Positions 1 to 64,000 are shown, numbered from the stretch's first letter. The stretch is DNA of 64,000 nt from Myxococcales bacterium (GCA_016794445.1 JAEUKC010000164.1:4944-68943); one strand, 5' to 3'. Numbers and translations: made by a program. The notes: a model not told the origin generated them from the sequence alone.

Positions 1-2713
1 CGGTGTCACCCCTCGCACCAAGACGGTTTCCCGGCTGATAGGTGCGGGCTTGATCATCGAAGAGGTTCGTCGCGCGATCGTAGTTGTATCGCTCCCGCGC
101 AACCTGTGCGTCGCCGTAGCTGAGGACCTGATGGCGTTCATCGTACGCGTACTCACCACCCCCGAGTTCGCTGTCCCAACGACGCAGCATTCGCCCCGAC
201 GGGGAGAATGCGAATGCTTTGGTGAGGCGCGCGCCAGTCGGTTCCTCACCGACCCACTCGGGCTCTTTCGCTCGCGGAGCCGCCGTCGCGGTGATGACGC
301 GTCGGCGGACGATGTTGCCCACGGGATCGTAGGCCGTGTCAATCCTCGACCTGCCGAACAGCCGTTGGGTCTCCTGACCCACCTCGTCACGCCGGAACTC
401 GACGCGCGTTCCGTCGAGAACGACATCGGTGACTCGTCCGAAGGCATCGCGTCCCACGGTGCGGACGTGACCGAGGCTGCTTCTCAATCCGACGACGTCG
501 CGGTGAGGATCGAGGTCGTAGTCGACGCTATGCGAAGCACCGTCAACGGTCTGCGTCTCACGAGTCAGCACTCCAGCCTTGTTGCGGTCCCAACGAATCT
601 CCCATGGGAGGCCGTTGCTACTGCCGTTGGCCCGAACGAGCTGCCCACGCAAGTCGTAATGGAAGGCCGCGCCCGACCCATCCGAGTGTGTTACTTCAGC
701 GACCTGCCCCATCACATCACGAACATAGTCGGTGATGTGACCGTTACCATCCTCGTAGCGAACGAGTGAACCTTCAGCGTCGTATCGATACCTTTGCACA
801 CGCCCGTCGAACGACGAGATCTGGACGACGTCGCCATTGGCATTGTGGGAGAGCCTGCGAATCTCCCCGTTCTCGTTGATCACCGCTACGAGATTCTCTT
901 CGCGATCGTACAAATACGAGACCGTTGCACCAGTCGCGTAGGTGACTCCGACGACACTATGCATACCGTTGTAGTGAAACGTCGTGGTGTAGCCATCTGG
1001 ATCGATGGCATGAACAAGGTCCTCTTGCGCGTTGTACGAGTATCGCCAGATTCCACCGTCCGGCCGATGGAGTGCGATCAATAGGAAGCGCTCGTCGAAG
1101 GTGTAGCGGGTGACAGCACCATTGGCCTCGACCATTGACATAGGCCGACCCCAGTAGTCGTACGTGTACCGAGTAGTCGTCCCATCGGGTCGGCGAATCG
1201 CGACGAGATTGCCGTATTGATCCCAGTCAAAGCCGGTGTGCCCGCCATTCGGATGAATCTGCTCGAGCACCAGCCCGCGCGTGTCGTAACGGTAGGTTGT
1301 GATCTCGCCCATGCCCAGCGTCTCGGCGACGACGTTCCCTCGCGTGTCGCGCACCACGGTGACGATGGTACCCATGGAGTCGGCGACCTCCGTCACGCGC
1401 CCGGACGCATCCCGTGTTGTCGCGATGACGTTCCCGGTCGGCTCGATTTCTCGAACCAGGCGACCTCGCTGGTCGTATTCAAAGGCAAACGACGCGCCGG
1501 GCGTGTTCTCGATTGAGGCAAGATTCCCGTTGTTGTCAAACGTTCGTGTTGACGTTAGATCGGCCGAGACGGATTTCTCTACCAGCCCGTCTTCGTTGCT
1601 GAAGAAGCGCTGGACCGAGACCGAGTCGACAGCTTCGCTGTAGCCATCGTCGCCATACGTGATCTTGCAATGCAGCGCGCCGCGGGCTGGTGTGCTGTCG
1701 TCCAGGAACTTGGGCACATCCGGGCTCAGCCCTGGAATCGTACCGTTTGGGAAGCAGGTCCAGGTTTCGGTGCAGCGCTGCTGACTGTCATAACGGTAGT
1801 GAGTAGTGGGACCACTCGGCGGTGTGTGCGAGAGGAGAAAGTGCTGTTCGTCGTACACGAAACTGTGTTCGTATCCGGCGCCGTCGACGACACCGACCAG
1901 GTCACCCGCATCGCTGTACTTGTATTCGACGAGGTCGACCCAGTGTCCCCCCTCCGCAGTCTTGATCGAGAAGACGCGAATGCGACCGAACCGATCGTGC
2001 CCGACGCGAATGGTTCGGCCGCCGCTGTCCTTGATCTCTACGAGACGTCCGTCGTCGTACGTGAGCTCGATTCGATTGTGATTCGCATCATCGATCGCAG
2101 TGAGTAGGTACTCTTTGCCATCTGGTGTGGCCGAGAAGATGTGCCAGAGTTCGCCGTCCTCGTCGAGCGCGAAGCCCCACTTCTCTCGGCGCAAGACGAG
2201 ACCGCCCTCGCACAAGGCTTCACCGCCCTCCTGCGGCAGCTCGGTCTCAATCACCTCGCCCGCATCGTTCAGGATCTCTACACGTTTTCCATGGACAGTG
2301 ATGCGCCAACCCAGAGAGAAGACCCAGCCGAATCCCAGCCCCACGTCACGCCGGGCGTTGGCGGTGTTGTACTGACGTAGGATGTTGAGGGGCAGCGGCC
2401 CAGGAAAGAAGACGTCCGTTTCGGGAATCGTGTAGACGCTCCCAGTACCGACGTCGATCGGATCGCCCTTGCCCTTGCCGCTGTTGCACTTGCCGCACTT
2501 GCCAGCCTTGCCCTTGCCGCACTTCTTCCCGTTCTTCTTCCCCCCCTTGGCGCCCTTCTTTCCTTTCTTCTTGCCAGCGCCCTTTTTCCCCTTACCCTTC
2601 TTGGAGCCCTTCCCCCCGGCGCCACCGCCGCCACCCCCGCCAGCCGCCACAGCTATGCCGGGGCACATGCCAGGAATGGGGGGTATGTTGGGAGCGGGCG
2701 AGGTCCTAGCCAT
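1..2713 (-). CDS. Rhs/YD-repeat protein, N-terminal ~904 codons; the C-terminus and toxin tip lie beyond the left edge
   Basis: Absent from the ORF track because no stop codon falls inside the window. My hand translation of the minus strand starts at ATG 2713 (GAGG 7 nt upstream, in-frame TGA four codons upstream). It gives MARTSPAPNIPPIPGMCPG, a Lys/Gly-rich tract, DPIDVGTGSVY (an Rhs N-terminal-type motif), then uninterrupted YD repeats down to position 1 (YDQRGRLV, YDTRGLV, YDYWGRP, YDAEGSLV, YDLRGQLV, YDPVGNIV). Confidence 0.8.
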   Translation of the reverse strand, partial: MARTSPAPNIPPIPGMCPGIAVAAGGGGGGGAGGKGSKKGKGKKGAGKKKGKKGAKGGKKNGKKCGKGKAGKCGKCNSGKGKGDPIDVGTGSVYTIPETDVFFPGPLPLNILRQYNTANARRDVGLGFGWVFSLGWRITVHGKRVEILNDAGEVIETELPQEGGEALCEGGLVLRREKWGFALDEDGELWHIFSATPDGKEYLLTAIDDANHNRIELTYDDGRLVEIKDSGGRTIRVGHDRFGRIRVFSIKTAEGGHWVDLVEYKYSDAGDLVGVVDGAGYEHSFVYDEQHFLLSHTPPSGPTTHYRYDSQQRCTETWTCFPNGTIPGLSPDVPKFLDDSTPARGALHCKITYGDDGYSEAVDSVSVQRFFSNEDGLVEKSVSADLTSTRTFDNNGNLASIENTPGASFAFEYDQRGRLVREIEPTGNVIATTRDASGRVTEVADSMGTIVTVVRDTRGNVVAETLGMGEITTYRYDTRGLVLEQIHPNGGHTGFDWDQYGNLVAIRRPDGTTTRYTYDYWGRPMSMVEANGAVTRYTFDERFLLIALHRPDGGIWRYSYNAQEDLVHAIDPDGYTTTFHYNGMHSVVGVTYATGATVSYLYDREENLVAVINENGEIRRLSHNANGDVVQISSFDGRVQRYRYDAEGSLVRYEDGNGHITDYVRDVMGQVAEVTHSDGSGAAFHYDLRGQLVRANGSSNGLPWEIRWDRNKAGVLTRETQTVDGASHSVDYDLDPHRDVVGLRSSLGHVRTVGRDAFGRVTDVVLDGTRVEFRRDEVGQETQRLFGRSRIDTAYDPVGNIVRRRVITATAAPRAKEPEWVGEEPTGARLTKAFAFSPSGRMLRRWDSELGGGEYAYDERHQVLSYGDAQVARERYNYDRATNLFDDQARTYQPGNRLGARGDT

Positions 2714-2835
2714 GGGTGGACCTCAGTTCGGCGGGCGAGAGCTTGGCGAGCGTGTCCATGGGTCTAGGCCTCGGAGAGTAGCTGGTTTCCCTGTAGTGGA
2801 TAGGTCCCTCGCAAGCCCCGTTCGTTACCACCTAC

Positions 2836-3948
2836 ATGCCCTCCGTCGTACCCAACCCCCGTGGAGGCCCGTATCTCGCCGACTACCCCGAGCTCTGCGC
2901 GCAGCTCGATCGGGAGTACAACGACCTGGACGTCGATCCCGACGAGATCCGCCACGGCTCGGGGAAACGCCTGTGGTGGCGCTGCAAGGAGGGCCCCGAC
3001 CACGTGTGGGAGCAGCGGGTCTGCAACCGCACCCGTGGCTCCGGCTGCCCGTTCTGCGCCGGCGTCCAGGTCTCCGTCACCAACTGCCTGGCGACGCGCA
3101 ACCCGGAGGTGGCGGCACAGTGGCACCCCACCCTCAACGCGCTGAAGCCCACCGAGGTGGTCGCGGGCTCCTCCATCGAGGCCTGGTTCGTCTGCCCTCG
3201 AGGGCCCGACCACGTCTGGTCGACGAGGCTCTTCAAGCGCACCCTCGACGGCAGCGGCTGTCCCTTCTGCGCAGGGTTCCAGGTCTCCGTCACCAACAGC
3301 CTGGCCACGCAGTTCCCCGAGCTCGTCCCGGAGTGGCACGCCAACCGCAACGGCCGGCTCGAGCCTCACCTCGTCGTGGCGGGCTCCACGCAGAAGGTCT
3401 GGTGGCGCTGCGCCAAGGGCACGGATCACGTCTGGGAAGCGAGCCTCCACGACCGCACCGCGGGCGGCACCGGCTGTCCGTTCTGCGCCAATGTCGCGAT
3501 CTCCAGGACCAACTCCGTCGCCGCCCTGGCGCCTCACCTCGTCGACGAGTGGGACGCCGAGCGCAACGGCGTGCCCGCGTCCCTCGCCCTCGGCGTCACC
3601 AAGGCCAAGGCGTGGTGGCGCTGCTCGAAGGATCGCCGCCATCGGTTCTCGGCGGCCGTGCGCAACCGCGTCGTCGGTGGCGCGGGCTGTCCCATCTGCC
3701 AGAAGCGCGAGCTCCACCCGACCAACACGCTCGCCCGGGTCTCGCCGCAGATGGCTGCGCTGTGGCACCCGACGCTCAACGGCAAGCTCACGCCGCGCGA
3801 CGTCGTCGCGGGAGGGCGGCGGCTGATCTGGTGGGTCTGCCCGCGGAACTCCGAGCACGTCTGGCGCGCTGGCCTGACGAGCCGGATGAGAGCGAAGCAG
3901 GACTGCCCCTTCTGCCGGACCGACGCGGTCCCCATCCGCCCCCAGTGA
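2836..3948 (+). CDS. Protein made of five tandem treble-clef zinc-ribbon repeats (DUF4379-like 'probable zinc-ribbon' units)
   Basis: 370-aa ORF. A ~70-aa unit recurs five times: WW[RV]C-x2-G-x-[DE]HVW ... G[ST]GCPFC ... TN[SC]LA ... P[EH]L ... [EQ]W[HD]. ATG start. Divergent from the Rhs gene. Confidence 0.75.
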   Translation: MPSVVPNPRGGPYLADYPELCAQLDREYNDLDVDPDEIRHGSGKRLWWRCKEGPDHVWEQRVCNRTRGSGCPFCAGVQVSVTNCLATRNPEVAAQWHPTLNALKPTEVVAGSSIEAWFVCPRGPDHVWSTRLFKRTLDGSGCPFCAGFQVSVTNSLATQFPELVPEWHANRNGRLEPHLVVAGSTQKVWWRCAKGTDHVWEASLHDRTAGGTGCPFCANVAISRTNSVAALAPHLVDEWDAERNGVPASLALGVTKAKAWWRCSKDRRHRFSAAVRNRVVGGAGCPICQKRELHPTNTLARVSPQMAALWHPTLNGKLTPRDVVAGGRRLIWWVCPRNSEHVWRAGLTSRMRAKQDCPFCRTDAVPIRPQ

Positions 3949-3957
3949 GTCGGCCCG

Positions 3958-5484
3958 TCACTCCGCGACGCCGATGCTGGGGGCCGAGGCGCTCCGCGGC
4001 ACGCAGAACGCATCGAGCGGCACCTCCTTGGCGGGCACGCCGTTCCCGCGCGCCTTCGCGGTCGGCGCGAGCCGGAACCCCTCGAACGTGAGCGGCACGC
4101 TGGGCGAAAGGAGCCCGCACGCGCCGGTCACCGGCTTCTTGTCCACCACGTCGCCGACGTCGGTCACCTCGTAGCAGTTGCCCTGCGCGGTCACCGGCGC
4201 GCCACGCACGTCGAAGGCCATGGGCGCGACGAGCACGTTGTCGACGATGCGGATCGGCCCCGGCGCGGCGGCCGAGGGTCCCGGCTTGGCGAAGCGGAAC
4301 GCCGCATCTTTTCCCTGCCAGACCACGTTGTGGGCGAACACGAGGTCGCCGTAGGTGTTGCCCTTGGCGTCGAAGTCGCTGTACCAGCCGAACGCCGTGC
4401 CGACGCGCGCGACGACGTTGTTGGCGACCACCACGTGCTCGGTGGCGAACGGCGCCGGGTCGGAGCTGCCGTACTCCTCGACCATCAGATCGACGCCGGT
4501 CATCGCCGAGCCGCCGATGTCGCGCGTGGTCGAGGTGGTCCACACGAGGTTGCGCTCGACGCGCAGGTTGCGCGTGTGGTCGCCGTAGATCCCCGTGGAG
4601 TAGCAGTCGCTGACCGCGTTGTCGGCGATGGTCGCGCCGTCGACGAAGGCCGCGATGATGCACTCGCCCCACACCTCGTGCACGCGGTTGCGGCGAATCA
4701 CCAGGTTGGTCGTGAGCGCGCCCGACTTGCCGTGGAAGGTGTCGATGCCGCCCGGCCAGCCGCCGCCCGACATGGCGCCACCCGCGTTGACGCTGGCGAC
4801 GTCCCAGATCTCGTTGTCCTCGGCGACGAGGTTCGTGCCCACGAGCAGGAGCCCCTCGCGCGTGCCCGCGTGCAGGCGCAGATCGCGCACCGTGACGTGG
4901 TCGCAGTCCTCGACGTGGACGAGCGCGCCGCCCTTCTGCACCTCGAGCCCCTCGACGAGCACGTACGAGGACGCCGCGATCGTGAGCAGACCCGAACCCC
5001 CTCCACCCGCGGCGCTGCCGTCGAGGATCACCTTCTCGCCAGGCGCTGCGGCGATGCGAATCCACGCCCCGGCCTTGCCCACGAGCCCCTCGAGCACGAT
5101 GGCGCTCTTCGGCTGGTAGGTGCCGGCCCGCAGCAGGAGCGCGTCGCCCGCCTTGAGGCTGGGGCGCGCGCCGCCGATCGACGCGAAGGGTTTTGTCGCG
5201 CTGCCGTCGCCGCTGGTGTCGGAGCCGGTGGTCGCGACGTAGAGCGTGCGCGTGGCCGGGGGCACGTCCGCGCGGACGCTGCCGCACGGCGGCGGGGTCG
5301 GCACGGTGCCATCGCCGGCGCCGGTGTCGCTGCCCGCATCGCTCCCCGCGTCAACGCCGCTGCCGGTGTCGATCGGGTTGCCCGCGTCGTCCGTCGCCTG
5401 CGCCTCGCCGACTTCACCGATCCGACCCACACATCCGGGACCGACGAGCACCAGCGCCAGGAGGGCGCGGTAAGGGAGCTGCAT
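3958..5484 (-). CDS. Secreted right-handed parallel beta-helix (pectate-lyase-fold) lipoprotein
   Basis: Only the last 508 aa of the 712-aa track ORF are credible. The start MQLPYRALLALVLVGPGC carries a lipobox. An Asp/Gly/Ser linker follows, then beta-helix-type repeats (LVEGLEV, VTVRDLRLH, AEDNEIWD, IRRNRVHE, IADNAVSD, VERNLVW, VANNVV). Confidence 0.7.
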   Translation of the reverse strand: MQLPYRALLALVLVGPGCVGRIGEVGEAQATDDAGNPIDTGSGVDAGSDAGSDTGAGDGTVPTPPPCGSVRADVPPATRTLYVATTGSDTSGDGSATKPFASIGGARPSLKAGDALLLRAGTYQPKSAIVLEGLVGKAGAWIRIAAAPGEKVILDGSAAGGGGSGLLTIAASSYVLVEGLEVQKGGALVHVEDCDHVTVRDLRLHAGTREGLLLVGTNLVAEDNEIWDVASVNAGGAMSGGGWPGGIDTFHGKSGALTTNLVIRRNRVHEVWGECIIAAFVDGATIADNAVSDCYSTGIYGDHTRNLRVERNLVWTTSTTRDIGGSAMTGVDLMVEEYGSSDPAPFATEHVVVANNVVARVGTAFGWYSDFDAKGNTYGDLVFAHNVVWQGKDAAFRFAKPGPSAAAPGPIRIVDNVLVAPMAFDVRGAPVTAQGNCYEVTDVGDVVDKKPVTGACGLLSPSVPLTFEGFRLAPTAKARGNGVPAKEVPLDAFCVPRSASAPSIGVAE

Positions 5485-5516
5485 GGGATGAACTGGAGGA
5501 CACCCCGGCGGTCGAG

Positions 5517-6050
5517 TCAACCCTGGAGGGCGGCGAGCGCCCCGGCCACGTCGGCCACGACCGTCACGAACGATCGGTGCGCGCGCTGCACGAGCCCCTC
5601 CTGCGCGGCGTGATCGAGGAACCCGACGAGCGATCGGTAGAACCCCTCGAGATCGACCAGGATCACCGGGTGGCGCGGGCCGCCGAGCTGCTGGAGTGTC
5701 AGCGCCTCGAACGTCTCGTCGAGCGTGCCGTAGCCGCCGGGCAGCGAGACGAAGGCATCGGAGCGCTCGAACATCCGATCTTTGCGCGCGGCGAGCGAGT
5801 CCACCACGACGAGCTCGCTCAGGCCCTGGTGCGCGATCTCGCGGTCGACGAGCGAGCGCGGGATGACGCCGATCACGCGCCCCCCTTCGGCGAGCGCCGC
5901 GTCGGCCACCGCGCCCATCGTGCCGACGGAGGCGCCGCCGTACACGAGCTCGTGGCCCCCCCGCGCGAGCCCTGCGCCGAGGGCCTTCGCCGCCTCGAGG
6001 TAGACCGGACGCGCACCGGGCGCGGAACCACAGAAGACGCAGACCCTCAT
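5517..6050 (-). CDS. LOG-family (TIGR00730-type) nucleotide 5'-monophosphate nucleosidase
   Basis: The 177-aa C-terminal part of the 701-aa track ORF starts at MRVCVFCGS. Motifs seen: VYGGASVGTMGAVA and PGGYGTLDE. Its ATG overlaps the upstream gene's stop as ATGA. Confidence 0.85.
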   Translation of the reverse strand: MRVCVFCGSAPGARPVYLEAAKALGAGLARGGHELVYGGASVGTMGAVADAALAEGGRVIGVIPRSLVDREIAHQGLSELVVVDSLAARKDRMFERSDAFVSLPGGYGTLDETFEALTLQQLGGPRHPVILVDLEGFYRSLVGFLDHAAQEGLVQRAHRSFVTVVADVAGALAALQG

Positions 6051-6835
6051 CGAGACACCTCCGCGACCACCCCGTAGTGGTCGCTCGCGAAGACACCGTT
6101 CGTTCCCGGGCGATCGAAGCAGCGCCGCGCCGAGAGCGGACGCCCCCGCCCGCGCGCGTCGGGCCCGCGGACGAACACGTAGTCGATGCGGCGCTCGGGC
6201 TCGCGGTTCTGGGCGGCGAACGGGTTGCCGCACGAGAACGTGACGCCCTCGCCCTCGCCGACGAGCGCGAAGCAATCGGCGAAGTAGGTGCACGGGCCGC
6301 CGAGCCCGGTGAGCCCGCCGAGGAAGCGGATCTCGTCGGCGCCCGGCTCGGCGTTGAAGTCGCCCACCACGACCGGCGGGAACTCGTGGATCGGCGCGCG
6401 CGCCTTCACCGCGTCGGCCACGCAGCGCACCTGGAGGCAGCGCACGTGGCCCTCGTGCAGCTTCCAGTTGAGGTGGGTGACGAAGAACGGCAGCGGCCCC
6501 ATCGGGGCGTCGAGCACGGCGTGCACGAGGCAGCGCCGCTCGCTCGTGCCGCCGTCGGGGAGCGCGATCACCTCGCTGCGCAGCACCGGGAACCGCGAGA
6601 GGATCGCGTTGCCCATCTGGATCGGCTCTTCGCGCGTCGACCCGAACGCCACGTGGTACCCGAGCCCTTCGGCGATCGAGGCGGCCTGGTCGAACCCCTC
6701 GCCGCGCAGCGCCTCCTGCAGGCCGATCACGTCGGGCGCGAGCCCTTCGAGCTGCTCGCGGATCGTCGCGAGCCGCTGCTCCCACGGGTCGCAGCGATTC
6801 CAGACGTTGAGCGTGGCGACGCGCAGCCGGTCCAT
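6047..6835 (-). CDS. Endonuclease/exonuclease/phosphatase (EEP) family protein
   Basis: Motifs LRVATLNVW, GLQE, VVGDFNAEP, SDHYGVVAEV. I prefer the MDRLRV start at 6835 over 6907, because 6907 would overlap the divergent gene that starts at 6900. Confidence 0.75.
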   Translation of the reverse strand: MDRLRVATLNVWNRCDPWEQRLATIREQLEGLAPDVIGLQEALRGEGFDQAASIAEGLGYHVAFGSTREEPIQMGNAILSRFPVLRSEVIALPDGGTSERRCLVHAVLDAPMGPLPFFVTHLNWKLHEGHVRCLQVRCVADAVKARAPIHEFPPVVVGDFNAEPGADEIRFLGGLTGLGGPCTYFADCFALVGEGEGVTFSCGNPFAAQNREPERRIDYVFVRGPDARGRGRPLSARRCFDRPGTNGVFASDHYGVVAEVSR

Positions 6836-6899
6836 CGAAGGCGCCACCGTAGCGCGTGGGTCGCTTCCGGCCCAACGGCGCGCGTAGTACGCCTCTACC

Positions 6900-7847
6900 G
6901 TGCGCATCGCTCACTTCTCCGACCTGCACCTGCTCTCGCTCGAGGGCGTGCCGCTCCGCCGCTTCCTCAACAAGCGCGTCACCGGTTACGCCATGCTCCG
7001 CATGCACCGCAAGGGCGCCCACAAGCCCCACGCGGTGCGCGCCGTGGCCGACGAGGTCAAGCGGGCCCGGGTCGACCACGTGGCCATCACCGGCGACCTC
7101 ACCAACCTCGCCCTCGAGCCCGAGTTCGCCCTGGTGCGGCAGTTCCTCGAGGAAGATCTGGGCCTCGGTCCGGAACAGGTGAGCCTCGTCCCCGGCAACC
7201 ACGACGTCTACACCCGCGGCTCCGCCGACAAGCGCCGCTTCGAGCAGTACTTCGCCGAGTACCTCGCGAGCGACCTGCCGGAGCTCGGCGTCGAGCACTA
7301 CGGCGCGCGCTACCCGTTCGTGAAGCTCCGCGGCCCGCTCGCCCTCATCGGCCTCTCGTCGGCGGTGCCGCGCATGCCGATGATGGCCTCGGGCCGATTC
7401 GGCGCCGAGCAGATCCACGCGCTCCGCGGCAGCCTCGAGCACCCCGAGGTGAAGGGCCGCGGCAAGGTGATCCTGCAGCACCACCCCGCGCACAACCTCA
7501 AGAACCGCGTGCTCGCGTGGCTCGAGGGCCTCCACGACTCCGACCACATGCTCGCCACGCTCTCGCGCCTCGAGCACGGCCTCGTGCTGCACGGGCACTC
7601 GCACATCCGCGTGCGCCGCCACGTGGACACCGAGGTCGGTCGCATCGACGTCATCGGCGCGACCAGCGCGTCACTCCTCAGCGACCACCCGCACCGCCAC
7701 GCCGGGTTCAACCTCTACGACCTCGACGACCAGGGCCGCCTGCAGGCCGTCGAGGCCCACGTGCTCGGCGACGACGGCCAGTTCCGCCGCGTCGACGTGC
7801 CCGACTGCGACTACCGCCTCCGCCAGCGCCCCGAAGCACGCGCGTAG
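6900..7847 (+). CDS. Calcineurin-like metallophosphoesterase
   Basis: Motifs IAHFSDLHL, AITGDLTN, VPGNHD, LQHHP, LHGHSH, in the canonical order. Confidence 0.85.
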   Translation: MRIAHFSDLHLLSLEGVPLRRFLNKRVTGYAMLRMHRKGAHKPHAVRAVADEVKRARVDHVAITGDLTNLALEPEFALVRQFLEEDLGLGPEQVSLVPGNHDVYTRGSADKRRFEQYFAEYLASDLPELGVEHYGARYPFVKLRGPLALIGLSSAVPRMPMMASGRFGAEQIHALRGSLEHPEVKGRGKVILQHHPAHNLKNRVLAWLEGLHDSDHMLATLSRLEHGLVLHGHSHIRVRRHVDTEVGRIDVIGATSASLLSDHPHRHAGFNLYDLDDQGRLQAVEAHVLGDDGQFRRVDVPDCDYRLRQRPEARA

Positions 7848-8102
7848 TTGGCTGAGGGGGGCTCACGCCCCCCTCGGGGTCGGCCGCCGCGCCTCCACTT
7901 CGCCTGCGGCTCGTGGAGTCGCAGACCGCCGACCACCCCCGTGCGGCGCTGCGCGCCGGGATGGGCACGTGCTCGCCGCTCTTCTTGCCCGCCGGTTGGC
8001 TGAGGGGGGCTCACGCCCCCCTCGGGTCGGCCGCCGCCGACCACCCCCGTGCGGCGCTGCGCGCCGGGATGGGCACGTCCTCGCCGCCTTTCTTGCCCGC
8101 CG
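7847..8102. repeat. Two-copy composite intergenic repeat (REP-like), each copy with a perfect 9-bp GC hairpin
   Basis: Module A (gttggctgaggggggctcacgcccccctcgg) occurs at 7847-7878 and 7995-8026. Its hairpins gaggggggc/tcac/gcccccctc lie at 7854-7875 and 8002-8023. Module B (cgccgaccacccccgtgcggcgctgcgcgccgggatgggcacgt.ctcgccgc..ttcttgcccgcc) occurs at ~7927-7993 and ~8036-8102 with three mismatches. The element sits between convergent genes. Confidence 0.8.
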
Positions 8103-8164
8103 AGGCGCTACGCGCCCGGTCGAGCCCGCCCGACGGCTGCCACGCGACCTCGGGCGGCGCGGCC

Positions 8165-9529
8165 TCACTTGGTCACGGTGAGGTAGCCCTTCTCGCCCTT
8201 GTGATCGATGCGCATCAGGAGCGTGCCCTTGTCGCCCGCCTTCTTGATCTGGTCGATGGTCGGGTTGGGCACCCCGCCGGCCTCGAGGATCGCGTCGCCG
8301 GGCACGAGGCCCGCCTTCTCGGCGGCCGAGCCCACCTCGACGAACGAGATGTAGACCTGCGCCTTGCCGGTGAGGCCCCACTTCTGCGCGGCCTCCGGCG
8401 GGATGGGCTTCATCGTGATGCCGTAGCCCGACGCCGGGTTCGACTTGGCCTCCTCGGACGGCGTCGGCTTGACGGGGGGCTCGGGCCGCGGCGCGAGGAC
8501 CGCCTTGGTCTCGTAGGTCTTGCCGCTGCGGATGACCTCGATGGAGACGCTGGAGCCGACGTCGTGGTTGATGACCTCGCGGATGAGATCCTGCGCCTCG
8601 CGCACCGCCTTGCCGCCGACCTTCACCACGATGTCGCCGGGGACGATCTTGGCCGCCGCCGCGGGCCCCGTCGCCGCCGTGTCGGCGATCAGCACGCCCG
8701 CGTACGGCGCGGCGCCGAACGCCTTGGCGAGCTCGGGGGTGAGGGTCTGCGGGGTGACCCCGAGCCAGGCGCGCACGACCTTGCCGTTCTTGATCAGCTG
8801 CTCGCTGACGCGCTTGGCCATGTTGCTCGGCACCGCGAACCCGATGCCGCTGCCCTTGCCGACGATGAGCGTGTTGATGCCCAGCACCTCGCCGCTCAGG
8901 TTGACCAGCGGACCGCCGCTGTTGCCGGGGTTGATGCTGGCGTCGGTCTGGATGTAGTCCTCGACCACGTTCATGCCGAGGCCGCCGCGACCCTTGGCGC
9001 TGACGACGCCGCTCGTGACGGTGTAGCTGAGCCCGAACGGGGAGCCGACGGCGACGACCCACTCGCCGACCTTGGCCGCGTCGGAATCGCCCATCTTGGC
9101 GGCCGGCAGGCCGGTGGCGTCGACCTTGATGACCGCGATGTCGGTCGCCGGGTCGCGGCCCTTGATCTTGGCGGGCAGGATCTTGCCGTCACGCGTCTTG
9201 ACGGTGATGGTGAGCGCGTCCTCGATGACGTGGTTGTTCGTCATGACGTAACCGTCGGCGGTGATGATCACGCCCGAGCCGTTGCCATGGATGAGCGAGG
9301 ACTCCTTCTTCTTGAGCCACCAGCCCTCTCCCGAGTCGTCACGCACGGTGACGTCGATCTGCACGACCGACGGGGACACCTTCTCGGCGACCGCGATCAC
9401 CGCCTCGGAGAACTCCTTGGCCTGCTTGGTGGCCGCGGCGGCCACGGGCTTGTCCTTGCCCTGCGCGAACACGGGGGCCGCGGTGGCGAGCGCGGCGACG
9501 AGGGCGAGACCGACGAGAGAGGTGCGCAT
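8165..9529 (-). CDS. htrA: HtrA/DegP-family periplasmic serine protease with two PDZ domains
   Basis: MRTSLVGLALVAALATAAPVFAQG signal peptide. Catalytic motif INPGNSGGPLVN, with an upstream TNNHV His region. Two PDZ-like segments (GVLIADT..PGDIVVKVGG and VYISFVEVGSAAEKAGLVPGDAILE). Confidence 0.85.
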   Translation of the reverse strand: MRTSLVGLALVAALATAAPVFAQGKDKPVAAAATKQAKEFSEAVIAVAEKVSPSVVQIDVTVRDDSGEGWWLKKKESSLIHGNGSGVIITADGYVMTNNHVIEDALTITVKTRDGKILPAKIKGRDPATDIAVIKVDATGLPAAKMGDSDAAKVGEWVVAVGSPFGLSYTVTSGVVSAKGRGGLGMNVVEDYIQTDASINPGNSGGPLVNLSGEVLGINTLIVGKGSGIGFAVPSNMAKRVSEQLIKNGKVVRAWLGVTPQTLTPELAKAFGAAPYAGVLIADTAATGPAAAAKIVPGDIVVKVGGKAVREAQDLIREVINHDVGSSVSIEVIRSGKTYETKAVLAPRPEPPVKPTPSEEAKSNPASGYGITMKPIPPEAAQKWGLTGKAQVYISFVEVGSAAEKAGLVPGDAILEAGGVPNPTIDQIKKAGDKGTLLMRIDHKGEKGYLTVTK

Positions 9530-9631
9530 GGTCCGATCCTTTAGCCGGGAAACCGGCTGCTCGCCAAAACCTTGGCCAACGAGTAAACGAACGGGCATGA
9601 GAGGGGCTGTTCGCTCGTCCTACGGTGGAGA

Positions 9632-10945
9632 ATGAGCACACCCGTGGGTCAAGACGCGGCCGGCGCGGGCGAAGCGTGGCCGAGGGCGCTCATGTCTCGC
9701 TTCTTCCGGCGGGGCGACCTCCTCACGCGCTTCGTCGTGGCCTCGCTCGGGATCCACTCGCTCTCGGTGCTCCCCTGGGCCCGGATCCTCGCCTGGATGC
9801 TGGTGGGACTCGGCCTGCGCCCCTCCCCCATCGAGTGGAAGAAGGACACCGCCGACGCGCCCACGGTCATCCCGATCGACATCGACGCCCTCGACGACGG
9901 CAAGGACGATCCGGGCCCGAAGCCCCCTCCCACCGGCACCTTCGACCCAGGGGGGCAGGTGGTCGCCGGCGACGCGGGACCTCCCGCGCCCGAGGCGGGA
10001 CCGGAGACGGGCCCGGAGGCCGGCGTCGATGCCGGCCCCTCCGACGCCGCGGGCGACGCGCCCGACGCCGCGCCGATCAAGCCCAAGCGCATCAAGGACC
10101 CGAACGCCCTCGCCGGTGGCCTCGACACCCTGAAGCCCAAGAACAAGGAGGTCAACGTCTCGGTGCTCGTGCGCATGGACCACCTGCGCGCGCACCCCAT
10201 CGGCAAGCAGCTCGGCGGGAAGATCGCCAAGATCCCCGAGTGGAAGCCGTTCTTCGAGGGCACCGGCATCGACCCGGTGCGCGACCTCGACGCGCTCTAC
10301 GCCAACGGCCCGCGCTTCTACGAGACCTCCCGCGTCACCGCGATCATCGTACACAACAAGCCCGACGTCGCGATCTCGCTCGTGCTGCAGGGCATGAACA
10401 CGTCGTTCAAGGGCGAGTGGATCGGCGACGACGACGTGCCCGCCTTCCGCGCCAAGATCGACAAGGCCGACCGCGCCGTGGTGCAGATCCCGGGGGGCAT
10501 CATCATCACCCCGCTCGACGGCGAGAAGCAGGCCCTCGAGATCGCCCACGCGATGGTGAAGAAGAAGAAGCGCGCGTCGGACATGGTGCCGAAGGGCGAC
10601 GTCGACCTCGTGCTCGGCGCCTACATGCGCAAGCCCTCGAACGTGCTCACCGCCATCCCGGACGATCTCTTCGACACCAACATCACGATCCGGATCCGCA
10701 AGGACAACGGCACCATCCTCGACATCGACGCCAAGGCCAAGGACGACGCGCACGCGAAGGACGACGCCCTCACGGTCGGCAAGCTGATCGAGTCCGCGGT
10801 GCCCAAGGGCTTCGTCGGCGTCCTCGCCCGCAAGTACATCGCGGGGTACACGATCGGCGCCGAGGGCGACGTCGTGCGGTTCCACCACGAGCTCGACGGC
10901 GACCGCCTCGAGACGGCGTGGAGCCTGATCGGCGGCAGCCTCTAG
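9632..10945 (+). CDS. Hypothetical membrane-anchored protein with a Pro/Asp/Gly-rich linker
   Basis: ATG preceded by GGTGGAGA. One hydrophobic helix (ILAWMLVGLGL), a low-complexity linker, then a globular ~280-aa C-terminal region. I recognise no family. Confidence 0.55.
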   Translation: MSTPVGQDAAGAGEAWPRALMSRFFRRGDLLTRFVVASLGIHSLSVLPWARILAWMLVGLGLRPSPIEWKKDTADAPTVIPIDIDALDDGKDDPGPKPPPTGTFDPGGQVVAGDAGPPAPEAGPETGPEAGVDAGPSDAAGDAPDAAPIKPKRIKDPNALAGGLDTLKPKNKEVNVSVLVRMDHLRAHPIGKQLGGKIAKIPEWKPFFEGTGIDPVRDLDALYANGPRFYETSRVTAIIVHNKPDVAISLVLQGMNTSFKGEWIGDDDVPAFRAKIDKADRAVVQIPGGIIITPLDGEKQALEIAHAMVKKKKRASDMVPKGDVDLVLGAYMRKPSNVLTAIPDDLFDTNITIRIRKDNGTILDIDAKAKDDAHAKDDALTVGKLIESAVPKGFVGVLARKYIAGYTIGAEGDVVRFHHELDGDRLETAWSLIGGSL

Positions 10946-10954
10946 CGGCCGTCT

Positions 10955-11509
10955 CTAGCGGCGGCGGCGCGGCGGCGGCGGCTTCACGCTCGGGACCTTG
11001 CGCTGCGACGAGGGCGCGGCGATCCACTGCGTCTCCATCACGTCGAACAGGGCGTCGGCGAAGATCCCCGTGTCGTCGATGGTCTGCCACTCGCGCTCGC
11101 CGATCGCGCACAGCATCGCGTCCTTGGGCACGCGACCGGCCTCGATCCCGCGCTGCAGCGTCTCGGTGTCGACCGGTCCGACGACCCGCCCGCTCGCGGC
11201 GACGAACCAGTGCGAGGCGATCCGGCGCGCGCCGCTGCCCAGCACCTCGTGGAGGGGGCGCCACTTGGTCTCGCCCGCGGCGGCGACGAGCGCGGCGGTC
11301 GGCAGGAGGCCGTTCTCCACGCGCGCGCAGAGCTGCGCCAGCGAGAGGTTCTGGCCGAGCACGCGACCGCGGACGTCGGCGACGGAGAACGATGCTTCTT
11401 CGGAGGGGGCGAAGGAGGGCAGCATCCTGCCGTCTGCCAAGCAGGAGCCGTACCGTCGACGTTGCCCGGAGATTCGGCGCCTCTCCGTGCTCGAGCCTGT
11501 CATCCCCAT
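10955..11509 (-). CDS. GYF_2 (DUF4339)-domain protein
   Basis: Two GYF_2-like segments: FSVADVRGRVLGQNLSLAQL..G.L.....V...GETKWRPLHEV and WFVAASGRVVGPVDTETLQRGIEAGRVPKDAMLCAIGEREWQTI. The start may instead be MLPSF at 11425. Confidence 0.55.
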   Translation of the reverse strand: MGMTGSSTERRRISGQRRRYGSCLADGRMLPSFAPSEEASFSVADVRGRVLGQNLSLAQLCARVENGLLPTAALVAAAGETKWRPLHEVLGSGARRIASHWFVAASGRVVGPVDTETLQRGIEAGRVPKDAMLCAIGEREWQTIDDTGIFADALFDVMETQWIAAPSSQRKVPSVKPPPPRRRR

Positions 11510-11542
11510 GTGTCACCCGTCCCGTCGGAGTAGAAGACCCCG

Positions 11543-12520
11543 ATGCGGCGGGTCCTCCTGCTGACGACCCCGTTCGACCGTCGAGCGCACCTCGACGGCA
11601 CGCGCCGCGCCGTGCTCGATCTGCTGCCGGAGCTCCCCGGGCACGACGTCGCGCCGTGGGTGCTCGGCCGGCAGGGAACGCGTGTCACCGGCGCCGACGT
11701 GCTCGCCGTCGAAGGCCCCGCCGACGTGTTCGCGCGCATCCTCTCCTGGCTGCGCCCGGGCGACCTCGTCCACGCCTTCCTCACGCCGCGCCGTCGCACG
11801 GTGCTCGCGCTCCACGCCATCGAACGCCGCGCGCCGGTGCTGCACACGCTCACCTCGACACCCGTCGACAAGCTCTTGATGCCGCGGATGCAGCGCACGA
11901 TCGCGACGAGCGCGTGGGTGGGCCGGGGGCTCGACCTGCCGGTGATCCCGATGCCGTTCGCGCCCGAGCCGCCGACCCTCGCCGCGCCGTACAAGAACCT
12001 GCTGCTGTTCGCCGGTGATGCCCGCGAAGGGGGAGGCCTCCTCGAGACCGCGGAGGCCTTTCGCTCGATGTCGCTGCCGTGGGGCGTGCGGGCGGTGCTC
12101 GGGGTCGCTTCGCGCGCCAAGAACACGGGTGAGGTTTCGCTCGCGCGGGATGTCTGCGCGCGGACCCCGGACGCGGTGTTGCTGGGCGAGCAACCCTCGC
12201 TCCTCCCCCACCTCACCGCCGCGCGCGCGGTGCTGCTCCCGGCCAGCCACACCCACGCCAAGCTCGATCACCCGCGGGTGCTGCTCGAGGCGCTGTCGGC
12301 GGGCACGCGCATCGTCGTGGGCCCCGCGCCGAACCTCGCCGAGCTCTTGCCCGATCCGTCGCTCGGCGTGGTGGTCGACGGCGTGTCCTCGCTGCGCGAG
12401 GCGCTCGAGGACGCACTCGTGGCCCCGGATCCGGGGCCGCTCGCCGTGGCCCGCGTGCTCTCCGCCCGCAACCCGCGCCGCATCGCGGCGGCGTACGCCA
12501 AGCTCTACGAAGCGCTCTAG
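11543..12520 (+). CDS. Probable GT-B (family 1/4-like) glycosyltransferase
   Basis: The 325-aa layout is typical of GT-B enzymes: N-terminal RVLLLTTPF and a C-terminal E-x7-E-like region (PRVLLEALSAGTRIVVG). The call is weak because it rests on motifs only. Confidence 0.45.
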   Translation: MRRVLLLTTPFDRRAHLDGTRRAVLDLLPELPGHDVAPWVLGRQGTRVTGADVLAVEGPADVFARILSWLRPGDLVHAFLTPRRRTVLALHAIERRAPVLHTLTSTPVDKLLMPRMQRTIATSAWVGRGLDLPVIPMPFAPEPPTLAAPYKNLLLFAGDAREGGGLLETAEAFRSMSLPWGVRAVLGVASRAKNTGEVSLARDVCARTPDAVLLGEQPSLLPHLTAARAVLLPASHTHAKLDHPRVLLEALSAGTRIVVGPAPNLAELLPDPSLGVVVDGVSSLREALEDALVAPDPGPLAVARVLSARNPRRIAAAYAKLYEAL

Positions 12521-12528
12521 TACCTGAG

Positions 12529-13485
12529 CTACTTGCTCGCGGCGGCGATGGCGGTCGGTGCCTTGGCCATGGCGCTCATCACGGCGCCGTCGACGGCCAT
12601 GTCCTCGAGCTTCTCGAGCGACTTCTGGTTCTTCTCGGCGTTGGCGTTGCCGATCGTCGAGGCGTTGCCCTCGATCGAGCTCTTGATGACGGCGAGCTTG
12701 CTGAACGCGAAGGAAACCTTGGCCTGGATGCGCAGGTCGCCCGCGAACTTGGAGCGGTCGAGCGAGACGAGCCGCGCGTCGACCCCGAGCACGGGCAGCC
12801 CCTTGCTGCTCGCCTCGTTCAGGTACTTGCCGGCCGTGGCGGAGTCCGTCGGCAGCACGTAGACGCCGTCGATCCCGCCGAACTTCCGCCGCGCCGCCTC
12901 CTCGAGCACCTTGGACAGCTCGGTGGCCCGGACGTTCGTCTCGTTGTGGATCTTGTTGAGCTTCACGACGTACTTGGTGGTCGCCCAGTTGGGCGGACCG
13001 CTCGTCGTCACACCACCCCCAGCGTTCGAGGGGCCGCCGACGCCGCCGCTGGCCTTGAGCGAGGTGATCGCCGACTCCATCGCCTGCTTGGTGGGCGGGT
13101 TCTTCTCCTTGGCGACACGGTCCTCGAGCGCCGGCACGGCGAGCACGTCGCCGAGCTTGGCGAGGGCGCTGGCCGCCGCTTGGCGCACGGTCGGGTGCGG
13201 GTCGTCGAGGGCACCCTCGAGCGGCTTGCGCGCCTTGAAGTCGCCACTCGCACCGAGCTTGAGGCAGGCATCGACCCGGAAGCGGAAGTCCTCTGCCGTC
13301 TTGAGGATCTTGGCCTGCGCAGCGACGTCGATGCCCGCGGTACGCGCAGGGACGACCGCCAGCGCGAGCGCGGAAGACAGCAGGATTGCGACGAGACGAC
13401 CTCTCACTGCTGGCTCTGCTCCTTCGTGGTCAGGTGGTCCGTGGAGGCCCATCGGGATGGACGGGCCACCTGAACGACGATGCAC
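12529..13485 (-). CDS. Periplasmic HEAT-repeat-containing protein
   Basis: Signal-like LVAILLSSALALAVVPARTAG. HEAT/PBS-type repeat LEGALDDPHPTVRQAAASALAKLGDVLAVPALEDRV. The C-terminal half is unassigned. Confidence 0.5.
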   Translation of the reverse strand: MHRRSGGPSIPMGLHGPPDHEGAEPAVRGRLVAILLSSALALAVVPARTAGIDVAAQAKILKTAEDFRFRVDACLKLGASGDFKARKPLEGALDDPHPTVRQAAASALAKLGDVLAVPALEDRVAKEKNPPTKQAMESAITSLKASGGVGGPSNAGGGVTTSGPPNWATTKYVVKLNKIHNETNVRATELSKVLEEAARRKFGGIDGVYVLPTDSATAGKYLNEASSKGLPVLGVDARLVSLDRSKFAGDLRIQAKVSFAFSKLAVIKSSIEGNASTIGNANAEKNQKSLEKLEDMAVDGAVMSAMAKAPTAIAAASK

Positions 13486-13696
13486 CGATTTTCAGTCATC
13501 TGGCGTTTTCGTTCAACGGTGCAAAGGTGCGCGCTCGTCTCCATCGTAGGCAGGTTCCGCCCGCCACGGAGATACGCACTGTGGCGGAACACCGCACCCG
13601 AGGTGGTCCGCTGTGGGCGGCGGACGTAGAAGATTGACCTCCGGGGTCGCACCTACCTATTCCGCTCCGCTGCTCCGCTCCGCGGTCCGCCCCCCG

Positions 13697-16525
13697 ATGC
13701 CCTCATCCCCGCAAAGTCACCGGTCTCGCCTCGCCAGAGCCCGCTCTCTTGAAGCTTGTAGTGGCGAACCTTGCGCTGGCGAACGCCGCACTGGTGAGTC
13801 TCTCGCTGGCGAACCTGGAGGCCGACCGAACGGCCGGCCCTGGCGGGGCGCCCTCCACGTGCTCTGGCTCTTCGCCGCGACCTTGTTCTTCGGCATCTTC
13901 ACGGCGCCGCGGCTCGCCGCCCAGGGCGTCGGCGCCAAGCCCTCCGCGTCCGTCAAGCCCTCGGCCTCGACCAAGCCCCCGGCGGCTTCGGCGGCCAAGC
14001 CCGCCAAGCCCGGCGCCAAGCCCTCGGCCTCTGCGTCCGGAGCGGCTTCGAGCGTGGCCAGCGTGGCGCCGTCGGCCAGCGCCTCTGGCTCTGCCTCCCC
14101 ATCCGACGACGACCCTGTACCTCCCGTCGCCACGGCCAAGCCCGTCGCGCCCACCCTGCCGAAGACCACGGCCGAAGAGGCGGCCGGCAAGCTCGTGCGC
14201 AAGATCGAGGTCGAGGGCAACACCCGCGTGGCCTCGGACCGCATCACCGACTACCTGCGCCTCAAGGAAGGCCAGCCCTTCGTCCCGACCGATCTCGCGC
14301 GCGACGTGAAGGAGCTCTGGCAGAGCGGCCTCTTCGACGACATCGAGGTCGACCTCTCCAAGAACGACGACGGGACCATCGACCTCCGCTTCCACGTGCG
14401 CGAGCGCCCCAACGTCCGCGCCGTCGTGTTCGAGGGCAACAAGGTCTTCGAGACCGACAAGCTGCGCGAGGACGTCGAGATCAAGGAGAACACCGTGTTC
14501 TCCGCGCCCGCCGTGCGACGCAGCGTCCAGAAGCTCAAGGACAAGTACGCCGAGAAGGGCTACTTCCTCGCCAAGATCACCAGCGAGGTCGTCCCCCACA
14601 AGGACAACGAGGTCACCGTCAAGCTCTCCGTCGTCGAGGGCAAGGAGGTGACCATCAAGAAGATCACCTTCGTCGGCAACCACCACGTGCCGGACGACGA
14701 GCTCAAGGGGATCATGCTGTCCGCGCAGGGCGGCTTCCTCGGAATCGGCAGCGGCGCGAGCTACCGCAAGGACGTCTTCGAGCGCGACGTCCTCATGATC
14801 CAGGCGTACTACGCCGACAAGGGCTACCTCGGCATCTCGGTGCCGCCGCCGCGCGTGATGCTCACGCCGGACCGCGAGGGCATCGAGGTCACGGTCACCA
14901 TCGAGGAAGGCCCCCAGTTCACCGTCAAGCGCGTGGACGTGTTCGAGCTCGACCCCGACGGCAAGGAGATCGAGCCGCTCGGCGGGCGCAAGGCGCTCTA
15001 CGAGATGCTGAGCGTGAAGGTCGGCGAGACCTTCAACCGCGCGCTCCTCGTCAAGGACCTCCAGGGGGTCAAGACCCTCTACCGCGACCAGGGCTTCGCC
15101 AACGTCGAGGCCGACCCGGGCACCCAGCTCGACTTCGACAAGAAAGAGGTCAGCATCCGCGTGCCCATCAAGCGCGGGCCGCTGGTGAAGATCGGGCGCA
15201 TCGAGATCCGCGGCAACAGCAAGACGAGCGACAAGGTCGTCCGTCGCGAGATGGTGGTCATCGAGGGGCAGAAGTTCTCCGAGACCGGCCTCGAGGAGTC
15301 GCGCAAGCGCGTGCTCGCCCTCGGCTTCTTCGAGCGCGTCGACGTTTCCACCGAGAAGGGCGCCGTCGCCGACACCGTCGACGTGAACTTCGAGGTCGCG
15401 GAGCGGCCCACCGGCACGTTCCAGATCGGCGCGGGCTTCTCCTCGATCGAGCAGTTCATCGCGACCGCGCAGATCCAGCAGGCCAACCTGTTCGGCCGCG
15501 GCCAGTCGCTCGCGCTGCAGGCGCAGGTCTCCGGCCTGCGCCAGATGGTCAACATCCGGTTCTTCGAGCCGTACCTGTTCGACACGGACTGGTCGGCCTC
15601 GGTCGACTTCTACGACCAGCTGCGCATCTACGACTCGTTCTCCCAGACCTCGCTCGGCGGCTCGCTCACCCTCGGCTACCCGATCATCCAGCCGTCGCTG
15701 CGCTGGAACCTCAGCTACACGGCGGAGCGGGTCAAGGTCACCACGAGCACGACGAGCACGTTCTTCGGGACGAGCGCCGCGGTGAGCCTGTTCCAGCGCC
15801 TGCCGCTCGCCAACCTGTTCAACGACGGGTTCGTCTCCTCGGTCAAGCCGGCCATCGTCTACGACACGCGCGACAACCGCCTGTTCCCGACGAGCGGCAT
15901 CTACATGATCGCGTCGTCGGAGCTCGCGTCCTCGGCGTTCGGCTCGCAGAACCAGTTCCTGCGTCACCGCATCAACGCGCGCTTCTACTACAACCTCGGC
16001 GGCAACGTCGTCCTCAAGAACAACACCGAGTGGGGCCACGTCACGAGCCCCAACGCCGCGGGCGTGCCGATCTTCGCGCGCTTCTTCCTCGGTGGCATCT
16101 TCGACGTCCGCGGGTTCCGCCTGCGCTCGATCGGCCCGCGCCTGCCGCTCAACGGCAGCCTGGACCCGAACACGAGCATCTACACCAACGGCGCGAACAT
16201 CGGCGGGAACATGCAGCTCTACTCGAACTTCGAGCTCGAGTTCCCCATCCTCGACAAGGTCGGCATCCGCGGCGTCGTGTTCTTCGACGCGGGCAACGCC
16301 TGGAACCTCGAGGGCCTCTATTGCAACGTCGCGCGCGGCACCCCGACCGACAAGGTCGTCGACCCGTGCAACAAGAACATCCTCGACCTGCGCACCTCGT
16401 ACGGCTTCGGCATCCGCTGGTTCTCGCCGCTCGGCCCGCTGCGCTTCGAGTGGGGCTTCCCGACCCGCCCGCTCGCGTACGAGGACTCGAGCCAGTTCGA
16501 GTTCACCATCGGCAACTTCTTCTGA
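13697..16525 (+). CDS. bamA: Outer-membrane protein assembly factor BamA
   Basis: POTRA-like repeats (IRKIEVEGNTRV, IKKITFVGNHHV, VKRVDVFE, IGRIEIRGNSKTSDKVVRREM). Omp85 barrel motifs (RGF..RSIGP, VFFDAGNAW) and the C-terminal ...FTIGNFF. An Ala/Lys/Pro/Ser-rich N-terminal extension precedes them. The start is uncertain (ATG 13697, or the track start 13613). Confidence 0.85.
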   Translation: MPSSPQSHRSRLARARSLEACSGEPCAGERRTGESLAGEPGGRPNGRPWRGALHVLWLFAATLFFGIFTAPRLAAQGVGAKPSASVKPSASTKPPAASAAKPAKPGAKPSASASGAASSVASVAPSASASGSASPSDDDPVPPVATAKPVAPTLPKTTAEEAAGKLVRKIEVEGNTRVASDRITDYLRLKEGQPFVPTDLARDVKELWQSGLFDDIEVDLSKNDDGTIDLRFHVRERPNVRAVVFEGNKVFETDKLREDVEIKENTVFSAPAVRRSVQKLKDKYAEKGYFLAKITSEVVPHKDNEVTVKLSVVEGKEVTIKKITFVGNHHVPDDELKGIMLSAQGGFLGIGSGASYRKDVFERDVLMIQAYYADKGYLGISVPPPRVMLTPDREGIEVTVTIEEGPQFTVKRVDVFELDPDGKEIEPLGGRKALYEMLSVKVGETFNRALLVKDLQGVKTLYRDQGFANVEADPGTQLDFDKKEVSIRVPIKRGPLVKIGRIEIRGNSKTSDKVVRREMVVIEGQKFSETGLEESRKRVLALGFFERVDVSTEKGAVADTVDVNFEVAERPTGTFQIGAGFSSIEQFIATAQIQQANLFGRGQSLALQAQVSGLRQMVNIRFFEPYLFDTDWSASVDFYDQLRIYDSFSQTSLGGSLTLGYPIIQPSLRWNLSYTAERVKVTTSTTSTFFGTSAAVSLFQRLPLANLFNDGFVSSVKPAIVYDTRDNRLFPTSGIYMIASSELASSAFGSQNQFLRHRINARFYYNLGGNVVLKNNTEWGHVTSPNAAGVPIFARFFLGGIFDVRGFRLRSIGPRLPLNGSLDPNTSIYTNGANIGGNMQLYSNFELEFPILDKVGIRGVVFFDAGNAWNLEGLYCNVARGTPTDKVVDPCNKNILDLRTSYGFGIRWFSPLGPLRFEWGFPTRPLAYEDSSQFEFTIGNFF

Positions 16526-16554
16526 GAGGAAGCTGGGGGCTTCGGAGAGGAGGC

Positions 16555-16583
16555 CGGGGGCGGACATTTCCTGTCCGGCCCCG
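16555..16583 (+). terminator. GC-rich hairpin 30 nt after the bamA stop and ~45 nt before the imuA ATG
   Basis: cgggggcggaca / tttcc / tgtccggccccg forms a 6 bp + 5 bp stem with one G-G mismatch and no T-tract. The core CGGACA-N5-TGTCCG is a perfect palindrome. Confidence 0.4.
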
Positions 16584-16627
16584 AGTTGTGCGAGCCGAGC
16601 GAGGACCTATGCTGGACAAGCGTCCAG

Positions 16628-17353
16628 ATGGCCTCCTCTTCCTCCACCCTCGAGCAGCTGCGGCACGAGCTCGTCCAGCGCTTTCCGGGTAGTTTTCCGG
16701 GGATAGGCGCAGCTGGCAGCGTCGGCGGAGCGGCGCTGCGCAAGGCGCCCGTCCTGTGGGTCGAGGTCGCGCTCGGCCAAGGGGGGCTCGCCTGGCTCGC
16801 CGCGTGGGCCCTCCTCCGCCTCGCCGACGATCCGCTGGGCCGCCCCGCCCTCTTCGTCGACACCTACGGCACCTACCACCCAGGCGAGCTCCTCGATCTC
16901 GAGCGGCGCCTCGTCGTCGTCCGCCCCGAAGACCCGGCCGAGGCCCACGTCGCGGCCGACATCGCGCTGCGCTCCGGCTCCTTCTCGCTCGTCGCGCTCG
17001 AGCTGCACCGGAGCCTCCATCCCACCGCCCTCGCCCGGCTCGCCCGGCTCGCGAACGGTCGGCGCGGCGAGGCGCACACGCCCCTGGTCATGTTCGGCAC
17101 TCCACCCTCGTTCGTCTCGCCCCCGAGCGGCGTGGGCCGCACCTCGTTCCTCGAGGCCGTCACGGCGCTCTTCGGCGACCCTCGCCTCGTCCTCGGCAAC
17201 GAGTCCCCCCTCGATCAGGAATCCGACCATGCGCAGCCCGGTCACCCCCCGCGTCTCCCCCATACGACGGATCGCCTGCGTCCACTGGAGCGAGCTGCCG
17301 ATCGCCGCCCATCGCCTGCGGCTGGTCCACTCGAACTCCCAGAGCACGACTGA
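16628..17353 (+). CDS. imuA: ImuA-like (RecA/SulA-fold) SOS mutagenesis protein
   Basis: The size and layout resemble ImuA (VLWVEV...GLAWLAAWALLRLA...LFVDTYG...RLVVVRPEDPAEAHVAADIALRSGSFSLVALEL...LARLARLA), and it lies directly upstream of an ImuB-like gene. I prefer ATG 16628 over the non-ATG track start. Confidence 0.5.
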   Translation: MASSSSTLEQLRHELVQRFPGSFPGIGAAGSVGGAALRKAPVLWVEVALGQGGLAWLAAWALLRLADDPLGRPALFVDTYGTYHPGELLDLERRLVVVRPEDPAEAHVAADIALRSGSFSLVALELHRSLHPTALARLARLANGRRGEAHTPLVMFGTPPSFVSPPSGVGRTSFLEAVTALFGDPRLVLGNESPLDQESDHAQPGHPPRLPHTTDRLRPLERAADRRPSPAAGPLELPEHD

Positions 17354-19247
17354 GCCCGTCCTCTCCGAGCCGCGCTGGTCGGTGGGCACGCCCGGGGATT
17401 CACGGGCAGATTCGCCTGCGCGCTCGGCAGACGCGTCCTCCCCGCGAGGCACGCGCCGTGGGCAGCGGCACGCCGCGAGCGTCCCGCTCCAGCAGCTCTC
17501 CCTCGCGCTCGGTCCACCCGAGGTCGCGTCGCATCCAGAGGCCCGTGCCGACGCAGAGGCGCAAGAGCACGGTCGGAGCGCACGCCAGCCGCACGCGCAA
17601 GCGCACGCGCTCGTGCGTGGTGAGGGCGGAGGTGCGCGCATCGTCGCTCTCGACGATCAGGCCCACCGCGAGGGCGTGCGCGAGGGCATGACGGTGGCGC
17701 AGGCCCGCGCGCGCGTCCCCGGCCTCGCGCTCGCGTCGTTCGAGCCCGCCCGGCTCGTCGCCGTCGAAGCGCAGATCGTCGAGGCGATCTCGCGCCTCTC
17801 TCCCCGCCAGGGGCGCGCCGAGGCGCTGCGCCCTGCGTGCGCGAGCTCGCTCCCCACCGCCGGAGATTTCCTCCTCGAGCTCGTCCTCCCGAGGGATCTC
17901 GGCGCCGGTGCCGAGGCACACGCCATCGCCGAGCTCGTCAAGCTCGTGCGCGGCCTCGAGCTCGGCCCCTTCTCCATCGGCGTGGCCGACGGCGCCTTCG
18001 CGGCGATCTGCGCCGCCCACGTCGAGATCGCGCGCCCGAAGACGCGGGGGCGAGTCCCGGTCCGGGTCGTCCCGCACGCCATCACGGGTGATGGCGTCGC
18101 AGCGAGCGAGAGCAGCAACGCGTTGACGACCGACGCCGCGTTCCTCGCGCCCCTGTCCAGCGCCCTGCTCCCTGCTTCTCCGCTCGTCGCCCAGGCGTTG
18201 CAGGCGCTCGGGCTCACCAAGATGGCCGAGGTCGCGGCCCTCCCGCTCGAGGGCGCACAGGCGCGCTTCGGAGAAGAGGGCCGCACCCTCGTCATGCTCG
18301 CGCGAGGTCAGGCCCCCCCCGCCCTCGCCACCTTCGTCCCCTCCGCCGATCCGTCCGTCGAGGTCGACCTCGAGGCCCTCGATCCCGCCGGCGAGGGCGC
18401 CACCACGCTCGACGAGCTCGTGTTCGCGCTGCGCACGGCCTGCTTGCGCCTCTGTCCTCCGCTGCTCGCGCGGGGTCTCGGCGTCGGCGAGCTCGAGGTC
18501 CTCCTCGAATCTCGCGGTCAGAGCACCCGACTGGTCGTGCGGCCGGCGCGCCCCGAGCTCGATCCCCAGGCGCTGTTCGAGCTCGCGCGCGCCACGCTCG
18601 AGGGCGCGCGTCTCGCCAGGGTCGAGCAAGAGAGCGACGCACCGGCCCCGGTCGCTCGACTGCGTCTCACCGTCACCTCACTCGTGCCCGCCACCGCGAC
18701 GAGCGAGTCCCTCCCGTTCGCGCGGCGCGACGCCTCGTTGCTCCCGCTCGACGTCGCGCTCGCGCGCCTTCGTGGGCGCTTCGGCGCAGGGCGCGTCGTC
18801 ACCCCCGTCCGTCACGAAGACCCTCGGCCCGAGCAGCGTGGCCGCTTCGTGCGCGCCGAGGTGGGCGCCGTCACCGAGCGCGCCATCACCCCACCCCCTG
18901 TGCCCACGCTCAAGGAGCGGCTCCGCGCGCCGCCTCCCGCCGTCGGCGTGGTGGTGCTCTCCCGCATGCCTGCCGTGGGTGATCCGTGGCCGCTGCGCGG
19001 CGAGGCCCCGCCGAGCGTGGGATTCGGTGGACGGAGTGGCGGGCGGCGCGCCACTCGCACCGTCGAGGTCTCGCCTCCCGAGCGCATCGTCGGGGGCTGG
19101 TGGTCCGAGCCGTTCGAGCTCGTCTACCACTGGCTCACCGCCGACGACGGCACCCGCGCGCTCTTCGCCCGCACGCCCGTGGGTCGATCGGCGCGCGACG
19201 GAGGCGCTCCCCACGAGGGGTTGCGGCTCGTCGCGATCGCCGATTGA
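17229..19247 (+). CDS. imuB: ImuB-like Y-family-polymerase homolog (probably catalytically inactive)
   Basis: RRIACVHWSELPIAA resembles the ImuB N-terminus, and IVALDDQAHREGVREGMTVAQARARVPGL matches the Y-family palm segment. It follows the imuA-like gene. Its ATG lies 125 nt inside the imuA reading frame in a different frame. Confidence 0.55.
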   Translation: MRSPVTPRVSPIRRIACVHWSELPIAAHRLRLVHSNSQSTTEPVLSEPRWSVGTPGDSRADSPARSADASSPRGTRRGQRHAASVPLQQLSLALGPPEVASHPEARADAEAQEHGRSARQPHAQAHALVRGEGGGARIVALDDQAHREGVREGMTVAQARARVPGLALASFEPARLVAVEAQIVEAISRLSPRQGRAEALRPACASSLPTAGDFLLELVLPRDLGAGAEAHAIAELVKLVRGLELGPFSIGVADGAFAAICAAHVEIARPKTRGRVPVRVVPHAITGDGVAASESSNALTTDAAFLAPLSSALLPASPLVAQALQALGLTKMAEVAALPLEGAQARFGEEGRTLVMLARGQAPPALATFVPSADPSVEVDLEALDPAGEGATTLDELVFALRTACLRLCPPLLARGLGVGELEVLLESRGQSTRLVVRPARPELDPQALFELARATLEGARLARVEQESDAPAPVARLRLTVTSLVPATATSESLPFARRDASLLPLDVALARLRGRFGAGRVVTPVRHEDPRPEQRGRFVRAEVGAVTERAITPPPVPTLKERLRAPPPAVGVVVLSRMPAVGDPWPLRGEAPPSVGFGGRSGGRRATRTVEVSPPERIVGGWWSEPFELVYHWLTADDGTRALFARTPVGRSARDGGAPHEGLRLVAIAD

Positions 19248-19266
19248 GTTGCCAACCGCTCCAGAT

Positions 19267-19905
19267 TCACTCGACGAAGGCCGAGAGCAGCGCCGTGACC
19301 ACCGCGCTCGGGTCCTTGCCCTCGAGCCACGCCCGCACGACCGCGACGCCGTCCGCGCCGTGCGCGACCGCGTCACCCACGTTCGTCGCGTCCACACCGC
19401 CGAGCGCGAACACCGTCACGCCACGATGGCGCGCCCTCGCGCGTGTGTGGGCCTCGCGGGACAGCTCCCCGAAGCGAACGAACCCGATGGGCGGCGGTTT
19501 GCCGGGCGAAGGCGCCACCGGGCTCACGGTGATCCCGTCGACCCCTGCATCGATCGCCGCGAGCACTCCCGCGAGATCGTGGCACGAGCGGCCGATCCAC
19601 GCGCCCGTGGGCAAGAGCGCACGCGCCTCGTCGGGCGACACCGAGCGTTCGCCGAGCTGCACGCCCGCGCCCACGACCGCCGCCACGTCCACCCGATCGT
19701 GGACGACGCAGGGAAGACCAGCGCGGAGTGCCCCTCGCGCCATTGCCACGAGCTCGCGCGCGGGGCGGTGCGGCCCGCGGACACCGACCATGCACCGGTC
19801 CCGGGAGGGATGCCCTGCCAGGCGTTGGAGCCGCTCCAGGGTCGCCTCCAGCGGACAGAGTTCGAGATCGGTGACCAGCAAGAGCCGGGGGCCCGGTCGG
19901 GTCAC
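19267..19905 (-). CDS. thiE: Thiamine-phosphate synthase-like protein
   Basis: A 212-aa product from GTG 19905, which forms GTGA with the upstream stop. Sequence: RLLLVTD..., ...GVQLGERS..., IGRSCHD, VFALGGV....V......GADGVAVV. Confidence 0.65.
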   Translation of the reverse strand: MTRPGPRLLLVTDLELCPLEATLERLQRLAGHPSRDRCMVGVRGPHRPARELVAMARGALRAGLPCVVHDRVDVAAVVGAGVQLGERSVSPDEARALLPTGAWIGRSCHDLAGVLAAIDAGVDGITVSPVAPSPGKPPPIGFVRFGELSREAHTRARARHRGVTVFALGGVDATNVGDAVAHGADGVAVVRAWLEGKDPSAVVTALLSAFVE

Positions 19906-20213
19906 TTGCTCGCCGACCCCTTGGGCTTGGCCGCCGCCGCGAGCTCCGCGGTCACCTTGCTGCAAGGTTTGTCCGTCTTGCGCTCGTCCTCGGCGCGCCG
20001 GGCCTCCCTGCTGGCCGGGTAGCGTTCGACCAGGAAATCCAGGGTTCGCTTGACCCCGTCGGCGTCGCCCGCGTCGGCCAATCGGCCGCAGAGCGCCCAC
20101 AGCGCCTCGGAGGGCGTGTCGTCGCGAGCACGCTCGGGATCGGTCGATTTGCACTGGTAAGGGGCGGCCGAGGCCAAGGCGGCCGTGAGCACCCAGACGG
20201 ACGCGCGGGTCAC
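19902..20213 (-). CDS. Small secreted hypothetical protein
   Basis: 103 aa with signal peptide MTRASVWVLTAALASAAPY. Translationally coupled to thiE. Confidence 0.5.
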   Translation of the reverse strand: MTRASVWVLTAALASAAPYQCKSTDPERARDDTPSEALWALCGRLADAGDADGVKRTLDFLVERYPASREARRAEDERKTDKPCSKVTAELAAAAKPKGSASK

Positions 20214-20231
20214 GAAGGGAAGCTACTCGCG

Positions 20232-20259
20232 TTGACAGGGAACCGCGAGCCGATAACCT
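20232..20259 (+). promoter_or_regulatory. Putative sigma70-type promoter of the RRM gene
   Basis: Perfect TTGACA at 20232-20237, a 16-nt spacer, then TAACCT at 20254-20259. A GGAGG lies 14 nt before ATG 20334. Confidence 0.35.
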
Positions 20260-20333
20260 CGCCCTCAGGGCGTCGTTCCTACGCCGCGCATTGGTTTCAT
20301 CATCGGTTTCTTTTCGGAGGCTCTGTTCGTCCC

Positions 20334-21287
20334 ATGTCGTCGCCCGAGGATTCGCGCAAGTTGTTCGTGGCTGGTCTGCCCGACACCATCTCTGAAGACA
20401 TCCTTCGCCAGCTGTTCGAAGCGACAGGCGGCACTGTCGTCAACGTCAGCCTACCGAAGGACCGCGCCACCGGGCGGCCGCGTGGGTTCGGCTTCGTGAC
20501 CATGGCAACCGACGCCGAAGCGAGCGCAGCACGCGACTCGTTGAACGGCTCCATGCAGGCTGGCAGCTCCATCAGCGTCCGGCCTTTCCAGGCCGAACCG
20601 CCCAAGCGCGAAGGCGGGATGGGCGGACCAGGGGGTGGCCCGGGCGGTGGCGGCGGCGGGCGTCCCGCGCCGAGCCCCGACTCGACCCTCTACGTCGGCA
20701 ACCTCCCCTACGACGCGAGCCAGGAGGAGCTCGAGGCGCTCATCTCGGGCGCGGGTGCAGGTCCCGTGGTGCGCATCCACCTCCCGACCGATCCCGACGG
20801 CCGCAAGCGCGGCTTCGGCTTCGTCACCCTGTCGTCGGCCGAGAGCGCGAACGCCGCGCTCGAGGCGCTCAAGGGCGCGGACCTCCGCGGCCGTCCGCTG
20901 CACATCAACATCGCCCACCCGAAGGGCGACCGCCCTGCCGGCGGGCCCGGCGGCTTCGCAGGGGGCGGAGGTGGCGGAGGTGGCTACGGCGGCGGCGGCG
21001 GTGGCGGCGGCTACAGCGGCGGCGGTGGTGGCGGCTACAGCGGCGGCGGCGGTGGCGGTGGCTACCGGGGCGGCGGGGGCGGCGGCGGCGGTGACCACAG
21101 CGGCCCGCCCCGTGACTTCGGCAGCGGCCCGCGTCGGGTCGGCGCGGGGGGCGGCGGTCCGGCCGGCGCCAACCGTGACGGCGGTCCGAGCCGCGGGTTC
21201 GGCGAGTCCGAAGGCCGTCGTCGGCGCATGGAGCGCGACCGCGACCGCGAGCGTCGCCTCGACGGTGGGGACGACGACGACGATTGA
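20334..21287 (+). CDS. RNA-binding protein with two RRM domains and a Gly/Tyr/Arg-rich tail
   Basis: RNP2/RNP1 pairs LFVAGL / RGFGFVTM and LYVGNL / RGFGFVTL. The tail has GGGGGGGGYGGGGGGGGYSGGGGGGYSGGGGGGGYRGG..., then RDRDRERR and a DDDDD end. The track start 20232 is the TTG of the putative -35 box, so I use ATG 20334. Confidence 0.85.
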   Translation: MSSPEDSRKLFVAGLPDTISEDILRQLFEATGGTVVNVSLPKDRATGRPRGFGFVTMATDAEASAARDSLNGSMQAGSSISVRPFQAEPPKREGGMGGPGGGPGGGGGGRPAPSPDSTLYVGNLPYDASQEELEALISGAGAGPVVRIHLPTDPDGRKRGFGFVTLSSAESANAALEALKGADLRGRPLHINIAHPKGDRPAGGPGGFAGGGGGGGGYGGGGGGGGYSGGGGGGYSGGGGGGGYRGGGGGGGGDHSGPPRDFGSGPRRVGAGGGGPAGANRDGGPSRGFGESEGRRRRMERDRDRERRLDGGDDDDD

Positions 21288-21293
21288 GCGGGT

Positions 21294-21316
21294 CGCGGGG
21301 CTGTCACTCGCCCCGC
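21294..21316 (+). terminator. Weak hairpin after the RRM gene
   Basis: gcggggc / 9-nt loop / gccccgc, 7 nt after the stop. No T-tract. Confidence 0.25.
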
Positions 21317-21357
21317 TCGCCCTCCGTCTTTCGCCGCGATCCGTCGAGCACCTCGGC

Positions 21358-21386
21358 TTGACGGACGCACCACAGAGTTCTACGGT
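21358..21386 (+). promoter_or_regulatory. Putative promoter of rpmG
   Basis: TTGACG at 21358-21363, a 17-nt spacer, then TACGGT at 21381-21386, about 65 nt upstream of the rpmG ATG. Confidence 0.3.
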
Positions 21387-21451
21387 TTCGACCCCGCTCA
21401 TCACGGCAATCGCCCGGACGAAGCACCTCGCCGGCGACCTCGGAGACGACC

Positions 21452-21613
21452 ATGCGTGACATCATCAAGCTCAGCTGCGCCAACTGCCAACGCTCGAACT
21501 ACCACACGACCAAGAACAAGCGCACGATGAGCGAGAAGTTCGAGATCAAGAAGTTCTGCCCCGCGTGCCGGGCTCATCACCCGCACAAAGAAGGCAAGAT
21601 CTCGAAGGGCTGA
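21452..21613 (+). CDS. rpmG: 50S ribosomal protein L33 (zinc-binding Cys4 form)
   Basis: Too short for the ORF track. My hand translation gives MRDIIKLSCANCQRSNYHTTKNKRTMSEKFEIKKFCPACRAHHPHKEGKISKG (53 aa), the typical L33 sequence with CxxC...CxxC. Confidence 0.9.
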   Translation: MRDIIKLSCANCQRSNYHTTKNKRTMSEKFEIKKFCPACRAHHPHKEGKISKG

Positions 21614-21724
21614 GCGTTCGCGTCCGCGCGAACGACCTTCCCGATCTCGAGCGGAGCGTGCGTGCTTCGCTCGACGAGACCACGCCCCGACGGCTCGATG
21701 CCGCGGGGCGTTTGGTGCTTTTGA

Positions 21725-22897
21725 CTACCGGACGACGTTGCCCGAGACGAGCGCGTCGATCTCCTCCGCGGAGAACCCTCCCTCCCCGAGGATGGTGCGC
21801 GTGTGCTCCCCCATCGCCGGCGCCGGCGCCTCGGCGGGTGGCGCGACCGGCAGGCGCACCTGGGTGCTCTCGCCCCACGGTGTCGATTGCTTGTGCAGGA
21901 TGCCCCGCGCGACGAGGTGCGGATCGCTCGCGAGCTCGTGCGGTTCGAGGACGGGCTCGAGGCAGCAGTCGCGCTCGGCGCCGAACGCGGCCCACTCGTC
22001 GCGGGTGCGGGTCGCGAACACCTCGGTGAGACGCGCGCGCAACGCGGGCTGGTGTGCCCCCGGCATCATCGCGGTCATGTCGAGATCGAGCCCCGCGCCG
22101 TCGCAGAACGACTTCCAGAACTTGGGCTCGAGGGCGCCCAGCGAGACCCAGCGGCCGTCCTTGGTGGCGTAGGTCGCGTAGGGGGCGATGCCGCCGGTCA
22201 GCGCCTCTCCCCCGCGCACCGCGGTGCCGTTCACCGCGATGGCCCCGAGCTGCGCCATCGCGAAGGGCAGCGTGCCCTCGCTCATCGCGATGTCGACCAC
22301 CGCGCCCTGCCCCGTCGCCTCCCGCGCCCGCAGGGCGCCGAGCAAGCCGATGACCGCCCAGAGCCCGCCCGCGACGTCGGCGAGCTGGAAGCCAGGCGGC
22401 TGGGGCGGTCCGCTCTCGGGACCGGTGAGCCCGAGAACGCCGGAGCGCGCGAGGTAGTTCAGGTCGTGGCCGGCGCGATGCGCGAGCGGCCCCGTCTGCC
22501 CGTAGCCGGTGATGGCCGCGACGACGAGGTGCGGAAACTCGGTGCGCAGCCGCGCGTGCGAGAGGCCGAGGCGATCGAGCACGCCAGGACGGAACTGCTC
22601 GACGAGCACGTCGTAGCGGGGCAGGAGGCGCTCGAGCGTGGCGCGCCCCTCGGGCCGCTTGAGGTCGAGGACCATCGAGCGCTTGCCGCGGTTGAGCGCG
22701 AGGAACGCCGCGTTCTGGTCGCCGAGCTGCGGGGGCATGTGGCGCAGGTAGTCGCCGCCGTGGGGGTCTTCGATCTTGTCGACGCTGGCGCCCATGTCGG
22801 CGAGCACCAGGGTCGCGAAGGGGCCCGGGAGCAGCCGGGTGAGATCGAGCACACGTACGCCTTCGAGCGGTCGCTGCATGGGCGAACGATGCGGCAC
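21725..22897 (-). CDS. Family III CoA-transferase (CaiB/BaiF / alpha-methylacyl-CoA racemase-like)
   Basis: LEGVRVLDLTRLLPGPFATLVLADMGASVDKIE..GGDYLR, followed by the conserved mid-region GYGQTGP. Confidence 0.85.
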   Translation of the reverse strand: MPHRSPMQRPLEGVRVLDLTRLLPGPFATLVLADMGASVDKIEDPHGGDYLRHMPPQLGDQNAAFLALNRGKRSMVLDLKRPEGRATLERLLPRYDVLVEQFRPGVLDRLGLSHARLRTEFPHLVVAAITGYGQTGPLAHRAGHDLNYLARSGVLGLTGPESGPPQPPGFQLADVAGGLWAVIGLLGALRAREATGQGAVVDIAMSEGTLPFAMAQLGAIAVNGTAVRGGEALTGGIAPYATYATKDGRWVSLGALEPKFWKSFCDGAGLDLDMTAMMPGAHQPALRARLTEVFATRTRDEWAAFGAERDCCLEPVLEPHELASDPHLVARGILHKQSTPWGESTQVRLPVAPPAEAPAPAMGEHTRTILGEGGFSAEEIDALVSGNVVR

Positions 22898-22984
22898 CTC
22901 GCGCGGCGCGGCGAGTCAAAAAGCAGCGAGGCCACCCCTCGGGGCGGCCTCGTCGCGGTGGCTACGCGCGCGTAGCCGGCGTGA

Positions 22985-23341
22985 TCACTTGGCGAGATCG
23001 AACAGCTTCTGGAGCTTCATGGCGAGCATCTGGTTGCCCTTGACCTTGAGCTTGCCCGCGAAGAAGAGCTGCATGCCGTTGGCCTGGGGGTTCTCGACGA
23101 GCTTCTGGAAGTCGTCGGCCGCGATGTCGATCGTGCACTCGGCGGTGGCGATCTCACCGGCCACACAGGACGGGCCACCGTTCTTGGTGGTGTTGATCGT
23201 CCACTTGCCACCCGCGTCGCCGCCGATGTTCATCTGGAAGACGTGGCCGATCTCCGCGGCCTTGTCCGGCTGCTTGGCGATGGCGGCGGGGAGCTGGTTG
23301 TTGAACAGATCCTGGATGTCGACAGCCATGGAGTCCTCCAC
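22985..23341 (-). CDS. SCP2 sterol-carrier-like domain protein
   Basis: 118 aa. Motifs FQMNIGGDAGGKWTI and FFAGKLKVKGNQMLAMKLQKLF. Confidence 0.75.
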   Translation of the reverse strand: MEDSMAVDIQDLFNNQLPAAIAKQPDKAAEIGHVFQMNIGGDAGGKWTINTTKNGGPSCVAGEIATAECTIDIAADDFQKLVENPQANGMQLFFAGKLKVKGNQMLAMKLQKLFDLAK

Positions 23342-23492
23342 ACGAATTGACTCGTCGCTCCCGGACCGTCTCTGTCCGGTCCTCCGCGACGGAGATTGAT
23401 ACTGAATGACGATTCAGTCGGAGGGGGTACCACCACCGGCCGAGGATCACAACGGTCGACGCACGGCGGCCGGATGGCTAGGTCCAGCGCCC

Positions 23493-24779
23493 ATGCTGAA
23501 GCTCGCACGACAGGGCGATCCGGGGTTCGCGGGGGTCGTGCGGGCCCTCGAGACCCGCGGGGACGAGGACCTCGGGGCCGTCGAAGCGGCGGTCCGCGGC
23601 ATCCTCGACGACGTCCGCACGCGGGGCGACGAGGGCGTGCTGGACGCCTGCGCGCGCTTCGAGCACCGCCGGCCCTCTCCGCTCGTCCGTACCTTCGACG
23701 GCGAGGCCGCGCTCGCCCGCCTCGAGCCCACCGCCCGCGAGGCGCTCCGGTTCGCGGCCGCGCGCATCCGCGCGTTCCACGAGCGCCAGTGGTCGGACGA
23801 GTCGTTCGTCTACGCGGACGGCGGCGCGCGGCTCGGCACACGGGTCCGCCCTCTGCGGCGGGCGGGGGTCTACGCCCCCGGGGGCAAGGCCCGCTACCCG
23901 TCCTCGGTGCTCATGGCCGCGATCCCCGCGCAGGTCGCCGGCGTGCGCGAGATCCTCGTCGCAACACCACTGAGCGGCGACGCAGGCGACGACGCGCTCC
24001 TCGCCGCCGCGCACCTCGCGGGCGTCGAGCGCGTCCTCGACGCGGGCGGCGCGCAGGCCATCGGCGCGCTCGCCTATGGCACCGCGAGCGTCCCGCGGGT
24101 CGACATCGTCGTCGGCCCGGGCAACATCTACGTCGCGTGCGCCAAGAAGCTCGTCTCGGGCCACGTGAAGATCGACGGCATCGCCGGCCCGAGCGAGATC
24201 CTCGTGGTCGCCGACGACAGCGCCGACGCGCGGGTGGTCGCCGCCGACCTCCTGTCGCAGGCCGAGCACGACGAGGCGGCGTACCCGCTCTTGCTCACCG
24301 ACTCCGAGGCGCTCGCCCAGGCGGTCGTCGCAGAGGTCGAGGTGCAGCTCGCGAGCCTGCCGCGCGTCGCGATCGCGCGCCCGTCGGTCGACCGGCAGGG
24401 GTATGTGCTCGTGGTCCAGGGCCGCGACGCGCTCGCGGAGATCGCGGATCGACTCGCGGCCGAGCACCTGGCGCTGCACGTACGCGAGCCTCACGCGCTG
24501 CTCGATCGCATCACGGCCGCGGGCGCCGCGTTCATCGGGAGCAACACGCCAGAGGCGGTCGGTGACTACGTCGCGGGTCCCTCCCACGTGTTGCCGACGG
24601 GCGGCGCGGTCCGCTTCGGGGCGCCCCTCGGCGTCTACGACTTCGTCTCGCGCACGAGCCTCGTCGAGTACGACCAGGCCACCCTCGCCGCCCAGGCCGA
24701 CGCGGTCTGCGCCCTCGCGCGACTCGAAGGCCTCGAGGCCCACGCCCGTGCGGTCGAGGTGCGCGTCGGCCGGCGCTGA
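23493..24779 (+). CDS. hisD: Histidinol dehydrogenase
   Basis: Motifs GGKARYPSSVLM, VGPGNIYV, GPSEILV, SQAEHDE, HVLPTGG. The MLKLARQ start gives ~428 aa. Confidence 0.9.
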   Translation: MLKLARQGDPGFAGVVRALETRGDEDLGAVEAAVRGILDDVRTRGDEGVLDACARFEHRRPSPLVRTFDGEAALARLEPTAREALRFAAARIRAFHERQWSDESFVYADGGARLGTRVRPLRRAGVYAPGGKARYPSSVLMAAIPAQVAGVREILVATPLSGDAGDDALLAAAHLAGVERVLDAGGAQAIGALAYGTASVPRVDIVVGPGNIYVACAKKLVSGHVKIDGIAGPSEILVVADDSADARVVAADLLSQAEHDEAAYPLLLTDSEALAQAVVAEVEVQLASLPRVAIARPSVDRQGYVLVVQGRDALAEIADRLAAEHLALHVREPHALLDRITAAGAAFIGSNTPEAVGDYVAGPSHVLPTGGAVRFGAPLGVYDFVSRTSLVEYDQATLAAQADAVCALARLEGLEAHARAVEVRVGRR

Positions 24780-24789
24780 CCGGCGCTGG

Positions 24790-26100
24790 TCAGCGAACGG
24801 TCTCGAGGATCAGGGTCCGCGCGGGTGGAGCGTGGTCGTCGATGCGGAACGCGCCCTCGACGCGGGCGCGCACGAGCGCCACGTCGGACGGCTTGGCCAC
24901 GTGCAGATCGACGAGCGGATCGCCGACGGTGACCGCCGTGCCGCGCACCGCGCGCAGGACGAGCCCGACACGCGGATCGACCGGCTGCTCGGCGCGCGAG
25001 CGACCGGCGCCGAGCGCGACGGCCGCGAGCCCGAGCGCCAGCGGATCGACGTCGACGACGAACCCCGCGCGTGGCGCCGCGAGGGTGACGACGTGCGGCG
25101 CCGAGGGCAGGAGCTCGAGATCGGTCGTCACGCGCCGGTCACCGTGCTGCGCCTCGATCATGCGCCCGAAGCGGTCGAGCGCCTCGCCGGAGGCGATCTT
25201 CGCGCGCGCGAGCGCCCGGCCGGCGGCCTCGTCCGCGGCGACCTTCCCGAGCACCAGCATCTCGGCGGCGAGGGCGAGCGTGATCTCGACCAGATCGGCG
25301 GGACCGCCGCCCTGCAGCACCTCGATCGCCTCGCGCGTCTCGAGCGCGTTGCCGACGGTCAGGCCGAGGGGGTGATCCATGTCGGTGAGCAGCGCGCACA
25401 CCCCCTTGCCACCGCGCTTGGCGACCGCGACCAGCGACTGCGCGAGCGCCCGCGCCCGGCCGAGATCCTTCATGAACGCGCCGCGGCCGACCTTCACGTC
25501 GAGCACGAGGGCGTCGATCCCCTCGGCGAGCTTCTTCGACAGGATGGACGCGGTGATGAGGGGGATGGACTCCACCGTCGCCGTGACGTCGCGCAGCGCG
25601 TAGATCCGCTTGTCCGCCGGGGCGATCTCCTTGGTCTGCCCGATCATGCAGGTGCCGACGTCGCGGACGATGCGGCGGTAGTCGTCGACCGAGAGATCGA
25701 CGCGGAACCCCGGGATGGACTCGAGCTTGTCGAGCGTGCCGCCGGTGTGACCGAGGCCGCGGCCGCTCACCATCGGGACGGGCACGCCACACGCGGCCAC
25801 GAGCGGGGCCAGCGCGAGGCTCACCTTGTCCCCGACGCCGCCCGTCGAGTGCTTGTCGACCTTGACGCCAGGCTGATCGGACAGATCGAGCACGGTGCCG
25901 CTCGCGAGCATGGCGTCGGTCAGCTCGAGGGTCTCCCGCTCGTCGAGCCCGCGGAGGAACGCCGCCATCAGCCACGCCGACATCTGGTAGTCGGCGAGCT
26001 CGCCGGAGCCGAGCCCGGCGATCAGCCGCTGGATGTCCCCGGGCTCGTGGGCCCGACCGTCACGCTTGTCCCCGAGCAGCTCGACGAAGCTCCGCGCCAT
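24790..26100 (-). CDS. deoA: Thymidine/pyrimidine-nucleoside phosphorylase
   Basis: The MARSFVELLGDKRDG start, then DYQMSAWLMA, VDKHSTGGVGDK, SGRGLGHTGGTLDKLE. Confidence 0.85.
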   Translation of the reverse strand: MARSFVELLGDKRDGRAHEPGDIQRLIAGLGSGELADYQMSAWLMAAFLRGLDERETLELTDAMLASGTVLDLSDQPGVKVDKHSTGGVGDKVSLALAPLVAACGVPVPMVSGRGLGHTGGTLDKLESIPGFRVDLSVDDYRRIVRDVGTCMIGQTKEIAPADKRIYALRDVTATVESIPLITASILSKKLAEGIDALVLDVKVGRGAFMKDLGRARALAQSLVAVAKRGGKGVCALLTDMDHPLGLTVGNALETREAIEVLQGGGPADLVEITLALAAEMLVLGKVAADEAAGRALARAKIASGEALDRFGRMIEAQHGDRRVTTDLELLPSAPHVVTLAAPRAGFVVDVDPLALGLAAVALGAGRSRAEQPVDPRVGLVLRAVRGTAVTVGDPLVDLHVAKPSDVALVRARVEGAFRIDDHAPPARTLILETVR

Positions 26101-26114
26101 TCGTTCCGTGTACC

Positions 26115-27125
26115 ATGCGGGCCATGGCACACGCAGCGGTGATCGGCGGTGGTTCGTGGGGTACGGCGCTCGCCCGGGTGCTGGCGGACAAGGGCGAGGA
26201 GGTCCGCCTCTGGTGCAAGCGCCCCGAGGACGCCGAGGAGATCGAGCGCACGCGCACCAACGCACGCTACCTGCCCGGGGTGTCGCTGCCGCCCAGCCTG
26301 CGGGCCACGGCCGACGTGCGCGAGTCGCTGGTCGGAGCCAGCATCGTCGTGCTGGTCGTCCCCTCCCACGTGCTCCGTGAGGTGACCAAGGAGCTGGTCG
26401 CGGTCGGCATCCCCGACGAGGCGCCGATCGTCAGCGCCACCAAGGGAATCGAGAACGAGTCGTTGATGCTCATGAGCGAGGTGCTCGAGGACGTGATCCC
26501 GCCGCTCCAGCACCGGAACCTCGCGTATCTGAGCGGGCCTTCGTTCGCGCGGGAGGTCGTCAGGGGCATGGCCACCGCGATCGTGATCGCGAGCCGCAAC
26601 GAGCAGATGTGCCACCAGCTGATCCACCGCTTCTCCAGCGCCCGCCTGCGCGCCTACGCCAACAGCGACGTGGTCGGCGTCGAGATGGGCGGCGCGCTCA
26701 AGAACGTGATCGCCATCGCGGCCGGCGCGGTCGACGGACTCGGACTCGGTCACAATGCGCGCGCCGCCGTGATCACCCGGGGCCTCGCCGAGATCGCCCG
26801 GCTCGCCATGGTGAAGGGCGGGAGCGCGCTGACGCTGGCGGGCCTCTCCGGCATGGGAGACCTCGTACTCACGTGCACTGGCGAGGCCTCGCGTAACCGC
26901 ACGGTGGGCTACGAGCTCGGGCGCGGTCGCAAGCTCGCCGACGTGCTCGGCAGCATGACCCAGGTGGCCGAGGGCGTGCGCACCACCAAGAGCGCCAAGG
27001 AGCTCGGAGAGAAGCTCGGCGTCGAGCTGCCCATCACCCAGGAGGTGTACCGCGTGCTCTACGAGGACAAGCCCGTGGCCGAGGCGGTGAACCAGCTCAT
27101 GACCCGCGCGCTCAGCTGGGAGTGA
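26115..27125 (+). CDS. gpsA: NAD(P)H-dependent glycerol-3-phosphate dehydrogenase
   Basis: AVIGGGSWGTALA, SATKGIE, GALKNVIAIAAG, LAGLSGMGDLVLTC. Confidence 0.9.
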   Translation: MRAMAHAAVIGGGSWGTALARVLADKGEEVRLWCKRPEDAEEIERTRTNARYLPGVSLPPSLRATADVRESLVGASIVVLVVPSHVLREVTKELVAVGIPDEAPIVSATKGIENESLMLMSEVLEDVIPPLQHRNLAYLSGPSFAREVVRGMATAIVIASRNEQMCHQLIHRFSSARLRAYANSDVVGVEMGGALKNVIAIAAGAVDGLGLGHNARAAVITRGLAEIARLAMVKGGSALTLAGLSGMGDLVLTCTGEASRNRTVGYELGRGRKLADVLGSMTQVAEGVRTTKSAKELGEKLGVELPITQEVYRVLYEDKPVAEAVNQLMTRALSWE

Positions 27126-30100
27126 GCCGTCGCCTTCGGCGTTGCATCCCCCCGAGAGCAAGGACGAGTCCGAACAGCCCGACGGCTTCGTCAGCCCCGC
27201 GACCCGTCACCCCGCAGCCTCCGCCGCTGTCGGGCGGGGGGGTGTCGATCGACTGGCACTTCCCACTCGCCACGTCGCAGGCGAAACCAGGCTGGCAATC
27301 ATCCGTCGTCGCGCAGCTGTCCTTGCACGTGCCGCTGGTGTTGCATCGGTAAGGCAGGCAGGGCTTCGTCGTGCCGTCCTCGGCCACCGAGGACAGGCCA
27401 TCGCCGCTGCACTTGGCGGTCTTCGGCTTGCAGGCGTCGCCCTGGCACACGTAGCCCTTGATGCAGTCGTCGTCGGTGCTGCACTTGGTCTTGCAAGCGG
27501 CGCCGTCCGTGGTGCAGGCAAACCCGCCGCAAGGCGTCGTCTCGGCGGCAGGGCAGGCGCCCTTGCCGTCGCACCGGCCTCCGCTGGTCGCCGTGCCATC
27601 CTTGCAGGTGGTGGCACGACAGACGACGTCCGTTCCGACGAAGCCGAGGCAGGCCTTGCGATCGGCACCGTCGCACTGGCTCTCGCTGCACACGTTGCCC
27701 GGGTCCTTGCTGCAAGCCGCACGGGTGCCGTGAGGCGCTCCCTTCACGGGAATGCACTTGCCCTTGCGGCTCGTGGTGGCGTCGGGGATGTCGCACGCCT
27801 CGCACTGACCATCGCACGCCGCGTCGCAGCAGACGCCGTCTGCGCAGAAGCCCGATCCGCAATCGAGCCCGCCCTTGCTCGCGTCGCAGACCGAACCATT
27901 GGTGGTGAGGCACGTGCCTTCCTTGCCGGGGTATCCACACGTGGTGCCCGCAGCGCAAGTCGCGCTGCCGCAGCAGAACCCATCGACGCAGCTGAGGGGC
28001 GCGACGCAACCCGTCGGGCCGGTGCAAGGCTTCCCGAGACCTGGGGCCACCTTGCAGGCGCCGGCCTCGCAGACGTAGCCCGACGCGCAATCGGTGTTGA
28101 GCGTGCACGTGGTTTTGCAGGACTTGAGGTCGCAAGCGTAGGCGCCGCAACCAACAGGCTTGTCCGTGCACTTACCGAGGCCATCACACAGCGACTCCTT
28201 GGTCGCGATACCGGAGGCGCAAGCGTCCTTGCTGCACTTGGTCGAGCTCGACACGTAGTGACAGGCGAGCGGGTCGACACCGTTGCACACCTGCGCGCTG
28301 CACTCCGTGCCCACGGTGCACGCCGCCCGTCCACCGACGGGCGCGCCCGCCGCCGCCGAACAAGTCCCCACCTTTCCGGCGAGGTTACACGCTGCGCACT
28401 GGCCAGCGCAGGCGGTGTCGCAGCACACTCCATCCACGCACTGACCGCTGGCGCACTCGGTACCGACCGAGCAACCGACGCCGTTCTTCTTCACGCAGGT
28501 GCCGATCTTGCCCGGTGCGGTGCAGGTCCTGGTGCCGCTGCAGCCCACGGTGTCGCAACAGACGGACTCCTCGCAGGCACCGCTCGCGCAATCGCCGGGG
28601 TAGGCGGTGTTGCAGGACGCGGCCAGAGGCAAGGGGGCGAAGACCTCGGAAGCCATGATGGCGTTCGACGCAAGAGCTCCTACAGCGATGGCGCGGCCGT
28701 CGTCCAAGCTGACAATCGCAGTGTTGCCGCGCGGTGCGGCAAGCGGACTCGCGGCCAGCCAGACGTCTCGGGCGGGGTCGTAGACTTCCACCGACGAATC
28801 CAGTGTCCCAGCCGAACCACCAGCAACGAGAACGCGCTTGGTGCCCGTCAGCAAGCCACCACTGGACACGTGGGGCTTTGCAACCGACGCGACCGTCTTC
28901 CAGCCGACCCCCAGCTCGAAGAGGTGCACGGCCGTCGGCGCCAGGTATCCGCCGACGACGAGGGCTCTGGTCGAGTCAAGGACGACAGGCTGGTTGTCGT
29001 GATAGGGCGCTGGCGCGCCCACGGACGCGAACGTACTACCGTTCCATACCTCTGCAGACGAGTCGCCACCGCCCATCACCAGCACCGAAGTCCCCAGCAA
29101 TCCCATGCTGGGCAGCTCGCGTGCGGCCACCATCGAGCCAGTGGCTGTCCAAGTGTTGGTAGACCCCGTGTACGTATAGGCGGTCTTCGCTTTGGCTGCG
29201 CCGAAGTAACGTCCACCAACCGCGAGGGCCCGGCCATCGGTGAGACCAATGAGGCCTGGGTTCTGCCGCACCTCAGGCGGTGCTGCGACCGTCGTCCTCA
29301 AATTGCTGCCCCACACACTCGTGTAGGCGTAGCTGGCTGGTGGACTGAAGAGGTCGCCGAAGAAGCCGTCGACCATCAGGAGCTTGTCGCCGGCGATGCG
29401 CGCTGCTGCGTTTCTGCCGTTTGCAACCGACTGGTAGCCTCCTTCCCAGCCACTTCCTGTCCACCGATAGAGGTTTGCAGAATTGTCGGCGAGCATCGGC
29501 ACGCCCGTGGAGAACTTCTCCAGGAAGGGTGGGGTGCTGATGTAGTTCGTGCCGCTCCAGGCGATCGGCGCGCTCCACGCGGGATCCACGACCACCGGAA
29601 ACACAAGGCCTGTCGGATCGAGCGAAAGGCTCAAGTCGGCGGTTGCTCCTCGAGCCTCCAAGGTCACTTGGACGGGTCGCCGGGTTCCTTGGGCGTCCGT
29701 GGCCGTCGGGGGCGCAGCCACGAAGACAACCTCGCCCTCGGAGTCGACAGCTTCGATCGCTCCACGACGCAGCCTGAACCCAGCAACTCCCCCACTCCCC
29801 ACGAGTCGGTATCGTTGTTTGGTTGCGGCGCGTGAGGAGCGAAGAATCCGATACTCCTCCACCAACGTGGGCGTGTTCAACCAGGCAAAATCAATGTCTG
29901 CCCCACGCGAGACTCGTCCGTACCGGACGGGTACGACCGAACTCAGCTCGGCTCCGATGGCAGCGACCCGCAGGCTCGACTTTCCCGCCTGGAGCACGAG
30001 TGTGTGTGCACCGACCTCGGGCAGCACGACTTGGAGAGGACCAGATTGCCCTCGTGCGGGTTCCAGCGCGACCGCGCCTGCAGGCAGCCCTAGAGCTTCG

Positions 30101-30198
30101 TCGGCGGTCGGCAGCAGCTGCTCACTTCGCCCAGCAGAACCCCGGGCAGAACAGCCCAGAGCGGAACCAATGAGGAGGGCACAGACACTGGTCCGCAT
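27112..30198 (-). CDS. Large surface lipoprotein: N-terminal region, Kelch-like propeller, ~460-aa cysteine-rich repeat region and a MYXO-CTERM-like tail
   Basis: Lipobox LIGSALGC. Kelch-like blades (GRALAVGGRY, SVLVMGGGDS, RALVVGGYLA, RVLVAGGSAG, GRAIAVGALA). Repeated C-[AG]SG-x-C-x-[DE]G-[VF]CC-[DG]-x2-C-x-G-x-C-x2-C modules. Its 3' end overlaps the gpsA 3' end by 14 nt (convergent). Confidence 0.8.
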   Translation of the reverse strand: MRTSVCALLIGSALGCSARGSAGRSEQLLPTADEALGLPAGAVALEPARGQSGPLQVVLPEVGAHTLVLQAGKSSLRVAAIGAELSSVVPVRYGRVSRGADIDFAWLNTPTLVEEYRILRSSRAATKQRYRLVGSGGVAGFRLRRGAIEAVDSEGEVVFVAAPPTATDAQGTRRPVQVTLEARGATADLSLSLDPTGLVFPVVVDPAWSAPIAWSGTNYISTPPFLEKFSTGVPMLADNSANLYRWTGSGWEGGYQSVANGRNAAARIAGDKLLMVDGFFGDLFSPPASYAYTSVWGSNLRTTVAAPPEVRQNPGLIGLTDGRALAVGGRYFGAAKAKTAYTYTGSTNTWTATGSMVAARELPSMGLLGTSVLVMGGGDSSAEVWNGSTFASVGAPAPYHDNQPVVLDSTRALVVGGYLAPTAVHLFELGVGWKTVASVAKPHVSSGGLLTGTKRVLVAGGSAGTLDSSVEVYDPARDVWLAASPLAAPRGNTAIVSLDDGRAIAVGALASNAIMASEVFAPLPLAASCNTAYPGDCASGACEESVCCDTVGCSGTRTCTAPGKIGTCVKKNGVGCSVGTECASGQCVDGVCCDTACAGQCAACNLAGKVGTCSAAAGAPVGGRAACTVGTECSAQVCNGVDPLACHYVSSSTKCSKDACASGIATKESLCDGLGKCTDKPVGCGAYACDLKSCKTTCTLNTDCASGYVCEAGACKVAPGLGKPCTGPTGCVAPLSCVDGFCCGSATCAAGTTCGYPGKEGTCLTTNGSVCDASKGGLDCGSGFCADGVCCDAACDGQCEACDIPDATTSRKGKCIPVKGAPHGTRAACSKDPGNVCSESQCDGADRKACLGFVGTDVVCRATTCKDGTATSGGRCDGKGACPAAETTPCGGFACTTDGAACKTKCSTDDDCIKGYVCQGDACKPKTAKCSGDGLSSVAEDGTTKPCLPYRCNTSGTCKDSCATTDDCQPGFACDVASGKCQSIDTPPPDSGGGCGVTGRGADEAVGLFGLVLALGGMQRRRRRLTPS
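27115..27240 (-). other. MYXO-CTERM-like C-terminal sorting signal
   Basis: PPPDSGGGCGVTGRGADEAVGLFGLVLALGGMQRRRRRLTPS, which reads as a GGC motif, a hydrophobic helix and an Arg cluster at the extreme C-terminus. Confidence 0.7.
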
Positions 30199-30271
30199 CG
30201 GCCAGCCCTAGCACAAAACGGCGACGCGGACCGCTCGGTTTCCCGAGGGTCCGCGTCCCTTCAGTGCGCTA

Positions 30272-33200
30272 CTAGAATCCCTTCAGATCGCCGCGCAGGT
30301 CCCACTGGTACTGGCGGTTCACGTTGAGGATGCCGACGTAGCGACGCAGCTGGGTCTGGGCCGTCACGTCCTTGACCTGCGCCGGCTTGGCCGGGTCGGT
30401 CCACTTCGGGCGCTTGGTGACGGCGTCGTACAGCGGGTAGCCCTTGCCGTCCGTCTGGACGTCGTAGGCCGCGGCGAGGATGCGGTTGGCGTGCTCGAGC
30501 ATGCGCTGACCGACGTTTCCGGCGCGCGCGAACCCATTGCTGTTCTTCGGTCCAGAAGCGGCACCGCCGAGGGCCTCGAAGGCCATGTCGCGGCGCGCAC
30601 CCCAGAGGACGCCGCTGTCGGGCTCGTAGAAGAAGACCTTCTCCGAGTCGGCGAGCGGGAGAGCCTCGGGGCCACCCTCGATCCAGGTGCGCATCGTGTG
30701 AGCGATCGCCATGCTGCCGTCGTCCTGGCCGAGCCAGAAGGTGTAGAGCAGCGTGGGGACCTGGGTGCGGAAGCCGACCAGCGGATCGAGGTAGACGGTG
30801 TTGGCGCCCGCCTCGGCCTTGTAGGTCGTCTCCCAGAGCTTCTGGTACTGCGGCTCGACCACGTAGTCGCCGGCCTTGGTGGCCTTGGTGCGGTCGATGT
30901 ACGGCGCCACGGCGTCGAGGTCGAAGGCGAACACGCCGGACATCAGGCGGTCATAGGCGACCGGCATGAAGGACCGGAAGTTGATCAGCATGTTGCGACC
31001 ATCCACGTAGGTGTCGCGCGAGTAGTAGACGTGCATGGGCGGGAACTGCGCCGCGAGGGCCGCCGATGCGAGCGGCTTCTCGAGGTAGGTGCCCGAGCGG
31101 TTGGGGTACGAGTTGTAGTTGAACGACCCGCCCTTGAAGTTGCTCACGTCGGTGTCGATGAAGCGGCCGTCGAGGACGCTGACCGTCACGGCAGGCGAGG
31201 GCTTGCCGAAGTCGGGCCAGCTGTCCGGGACCTCCCAGATCTCGTTGACGACGCCCGCCGACGCATCCTTCGGCGCGTACGGGCCGGGCTGCGGACGGAG
31301 GATGGCCTTGGAGAGCTCGGCGAAGAGCGCCGTGCCCGCGAGGACGTAGCCACGACCCCAGTCGTCGGACTGGAGAGCAGGGTTGGTGTCCGTGGTCTTG
31401 TCCGGGTACATCGCCGCGTACTGGCCGATCTTGCTACCCGCCAGCCAGCCGATGCTGTGCATGCGCGAGAAGTAACGGTCCCAGAGGCGACCCCCCATGA
31501 AGAACGGAATCCAGCCACGACGGCCGCGACGCCAGAAGTCGAGGAGGTAGCGGTACTCGTAGAGGCGCGCGACGTTCTCGGCGGCCTCGTACACGTCGGC
31601 GCCCGCGTCGAAGCGGAGGCCGTGCGGGTAGCTGGCGTACTCGTCGGTGCCGAACCGGTACGGCCAGCGGATGCGGCCGTCCTTGGTCTTCCAGGCGAGC
31701 GCGTCGAGGTCACCCTCCACGTTGCCCGTGACCATCTCGCTCATGTGCGCGTGGTCCTTCTTCGGCGGCTGGCAGACCACGCCGTCGATGGCGGCGTACT
31801 GCTCGGCCGTCGACTTGTCCTTGGCCGGCACGCAGCGCGAGGCGTCGAACAGGAGCTTCTCTTCCTGGAGCTTGCGCGCCAGGGTGGTGTAGTGCGTGGG
31901 CTGGAACTTCGCCCCGCCGCCGACCTTGGCGTCGGTGCGCTTGACCCACCACTGCTCGGACAGGTGCCCGCGCGGCATGGTCTCGCCCGGGAAGGCGTGC
32001 AGACCCGCGAGATCCGGACCGACCTTGCTGCCTGCCTGGAACGTCTCGACCGTGCCACCGTAGATGAACTTCATGGCGGCCTTGTCATAAGACCCGAGAC
32101 CCATGAGGTCGGTGTTGAAGTCGTAGCCGTAGTCCATGATCGACGAGTACGCGTACTCCTCGATCGACGCGTGGACGTTGGTCCCGGTGCCCATCTCCTC
32201 GGTCGTCTCCGGGTCGAGGTAGCGCGGGCCCATGCACGTGTCCGTCTTGGGATCGGTGCGCGGTCCGGTGCACTCCGCGGTCTTGGCGCCGTTGGCGGTG
32301 CGGAGCTTCCAGTAGTTCGGGTGGAAGTTCATGGAGTCCCACGAACCCTGGAAGTTGTGGCGCAGACCGACCGTGTGGCCGACCTCGTGCTCGGTCACCG
32401 CGCGGTAGATGTCGCGGCGCAGGTCGAAGAAGAGCTTCTGCGAGCGCTCCTCCGGCGAGAGGTCCTTGTACTTGTCCTTGTACTTGCGGGCGAGGCCCTC
32501 GAGGTGGGGAGCGTTGAACTCGTCCATCCCGAACATGCACATGCCGTGGGCCTCGAGGGTCTGGTGGACCTTGTTCGAGAGCTCCGCCATCGCCATCGGG
32601 TTCAAGCGGCCGCCGAACGGCGACACCGACTTGCGGACCTCGGCGGCGAGCGCCGCGTCGGCCTGGGCGATGGGCAGGTTGCCCGCGAGCCACTGATCCT
32701 GCGAGAGGATCTCGGCCTCGGACTTGCTGCCGGCGAGCTTGGTCGCCGTCGCGTTCAACCGCGCCTCGGCCTCGGCCTTGCCGCCAAAGCCCTGGTGCCC
32801 GCCCACGCCCTTCGCGCCGATCTCGGCGTTGACCGCGGCGAGCGCGTCGACGTTGGCCTTGCCCGCGACCGAGGCCCCGGCGCCGATCTTGGCGACGAGA
32901 TCCTTGGTCTGGATGCCCTTCATGCGCGAGTCGATCTCGGTGGCGCTGAGCCCGCGCGGAGCGGGACCCTCGCCACGGAGGAACTTGCCGTAGGCCTCGT
33001 ACATCGCCGGCGTGTCGCTCGGCGCGTACTTGCCGAGGCCACCCGCGATGTGCGCGCCCGTCGAGAACTCCTCGACGCTGATGTCACCGATGGCGATGCG
33101 CGCGAGGTCGCGGGCCATGGTGGCGTAGGAGTCGAGCGAGGCTCCGTAGATGTACGCGGTCGCCTGGACGACCTCGCCGGTCAGCGGGTCCGCGCCGTCG

Positions 33201-34654
33201 GGGCCGTAGCCGAGAGGCGCGGCCGACAGCGGCTGATCGACCCAGCCGATGAGGTTGTAGCGGAGGTCGCCCTCACGAGCGATGGTGCCCTCCTTGCCGC
33301 ACGAGGGGTGCTCACCGGCCTTCACCGGGTTGTGGCAGAGGACGAGCGCCGGGCCGTTGTTGGCCTTCGGGGTCTCGCCGTCGAAGAACTGCGCGCGGCA
33401 GCCAGCGGCGTCGCCGCCGAAGCGACGGCACTCCACCTCGCGGGACACGGCGATGGCGTTCACCATGGCCTCGTTCCACTGGTCGATGAGCTCCTGGTTG
33501 GCGTCCCACAGGTCGGCCGGCATGCTGGTCGACACGTGGTACGGGATGCCGCGAACCGCGCGATCCTTGAGCGGGATGGTGCAGAGGCCGCTCTTCTTGC
33601 CGGTGTTCTCGCCCGCGTACATGTCGCAGACGGAGCCCTGCACGCTGCCGCAGACGCCGTCGCCCTTGACCTTGTCGCCGTCCTCGCCGCAAGCGCGCTC
33701 GTCGTGGCTCTTGGTCCAGAGGTTGTGACGCGCGACGAGGCGGTGCCACTTCGCGTCCGTCACGCCGTACTGCCGCGAGAAGCCGTAGCGATCGCGGTTG
33801 AACGTGCCGAACATCGAGAACTTCGCGCTGTCCGTCTCCATCGCCTCGTAGTCGCGCTGCCCGACCTTCATGAAGGACGTGCGGACGGCGACCTCTTGGT
33901 CGTTGCAGTCGGTGACGACGCTGCCCGAGTAGAAGTTGGAGATGATGCAGGCGGGGAGCCACGAGACGCCGTCGAACGAAGGCGCCTTGGCGATCCACTT
34001 GCTGGTCAGGTCGAAGTAGCCGTTCGCCGTGTCGTAGACCGGGGCGTTCAGGCTGGTCGGATCGGTGACGTAGTAGTTGACGTTCTGCCAGGTGATGTCA
34101 CCGAAGATCTCGCCGAACCAGAGGCCGGCGAAATCGGGGTCACTGACGAGGTTGCGCGACCAGTCCACGCGCATGTAGTCGCGCTGGTACCACGGCCGGT
34201 CGATCGGGTTCTCGACGATGATGTTCTGCTCTTCGCCCGTGGTCGGGTTGTAGGCCCGCTGGATGTCGAAGTGCGACTGGATGCGGAACATGGCGACGAT
34301 GACGCCGTTGTTCTTCGACGGGTCCGCGCCCTTGCCGTCCGAGCCGCTCACGAGCTCGTACGAGCGGCGAGCGACGAGGAAGTTCTCCTGGATGTCCCAA
34401 CGCACGCGCCGGAGCTCGTCCTGATAGCCGGGGAAGGCAAAGCTGTTGCTCTTGCCGACCTCGGTGATCGTCATGCGCATGTACCACTCGGTCGGGTTCG
34501 CCGGGTCAGGCCCGAGCAGATCCGCCTTCTTCATGTAGTTCGGCTGCACCTGGCTGATGGGCTCGCGCTCTTCCGCGCAACCACCGCCGCTCGCCGCCAC
34601 AGAGAGCCCCAGGAATGCTGCCATTCCCAGCCGGCTCAACCATCCCTTACGCAT
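30272..34654 (-). CDS. Giant metzincin-type zinc metalloprotease lipoprotein, paralog A (DUF4953/DUF5117-like core)
   Basis: ATG 34654 lies 6 nt after AGGAGG. Lipobox LSVAASGGGC. The motif HEVGHTVGLRHNF (HExxHxxGxxH) maps to nt 32357-32389. 1460 aa. Confidence 0.8.
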   Translation of the reverse strand: MRKGWLSRLGMAAFLGLSVAASGGGCAEEREPISQVQPNYMKKADLLGPDPANPTEWYMRMTITEVGKSNSFAFPGYQDELRRVRWDIQENFLVARRSYELVSGSDGKGADPSKNNGVIVAMFRIQSHFDIQRAYNPTTGEEQNIIVENPIDRPWYQRDYMRVDWSRNLVSDPDFAGLWFGEIFGDITWQNVNYYVTDPTSLNAPVYDTANGYFDLTSKWIAKAPSFDGVSWLPACIISNFYSGSVVTDCNDQEVAVRTSFMKVGQRDYEAMETDSAKFSMFGTFNRDRYGFSRQYGVTDAKWHRLVARHNLWTKSHDERACGEDGDKVKGDGVCGSVQGSVCDMYAGENTGKKSGLCTIPLKDRAVRGIPYHVSTSMPADLWDANQELIDQWNEAMVNAIAVSREVECRRFGGDAAGCRAQFFDGETPKANNGPALVLCHNPVKAGEHPSCGKEGTIAREGDLRYNLIGWVDQPLSAAPLGYGPDGADPLTGEVVQATAYIYGASLDSYATMARDLARIAIGDISVEEFSTGAHIAGGLGKYAPSDTPAMYEAYGKFLRGEGPAPRGLSATEIDSRMKGIQTKDLVAKIGAGASVAGKANVDALAAVNAEIGAKGVGGHQGFGGKAEAEARLNATATKLAGSKSEAEILSQDQWLAGNLPIAQADAALAAEVRKSVSPFGGRLNPMAMAELSNKVHQTLEAHGMCMFGMDEFNAPHLEGLARKYKDKYKDLSPEERSQKLFFDLRRDIYRAVTEHEVGHTVGLRHNFQGSWDSMNFHPNYWKLRTANGAKTAECTGPRTDPKTDTCMGPRYLDPETTEEMGTGTNVHASIEEYAYSSIMDYGYDFNTDLMGLGSYDKAAMKFIYGGTVETFQAGSKVGPDLAGLHAFPGETMPRGHLSEQWWVKRTDAKVGGGAKFQPTHYTTLARKLQEEKLLFDASRCVPAKDKSTAEQYAAIDGVVCQPPKKDHAHMSEMVTGNVEGDLDALAWKTKDGRIRWPYRFGTDEYASYPHGLRFDAGADVYEAAENVARLYEYRYLLDFWRRGRRGWIPFFMGGRLWDRYFSRMHSIGWLAGSKIGQYAAMYPDKTTDTNPALQSDDWGRGYVLAGTALFAELSKAILRPQPGPYAPKDASAGVVNEIWEVPDSWPDFGKPSPAVTVSVLDGRFIDTDVSNFKGGSFNYNSYPNRSGTYLEKPLASAALAAQFPPMHVYYSRDTYVDGRNMLINFRSFMPVAYDRLMSGVFAFDLDAVAPYIDRTKATKAGDYVVEPQYQKLWETTYKAEAGANTVYLDPLVGFRTQVPTLLYTFWLGQDDGSMAIAHTMRTWIEGGPEALPLADSEKVFFYEPDSGVLWGARRDMAFEALGGAASGPKNSNGFARAGNVGQRMLEHANRILAAAYDVQTDGKGYPLYDAVTKRPKWTDPAKPAQVKDVTAQTQLRRYVGILNVNRQYQWDLRGDLKGF

Positions 34655-34737
34655 CACAGCCTCCTATTCACTCAGAAGAATTCTTGGGGGGAGCCGGGAG
34701 GGGAGCGCTCGCGCGCTGCACCCTCCCAGCAGGGCGA

Positions 34738-37700
34738 TCAGCAGTCGCGGTCGTACGAGTACCCGCACGGGCCGAAGCCCAGGTAGTAGAGCGAGACGCG
34801 GACCTGGTTGAGGAAGCCGACGTAGAGGCGGAGCTTCTCCGCCGCGGCAGCGTCCTTCACGTCAGCCTTGGTGATCGCCACGGTCGTCCCCTTCTTGAGC
34901 GGACGGTGCGTGATCGGGTCGTACTTGGCCTTGAGCTGGGTCGAGCCGACCTTCACCGGCTCGCTCTCCACGTCGTAGGCCGCGAGCAGGAGCTCGTTGG
35001 CGTGCTCCATCATGCGGGCGCCGATGCCCTGGTCGACGATCTTGCCGGCGAGGGTCTCCTGGCCGAACGACTTGGCGTTCCACTCGATGCCCTCGGAGGG
35101 GTCGAAGAACACCACGCGCTCGCCGTCGGGGATCGTGATGGCCTCGGAGCTACCGGGGACCCAGATGCGGGTGCGGTTGATGAGGTCCATGCTGGAGTCG
35201 ATCGGCTGGTAGAGCATCATCAGGACGACCGCCGGGACCTTCTGCCGGAAGCCGAGCATCGGGTCGACGACCTTGCTGCCGGCCGGGCGGGTGATCTTGG
35301 TGACGTCGGCGTCCCAGAGCTTGAGGGTCGACAGCGGCGTCATGCCGAAGGCGTCCTTGGTGCTGGCGGGATCGATGTACGGACCGACGGTGTCCCAGTC
35401 GTCTGCCATGACGCCGGCGACCAGGCGGTCGAAGGCCTGCGGCAGCGCGCTGCGGAAGCTGAACATCACGTTGCGGCCGTCGAGATAGGTCTCGCGGGCG
35501 ACGGTGCTGAGCTTGGGACGGGCGTCGGTGAGGGCGATGGCGGCGAACGGCTTCTCGAGGAAGCTGCCGGCGCGGAACGCGTACGCACGGTAGTCGTACT
35601 GGCGCTTGAGATCGAAGCGGTGGTCGACGTAGCGCGCGTCACCGACGCCGAGCCAGAAGCTCGGGGTCACGCCGCCGATCGGCTTGGTGGGGTCGGCCTC
35701 TTCGGGCATGCCCGGAGCGACCGAGTAGAGGTCGTAGAGCGAGCCCGGCTGCTTGTTGAGCGTGTAGGCGCCCGGCTGCGGCCGGAGGAACGCCGACTGC
35801 ATCGCGTCGAACAGCTGGGTCAGCGAGAGGCTGCCGCCACGCGCCGAGTACTTCGCCGGATCCTCCTCGAAGCCCGAGCGGACGACGTCGGAGAGGGCGT
35901 TCCACTGGAGCGACTGCACGCGGTCGAAGAAGCGACCGTACATGCGGCGACCCGCGTTGGCGACGTTACGCTCGCGCCTTCCCATGCGGAAGAAGTAGTC
36001 GAGGTACATCATCCCGTAGCGATCCAGGATGTCCTGGGTCAGCTCGTAGAAGTCGGCGCCCGAGTCGTACACCATGCTGTGGACGTAGGCCGTGTTGCCG
36101 TCGCTGACCTTGTAGGGCCAGCGGCGACGGGTCAGGCCGTCCGAGCCCTTCCACGGACCGGCCGGGTTGGTCTCTGCATACTGGACCTTCCACTCGTCGG
36201 TCGCGGGGAAGCCCTGCGCGTTCGCCGAGACCATGTCGCGCACGAGCGCGTGGTCGCGGTGGGGCACCTGGCACACGAGCCCGAGGGCGCCGATGCCACG
36301 GTCCTTCTCCTCGGCGGTCTGCGGGCGGCAGCGCTTCGGATCGAACAGGTTCAGGCGGATGCCCATCTGCGTGTAGTGGGTGTCGGCGCCACCGATGTAC
36401 CAGGCGTCGGCGTTCATCAGGCCGAGGGCGCCCGCGAACGACTTGGCCGTGGCAGCGGAGTTCTTGACGAGGTTCTTGTCCTCGTCGTCGAAGAGCTCGA
36501 CCAGGCCACCGTAGATGTACTTCGCCGCCATCTTGTCGAACGGCGCGAGCTGCGCCGAGTAGATGGTGTCGAACTTGTAGTCCATCACGGAGTCGACCGC
36601 GTACGACTCGATCGAGTGGTGCTCAGCGCCCTTCTTGGTGCCGAGCTCTTCCTCGGTCAGCGGGTCGATGTAGCGCGGCCCGATGCAGGTGTCGGGCGAG
36701 CCCGGCGCGCGCGGGGTGGTCGGGTCGCACTGCTTGAACGACTCGGTCTTTCCCTGGGCGCGGTAGGTCCAGTACTCGGTGTTGTAGTTGATGGCGTCGT
36801 AGGAGCCAGCGAACTGGTGCTCCATCGACATGAGGTGACCCATCTCGTGGAGGAGCGTGAACTCGTACATCGGCTCGAGCAGCTCCTGGTAGATGAGCTT
36901 GCCGCGGAGCTTCTTGTCGATGGTCTGGCCCTCGACACCGGCTGCCTTGGCGATGCGACCGCTGGCCGCTGCGCCGTCCGGGTACTTGGACTTGTAGAAC
37001 GCCGCCGCGCCAGCGAGGTAGTTGAAGCGCAGCATCTCGTCCGGCCCGAGCGAGCAGGTGTGCTTCGCCTTGGCGCGGAAGAACTCCGTCTCGCCCTCGA
37101 TGGCGATGGAGGTGGGGTTCATCGCGCGGAGCGGCGAGACCGCGTCGAGGACGGGCTTGGTGGCCGCCTTGGTCGGGTCGATGCCCACGCTGGAGACCCA
37201 GAGGTCGTTGACGATGGACTGCTCGAGGCCCGCCTTCTTGGCCGCCTCGAGGCGCTGCGCGATCTTGGTGGTGTAGGCGGTCGTGTCGGCGAAGCCCGGC
37301 GTCCCGAGGGTCGCCTGCTTGGACACGTGCTGGTTCCACTTGATGAAGCGCTCGGCGTCGCTGGTCGTGCCCGCGAGCGCCTTGGCGGCGCCCGTCTTGG
37401 CCTGGAGACCCGCGATGTCCACGGCCTTGAGGCGCGCGTCCATCTCGGCCTTGGTCATGTGCTTCGGCGACATGACCTTGGTGAGCTCGCCCTGGAAGGC
37501 GTTCAGCGCCGGGTCGATGATCGGGTCGGTCTTGAAGTCGGCGGGCGCGGAGCCGTACCAGTCGACCGTCACGCCGGAGACGTACTCCGACGGCGTGAGG
37601 TCGCCGTTGACCAGCATGATCTGGTCGCGCATGTACGCCGAGTAGTCCTCGACGGACGCGCCGAAGATGTTGACGGTGGAGCCGATGTTCTCACCGGTGG

Positions 37701-39255
37701 TCGGGTCGCCCGACCAGACGATGACGCCGAGCGGCTTGTTGAAGGACGGGTTGTTCCACCACGCGATCATGTGCTCGCGGATGTCGCCCTTGCGGACCTT
37801 CTTGCCTTCCTGGCCGCAGGACGGGTGATCGCCCTTGAGCACCGGGTTGTGGCACATGACCACGACCTCGTCGCCCGTCGGCTCGTCCTCTTCCGCGGGG
37901 TTGATGGCGGCGTTCTTGAAGTACTTGCCGTGGCAGGCTTCACGCTCGCCGCCGGCGCGACGGCACTCGGCCTCGCGAGCGTAGGAGACCGCGCCCTTGA
38001 GGGCCTTGTTCCACTGGCCGAGCGCGTGCTCGGTGGTGGGCCAGAGGTACTCGGGCAGCTCGGGATCGAGGAAGAAGTCGATCTGGCGGACCTTGCGGTC
38101 GGTGTACGGGATCGTGCACCGCTTCGCGTTCATGTCACAGACGGAGTTGAGGCCGCCCGACGCCTCGGCGCAGGTGGCGTCGCCGTCCTTCTTGACGTTG
38201 TTCCCGCCGCAGATCGTCGCGGTGTGGGACTTGTCCCAGATGTTGTACTTCTGCTGGTAGATGTGCCAGGTGTCGTCGACGATGCCGTAGTTGCGATCGT
38301 AGCCGCTGCGGTCGAGCGTGAGGTTGGCCTGGATGTTCGCCATCCAGCTGGTGATCTCACCCGCCTCGTAGTCGCGACCCGCGTCCACCTTCCAGAACGA
38401 CGTCCGGAGCGTGACCTCCTGGTCGGAGCACTCGATGGAGCCTTCCGAGTAGGTGCTCGGGTAGAGGTTCATGTTCTGCAGGAGGCAGTACGGAACCTGG
38501 TAGCCGTAGTAGTCGAACGTCTCGGGGCCCGCGATCCAGCGGGAGGTGACGTCGAAGTAACCGCCGCCGATCTCGGCGAAGTTCGAGTAGTCGGCCGGCT
38601 TCTTGGGGTCGGCCTCGAAGAAGGCCACGGGCTTCCAGCGGAGGTCGCCGCCGAAGGTCTCCCACCAGAAGATCTGGTTCGGGTCACCGACCAGGTTCTG
38701 CGACCAGTCGACGCGGAAGTACTCGCGGGCGTACCAGGGCACGTCGGAGGCGTTCTCCTCGCGGACGTTGGAGACCTCGCCCGTGATCGGGTTGTAGGCC
38801 TGCTGGATGTTGAAGTGGCTGCGGATCGGGTAGACGGCGACGATGTAGCCCTCGATGGCCTTGTGCTTGGCCGCCGCGTCGCCGTTCGCCTTCACGCCGC
38901 CCTTGCCGTCGGTACCCTTGATGTACTCGTAGGCGTTGCGGACGATCAGGAAGTTCTCCGTGATCTCGAACCGCACGCGGCGGGTCAGGTCCTGGAGACC
39001 GTCGCTGAACCACGGGTTCGTGCGCTGGACCTGAGTGATCAGGCTGCGCATGTAGAACTCCGGAGCGTTCTCCGGGTGCTGGAGGTCACCGACGAAGTCG
39101 GACTTCTTGAGGGCGAGCGGCTGGACGCGATCGATCTCGTCCCGCTGCCCAGCGCACCCCGTCGTCGTACCGGCCGACCCGCTCACCGCGAGTGCGGCCA
39201 GGGCCGCCACCCCAAGGCTCCTCAATCCGAGCCTCTTGCGCCATCCGCTACGCAT
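34738..39255 (-). CDS. Giant metzincin-type zinc metalloprotease lipoprotein, paralog B
   Basis: ATG 39255 lies 6 nt after AGGAGG. MRSGWRKRLGLRSLGVAALAALAVSGSAGTTTGC carries a lipobox. HEMGHLMSMEH maps to nt 36817-36849. The protein is colinear with paralog A. 1505 aa. Confidence 0.8.
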   Translation of the reverse strand: MRSGWRKRLGLRSLGVAALAALAVSGSAGTTTGCAGQRDEIDRVQPLALKKSDFVGDLQHPENAPEFYMRSLITQVQRTNPWFSDGLQDLTRRVRFEITENFLIVRNAYEYIKGTDGKGGVKANGDAAAKHKAIEGYIVAVYPIRSHFNIQQAYNPITGEVSNVREENASDVPWYAREYFRVDWSQNLVGDPNQIFWWETFGGDLRWKPVAFFEADPKKPADYSNFAEIGGGYFDVTSRWIAGPETFDYYGYQVPYCLLQNMNLYPSTYSEGSIECSDQEVTLRTSFWKVDAGRDYEAGEITSWMANIQANLTLDRSGYDRNYGIVDDTWHIYQQKYNIWDKSHTATICGGNNVKKDGDATCAEASGGLNSVCDMNAKRCTIPYTDRKVRQIDFFLDPELPEYLWPTTEHALGQWNKALKGAVSYAREAECRRAGGEREACHGKYFKNAAINPAEEDEPTGDEVVVMCHNPVLKGDHPSCGQEGKKVRKGDIREHMIAWWNNPSFNKPLGVIVWSGDPTTGENIGSTVNIFGASVEDYSAYMRDQIMLVNGDLTPSEYVSGVTVDWYGSAPADFKTDPIIDPALNAFQGELTKVMSPKHMTKAEMDARLKAVDIAGLQAKTGAAKALAGTTSDAERFIKWNQHVSKQATLGTPGFADTTAYTTKIAQRLEAAKKAGLEQSIVNDLWVSSVGIDPTKAATKPVLDAVSPLRAMNPTSIAIEGETEFFRAKAKHTCSLGPDEMLRFNYLAGAAAFYKSKYPDGAAASGRIAKAAGVEGQTIDKKLRGKLIYQELLEPMYEFTLLHEMGHLMSMEHQFAGSYDAINYNTEYWTYRAQGKTESFKQCDPTTPRAPGSPDTCIGPRYIDPLTEEELGTKKGAEHHSIESYAVDSVMDYKFDTIYSAQLAPFDKMAAKYIYGGLVELFDDEDKNLVKNSAATAKSFAGALGLMNADAWYIGGADTHYTQMGIRLNLFDPKRCRPQTAEEKDRGIGALGLVCQVPHRDHALVRDMVSANAQGFPATDEWKVQYAETNPAGPWKGSDGLTRRRWPYKVSDGNTAYVHSMVYDSGADFYELTQDILDRYGMMYLDYFFRMGRRERNVANAGRRMYGRFFDRVQSLQWNALSDVVRSGFEEDPAKYSARGGSLSLTQLFDAMQSAFLRPQPGAYTLNKQPGSLYDLYSVAPGMPEEADPTKPIGGVTPSFWLGVGDARYVDHRFDLKRQYDYRAYAFRAGSFLEKPFAAIALTDARPKLSTVARETYLDGRNVMFSFRSALPQAFDRLVAGVMADDWDTVGPYIDPASTKDAFGMTPLSTLKLWDADVTKITRPAGSKVVDPMLGFRQKVPAVVLMMLYQPIDSSMDLINRTRIWVPGSSEAITIPDGERVVFFDPSEGIEWNAKSFGQETLAGKIVDQGIGARMMEHANELLLAAYDVESEPVKVGSTQLKAKYDPITHRPLKKGTTVAITKADVKDAAAAEKLRLYVGFLNQVRVSLYYLGFGPCGYSYDRDC

Positions 39256-39464
39256 CCAACGCCTCCTATCCGACTTGCCGCGTGAAGTGACACGGACGCA
39301 CGCCCGTGTCGGGGAGGCGCGTCGTGCAACTGTCACGCCAGGAAGTCAACGGCCCACATCCGGCGGCTTGCGGGCTCGGAGACCCTGGTGAGCCAGGGCT
39401 CGTTAGGCGACTGACGGGGCGGAGGAGGGGGTCGGCGATCGGGTCGCGCACGGTCGGACGGACC

Positions 39465-39493
39465 TTGACCGACCCTCCCTCCTGGCCTAACAC
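39465..39493 (+). promoter_or_regulatory. Putative promoter of the merR-isc operon
   Basis: TTGACC at 39465-39470, a 17-nt spacer, then TAACAC at 39488-39493, in the only AT-richer stretch upstream of GTG 39523. Confidence 0.25.
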
Positions 39494-39522
39494 TCACCCA
39501 CGCGTAAGAGTTAGAGATAGCC

Positions 39523-40086
39523 GTGACCCACCACAGACTCCCCATCCTGGATCCGAGCCCCGAAGAGGGGGTGTCACCTCTCGAGGCCTTGCTGTCGCCC
39601 GTGGCGGCAGGAGAGGCAGCGGTAGAGGAGCTGCTCCAGGTCGGGGATCTGGCCCAGCGGGCCGGCAAGACCGTGCGGGCGCTCCATCTGTACGAGGAGC
39701 TCGGGCTCCTCAAGCCGCACGCGCGATCGAAGGGGCGGTTCCGGCTCTATGGGCCCGACGCGCTCGTGCGCGTGCGCTGGATCGGCAAGCTGCAGGAGAT
39801 GGGGCTGTCGCTGGCCGAGATCGCCGCGCTCCTCCGGGGCTTCCAGAGCAGCGACAGCGCCGCCATCGCCATGCACCGCGTCCGCGAGGTGTTCGAGACC
39901 CGCCTCGCCGAGACCCGCGTCCAGCTCGACAAGCTCCGCTCGCTCGAGGCCGAGCTCGAGTCCTCGCTCCACTACCTCGACGTCTGCGACGTGTGCGACC
40001 CGGCTCGCCACACGGGCCAGTGCACCAAGTGCGACATGCACACGAACGAAGCGCCCGAGCTCGTGCTCGGAGTACAGAACGGATGA
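39523..40086 (+). CDS. MerR-family transcriptional regulator with a C-terminal CxxC-x8-CxxC motif
   Basis: HTH segment [35 protein letters not shown], a coiled-coil, then [20 protein letters not shown]. Its stop overlaps the iscS ATG as ATGA. Confidence 0.8.
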
Positions 40087-41312
40087 CGACGATGCAGCTG
40101 CCGATCTACATGGACTACCACGCGACCACGCCGGTCGACCCGCGCGTGCTCGAGGCGATGCTGCCGTACTTCGGCGCGAAGTTCGGCAACGCGGCGAGCC
40201 GCAGCCACGCCTTCGGGTGGCAGGCCGAGGAGGCGGTCGAGACGGCGCGCGCGGAGATCGCCCGGCTCGTCGGCGGTCACCACGACCCGAAGTCGATCGT
40301 GTTCACGTCGGGCGCCACCGAGAGCGACAACCTCGCGATCAAGGGCGTGGCCGAGTTCTACCGCGACAAGGGCCGCCACATCATCACGACCAAGATCGAG
40401 CACAAGGCCGTGCTCGACACGTGCAAGCGCCTCGAGAAGGACGGCTTCACCGTCACCTACCTCGACGTCGACAAGCGCGGCATGGTCGACCCGGACGACG
40501 TGAAGAACGCCCTCACCGAGCAGACCATCCTGGTCTCGGTGATGCTCGCCAACAACGAGGTCGGCACGGTGCAGCCGCTCGCCGAGATCGGCAAGCTCAC
40601 CCGCGCGCGCGGCGTGCTGCTCCACACCGACGCAGTGCAGGGGATCGGCAAGGTCGACTTCGACGTCGACGCCATGAACGTGGATCTGGCCTCGATCACC
40701 GCGCACAAGATGTACGGCCCGAAGGGCGTGGGCGCACTCTACGTTCGGCGCAGCAAGCCGCGCGTGCGCCTCACCGCGCAGATGGACGGCGGCGGCCACG
40801 AGCGCGGCATGCGGTCGGGCACGCTCAACGTGCCGGGCATCGTAGGGTTCGCCAAGGCGGCCGAGCTCATGCGGACCGAGGGCAAGGCCGAGGCCGAGCG
40901 TCTTCGCGCCCAGCGCGACGCGTTGCACGCGCGGATCACCCGCGAGCTCGACGAGGTGCACCTCAACGGGCACCCCGAGAAGCGGCTCCCGGGCAACCTC
41001 AACCTGTCGTTCGCCTTCGTCGAGGGCGAGGCGCTCATCATGGCGATCAAGGACGTCGCGGTGAGCTCGGGCTCGGCCTGCACGAGCGCGTCCCTCGAGC
41101 CGAGCTACGTGCTCCGCGCGATGGGCGTCGGCGAGGAGGTCGCCCACTCCTCGATCCGCTTCGGCCTCGGGAGATTCACCACCGACGAGGAGATCGCCTA
41201 CGTGGCCGAGCTCGTCACCGGCAAGGTGAAGAAGCTCCGCGAGATGAGCCCGCTCTGGGAGATGCACAACGAGGGCATCGACCTCGCGAGCGTGCAGTGG
41301 GCCGCGCACTGA
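40083..41312 (+). CDS. iscS: Cysteine desulfurase IscS
   Basis: [34 protein letters not shown] (PLP Lys), [21 protein letters not shown] (catalytic Cys), C-terminal ...WAAH. Confidence 0.9.
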
Positions 41313-41350
41313 ACCTGGCTCGAAGCTGACGACATCCGAAGGACGACCCC

Positions 41351-41740
41351 ATGGCCTACTCGAACAAAGTCATCGAACACACCGAGAACCCGCGCAACGT
41401 CGGCACCCTGGACAAGGACTCGCCCGACGTCGGCACCGGTCTCGTGGGGGCGCCCGCCTGCGGCGACGTCATGCGCCTGCAGATCAAGGTCGAAGACGGC
41501 CGGATCACCGACGCGCGCTTCAAGACGTTCGGCTGCGGCTCGGCCATCGCCTCGTCGTCGCTCGCGACGGAGTGGCTCAAGGGCAAGACCCTCGACGAGG
41601 CCGAGCAGATCAAGAACACGATGATCGTCGAGGAGCTCGACCTCCCGCCGGTCAAGATCCACTGCTCGGTGCTGGCCGAGGACGCCATCAAGTCGGCGAT
41701 CGCCGACTTCCGTCGCAAGCGCGAAGGCAAGGCAGGCTGA
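41351..41740 (+). CDS. iscU: Fe-S cluster scaffold IscU
   Basis: NPRNVG, GAPACGDVMRLQI, FGCGSAIASSS, LPPVKIHCSVLAEDAI. Confidence 0.95.
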   Translation: MAYSNKVIEHTENPRNVGTLDKDSPDVGTGLVGAPACGDVMRLQIKVEDGRITDARFKTFGCGSAIASSSLATEWLKGKTLDEAEQIKNTMIVEELDLPPVKIHCSVLAEDAIKSAIADFRRKREGKAG

Positions 41741-41741
41741 G

Positions 41742-42131
41742 ATGTCCGAGGAAGCGACCGCCCCTCTCGCGGGCGGACCGAAGCCCGAGGCGAGCAAGCT
41801 CGCCATCTCGATCTCCGACTCGGCGGCGGTGGCGGCGCGCAAGCAGCTCGAGAAGCGCGGCACCCCCGGGTCGATGATCCGGCTCGGGATCCGCGGCGCC
41901 GGCTGTTCGGGCTTCACCTACGTCATCGAGTTCGAGGACGGCACGCCGCGCGAGGGCCGCGACCGCGTCTTCGAGCACGACGGCGTCAAGTTCGTCGTCG
42001 ACCGCAAGTCGCTGCTCTACCTGGCGGGCACCCAGCTGGACTGGGAGAAGAAGCTCATGAGCCAGGGCTTCAAGTTCGTGAACCCGAACGAGAAGTCGAG
42101 CTGCGGCTGCGGGCACAGCTTCACGGTCTGA
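41742..42131 (+). CDS. iscA: A-type Fe-S carrier IscA
   Basis: GAGCSGFTY ... NPNEKSSCGCGHSFTV. Confidence 0.9.
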   Translation: MSEEATAPLAGGPKPEASKLAISISDSAAVAARKQLEKRGTPGSMIRLGIRGAGCSGFTYVIEFEDGTPREGRDRVFEHDGVKFVVDRKSLLYLAGTQLDWEKKLMSQGFKFVNPNEKSSCGCGHSFTV

Positions 42132-42132
42132 C

Positions 42133-42651
42133 ATGGACCCGTTCGAGACCCTCGGGATCGCGCGGCGGTTCCTCCTCGACGTGCGCGAGGTCGAGCAGAA
42201 GCACCGCGACCTGTCGAAGGCGTTGCACCCCGACCGACACACCGCGTCCACGAGCGCCGAGCGGCGGGTCGCGCTCTCCCGTGCGATCGAGGTGAACGAG
42301 GCCTTCCGCATCGTGCGCGATCCCGTGCGGCGCGCCGAGGCGTTGCTCGCGCTCGCGGGCGTGCCCGTGGGCGAGACCCGCGAGCCCAAGCCCGATCAGG
42401 AGTTCCTGATGCAGGTGCTCGAGGACCGCGAGGCGCTCGAGGCCGCGCACGAGACGCGAGACCCGGCCGCCGTGGCCGTGGTGCTGGGGCGCGCCCAGAA
42501 GCTGCGCGCGAGCGCGGAGGAGGCCCTCGCGCTCGCGCTCGACGACGGGGGCGACCCGGCCCTCGCGGTTCCGTTTCTCGGTCGCCTGCGCTACGCGGCC
42601 CGGTTCGTGGAAGAAGCCCGGCGCGCCGAGGAAGACCTCGAGAACCCCTGA
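42133..42651 (+). CDS. hscB: J-type co-chaperone HscB
   Basis: J-domain with LHPDRH (HPD). Position between iscA and hscA. Confidence 0.8.
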
Positions 42652-42653
42652 TC

Positions 42654-44566
<1,913 letters not shown>

Positions 44567-44567
<1 letters not shown>

Positions 44568-44935
44568 TGCCCACCGTTCGCTGGCCGGAAGAAGGCCTCG
44601 AGATCGAGGTGCCGATCGGCACCGACCTGCGCACCGCGGGCAAGCTCGCCCACGCCCAGCAAGGCGACGCCTGTGGTGGCAAGTGTGCTTGCTCGACCTG
44701 TCACGTCTACGTGCTCGGCGGCCGCGAGATCCTCGCCGAGGCCGACGAGGACGAGGAGGACACGCTCGACAAGGGCTTCGACGTGCGGGCCAACAGCCGC
44801 CTCGCGTGCCAGGCCAAGGTGGCCCGCGAGGGCCTGGTCACCCTGTCGATCAGCCGCGAGTCCCGGGAGAGCTTCTACAACGAACACGCCGACGAGGCGC
44901 CGCCCGGCTGGCGGGAGGCCCGTCCGGCGAAGTAG
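44567..44935 (+). CDS. fdx: [2Fe-2S] ferredoxin (ISC-type Fdx)
   Basis: CGGKCACSTCHVYV ... SRLACQ. Overlaps the hscA stop by 1 nt (TGATG). Confidence 0.85.
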
Positions 44936-44944
44936 GCTACCTTC

Positions 44945-45763
44945 ATGGAAGGTGAGCTGTTCGAGCTCGAGCTCCTCGGGGGTTTCACCGAGAAGCGCTA
45001 TCGGATGATGCGCCCCGAGGTCGAGGCCATGCCGTGGGACACCCTCGATCCGTCGCTCTACGAGGAGCGGGATCTGGTGCTCGCGCGCAAGGCGTGGACC
45101 GGCGCCGCCTTCCAGGAGCACCGCACCGGCATCGCGTGCTGCTCCACGCTGCGCGCGCTCATCGAGTGCCGCGCGCCGCTGGATCTCGTCGCGGTGGCCT
45201 CGCGCTTCCCGCTCGACGAGATGGTCCACGTGGAGCTGTGCGCGCGCATGGCGATGGCGCTCGGCGGCGGCACCGAGATCGTGCACGATCCGCTCAAGCT
45301 CGCGATGGACGCCGACCCGAAGTGGTCGCCGATCGTGCGCGCCGCGGATCTGGTGGCGCGGTTCTTCTGCGTCGGCGAGACGCTGTCGATCCCGCTCCTG
45401 CGCGGCACCTGGAAGGCCGCGCGGCACCCGCTCTCGAAGGCGATCCTCGGGCGCATCGTGAAGGACGAGGCCGCGCACGGCACGTTCGGGTGGACGTTCA
45501 TGGACTGGGCGCTCCCCCAGCTCTCGGACGACGACAAGGTGCTGGTGGCAAAGCGCGCCGACCTCGCGATCAAGGCAATTTCCCGGCAGTGGAAGGCGCT
45601 GCGCGACAAGCCCAAGGCCAAGAACGCCGAGGCGCACCCGCTCGGGTGGATGGAGACGGAGCCCTACCTCGCGCTCGCCGAGCGCTCGATGCAGACGCTG
45701 GTCGTCGACCGGTTTCGTACGCGCGGCTTCCCGGTCACCTGGCCGGTACCCGGCCGCGGGTGA
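44945..45763 (+). CDS. Ferritin-like (di-iron carboxylate-type) protein
   Basis: Two E-x2-H-type segments (LDEMVHVELCARM and VKDEAAHGTFGW) in a helical 272-aa protein. It starts 9 nt after fdx. Confidence 0.5.
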   Translation: MEGELFELELLGGFTEKRYRMMRPEVEAMPWDTLDPSLYEERDLVLARKAWTGAAFQEHRTGIACCSTLRALIECRAPLDLVAVASRFPLDEMVHVELCARMAMALGGGTEIVHDPLKLAMDADPKWSPIVRAADLVARFFCVGETLSIPLLRGTWKAARHPLSKAILGRIVKDEAAHGTFGWTFMDWALPQLSDDDKVLVAKRADLAIKAISRQWKALRDKPKAKNAEAHPLGWMETEPYLALAERSMQTLVVDRFRTRGFPVTWPVPGRG

Positions 45764-45775
45764 TACATTGACCGG

Positions 45776-46096
45776 ATGTCCACACCGCCCCCCGACAAGA
45801 AGCGTGGTCGCAAGCTCCTCGTCGCCGCGGTCGGCGTGGCCACGGTGTCGTACGTGATCGCGTGCAGCAGCACGACGTCCGGCAACCTCATGCCGCCCGA
45901 AGACACCGGCAAGGTCGACGGTGGCGGCGAGGCAGGGGACACGGGCTTCGACGTGAGCTCGGGCAACCTCGTCGCGCCGGACACGGGCACGCCGGACACG
46001 AGTACGCCCGACGGGGATGCGGCGGCCGACACGGGCGGCTTCGACGTGAGCTCGGGCAACCTGGTCCCGCCCGACACGGGCAGCGACGGCGACTGA
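45776..46096 (+). CDS. Small Asp/Gly-rich lipoprotein with an internal repeat
   Basis: KKRGRKLLVAAVGVATVSYVIAC carries a lipobox. DTG(G)FDVSSGNLV[AP]PDTG is repeated at nt 45938-45988 and 46028-46081. Confidence 0.55.
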   Translation: MSTPPPDKKRGRKLLVAAVGVATVSYVIACSSTTSGNLMPPEDTGKVDGGGEAGDTGFDVSSGNLVAPDTGTPDTSTPDGDAAADTGGFDVSSGNLVPPDTGSDGD

Positions 46097-46254
46097 GCTG
46101 CACTGATGGGCCTCCGCGCTCGCTCGGAGATCGTCGGCTCCTATCGGCTACTGTGACACGCTGGCGGGACCGCTCATGCGGGCGTCGGGGCAATCCATAC
46201 GGCTACGACAACTCAGCAGCTCAGCCCGCTCCAGCCCGCTGAGACATGGTCTGC

Positions 46255-46632
46255 TCACTCAATTGCGAGGGCGATTGTGGCATCCCACCCATGTTCAATC
46301 GTAGCTCTGATTGGTCCTGAGTAGTTCACTGAAGTTCGAATCGCACGTCCTCCACCACGCGGCACCTCGACTACGACAATCAACTTCCCGCCGTCCACTC
46401 CGTAGCAGCTCACATTGATCCACGGAAAGCCGGCCGCCAAGACCTCCTCGAAGCGATTGCTGTAGTCTTCCGGATCACGACAATCGTCCCGTCGCACCCG
46501 CAGCCGACCACGTTCATCGAGCCCGACGCCGGGACCAATCTCAAGCAGTCTGACCTCACGCACCGGCGGGGTCTGACCAGCATCCTCCAGGAACACAAAC
46601 AGACCTTCTAGCGCTCGCTTCAAAGCACTCAT
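46255..46632 (-). CDS. Candidate immunity protein for the upstream Rhs/Tc toxin tip
   Basis: 125-aa ORF with no signal peptide. Its ATG overlaps the toxin stop (CCATGAGT, an ATGA overlap). A hand count of one 60-nt line (46261-46320) gives 52% GC. I recognise no family. Confidence 0.55.
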   Translation of the reverse strand: MSALKRALEGLFVFLEDAGQTPPVREVRLLEIGPGVGLDERGRLRVRRDDCRDPEDYSNRFEEVLAAGFPWINVSCYGVDGGKLIVVVEVPRGGGRAIRTSVNYSGPIRATIEHGWDATIALAIE

Positions 46633-49600
46633 GGTTTCACCATGAACTGGTTGAAGAGCTGAATGTGTTCCGGCGTCCGAAGCGTAATCTCGGTGGATCG
46701 GAGCCCGTACGGATAGAATCCAGCGTACGGCCGTTCCAACGGGGCTAGCACGGACTGAAACTGGGATACGGGAACTCTCGATTCAATAATCATTCCGAGT
46801 CCGGGAACGGCATCAGGATGACTTGTCAGGGCGTTTTGAGCGGCAGCAAGATCTCTGGACACAAACGTCGGAGCCCGTGCTGCATCGAGCCCATTCTCCA
46901 GAATGGTGCCGCCATTCCTTATGCTCCCGTGGAATACAGAGACTGTCTCCTCAGCAGCTCCCACTGGACCCAGCAGACCTGCTCCCCCGATTGACATCCC
47001 TATCATCAGCTTTTCCGCCGTCCCGGGAGCCATGTGGTTTGGGGTCGATGAGAAGGTCCACAACGCGACTCCGCTGCCGATGATTCGGGCCGCCCACCCA
47101 GTCCGAAGGATTGCGAAGGTCCCCCGCGCAAAGCCGCCGGCAGGCAACAGCGACAACGCAAGGAAGGCGACCTCTTCCATCTGCGCATTCTTGCCTTCGA
47201 TGCGTGCGAGATCCTCCTCGGTGTAGCTCTTCCCAATGCCCATCTCGAGCTCGAGCCAGTTGTTCACCCCATACGCCGCCAGCGGGTTTCCAGACGACTG
47301 GTCGTCGGTCTTTGGAGCTGGTGGGACAGGCGCGCCAGGGGCCTCTTGGTATTTGTAGGTGCCGTTACCCTGGGGTACGAACCCGCTCGATCCTGCTTTG
47401 CCACCACCACTACCAGTGCCACCGACGACACCGCCGGCCGACCCCGTACCACCCGGCACCCCTCCGGGGCTCCCCCCAGAGCTACCTGCACCGCCACTAC
47501 TGGACGCCCCGCCGCCGCTCCCACTTCCCGAACCAGCGCCGCCCTTGCCTGGCCCACCCGAGCCACCATTCCCTGGCCCGCTGCCCGAGGGGATGGTGAC
47601 TTCGACACAACCTGGTCCACCACCCGGTGGGTATGGCCCTTCCGGCATTGGATCGCCGTCAGGACAGGTCTTGGGCCCTCCGGAGAAGCCGGTCGGGTCA
47701 ACGAGGTTCGTCGGCGAGCTGCGAACGTATGCGTAGCGGTTGAGCCCGTCGCCTCGTCCGAAGGCCTCGAGGAACGGATCTGGGGTGAGGAATCGTTGCA
47801 GCATCGGATCATAGATCCGGCCCTGCATGTTCACGAGGCCGAGGTCGTCGTCCTCTTCGTGTCCCGTGTAGCCATGGCTCAGACTCCACGGGCCGGTGGG
47901 GCTGGCCTCGGGAACATCCGGATCGAACGCTCGCCCGAATGGATCGAAGTGCCGCCGACTTCCAGGTACTTCAACCCCGCTCGCGTCGGTGATCACCTGC
48001 GGGGAACCGAGGCGGTCGGCGTGCACGTACTTGACCGTCTTCGCGCCTGCACCGTCGATCGTCACCGTCGCGATCTTCCCGATTGGACCCAAGATGTGCA
48101 GCGCGTGCTCCACGCCGGATCCGTTCGAGCGACGCTCGTAGAGACCGCCGACGTAGATGGTCTGCTGGTCACCACGCTGCTTTGCGTGGCGACCACCCAT
48201 GGCGTCGTACTGGAAGGCGACCTCGCCAGCGCTAGCCGCCTGGATACGCTTGGGTAGGTGCAGACCGTTGTACTCGACCGAGCGTCCAGGAGCCTCCAGC
48301 TGCTCGCCCGCAGCCGAGTATTTGAACGTCTCGGGACCACCTGGAGTGAGCGACCTGACGGCATGAGGCAGGATTCGGCCGACCCCCGATGGATAGACGT
48401 CGTAGTCGGTCGCGGTACCGTTCAGCTTCCGCTGGCGAAGGTTGCCGACGTCGTCATACGCGTAGGAAGCATCGACCGGCTTGTCGAGGCGAGGTGAGGT
48501 CCACGTCTCGAGCCTCCCCATCGCGTCGTAGCCGAATCGCTCGACACGGCCGGAGTCCGTGAGTTGCTTCAGTTCTGCCGCGGCGTTGTAGGAGTACTGG
48601 AGCGCCTGCAAGGTCGCCGCGCCGCTGAGGGAATCGATCCCTGTCAGCATGCCGCTGGAGTCGTAGGCGTAGCTCGTGCTGATGCCATTGCCGTAGTGGG
48701 TGGCGGTCGGTTGGCCGTCCGCGGCCTCTGCCTGCTGCTTCCAGAAGACAGTTCCGCCCGCAACGTCCTCTTTGACCTGCCAGAGAGCCCCGTTCGTCGT
48801 GGCGTAGTCGAACCGCACGGCGAACCCGCTCGCAGGGTAGTGAAGGCGTTCCAGTCGGCCGAAAGCGTCGTAGCCTGCACCCAACGTGAACGCCCCGGCT
48901 CCCGAGGAGACCTTCATCTCGACCGGTTGGCCGATCACTGAGAAGACGGACTCCGTCTTCACGCCATCGGGACTCTGTGTCGTCGCGAGCTGCCCCAAGC
49001 CGTGGTCAGCTGTGTCCCAGCCGAAACAGGTGGCTCCGTCCTTACCGTTGAGGGTCGCCCACGCACGGCCGAGGGCATCGCGCTCGTAGCGAGTCTCGAC
49101 TTTGTTGCCGTCGACACTGGCGATGACCTCGCCGAAAGCGTTGTACTGGTATTCCCGCACACCGAGGTCGGGATCCTGATGGCGTCGAATCCGCAGCCAA
49201 GTGGTTGGCTCGTAGTCCCAGCGCGACTCGTTGCCTCCGGCATCTACCGCCGCTGAGAGCTTGCCGAATGGACCGTAGACGAAGCTCCCAGCGACCTCGT
49301 GCGGTGAGGAAGAGTCGACGGTACGTACACCGCGATGACCGCTGCGAACGACACGCCCCGCCAGATCGTACTGCTGGAAGGCGACACGGGGGGCGCCATC
49401 CACCGTGACTTCGCTCTCGTGAAGAAGCCGGTCATACCGGTGAACGACCGTTCGGCCGACCGGATCGACGGCCGACATCACGCGTCCGAGGTTGTCGCGG
49501 AAGACATCTGTTACCCCGACGCTGCCCGGAGGGCTGTCCGTGAACCACGGACGTGTGATCCTCTTAGGGAGGCCGAGGAAGCGTTGATCGTACTCGTAGT

Positions 49601-52600
49601 CCTGGTGAGCGATTCGGCCGGACTCGAACCCAGCACGCTCGGTCCACAACGGTCTGTCGAGGCCATCGTAGGCAACGACCTCGCGACCACCGCCACCATG
49701 CTCAGCCACCGTGGTCAGGCGCCCGACGGGATCGTAGAGGTGACTCACTACAACGTTGCCGCCGTCGGGGCGCTGTACCCTTCGAACGCGACCAAAACCA
49801 TCGTATTGGTGCGTCGAGGTCTCGCCGTTGGGGCCGACGAGGCGCGCAAGCACGCCAAGGCTCGGATGGTGGTCCAGCTGGACGGAGTGTCCGACGGCAT
49901 TGGTCACGCGGCGTATGTAGATGGCCTCGAGCGGCTCGTATTCGTAGGCCTCCCATCGAGTGGAGACGCCGTCGGCGGTCTGGCTCGTGGCTGTGAGCTG
50001 TCCCTCCGCGTCGTAGAACATGCGGGTCTCGAGCCGTAGCGCGGGACCATCGTCGGGATTGTCGACGCGTCGGACCGGGCGCCCATCAAGGTCGTTCTCG
50101 AATGCCACAACCTGGCGCGCGGCGAAGCCATCGACCACAGAGGTCACGGTGGAGCTCCGGAGCATCCCAAGAAGCCACCGCGTCGTGTCGTTGTCGTACG
50201 TGAAGCGACTGGTCAGCTTCTCGGTACCCACCGCGTGCGTCGCAGACTCGATGTTGGCAAACGAGCCGTACTCGTACGTCGTGCTCGCTGATTGGAACTC
50301 GATACCGGTTTGCAATACACGCGAGCGAAGCTCGCGCTGCCTGACTGCGAACGGCTGCTTGAGCGTCGGATCGCCGTCGACAATCGACCATCGAGCATGT
50401 TGCTCGATCCTAACTGCCGCTGGTGTCGTGAGCGCGCCGAACCCGAGGTCGCAGAGATTGGGTGACGGCGAGTCGAGCCGCTCGATCTCCGTCTCTTCAT
50501 CCGTCATCAAGCCAGCGAAAGGGTACGTCGTGCCAATCCGCGTCGCCGCGGATGGATCGCCGCTCGTGCCATACGTGCGTATGGTGCGGGCGCTCGAGAC
50601 CGGGTCGCAGGTCAGGACCTTGGAGAAGCCGAGCCAGCCGCGCCCGAGCGAGTCGGTCTGCGGATGCTGATACTTGAAGTAGTGCCTCTTCGTGGCCGAG
50701 CCGGCGAAGGCGCCATCGTTCCCGATCGTCTGACTCGTGACCACGGCAAGCGCGCGTGTGGCGCAGATCGTGGGGAACTTGCAAGACCCGTCGCGAACGA
50801 TCTCGGTGTGCGCGCCATACGTGAACGTCACGCTGGCCCCGCGCGGCGAGGAGACCCGCACCAGCCGATCGCCGTCGTGACCGCGGAGGTTGTGATAGAG
50901 GAACAGCCCGTCCGATCCTTCGAACTGGATGATGTCGCTGTTCCCATCGCCATCGATGTCCAGGACCTGGGCATAGGCATAGCCGGAGGCGAAGAAGCGA
51001 CGTGCCTGCGGAATGCGCGTGATGGTCGGGTGACCCGTCACGAGCACACCCGTGGTTGCGAGCTGGAGATTGCGCCCGGCCCCACGGTAGACGATGGGGC
51101 CAACTCGCGCCTGATCGGGTCCAATCGGATCCGTGGGACCGGTGAGATAGAAGGGACCGTTGCGTCCCAGCAGCACGAGGTCCTGCTTGCCGTCATGGTC
51201 CCAGTCGACGACGCGGATGCCCGGATCCGTCACGAACTGATCGTGGGCTGGGAAGGCATGACCGTGGAGCTGCACCGTCGGATCGAGCGGCGACCCTGGC
51301 GGGAGCGGGGACACGATGTCCGTGGGAGTCACCTCGAAAGCCGAGAAGTCAGTTCCCTTGTTGATCGCCACCGAGGGGATGCCGCCACGGTTCGAGATCT
51401 TCACGGCATCGGCCAGGCCGTCCCCGTTGACGTCGACGAACATGAGCCTATCGCCCTGGCCTGGGTCGATGCCCTCCTGGAAGAAAGCTCCGTTGGTCGA
51501 GACGGGCAGCGAGGTTCGGTGGAACCCAGCGACGCTCGTTGCTCTGTAGCGTCCCGAGCCGGGACCGGGATGCAGAAGCGACGTCGTGATGCCGTCCGTC
51601 CGGACGGTGTACGCGGGAAACGGCTGGCGGTACCCCACGTCTCGGATGAATTGGTAGGACGCCCGTGCCGTGGAGAACGTCGTGATCGGCCCAAGGGCGC
51701 CTTCAGCGAGCGCTCGCGAGATCCAGAAAGTGGGGCCATCCGCCACCACACCGGCGCCCGAGACGACGGTCTTTCCCGCGGGTCGAATGGGCCGAAGGAG
51801 GCCGTTGCCGTCCAGATCGGCGAAGTAGAGGGGTGCCGGCCAGGTCTCACAGCGAGTGCCGAACGCGGTTCCTGCGTCCGCGTTCAACATCGAGCACGTG
51901 TCGTAGGGACCGAGGAACAGCGCGTCGTCGAGAGGACCGTCTGCTTTGAACGTCCCGCTCGACTGGCGTCGGAAGAGCTGCCAACCGGGAGCCTTGCCCG
52001 CTTCAGATGCCGTCATCTTCGCGCCCGAGATGGGCACGAACGCCTCGGGGATCCCGTCTGCATCGATGTCCACCAAGCGGACCACTGGGATGGTGGACCC
52101 CGCGTCGGAGTACTGCGCAGGAAGACCGGTCGGCTGCTCGGGGCCGAAGGTCGGGCGACCTTCCGCTCCTGTTTGCGCAAGTCGGTAGAACCACTCGAGG
52201 CGGTCCACGTCTCCGTCACAGACCGGGCACGGTCGCGTCGGGTCATCACAGGCCACTGTAGGGCCAGCCGAGCACCGTTCCTTGGCGACCGAACGTCGAT
52301 AGAAGACGTCGTCTCGCCCGTCGCCGTTGACGTCGGCCACGAGCATCGCGTAGTTGGTCGCGAAGGCGAACTTCCGCAGTCCCGGGTCGTCCGGCGCCCA
52401 GTGCAGCTGAGCCGGATCGAAGGGCAGGGAGATACGTTCGAAATGGTCGGGAACGTTGATTCCCCAATCGAATTTCAATGGCTCCGAACAGACGCCCCCA
52501 CCGTCGCAGGAGCGAACTTCAGTGAGTCGGCTGGGGCTGGACGACACCTTGTCTGGTGGTGGTGGCGTGGCCGTCTCCGGCGAGTAGCGAAGCCGATACT

Positions 52601-54002
52601 CGCGCACGAGCCCGATGGCCGTCGGCGACGGGCCGAAGACGCGAATGCTCGCGAGCCGGTCCGGCACGATCAGACCGACGCCGCTCATGTAGCGTGGCTG
52701 CCGGTCGGCACGCGACTGGTAGACGAATTCAACACGCCGCTGCGGCGTGGGGTGCTGCGGACTGCTGGTGTAGGTGATGTCGTGTGGACGCAGCTCGAAT
52801 GCAGCGTTGTCTGCGGTGCCGGTCTCGTAACTGTACGCCATCGTGTTGCCGGCGCGGTCGCTCACTTGCGACAGAGCCCAGGCAACGCGAACTGTCGTGG
52901 GGTAGGAATCCGTCGGCGGCAACTCGTCGGTGTCGGCGTAGTCAATCTGGACGCGCTTGGCGTTCAGCACAGCGGCAAAGGTGCGACTCAATCCGGTTCG
53001 ACCCGTCGCGACGAAGGAGGACCAGTTGGCGCCTGCGCCCACTTCGTCGATGTAGCCGACCACTCGGGTGTACGGATCGTGCTCGGGCCGAAACTCGACG
53101 GACCTGCTGCCTCGGTTGACCTCGACCAGGTAGTCGCCGTCGAGACAGAGTCGATCGCTTGCAGAGAACTGGATCGCTGCGGCATTCCCGTCCGAAGCAA
53201 CGCTCTTGGCGCACCGCCGGACCTCGGAGAACCCACCCAACGACCACCCGATGCCGACGAGGCCGTTGCCTGCGCGGCTGTGGTACTTCAGGGCCAGCGC
53301 TGGCTCGATGCCCGCTCGTCCAGGAGGAGTCCACAGCGGGATCGTGTACGTCGAGGCGCCGTCCGGAGTGACCGCGGGGCTGCCGGACAGCAAGGTGCCG
53401 GGCGTCTGGTAGAAGCCTTGCCCCTCTCCACCTTCGACCCAGATGCCCTCCTCCGTCGGGACGATTGTCGTCGCGAAGTCGACGTCCGGATTCGGGCGCC
53501 AAGACACGAGGACCGACGTTCCCGGAATCCGCAGCGCTCCCCCTTCGACGAGACATGTCGCCGAGGCTCCGAGGCCCGCCCAACCAACACCGCCACCAAG
53601 GGCCCACGCGAGCGCTTGATTCACGAAGACACCGCGATGGGGTCCGACCGCGAACGAGACGGGCTGGCCTTGCCCGTCCGGTCCAGGGAACATCCGGTTG
53701 GTCACACCGGCTGGAATGACGACCCGTGAAGCGGACGAGTTGTTGTAGCCCCAGACCACGTAGGTCTTCCCGTCGGGCGCCTTGTAGACGCAGTCCACGG
53801 TCGGGGTGATCGCGGCCGCGTTCGATCCGGGCGCTTCGCAGCCGATGGCCGGGCCTGTGCCTGGGGCCCCGCCACATCCCTGCACCGCAATCAGGATGAC
53901 GATGAGGAGCAGCAGCATGCGCAGAACGAGACGTTCTCGCGCTGGCCGTCGCGGAACGGCCTCTACCAGCTGCACTGACAAGCATGCGCGCCACAGCATC
54001 AT
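46629..54002 (-). CDS. TcB-TcC-like (BC fusion) Rhs cocoon toxin with a lipoprotein signal peptide
   Basis: ATG 54002 lies ~5 nt after GGAGAG. The R-rich n-region plus LLLLIVILIAVQGC forms a lipobox. SpvB-type motif IPLWTPPGRAGIEPALALKYHSRAGNGLVGIGWSLGG. Six FG-GAP/VCBS-like loops (DVNGDGRDDV, DIDADGIPE, DLDGNGL, DVNGDGLADA, DWDHDGKQDL, DIDGDGNSDI). About 10 YD repeats (YDGFGRV, YDPVGRL, YDLAGRV, YNAFGEV, YDAFGRL, YDAMGRL, YDDVGNL). Rhs core GRIYDPMLQRFLTPDP...NRYAYVRSSPTNLVDPTGF, then a variable tail. Confidence 0.85.
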   Translation of the reverse strand: MMLWRACLSVQLVEAVPRRPARERLVLRMLLLLIVILIAVQGCGGAPGTGPAIGCEAPGSNAAAITPTVDCVYKAPDGKTYVVWGYNNSSASRVVIPAGVTNRMFPGPDGQGQPVSFAVGPHRGVFVNQALAWALGGGVGWAGLGASATCLVEGGALRIPGTSVLVSWRPNPDVDFATTIVPTEEGIWVEGGEGQGFYQTPGTLLSGSPAVTPDGASTYTIPLWTPPGRAGIEPALALKYHSRAGNGLVGIGWSLGGFSEVRRCAKSVASDGNAAAIQFSASDRLCLDGDYLVEVNRGSRSVEFRPEHDPYTRVVGYIDEVGAGANWSSFVATGRTGLSRTFAAVLNAKRVQIDYADTDELPPTDSYPTTVRVAWALSQVSDRAGNTMAYSYETGTADNAAFELRPHDITYTSSPQHPTPQRRVEFVYQSRADRQPRYMSGVGLIVPDRLASIRVFGPSPTAIGLVREYRLRYSPETATPPPPDKVSSSPSRLTEVRSCDGGGVCSEPLKFDWGINVPDHFERISLPFDPAQLHWAPDDPGLRKFAFATNYAMLVADVNGDGRDDVFYRRSVAKERCSAGPTVACDDPTRPCPVCDGDVDRLEWFYRLAQTGAEGRPTFGPEQPTGLPAQYSDAGSTIPVVRLVDIDADGIPEAFVPISGAKMTASEAGKAPGWQLFRRQSSGTFKADGPLDDALFLGPYDTCSMLNADAGTAFGTRCETWPAPLYFADLDGNGLLRPIRPAGKTVVSGAGVVADGPTFWISRALAEGALGPITTFSTARASYQFIRDVGYRQPFPAYTVRTDGITTSLLHPGPGSGRYRATSVAGFHRTSLPVSTNGAFFQEGIDPGQGDRLMFVDVNGDGLADAVKISNRGGIPSVAINKGTDFSAFEVTPTDIVSPLPPGSPLDPTVQLHGHAFPAHDQFVTDPGIRVVDWDHDGKQDLVLLGRNGPFYLTGPTDPIGPDQARVGPIVYRGAGRNLQLATTGVLVTGHPTITRIPQARRFFASGYAYAQVLDIDGDGNSDIIQFEGSDGLFLYHNLRGHDGDRLVRVSSPRGASVTFTYGAHTEIVRDGSCKFPTICATRALAVVTSQTIGNDGAFAGSATKRHYFKYQHPQTDSLGRGWLGFSKVLTCDPVSSARTIRTYGTSGDPSAATRIGTTYPFAGLMTDEETEIERLDSPSPNLCDLGFGALTTPAAVRIEQHARWSIVDGDPTLKQPFAVRQRELRSRVLQTGIEFQSASTTYEYGSFANIESATHAVGTEKLTSRFTYDNDTTRWLLGMLRSSTVTSVVDGFAARQVVAFENDLDGRPVRRVDNPDDGPALRLETRMFYDAEGQLTATSQTADGVSTRWEAYEYEPLEAIYIRRVTNAVGHSVQLDHHPSLGVLARLVGPNGETSTHQYDGFGRVRRVQRPDGGNVVVSHLYDPVGRLTTVAEHGGGGREVVAYDGLDRPLWTERAGFESGRIAHQDYEYDQRFLGLPKRITRPWFTDSPPGSVGVTDVFRDNLGRVMSAVDPVGRTVVHRYDRLLHESEVTVDGAPRVAFQQYDLAGRVVRSGHRGVRTVDSSSPHEVAGSFVYGPFGKLSAAVDAGGNESRWDYEPTTWLRIRRHQDPDLGVREYQYNAFGEVIASVDGNKVETRYERDALGRAWATLNGKDGATCFGWDTADHGLGQLATTQSPDGVKTESVFSVIGQPVEMKVSSGAGAFTLGAGYDAFGRLERLHYPASGFAVRFDYATTNGALWQVKEDVAGGTVFWKQQAEAADGQPTATHYGNGISTSYAYDSSGMLTGIDSLSGAATLQALQYSYNAAAELKQLTDSGRVERFGYDAMGRLETWTSPRLDKPVDASYAYDDVGNLRQRKLNGTATDYDVYPSGVGRILPHAVRSLTPGGPETFKYSAAGEQLEAPGRSVEYNGLHLPKRIQAASAGEVAFQYDAMGGRHAKQRGDQQTIYVGGLYERRSNGSGVEHALHILGPIGKIATVTIDGAGAKTVKYVHADRLGSPQVITDASGVEVPGSRRHFDPFGRAFDPDVPEASPTGPWSLSHGYTGHEEDDDLGLVNMQGRIYDPMLQRFLTPDPFLEAFGRGDGLNRYAYVRSSPTNLVDPTGFSGGPKTCPDGDPMPEGPYPPGGGPGCVEVTIPSGSGPGNGGSGGPGKGGAGSGSGSGGGASSSGGAGSSGGSPGGVPGGTGSAGGVVGGTGSGGGKAGSSGFVPQGNGTYKYQEAPGAPVPPAPKTDDQSSGNPLAAYGVNNWLELEMGIGKSYTEEDLARIEGKNAQMEEVAFLALSLLPAGGFARGTFAILRTGWAARIIGSGVALWTFSSTPNHMAPGTAEKLMIGMSIGGAGLLGPVGAAEETVSVFHGSIRNGGTILENGLDAARAPTFVSRDLAAAQNALTSHPDAVPGLGMIIESRVPVSQFQSVLAPLERPYAGFYPYGLRSTEITLRTPEHIQLFNQFMVKP
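47685..47864 (-). other. Rhs/TcC core end (aspartyl autoprotease motif), the predicted boundary between shell and cargo
   Basis: aa 2047-2106: GHEEDDDLGLVNMQGRIYDPMLQRFLTPDPFLEAFGRGDGLNRYAYVRSSPTNLVDPTGF. I verified this codon by codon against nt 47685-47760. Confidence 0.75.
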
Positions 54003-54130
54003 CGGTCTCTCCAGTAGTTTCGCCGGCCCCCGACGAGGTTTCGATCGCGTACCAGATCACGTCGGCTGCAATCAACGGCCGCAGGAGGCGCGGTCGCGAC
54101 AAGTTCCTAAATTCTGTGAACTCAGACGCG

Positions 54131-54193
54131 GCGCAAGCGGACGAGCATGATCTTCGTCAAGCACCGAGGTACTCGGCGCGAGCGGACGAGCAT
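54131..54193. repeat. 18-nt direct repeat (17/18 identical) upstream of the toxin gene
   Basis: gcgcaagcggacgagcat at 54131-54148 and gcgcgagcggacgagcat at 54176-54193, 45 nt apart. They lie next to the most AT-rich stretch of the region (aagttcctaaattctgtgaactc, ~54099-54121). Confidence 0.6.
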
Positions 54194-54288
54194 CGCTGCC
54201 GTCGCTCTCGAAGGGCTGGTTCGCGATGCTGTAGCGGTCATGAGCGGCTGTCACCACATTGCCACGTCGCCCGGCGCTATCGGTGGGT

Positions 54289-54681
54289 TCAGTCCAGGTG
54301 CTCGACGCCCGCGAGGCTCAGCCAGCCGTGGCTGCGGGTCTCGTAGATCGCGACGGTCGGCGCGGGGAAGCCGCGATCGGCGAACGCGCCGAGCGCGACG
54401 ACGACGAACCCCGGGAGGCGGCCCACCTCCCAGTGGGTGGTCGAGCCGCACTTGGGGCAGAAGCGGAAGTGGATGGTCCCGCCCGAATCGCCGACGCGAT
54501 CGAAGGTGTGCGGCTCGCCGCGCACAGCGACCGCGTCCGCCGGGAAGCGGGCCTGCGCGCCGAACGCGCTGCCCGTGCGGCGCTGGCAGTCGAGGCAGTG
54601 ACACACGGACACGCGGACCGGCTCGCCGTCACAGGTGAGCTGGATCGCGCCACAGGCGCAGGAGGCGACGCGGCTCGGCAT
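54289..54681 (-). CDS. GFA-family (glutathione-dependent formaldehyde-activating / CENP-V-like) zinc protein
   Basis: CACGAIQL, CHCLDCQRRTGS, FCPKCGSTTHW. Confidence 0.8.
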   Translation of the reverse strand: MPSRVASCACGAIQLTCDGEPVRVSVCHCLDCQRRTGSAFGAQARFPADAVAVRGEPHTFDRVGDSGGTIHFRFCPKCGSTTHWEVGRLPGFVVVALGAFADRGFPAPTVAIYETRSHGWLSLAGVEHLD

Positions 54682-54764
54682 CGCTGGGCTCTACCACCGC
54701 GCGCCGCGGGCCTCGCTACCTCGCAGAAGACCACACCACGGAGGCGATTGGCTAGACTCGACCC

Positions 54765-55130
54765 ATGTCGGAGCGGCTCGCCCCCTGCCCTTCTTGCTCG
54801 CGCCACGTGCGCGTGAGCGCCCCTCGTTGCCCGTTCTGCGCGCGGGAGTTCACGAGAACGCTGATGCCCGCGCCCGCACGCGCGGGCCGCAGGTATGTCG
54901 GCAAGACCGCGACCGCCCTCTACCTCACGGCGCTCACCACGGCAGGCTGCGGCGCCAAGTCGGGGCTCCTCGTCCCGGAGGTCGACGACGTCGCGACCGA
55001 CGACCGCGGCGACGTGCTGGAGTTCGACGGCTTCGTGCTCGACAGCGGCGTCGACGCTCGGCCCGACTTCGGGATCGACTCGGCTTCGGACGTGGCCGAC
55101 ACCGGCGGCTCGACCCCGATCTACAAGTGA
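54765..55130 (+). CDS. Hypothetical zinc-ribbon / membrane-anchored Asp-rich protein
   Basis: CPSCSRHV...CPFCARE, then a hydrophobic segment ending in AGC, then an acidic tail. Confidence 0.45.
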   Translation: MSERLAPCPSCSRHVRVSAPRCPFCAREFTRTLMPAPARAGRRYVGKTATALYLTALTTAGCGAKSGLLVPEVDDVATDDRGDVLEFDGFVLDSGVDARPDFGIDSASDVADTGGSTPIYK

Positions 55131-55378
55131 ACGGCGAACCAGGCCACCTGCTCCCACAGTGACCCAGATTGCCGGGTCGCGAGCGATGGCTACGACTAGA
55201 GACGATGGACCTGCTCGTCGCCTCGCTGGTCGGGATCGGGGGTGGCTTCGCCGCCGTCGTCACGCTGTCGGTGGGCTCGTTCTCCCTGCTGCAGCGGCTC
55301 GGTGACGTGCGCCTGGGCGGGTTCCGCCTCGTGACGACGCGGCTCGCGGTCGAGCGCCGCCATCCGTATCGCTAGCGG

Positions 55379-56608
55379 TCAAGGCACGGCCAGCAGCACC
55401 TCGCGGCGCAGCGGCGGTCGACCGCGCGCGTCCGGATCCACCGACCACCACACCCGCTCGGCCACGCGACGCACGACCCCGGGCGGCGCCGGTCGGCCCG
55501 CGACGAACGCAGCGAGGCGCGCGCGATCCAGCGGGCCCTGCAGCCCGATCAGCGTCCACGCGGCGCCCCACTCGGCCTGCGCGTGCGGCCTCCCGAACAG
55601 CACCACCTCGCGACCGTCGGCGAAGAACCCCCTCACCTGCAGGTCGGGCATCTCCGCGCCGGGGCGCCACTGGAACGTCGGGTAACAGGCGAACGGCCAC
55701 GCGCGCATCTGCCCACGGATCCCCTGCAGCGTGACCGCCGCGAGCACCAGGCCGGTCACCGCGAGCGTCGTCGTCGAGACGCCTTCTCGCGATCGCCGCG
55801 GCGGCCCGCCCGCGAGCAACCCGACGTAGCAGAGGAACAGCGTCGGGAACTCGATCTTCATCAGCCACGCCGTCCCGAGGTGGAACGCGAGCCCCATGCC
55901 GAGCGCGAACAGACGCGTGCGCGGGAAGAGCACCAGCGCCACGAACCCGAGCTCGAAGGCGAGCGTGCCGAGGCCGAGCGCGCGCAGCACGAGCGGGTGG
56001 TGGTCGACGCGCAACGCGGGCACCCACTCGAACTGCGCCCACTTCCACCACATCTGCAGGCGGAGGTTGTCGGAGAGGGCCCACCCGAGCCCTTGCTCGG
56101 TGAGCTTGTGCACGCCGGGGAACAGGTAGACGAGGCCGAACACGAGCCGCGCCGCGTCCAGCGGCAGCTCGTAGGCGCGATCGGGTCGCGCCGGGCCGCG
56201 GTCCCAGGCGAGCGCGTCGCCACACGGGCTCACCGCGAGGATCGCGAGCAGCCACACGAGGTGGTGGTGGTGGATCACGTTCCCCTGCCGCTGCGGCAGA
56301 CCGAGGACGTAGGTCGCCGTCACCGCGGCGGTGATCAGGGCCGCTCGGGTGTACACGCCGAAGAGCGCGGCGAAGCACGACGCGACGAGCAAGAGCTGCA
56401 TCCCGCGACCGAGCAGCGGCGTCACGGGGACCGGCAGCGACCAGAGCCCCTCGAGCGGCACGACCAGCGGCGGCGGCAGCGAGGCCCAGCGGACCGCCTC
56501 CTGCGTCGCGGGGTTCAGCAGCACGAGCGCGACGACCACGATGCGCAGCACGGCGAGCCCCGTCCGCGGGTCTCGGCGGACGTCGCGCCCGAGCGCCCGC
56601 AGGTTCAC
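55379..56608 (-). CDS. HTTM-domain (vitamin-K-dependent carboxylase-like) polytopic membrane protein
   Basis: The N-terminal DPRTGLAVLRIVVVALVLLN is typical of HTTM proteins. There are 8 or more hydrophobic helices. Its ATG overlaps the aroA stop by 4 nt. Confidence 0.5.
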   Translation of the reverse strand: MNLRALGRDVRRDPRTGLAVLRIVVVALVLLNPATQEAVRWASLPPPLVVPLEGLWSLPVPVTPLLGRGMQLLLVASCFAALFGVYTRAALITAAVTATYVLGLPQRQGNVIHHHHLVWLLAILAVSPCGDALAWDRGPARPDRAYELPLDAARLVFGLVYLFPGVHKLTEQGLGWALSDNLRLQMWWKWAQFEWVPALRVDHHPLVLRALGLGTLAFELGFVALVLFPRTRLFALGMGLAFHLGTAWLMKIEFPTLFLCYVGLLAGGPPRRSREGVSTTTLAVTGLVLAAVTLQGIRGQMRAWPFACYPTFQWRPGAEMPDLQVRGFFADGREVVLFGRPHAQAEWGAAWTLIGLQGPLDRARLAAFVAGRPAPPGVVRRVAERVWWSVDPDARGRPPLRREVLLAVP

Positions 56609-57993
56609 GGCGTCTCGAGGATCTCCGCGCCGAGATCGGTGAGCACCCGCGCGAAGCCGGGGAAGCTCGTGGCCACGTTGTCGACGCCGCGCACGCGACT
56701 CTCGCCGTCGGCGCGCAGCGCCAGCACCGCCGCCGACATGGCGATGCGGTGGTCGTCGTGCGCGTCGACCGTGGCCGCGCGCAGCTTGCCCTGGGGCTTG
56801 CCGACGATCTCGAGGCCGTCGGGCAGCTCGCGCGCCTCGACCCCGAACGCGCGCAGCACCTCGGCCATCACCGCGAGCCGGTCGCTCTCCTTGACCCGCA
56901 GCTCGGCGGCGTCGCGGATCACGGTGGTGCCCTTGGCGCAGGCCGCGGCGACGCAGAGGATCGGGATCTCGTCGACGGCGCGCGGCACGAGCTCGCCGCC
57001 GACGTTGGCCGCGACCATGCCCACCCCGTTCGCGTCGACCGCGCCCATGGCATCGAGCGTGGCGATGGGCTCGGCGCCCTCCTCGCCCTTGGGCACGATC
57101 TGCGCACCCGCGGACATGGCGCGGAGCACGTCGAGCGCGCCGGTGCGCGTGGGGTTCACGCCCACGTCGACGATGCGCACCACGCTGCCCTCGACGAGGT
57201 TGGCGGCGACCACGAGGAACGCCGCGGCGGACGGGTCGCCCGGCACGGTGAGGTCGAACGGCGCGATGCAGCCATCCCAGCCGGCTGGGTCGAGCTCGAC
57301 GAGCGAGCCGACGCGCCGCAGCGGCACCCCCGCGAGCTCGAGCATGCGCTCGGTGTGGTCGCGCGAGAGGGTCGGCTCCTTCACCACGGTGACGCCGTGC
57401 GCGTAGAGCCCGCTGAGCAAGAGGGCGGACTTGACCTGCGCGCTCGCCACCGCGAGCTCGATCTCGCTCGGCCCGAGGAACTCGCCCTCGATCAGCGGGG
57501 CGATACGGATCGGCGCCGTCTCGTCGTCCTTCTTCGGGTGGGGCGCGCCGCGGCAGTGGGCGCCGCGCGCGCGGAGCGGCTCGAGCACCCGGCGCATGGG
57601 CCGCTTCGACAGCGACGCGTCGCCGACGAGCGTGCTCCCGAAGGCCTGCGCCGCGAGCAACCCCGAAAGGAGGCGCATGGTCGTGCCGCTGTTGCCGCAG
57701 TCGAGCGGGCGGCCGTCGACGGGCATCTTGAGGCCGAAGAGGCCGAGGCCGTGCACGCGGATCCGACCGCCCTTGGGGAACACCGGCGCCTCGACGACCT
57801 CGTGGGCGACGCCCATCGCCTCGAAGCAGCGGAGCGTGCTGACGTTGTCCTCGCCGAACGAGAAGCGCCGGATCGTGCTCGTGCCCTCGGCGAGGGCGGC
57901 GAACATCACCGCGCGGTGGCCGATGCTCTTGTCCGATGGCACCCGGACGACACCGCGGAGCGGGTGCGCCGCGGGCCTGACGACGAAGTCCAT
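56605..57993 (-). CDS. aroA: 3-phosphoshikimate 1-carboxyvinyltransferase (EPSP synthase)
   Basis: VPSDKSIGHRAVMFAALAEG, DCGNSGTTMRLLSGLLA, VKESDRL, DDHRIAMS. Confidence 0.9.
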   Translation of the reverse strand: MDFVVRPAAHPLRGVVRVPSDKSIGHRAVMFAALAEGTSTIRRFSFGEDNVSTLRCFEAMGVAHEVVEAPVFPKGGRIRVHGLGLFGLKMPVDGRPLDCGNSGTTMRLLSGLLAAQAFGSTLVGDASLSKRPMRRVLEPLRARGAHCRGAPHPKKDDETAPIRIAPLIEGEFLGPSEIELAVASAQVKSALLLSGLYAHGVTVVKEPTLSRDHTERMLELAGVPLRRVGSLVELDPAGWDGCIAPFDLTVPGDPSAAAFLVVAANLVEGSVVRIVDVGVNPTRTGALDVLRAMSAGAQIVPKGEEGAEPIATLDAMGAVDANGVGMVAANVGGELVPRAVDEIPILCVAAACAKGTTVIRDAAELRVKESDRLAVMAEVLRAFGVEARELPDGLEIVGKPQGKLRAATVDAHDDHRIAMSAAVLALRADGESRVRGVDNVATSFPGFARVLTDLGAEILETP

Positions 57994-58724
57994 CAGGTCA
58001 CCGGCGGGGTCAGCCGGAGCATGTCTTCGGCGAGCGTGTCGCGGATGTAGCGGATGGTCTTCTCGCGAAGGGCGGACTTGGTCTTGGCGTAGGCGTCGCG
58101 GGGCAGCGAGGCCAGGCGGGTCGCGTGCGCGTGCGCGGCGGTGGCGAGCGCGGCGTCGTCGCCGACGAGCTCGTCGAGCCAGCCCGCGTCCACGCCCGCC
58201 TCGGGGTCGACGACGGTGGCGAACAGCGTGGAGCGGATGAGGTGGCGCGGCTCGAGGCGGTCGCGCGCGAGCTCCATCGCGAGGATGGGCACCGGCATGC
58301 CGATCTGCACCTCGTTGAGGCCGACGCGGAACGCGGAGCCGCGCACCGAGATGCGGTAGTCACCGGTGAGCACGACGAGCGCGCCGCCCGCGAGCGCGTG
58401 ACCGGTGGAAGCGATGACGAGCGGGAGCGGCAGCGCGTAGAGCCGCAGGAGCAGCTGCGCGCCGCGGGACACGAGGGCGCGGGCCTGATCGACGCCGGCC
58501 ATCATCTGGCGGAGGTCGAAGCCCGCGCAGAACTTCCCGGGTCGACCGGTGAGCACCACCGCGGCGGCCTCGCGCTCGGCGCGGTCGAGGGCCTCGTCGA
58601 GCGAATCCATCATCGCGTTGGAGAGGGCGTTGGCCTTGCCGTCGTCCATGCGGAGGATCGCGACATTGCCGGAAAGCTCGTACTGGACGGTGCTCATGGC
58701 GAGCGAGGCTAGCGGCCTCTCCAA
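57993..58724 (-). CDS. Enoyl-CoA hydratase/isomerase (crotonase) family protein
   Basis: GKANALSNAM, GRPGKFCAGFDL, STGHALAGGALVVL. Confidence 0.8.
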   Translation of the reverse strand: MERPLASLAMSTVQYELSGNVAILRMDDGKANALSNAMMDSLDEALDRAEREAAAVVLTGRPGKFCAGFDLRQMMAGVDQARALVSRGAQLLLRLYALPLPLVIASTGHALAGGALVVLTGDYRISVRGSAFRVGLNEVQIGMPVPILAMELARDRLEPRHLIRSTLFATVVDPEAGVDAGWLDELVGDDAALATAAHAHATRLASLPRDAYAKTKSALREKTIRYIRDTLAEDMLRLTPPVT

Positions 58725-58742
58725 GGGAATCCAACGCGCGGG

Positions 58743-59090
58743 TCAGTAGAGCAGGCAGGGCTTCGGCGCCGCGTCGGGGGCGCCGGGCAGCTTCGGCCCG
58801 AGACACGGGACCGGCGCTGCGTCGTGCGGCGGGGGCACGAGGCACGGGACCGGCGCTGCGTCCGTGAACGACGGGTCGGGGACCTCGGAGAGGCACGGGT
58901 GCGGCGCGGCCTCGGGGACGCTCGCGTCGCTCACAGCGGAGTCGACGAGGCCCGTGTCCCTGTTCTCGTGCTCGACCGCGGTGACCTGGAGGCAGGGCGT
59001 GGGCCGCTCGCAGCCGAGCGACGTGGCCGAGAGCGCCGCGGCCACGAAGCGCGCGCGCCGCTGCAGGATGCGTCGGCGCGCGTCGCTCAT
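58743..59090 (-). CDS. Small Pro-rich lipoprotein-like protein with five P-C-L motifs
   Basis: RRARFVAAALSATSLGC is a Tat/lipobox-like signal. The motifs are TPCLQV, HPCLSEV, VPCLVPP, VPCLGPK and the C-terminal KPCLLY. A perfect 20-nt direct repeat occurs at 58804-58823 and 58843-58862. Confidence 0.5.
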   Translation of the reverse strand: MSDARRRILQRRARFVAAALSATSLGCERPTPCLQVTAVEHENRDTGLVDSAVSDASVPEAAPHPCLSEVPDPSFTDAAPVPCLVPPPHDAAPVPCLGPKLPGAPDAAPKPCLLY

Positions 59091-59111
59091 CGCGTCGGAG
59101 CCCGTGGAGAA

Positions 59112-60164
59112 TCAGATGTTGGTGCCGCCGCCGCCCGCGGGGGGCGTGGACCCGGGCGGAGGAATGGCCGGGATGCCGCTGCCGGCCCAGCCGCTCAGCA
59201 CGCCGAGCAGCTGGCGCATCTGCTTCTCGTCGAGGACGAGCTGGAACTGCGCATCTTTGCCCGCGGCCTGCCCGGTGAGGTTGCGCACCAGCGGATCGAC
59301 GCCCATGAACTTGAGCATCCCCATGACGAGGAGGCTCTTCTTGAGGTTGTCGAGCCCGCTCGCCGCGGCCTGCGCCTTGGCCTCGTCGGGGTAGGTGAGC
59401 GCGCCCGAGGCGCCGAACGAGCCGTCGGGGTTGAAGCGGCCGCGGACGCGGACGTACTGCACGCCCTGGATCCACGGGATGTAGCTCGTGACCGTCTTGC
59501 CGAACGACTGCTTGTTGACGTCGGAGGCGACGAGCAGCGCGTAGCCGGGCTGCGAGACCCAGTCGGCCATCCACGGGGGGATTTCCCGCGTGACGGTGCC
59601 GGCCTGGATGCGGTCGAGCGCGCGCCGGATGGCGGCCTCGGTGCCGAACAGCGCCGTCTTCGGAGAGAGGATGCAGAAGCCGTTGTTGGCGACGGTGTAG
59701 AGCTTGCGGCCCGCGTACGTGGATGCGACGACCGTGCCGTACGGCGTGTTGAGGCCCTGCTGCGCGGCGGCCTCGATCTTGTCGGGCTTGAACGTGCCGC
59801 GGAGCACCGTGAACCAGTCCGAGCCGCTGAACGAGTACATGCCGACGTAGGCGTGGTCGAGATCGCGCTTCACCTGGAAGTCGATCTGGGAGGCGAACGG
59901 CAGCATCTTCTCGCTGAGGGCGACGAGGTCGCCGCCGACGGTGGAGTTGGCGACCTGGCCGACCGCGACGTACGCGGTCATCAGCGCGCCGGCCGGCATG
60001 AGGGCCGCGGCGTCTCCGTCCACGTCGACCGGACCCGCGGCGGTGGCGGGCGCGACCACGAACGTGGCCTGCTTCTTGGGGCAGCCCGTCGAGAGCACGC
60101 AGAGACCCAGCAACGCTGCCGTGAGGAGCCCCGACCAGGAAGAACGACGGATTCGTGCAGGCAT
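59112..60164 (-). CDS. Hypothetical lipoprotein
   Basis: LLGLCVLSTGC lipobox, a 350-aa globular protein and a Pro/Gly tail. No family recognised. Confidence 0.55.
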   Translation of the reverse strand: MPARIRRSSWSGLLTAALLGLCVLSTGCPKKQATFVVAPATAAGPVDVDGDAAALMPAGALMTAYVAVGQVANSTVGGDLVALSEKMLPFASQIDFQVKRDLDHAYVGMYSFSGSDWFTVLRGTFKPDKIEAAAQQGLNTPYGTVVASTYAGRKLYTVANNGFCILSPKTALFGTEAAIRRALDRIQAGTVTREIPPWMADWVSQPGYALLVASDVNKQSFGKTVTSYIPWIQGVQYVRVRGRFNPDGSFGASGALTYPDEAKAQAAASGLDNLKKSLLVMGMLKFMGVDPLVRNLTGQAAGKDAQFQLVLDEKQMRQLLGVLSGWAGSGIPAIPPPGSTPPAGGGGTNI

Positions 60165-60220
60165 TCGGTGCTCCAGGACGACTAGGACAACGGCAAGGCT
60201 GTGCGCAGGTTACACGCCTA

Positions 60221-61324
60221 CTAGGACTTGGACGGGTAGGACCCGAGGATCTTCAGCTCGCGCACCATGCGCTTGAGTTCCTCGAACGCCGTGACCAGGG
60301 GACGATCGGTGACGTGGCCCGCCACCTCGAGGAAGAAGCGGTAGGTCTGGCCGGCGCCCGCGCTGCCGAGGGCGCGCGGACGGGACTGGATCCGGCGGAG
60401 GTTCAGGTCCTTCTTGGCGAGCGGCTCGAGCACGCGGAACAGGGCGCCGGGGGCGTCGTCGATGGTGACCACGAGGGCCGTCATGTCCCGACCGCTCCGG
60501 GCCGAGGGGCGCGCCGCCATCACCGCGCAGCGCAGGTGCTCGCCGGTGGCGTCGGCAACGTTGCCACGCGCCACGGTGAGCCCGAACATCTCGGCGAGGG
60601 CCGCGTTGCCGAGGGCGGCCGCGCCGTGGTCCTCCCCGGCGAGCTCGGCGGCCATCACGGGCGTGCGGGTGTCGAGCACCTTCGCGCGGGGGAGGTTCTG
60701 CGCGAGGAACTGCGCGCAGGCCGCCCGTTCGGCCGGCGCGGCGTACACCTTCTCGATGCCCTGCAGGTTGCCCGTGACGTTGAGGAGGTGGATGCGCGCG
60801 TCGGTGTCGAGCTCCTCGACGATGGAGAGCTCGGCGTCGACGATCGCGTCGAGGGTGGGCTGGAGGAGCCCCTCCTTGGCCGACTCGATGACCACGACGG
60901 CCACGTCGGCGTGCTCGCGCTCGACGAGGCCGAGGGAGCCGCGGGTGCCCTCGCAGGGGAGGTACTCCGCCGAGGCGCCGAAGCGCTTGCGGGCCGCTTC
61001 GTGGGCGATCGAGCCCATCGGCCCCTCGTAGGCGACCCGCAGCGGCGCTTCGAGCGCGCGCGCAGCGGCCAGGATCTCCCTGAAAATGGGGCCGATCGCG
61101 CGCTTCGGGAACTCGCCGTTGGCGGCCTTCTGCTCGATCCGCGTGACGAGCTCGCGCTCCTCCTTGGGGGAGAACCGCACGGCCGACGGGTCTTTCTCGC
61201 GGAGGGCGCGCACCTTCTTGGAGAGCTGGGCGCGCTTCTCCAGGGCCTCGATGATCGAATCGTCGACGCCATCGATGGCACTGCGGAGTGCGTCGAGCTC
61301 ACGGCGAACGGGATCCTGGCTCAT
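60221..61324 (-). CDS. pheA: Bifunctional chorismate mutase / prephenate dehydratase (P-protein)
   Basis: Chorismate mutase helix ELDALRSAIDGVDDSIIEALEKRAQLS. Prephenate dehydratase segment RVAYEGPMGSIAHEAA. ACT-like TALVVTIDDAPGALFRVLEPLAKKDLNLRRIQSRP. Confidence 0.85.
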   Translation of the reverse strand: MSQDPVRRELDALRSAIDGVDDSIIEALEKRAQLSKKVRALREKDPSAVRFSPKEERELVTRIEQKAANGEFPKRAIGPIFREILAAARALEAPLRVAYEGPMGSIAHEAARKRFGASAEYLPCEGTRGSLGLVEREHADVAVVVIESAKEGLLQPTLDAIVDAELSIVEELDTDARIHLLNVTGNLQGIEKVYAAPAERAACAQFLAQNLPRAKVLDTRTPVMAAELAGEDHGAAALGNAALAEMFGLTVARGNVADATGEHLRCAVMAARPSARSGRDMTALVVTIDDAPGALFRVLEPLAKKDLNLRRIQSRPRALGSAGAGQTYRFFLEVAGHVTDRPLVTAFEELKRMVRELKILGSYPSKS

Positions 61325-61454
61325 GGAGGGAATGTAGCAGGCTCACGAGCAAGGTCCGGGCCTGTTCGACGCCGCGGAACGCTCGGGGATTTCGCGGGGC
61401 CGTATCCGGCGCTTCACGCTGGAAGGGGCACCCGCGCGACCTTGGAGCGATGCG

Positions 61455-63884
61455 TCACTCGTCGCGGCGACGCTTGCGCTTGGAGGGCTTGGCGAGCGGC
61501 AGGCCCTTGGGCGCCATGGGCGGCGCAGGCGTGCGGGCGCCGCTCGCCTCGACCTGGGCGAACACCACCCGGCCGACGCGGGTGGCCTGCGCCTCGGCGT
61601 TCTTCTGCCGCGCGCGGGCGACCTCCATCGCGCGGAGCTGCGAGCGGGTGGGCTCCTTACCGTCGCGGTGGCGCTCGTAGGTGCCATCGGAGCGGAGGGT
61701 CCACGCCTTCTGGTTGTCGGCGAGGCCCGCGACGAGCAGCTCGTCGTGGATGCGCTGGCGCATCTGCTCGTCGAGGATCGGGAACATGAGCTCGATGCGT
61801 CGGTGGAAGTTGCGCGGCATCCAGTCGGCGGACGAGACGTACATCTCGTTCTTGCCGTCGTTGCAGAACTCGAGGACCCGCGAGTGCTCGAGGAAGCGGT
61901 CGACGATCGCGCGCACGCGGATGTTCTCGCTGACGCCCTTGATGCCGGGCCGCAGACAGCAGATGCCGCGCACCACGAGGTCGATCTTCACGCCGGCCTG
62001 CGAGGCGCGGTAGAGCGCCTTGATGACGTCGATGTCCACGAGGGCGTTGAGCTTGGCGATGATGTGGGCGGGCTTGCCCTCGCGGGCGTGGCGCGCCTCG
62101 CGCTCGATGAGCCCGAGCACGGCCTCGTGCAGGCCGAGCGGCGCGACCACCACCGAGTTCCACTGCCGGGGCGCACTGTAGCCGGTGAGCAGGTTGAAGA
62201 CGCTGCCCACGTCTTCGCCGATCTCGGGGCGCGCAGTGAGCAAGGAGAGGTCGGTGTAGAGGCGCGCGGTCGACGGGTTGTAGTTGCCCGTGGAGAGGTG
62301 CACGTAGCGGACGAGCCGCGTGCCCTCGCGGCGGATGACGAGGCAGGCCTTGGCGTGGGTCTTGAGGCCGATGATGCCGTAGACCACGTGGACGCCGCTG
62401 CCCTCGAGCGCGCGGGCCCACTGGATGTTGGACTCCTCGTCGAAGCGCGCCTTGAGCTCGACGATCGCGGTGACCTGCTTGCCCTGCTCGGCGGCGCGGG
62501 CGAGCGCGCGGACGATCGGCGAGTCGCCGCTCGTGCGGTACAAGGTCTGCTTGATGGCGAGGACCTGCGGGTCCTCGGCGGCGCGCTGGATGAGCTCGAC
62601 GACCGAGTCGAACGAGTCGTACGGCTGGTGGAGCAGCACGTCGCGCTCGCGGAGCACGGTGAAGAACTCGTCGTTGTCGGGGAGATCCTTGAGGATCGGC
62701 GCGACCACGCCCTGGAACGACTCGTCGCGGAGCTCGCGCAGCTCGGTGTGGGGCACGAGCGCGAGCAGGTCGGCGATCTGCAGCGGCGAGGGGCAGGTGT
62801 AGACGTCCTGCAGCGGATCGAGCTTGAGCGCGCGCGCCAGGTAGCTCACGACGCGCGGGGCCGTGTCGCGGTGGACGGCGAGGCGCACGGCGTTGCCGCG
62901 GTCGCGGCGGCGGAGCTCCTGCTGGATGGTCTGCAGGAGGTCGTCGGCCTCCTCTTCGTCGTAGGCGAGGTCCCAGTTGCGGGTGACGCGGAACGGCTGG
63001 CAGCCCTCGATCCGCTGCATGGGGAAGATCGCCGTGACGTGCAGCGAGATGAGATCCTCGAGCATGAAATAGTGTCGGCAGCCGGGCGGCGCGGAGACCG
63101 GGATGAGGCGGCCGATGCCGGTCGGGACCTGCACGACGCCGAGGCCAGGGTTGGTCTCGTCGCGCACGTCGCGGAGGAACGCGACCGCGAGGTTGAGGCT
63201 CTTGTTGCGCAGGTGCGGGAACGGGTGGCCCGGGTCGATCGCGAGCGGCGTGAGGATCGGGAAGACGTCGTTGAAGAAGTAGGCCTCGAGCTCCTTGCGC
63301 TGGGTGTCGTCGAGCTCGGCCGCCGACAGGATGCGCACGCCGACCTTGGCGAGCTCGGGGAGGATGTCCTTGTGCAGCGCTTCGTACGACTGGTCGACGA
63401 TCTCGTGCACCTTGGTGGAGATGGCGGCGAGCTGCTCCGCCACGCTCATGCCGTCGGGCGGCAGCTCGTCGACCTCGCCGGAGACCTGCTGCTTGAGGCC
63501 GGCCACGCGCACCATGAAGAACTCGTCGAGGTTCGACGCGAGGATGCACACGAACTTGAGCCGCTCGAGGACAGGGACGGCCGGGTTGCGCCCTTCGTCG
63601 AGCACGCGCTCGTTGAACGCGAGCCACGAGAGCTCGCGGTTGCTGAAGAGGCGCGGGTCGTCGAGCGACGTGGCCGCGGCCTCCGCGTTGACCGGCTTGA
63701 TGGCCGCCGCGACGGTCGTGGTGGGGATGCCTGGAGGCGGCGCGGGCGCGGCCTTCGTGAGCGCGGGGCGGATGCTCTCCGGCGGCCCCTCCGCGCCCCG
63801 GCTGGCCGAGCCGTTCGAGGTGACCCGCTCCCCGGCAGCGGGCGGCGCGGGGGTGACGCCCTGCTCGGGACCTTCGGATTCCAC
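61455..63884 (-). CDS. ppk: Polyphosphate kinase 1
   Basis: FSNRELSWLAFNERVLDEG, VELKARFDEESNIQWARALEGSGVHVVYG, HLSTGNYNPSTARLYTD, SSADWMPRNFHRRIE. The N-terminal ~75-aa extension makes the start uncertain. Confidence 0.9.
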   Translation of the reverse strand: MESEGPEQGVTPAPPAAGERVTSNGSASRGAEGPPESIRPALTKAAPAPPPGIPTTTVAAAIKPVNAEAAATSLDDPRLFSNRELSWLAFNERVLDEGRNPAVPVLERLKFVCILASNLDEFFMVRVAGLKQQVSGEVDELPPDGMSVAEQLAAISTKVHEIVDQSYEALHKDILPELAKVGVRILSAAELDDTQRKELEAYFFNDVFPILTPLAIDPGHPFPHLRNKSLNLAVAFLRDVRDETNPGLGVVQVPTGIGRLIPVSAPPGCRHYFMLEDLISLHVTAIFPMQRIEGCQPFRVTRNWDLAYDEEEADDLLQTIQQELRRRDRGNAVRLAVHRDTAPRVVSYLARALKLDPLQDVYTCPSPLQIADLLALVPHTELRELRDESFQGVVAPILKDLPDNDEFFTVLRERDVLLHQPYDSFDSVVELIQRAAEDPQVLAIKQTLYRTSGDSPIVRALARAAEQGKQVTAIVELKARFDEESNIQWARALEGSGVHVVYGIIGLKTHAKACLVIRREGTRLVRYVHLSTGNYNPSTARLYTDLSLLTARPEIGEDVGSVFNLLTGYSAPRQWNSVVVAPLGLHEAVLGLIEREARHAREGKPAHIIAKLNALVDIDVIKALYRASQAGVKIDLVVRGICCLRPGIKGVSENIRVRAIVDRFLEHSRVLEFCNDGKNEMYVSSADWMPRNFHRRIELMFPILDEQMRQRIHDELLVAGLADNQKAWTLRSDGTYERHRDGKEPTRSQLRAMEVARARQKNAEAQATRVGRVVFAQVEASGARTPAPPMAPKGLPLAKPSKRKRRRDE

Positions 63885-64000
63885 GGTTCGACGCTAACGC
63901 GGAAGCCCGAAGGTCTCCAGTGAACTCACGATGAACGGCGCTGGGGACGGGCGACCGGGGCGTTCTTGCGAACCGCGCGGGGATCGGGCGGCGGCACGAG

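Follow-up and report, generated by a model that had tools for sequence, protein, structure and literature searches.

What does a TcB–TcC-type toxin do in a myxobacterium when it is made as one chain, carries a lipoprotein signal and is coupled to a small downstream gene? We address this for a 2457-aa protein and its 125-aa partner, encoded on the minus strand of a 64-kb stretch of DNA (the window) from a myxobacterial metagenome-assembled genome (MAG). We judge it probable that the locus is a horizontally acquired toxin–immunity pair of the SpvB/β-propeller/RHS ("TcdB/TcaC-type") class of polymorphic toxins and is aimed at other bacteria. The two open reading frames (ORFs) meet in the junction ...AAA CCA TGA GTG..., where the ATG of the 125-aa ORF and the TGA of the toxin gene overlap as ATGA (Table 1). 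Third-position GC content (GC3) is 0.755 in the toxin gene, 0.62–0.66 in the part encoding its tail and 0.58 in the 125-aa gene, against ~0.94 in the flanking isc, aroA and ppk genes. Because these values lie well below those of the neighboring genes, we regard the pair as foreign DNA.

Table 1 Features of the toxin locus, with positions counted from the first nucleotide of the window.
Feature	Residues	Coordinates	Strand	Evidence
Toxin gene, single-chain SpvB/β-propeller/RHS (TcB–TcC-type), 2457 aa		46629..54002	-	ORF, Pfam, NCBIfam, GC3
Signal peptide with lipobox, Cys43, AVQG-C	1–43	53874..54002	-	sequence, regular expression
N-terminal module (~160 aa), conserved core ~100 aa	44–205	53388..53873	-	homologous segments
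SpvB domain	213–407	52782..53366	-	PF03534, E 5e-14
FG-GAP-type β-propeller region	~550–1030	50913..52355	-	PF13517, PF01839, six Ca-loops
TcdB_toxin_midN	1011–1138	50589..50972	-	PF12256, E 1.8e-6, exceeds gathering score
RHS/YD-repeat shell	~1240–2032	47907..50285	-	PF05593 1e-22, TIGR01643, YD motifs
Rhs-associated core, YDPMLQRF...PTNLVDPTGF	2033–2106	47685..47906	-	TIGR03696 2.4e-18 (NCBIfam)
Pre-toxin tail: Gly/Ser-rich linker, then moderately hydrophobic Ala/Gly-rich helical stretch	2107–2352	46947..47684	-	sequence, hydropathy
C-terminal toxin domain, predicted ART fold, candidate triad H2358/Y2426/E2438	2353–2457	46632..46946	-	homologues, AF2, Foldseek
Immunity-like gene, 125 aa, ATGA-coupled to toxin gene		46255..46632	-	ORF, homologues, linkage

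The original prediction described a single-chain TcB–TcC-type protein with a Sec/lipobox signal, and the Pfam and NCBIfam domains, the Ca-loop motifs and the lipobox pattern agree with it. All of its listed elements are present: the lipobox, N-terminal module, SpvB domain, six Ca-loops, YD repeats, DPTGF, tail, ATGA-overlapping ORF and absence of TcA from the window. Profile scans recovered SpvB, FG-GAP (FG-GAP_3, PF13517, at 7e-11), TcdB_toxin_midN, RHS repeats and the Rhs core, while TcdB_toxin_midC, the remaining member of the canonical TcB set, was not reported by Pfam in the 2457-aa protein at E ≤ 0.1. The D-x-[DN]-x-[DN]-G motifs of the propeller fall at residues 557, 645, 729, 857, 933 and 1015. 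When the PDB is searched by sequence, the SpvB region matches YenB and SpvB, and the YD shell matches Rhs and TccC shells, the closest solved RHS matches being Rhs cocoons of type VI secretion (T6SS), 7q97 and 8h8a. The Rhs_assc_core profile (NCBIfam) spans residues 2033–2105. DPTGF (2102–2106) lies inside PTNLVDPTGF (2097–2106), which agrees with the PxxxxDPxG aspartyl autoprotease motif as defined in PMC7861908 and PMC13018210; at the level of sequence, the motif is intact. Beyond it extends a tail of 351 aa (~34 kDa).

These domains first raise the possibility of a canonical Tc B–C fusion whose partner is a TcA pentamer from elsewhere in the genome: docked on it, the fusion would inject its tip into eukaryotic cells (amoebae, nematodes or insects), and the 125-aa protein would do no more than guard the producer against leakage. 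SpvB, TcdB_midN, the propeller and the Rhs core are all TcB/TcC domains, and ADP-ribosyltransferase (ART) tips, predicted here as well, are common in TcC proteins. The RHS shell, the autoprotease motif and a tail within the cocoon cargo limit of <40 kDa complete the resemblance to Tc BC subcomplexes such as TcdB2–TccC3 and YenB–YenC2, and natural B–C fusions have been noted in Burkholderia (Song et al. 2021, PMC7861908). However, the protein is one chain rather than two, lacks a detectable midC domain and bears a predicted lipid anchor, which TcB does not. A TcA-like gene (VRP1, TcA_TcB_BD or neuraminidase-like) is absent from the 64-kb window, as originally predicted: apart from the toxin, its ORFs of at least 900 aa encode BamA, a Kelch protein and two paralogous met-zincin-like lipoproteins. 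Nor was a TcA found within ±10 kb of loci L011 and L012, in the smaller flanks of L013 or among the large flanking ORFs of the other fusion loci. No immunity gene was found in the Tc loci examined by Song et al. (2021, PMC7861908), whereas here an immunity-like gene is coupled to the toxin and its linkage is conserved. The tip is also carried by PT-TG, PT-HINT and further Rhs scaffolds of the kind usual for interbacterial toxins, and 96% of canonical Tc loci are gamma- and beta-proteobacterial, in contrast to the myxobacterial source of this one. A canonical, TcA-dependent toxin is thus improbable.

The N terminus bears on a second pair of explanations. An Arg-rich n-region and a 12-residue hydrophobic core precede AVQG-C, and the lipobox ...LLLLIVILIAVQG-C43, whose Gln at −2 counts against the reading, fits the PROSITE-type pattern by regular expression, a match at pattern level only. 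The start codon, a further weak point, is ambiguous: GGAGAG stands 7 nt upstream of M1, yet the public gene call P0035 begins at M29. The residues from Cys43 read C-G-G-A-P-G-T, with Gly at +2 and Thr at +7. The Myxococcus xanthus rule for outer-membrane lipoproteins calls for no Lys at +2 and no Ala at +7 (quoted in PMC5562445), and sorting to the outer membrane is therefore predicted. The N-terminal module that follows (residues 44–205) has no Pfam match, and its homologues stand directly before SpvB in three other proteins (P0022, P0107 and P0147).

A T6SS Rhs effector, or a SitA-family toxin passed on by outer-membrane exchange, is in our estimate slightly less probable again than a canonical Tc toxin. 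The solved T6SS cocoons that best match the shell speak for the former, but neither the protein nor the window ORFs scanned contain PAAR, VgrG or any other T6SS domain, and a protein with a Sec/lipobox signal cannot be loaded into a T6SS. As for the latter, SitA proteins are small and are not known to carry an RHS shell, whereas the present protein is far bigger and its N-terminal module belongs to no Pfam family. In its favor, SitA proteins are myxobacterial outer-membrane lipoprotein toxins that have an immunity gene downstream, and lipoproteins of the outer membrane are passed on efficiently by outer-membrane exchange (PMC5562445). With SitA/SitI (PMC5562445, PMC8546572) the locus has several features in common: a lipoprotein signal predicted to direct outer-membrane sorting, a C-terminal toxin of polymorphic type, a gene for a cytoplasmic immunity protein downstream, and horizontal mobility. 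Outer-membrane exchange may serve as the route even without SitA membership.

Bacterial teneurin-like proteins (TLPs) provide a further comparison. A sibling class characterized in 2026, they are defined by an FN-plug, an NHL propeller and a YD-shell, with C-terminal domains of ~15 kDa; those of Myxococcota have a predicted SPII lipoprotein signal, a closed YD shell, an immediately downstream immunity gene and no evident machinery for delivery (Raoelijaona et al. 2026, PMC13018210). The locus protein resembles them in its predicted lipoprotein signal, YD shell with PxxxxDPxG motif, polymorphic toxin (TLP toxins include ARTs), downstream immunity-like gene and lack of evident delivery machinery. 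Its cap, in contrast, is SpvB and FG-GAP: Pfam gives SpvB, FG-GAP and TcdB_midN, and no NHL propeller in the 2457-aa protein. Its 351-aa tail also contrasts with the ~15 kDa average of TLP toxin domains, and searching the PDB by sequence brought up no TLP chain. Membership of this class is very improbable.

The tail divides into two parts. Residues 2107–2352 have no Pfam match and resemble the tails of related fusions in composition. The last ~105 aa, judged by their homologues, are a mobile toxin domain common to several scaffolds. The family comprises 138 representative clusters and takes the C-terminal position in every long member but one. It is borne by SpvB-type fusions (P0036, P0054, P0107, P0147 and others), by other Rhs proteins and by proteins in which it follows PT-HINT or PT-TG; homologues at 65–74% identity lie on Rhs and PT-TG fragments. 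No Pfam model matched the domain in 89 members.

An AF2 model of the toxin domain (pLDDT 89) points to an ART fold. Searched with Foldseek against the PDB, it returned ART-fold proteins only, with Tpt1 the best match (E 0.0097, prob 0.96) and PARP1/2, PltA, ParT and RhsP2 also listed; against BFVD, the best match was a phage RNA 2′-phosphotransferase (E 0.0018, prob 1.0), accompanied by PARP and PolyVal ARTs. These matches are individually weak (best E ~2e-3 to 1e-2, TM 0.4–0.6, prob 0.96–1.0). The candidate triad is conserved across 89 sequences: of those that could be scored at each site, 77/84 keep H2358, 87/87 have an aromatic residue at position 2426, and 79/87 have Glu at position 2438, with Gln in seven more. 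In the model, H2358 lies in an HGS motif at the end of strand 1, where PARP also has the His of such a motif, and E2438 at the start of a late strand. The predicted fold, strand-1 His, conserved aromatic and late-strand Glu would correspond to those of H-Y-E ARTs (Tpt1/KptA, PARP, ParT and DarT), and a predicted ART at an Rhs tip with an immunity partner recalls the Rhs ART toxin RhsP2. Unlike H-Y-E ARTs, the domain has no sequence-level match to any ART family and is unusually small, at only ~105 aa. We take it for a previously unannotated toxin family with a predicted ART-like fold.

The 125-aa protein is acidic (pI 5.3), with no signal peptide found, and its model (AF2, pLDDT 94) has no fold match in the PDB; like the toxin tip, it belongs to no family in Pfam or NCBIfam. 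Nine homologues were found. In 14 of the 19 homologous loci fetched, the gene immediately downstream of the toxin domain encodes a homologue; these are L008–L010 and 11 of 16 loci from metagenomes, and of the five loci without one, two have downstream sequence that is too short. This adjacency, on the same strand, holds across toxin identities of 47–85% and different delivery scaffolds. The toxin domain and its partner diverge in parallel, the ATGA coupling is seen again in relatives, and P0012 is a toxin/immunity hybrid. Because the gene follows the toxin domain in these 14 loci, we consider it very probable that the 125-aa protein is the cognate immunity protein, acting in the cytoplasm, and the conserved linkage bears out the expectation that the coupled gene would behave as one. 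Some homologues (L005–L007) stand after unrelated genes, a placement compatible with orphan immunity genes. Although those placements and the lack of a known family or fold would suit a chaperone, a secretion adaptor or an unrelated small gene, such roles are most improbable for a small, acidic, cytoplasmic protein with this conserved adjacency, parallel divergence and recurrent ATGA coupling.

The preferred reading, an interbacterial toxin–immunity pair, places the locus in a class that has already been described. Zhang, de Souza, Anantharaman, Iyer and Aravind (2012, PMC3482391) defined TcdB/TcaC polymorphic toxins from genome comparison by a signal peptide, SpvB, an integrin-like propeller, RHS, and variable toxins with immunity proteins, and included delta-proteobacteria among their hosts; SpvB serves routinely to mark antibacterial toxin genes (PMC11796102). 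The locus protein has a signal peptide (at pattern level), SpvB followed by an FG-GAP propeller, RHS repeats plus an Rhs core, and an exchangeable C-terminal toxin shared between scaffolds, and the adjacent downstream gene is immunity-like by linkage. It differs from the class in showing a lipobox where the class has a plain signal peptide, in its extra N-terminal module of ~160 aa, and in a toxin tip and immunity protein whose families are absent from Pfam and NCBIfam. Among 80 related genome loci, 44 encode complete single-chain fusions of the same type. By regular expression, lipoboxes are present in myxobacterial members of the fusion class, including those of Pyxidicoccus fallax and Corallococcus terminator. 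As a raw count, uncorrected for chance in high-GC DNA, 34/42 fusions have an ORF of at least 60 aa that starts between −30 and +120 nt of the stop. In one relative the fusion is followed by an SMI1_KNR4 protein, which we take to be of a polymorphic-toxin immunity family. The original prediction took the architecture to be uncharacterized in myxobacteria. That view stands for experiment, as our literature search found no experimental work on SpvB-type fusions there and no experimental study of delivery in the TcdB/TcaC class. It does not stand for the design itself, which was defined in 2012 and recurs in cultured myxobacteria.

For the toxin–immunity pair, the following course of action can be proposed. 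After export through Sec, the 2457-aa protein would receive its lipid at Cys43 and go to the outer membrane. Its SpvB and RHS parts would fold as a closed shell around the ~34 kDa tail, which would be cleaved after F2106. A trigger at a neighboring cell would let the tail exit the shell, and the hydrophobic pre-toxin stretch may aid its passage across the inner membrane of the target. There, the H-Y-E-type ART-like domain would draw on NAD+ to ADP-ribosylate something in the cytoplasm, perhaps nucleic acid, in view of the Tpt1- and RhsP2-like fold matches. In the producer and its kin, the cytoplasmic 125-aa protein would bind and block the toxin. Delivery most likely proceeds without TcA; it might go by contact, by outer-membrane exchange in the manner of SitA lipoproteins, or by vesicles.

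Together, the TcB–TcC-type protein and its downstream partner fit the logic of interbacterial polymorphic toxins. The design has been known since the 2012 catalog, and the locus adds one more example rather than another kind of system. A bolder and rather doubtful proposal is that lipid-anchored single-chain BC cocoons are a self-sufficient, TcA-independent means of interbacterial delivery in myxobacteria. They would be transferred by contact or outer-membrane exchange, with a propeller gate opened by a cue from the target envelope, and the hydrophobic pre-toxin segment would take an H-Y-E ART of a new, minimal kind (~105 aa) through the inner membrane, with nucleic acid as the substrate to be modified.

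The toxin gene and the small gene behind it were both found as originally predicted, the start codon of the small gene (ATG) and the stop codon of the large gene (TGA) overlapping in ATGA (junction AAA CCA TGA GTG). Pfam and NCBIfam HMM scans bear out the SpvB, FG-GAP and RHS repeat and core assignments that had been made from the sequence alone, and Pfam gives no match to TcdB_toxin_midC in the 2457-aa protein. A motif search recovers the six expected Ca-loops (D-x-[DN]-x-[DN]-G) at residues 557, 645, 729, 857, 933 and 1015, the core ends on DPTGF (residues 2102-2106), and the tail that follows, anticipated at about 350 aa, measures 351 aa. The stretch PTNLVDPTG, which takes in DPTGF, fits the PxxxxDPxG cleavage motif known from TcC proteins and from bacterial teneurin-like proteins (TLPs). 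By sequence, the nearest solved structures are the T6SS Rhs cocoons 7q97 and 8h8a, TccC2/TccC3, YenC2, YenB and SpvB (PDB).

Features of the toxin-immunity pair and its surroundings (window positions, or residues of the 2457-aa protein)
Feature	Position	Strand	Evidence
Toxin ORF, 2457 aa	46629-54002	-	ORF call and translation
SpvB domain	residues 213-407	-	Pfam, 5e-14
FG-GAP_3 and FG-GAP	2457-aa protein	-	Pfam, FG-GAP_3 7e-11
TcdB_toxin_midN	residues 1011-1138	-	Pfam, 1.8e-6, exceeds gathering score
RHS_repeat	2457-aa protein	-	Pfam, 1e-22
Rhs_assc_core	residues 2033-2105	-	NCBIfam, 2.4e-18
YD_repeat_2x	2457-aa protein	-	NCBIfam
Immunity-like ORF, 125 aa	46255-46632	-	ORF call
Paralogous giants, 1461 and 1532 aa, 34% identity	30272-34657, 34738-39336	-	lipobox-like N-termini, HExxH met-zincin motif
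Predicted lipoprotein, 106 aa	45776-46096	+	lipobox VIAC
Kelch-repeat protein, 1028 aa	27112-30198	-	
DUF4379 repeat gene	2836-3948	+	five treble-clef zinc-finger repeats

The predicted Sec/lipobox signal fits by pattern: the N terminus reads MMLWRACLSVQLVEAVPRRPARERLVLRMLLLLIVILIAVQG-C43, consistent with a lipoprotein signal. The exact start codon appears uncertain between M1 and M29, because the public gene call, P0035, begins at M29 while GGAGAG lies 7 nt 5′ of M1. Between the lipobox and SpvB lies an N-module (residues 44-205) with no match in Pfam, NCBIfam or PADLOC. Its core of ~100 aa recurs directly before SpvB in the database protein P0022 and in two lipoproteins of ~3800 aa that end in the same toxin family. 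These lipobox-bearing giants, P0107 (3797 aa) and P0147 (3807 aa), carry the N-module, SpvB and RHS behind an extension of ~1300 aa, and they show that the module is not bound to the lipid anchor.

Within the tail (pI 5.3), for which Pfam, NCBIfam and PADLOC give no match, conservation in other proteins is confined to the final ~105 aa, beginning at ETVSVFHGS. This tip (residues 2353-2457) has 11 homologs in metagenomes at 65-74% identity, preceded by an Rhs core end (DPSGF or DPSGL) or a PT-TG pre-toxin domain, and an exhaustive profile search gives a family of 138 representative clusters. Carriers range from short fragments to proteins of 2100-4300 aa; the long ones include SpvB-type fusions (P0036, P0054, P0058, P0107, P0121, P0147 and P0159), Rhs proteins without detectable similarity to the TcB-type part of the window protein, and proteins without the Rhs core motif used as query. 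The domain is C-terminal in all carriers of at least 1000 aa except P0074 (3107 aa), the sole long member to hold it internally (residues 762-871). Across 89 family members, Pfam leaves the tip region unmatched and finds only RHS, TEN_YD-shell, PT-HINT and PT-TG, all upstream of the tip. Such behaviour is typical of a polymorphic-toxin tip. In the 245 aa that precede it, a Gly/Ser-rich linker leads into an Ala/Gly-rich stretch of moderate hydrophobicity; related fusions have tails of the same make-up and unrelated sequence, and we infer a putative spacer and entry helper.

An AlphaFold2 model of the tip (pLDDT 89, pTM 0.82) was compared with the PDB by Foldseek, and all 50 listed matches are proteins of the ADP-ribosyltransferase (ART) fold, among them Tpt1 (E 0.0097, prob 0.96), PARP1/2/14/16, the pertussis-like PltA, ParT and, with the highest TMq (0.55), the Rhs toxin RhsP2. 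Against viral models the best match is a phage RNA 2′-phosphotransferase (E 0.0018, prob 1.0), with PARP and PolyVal ARTs also present; a profile of the tip alignment run against PDB sequences returned noise only. Each match individually is not strong, and the concordance of the PDB and viral libraries points to an ART fold. In the 89-sequence set, H2358 of the HGS motif at the end of strand 1 is kept in 77 of 84 sequences and S2408 in 78 of 89, position 2426 is always aromatic (Y in 71, W in 14 and F in 2 of 87), and E2438, at the start of a late strand, is E in 79 and Q in 7 of 87. The catalytic Glu of RhsP2 stands at the start of strand 5 (JBC 2025). Read on the alignment and model, the conserved residues of the tip resemble the H-Y-E pattern of ARTs. 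The concordant fold matches and these residues together suggest that the tip is probably an NAD+-using ART-like toxin of an undescribed family. Nucleic acid as its candidate target is only a guess, drawn from the Tpt1- and RhsP2-like matches. With its own immunity family, the tip joins the Rhs-borne ARTs as a further candidate; the number of these ARTs is growing, and several act on RNA or translation factors.

The 125-aa partner has nine homologs and no family match in Pfam, NCBIfam or PADLOC; the database protein P0013, attributed to a Myxococcales MAG, is identical to it. It is acidic (pI 5.3) and lacks a signal peptide, and its model (pLDDT 94) has no meaningful PDB fold match (TM <0.3, Foldseek). 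In all three contigs fetched via toxin homologs, a partner homolog comes directly after the tip domain, once with the same 4-nt overlap, and partner identity is 39-50% where that of the toxin is ~73%; both diverge together. A metagenome scan with the toxin profile places the partner directly downstream on the same strand in 11 of 16 loci, the downstream sequence being too short in two of the five others. On the basis of this linkage to the tip domain, we regard the gene as a putative immunity gene. A caveat to this reading is that immunity-family homologs also stand behind unrelated genes, overlapping them by 4 nt, in three fetched loci (L005 304-672, L006 225-593 and L007 744-1217), which have AbiEii or DUF2283 genes nearby; in L005 the gene ahead encodes a metallophosphoesterase-like fragment, in L007 an apparently helical protein without annotation. 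The three homologs are probably orphan immunity genes, a frequent occurrence in polymorphic-toxin systems. Further evidence of the linkage is the metagenome protein P0012, in which a truncated tip domain runs in frame into the C-terminal half of an immunity-family protein; it looks like a deletion product or a decayed toxin-immunity pair.

Relatives of the TcB-type half are distant (at most 36% identity); several are proteins of 2000-2130 aa with SpvB, FG-GAP and RHS, and 4 of 12 have lipoboxes. Three were viewed in context, and each is immediately followed by a small gene (184, 195 and 119 aa). The 195-aa product matches SMI1_KNR4, a polymorphic-toxin immunity family. No TcA-like gene occurs around these three within 10 kb upstream (two relatives) and 0.8-4.3 kb downstream (all three). 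A genome scan with a five-sequence TcB alignment, taking one genome per species, found 80 loci in Myxococcota, Gammaproteobacteria, Bacteroidota, Leptospira, Verrucomicrobiota and others. Complete single-chain fusions with an Rhs core account for 44 of them, with tails of 185-390 aa, and an ORF of at least 60 aa starts between -30 and +120 nt from the fusion stop in 34 of 42. A strict lipobox pattern is present in 7 of 38 fusions, including those of Pyxidicoccus fallax DSM 14698, Corallococcus terminator BB12-2 and a Polyangiaceae MAG; the window protein shares its Pfam architecture with those of P. fallax and C. terminator. Among flanking ORFs of at least 900 aa at fusion loci, none of the 7 scanned (of 12) is TcA-like.

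The window itself holds no TcA among its ORFs of at least 900 aa, as predicted: besides the toxin, these encode BamA (POTRA and Omp85), a Kelch-repeat protein and two paralogous lipoproteins. The paralogous giants were ruled out as TcA, being HExxH lipoproteins with no Tc-related match; their sole Pfam match is a weak DUF4953 in the 1461-aa protein, they have no PDB sequence relatives, and their third-codon-position GC (GC3) of 0.94 is host-like. The Kelch gene lies in a stretch of lower overall GC (~0.66), and the DUF4379 repeat gene lies close to the window's opening 2 kb, where GC is low (0.605). On one side the toxin-immunity pair is flanked by iscU-iscA-hscB-hscA-fdx and on the other by a GFA-family gene, aroA, pheA and ppk. 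Because the GC3 of the toxin gene (0.755) and immunity gene (0.58) is far below the ~0.94 of the neighbours, the pair is, to judge from composition, recently acquired DNA. GC3 also declines within the toxin gene (shell ~0.78, tail 0.62-0.66) and is lowest in the immunity gene, so that tip and partner look like the most recently exchanged piece, arriving after the scaffold. Searches around the pair gave no tRNA and no integrase; no flanking repeat was convincing, and no promoter or terminator match informative. Convergent with the immunity gene, the acidic 106-aa predicted lipoprotein has DTG(G)FDVSSGNLVxPDTG as a recurring motif, whose coding sequence is a direct repeat of 46 nt (45944-45989 and 46037-46082).

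The original reading of an interbacterial Tc-type toxin with immunity was correct in kind, but the novelty it implied is not supported: the TcdB/TcaC class of polymorphic toxins, defined by a signal peptide, SpvB, an integrin-like propeller and RHS repeats, is already catalogued from genome comparison (Zhang et al. 2012, PMC3482391). That class, rich in toxin tips and immunity families, extends into the delta-proteobacteria, and the window protein is a further member; the ART-like tip family, its immunity family and the small N-module are the components not described before. Surveys of antibacterial toxin genes routinely take SpvB as a trafficking marker (PMC11796102). Song et al. (2021, PMC7861908) report natural B-C fusions and canonical Tc loci, overwhelmingly gamma- and beta-proteobacterial, that lack immunity genes where examined; they also call pI not critical, and we dropped the acidity of the tail as an argument against passage through TcA. 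TLPs, present in more than 20% of Myxococcota species, are predicted SPII lipoproteins in which a sealed YD shell encloses a cleaved toxin, with a downstream immunity gene confirmed by experiment and a delivery that the authors call unexplained (Raoelijaona et al. 2026, PMC13018210). The window protein is not a TLP, as its cap is SpvB/FG-GAP whereas that of TLPs is FN-plug/NHL, yet the delivery question is the same. We found no experimental work in the literature on SpvB-type fusions in myxobacteria.

The analysis establishes the architecture, an intact autoprotease motif, a modular tip with a conserved partner, the foreign composition and the lack of a local TcA. In the mechanism we propose, the toxin would be exported by Sec, lipidated at C43 and, because Lys is absent at +2 and Ala at +7, sorted to the outer membrane (rule quoted in PMC5562445). 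The shell would close around the tail, which would be cut after F2106 and released on contact with a neighbouring cell, whereupon the tip would enter the target cytoplasm and act there as an ART, the cytoplasmic 125-aa partner neutralising it. Candidate routes, unranked from sequence, are surface contact, vesicles and TraAB-mediated outer-membrane exchange, a process that moves outer-membrane lipoproteins efficiently (PMC5562445). How Rhs/YD cocoons release and deliver their cargo without TcA or a T6SS is a question shared with TLPs, and the window locus and its relatives in culturable myxobacteria (P. fallax DSM 14698 and C. terminator) are tractable cases for a lipoprotein-based route.
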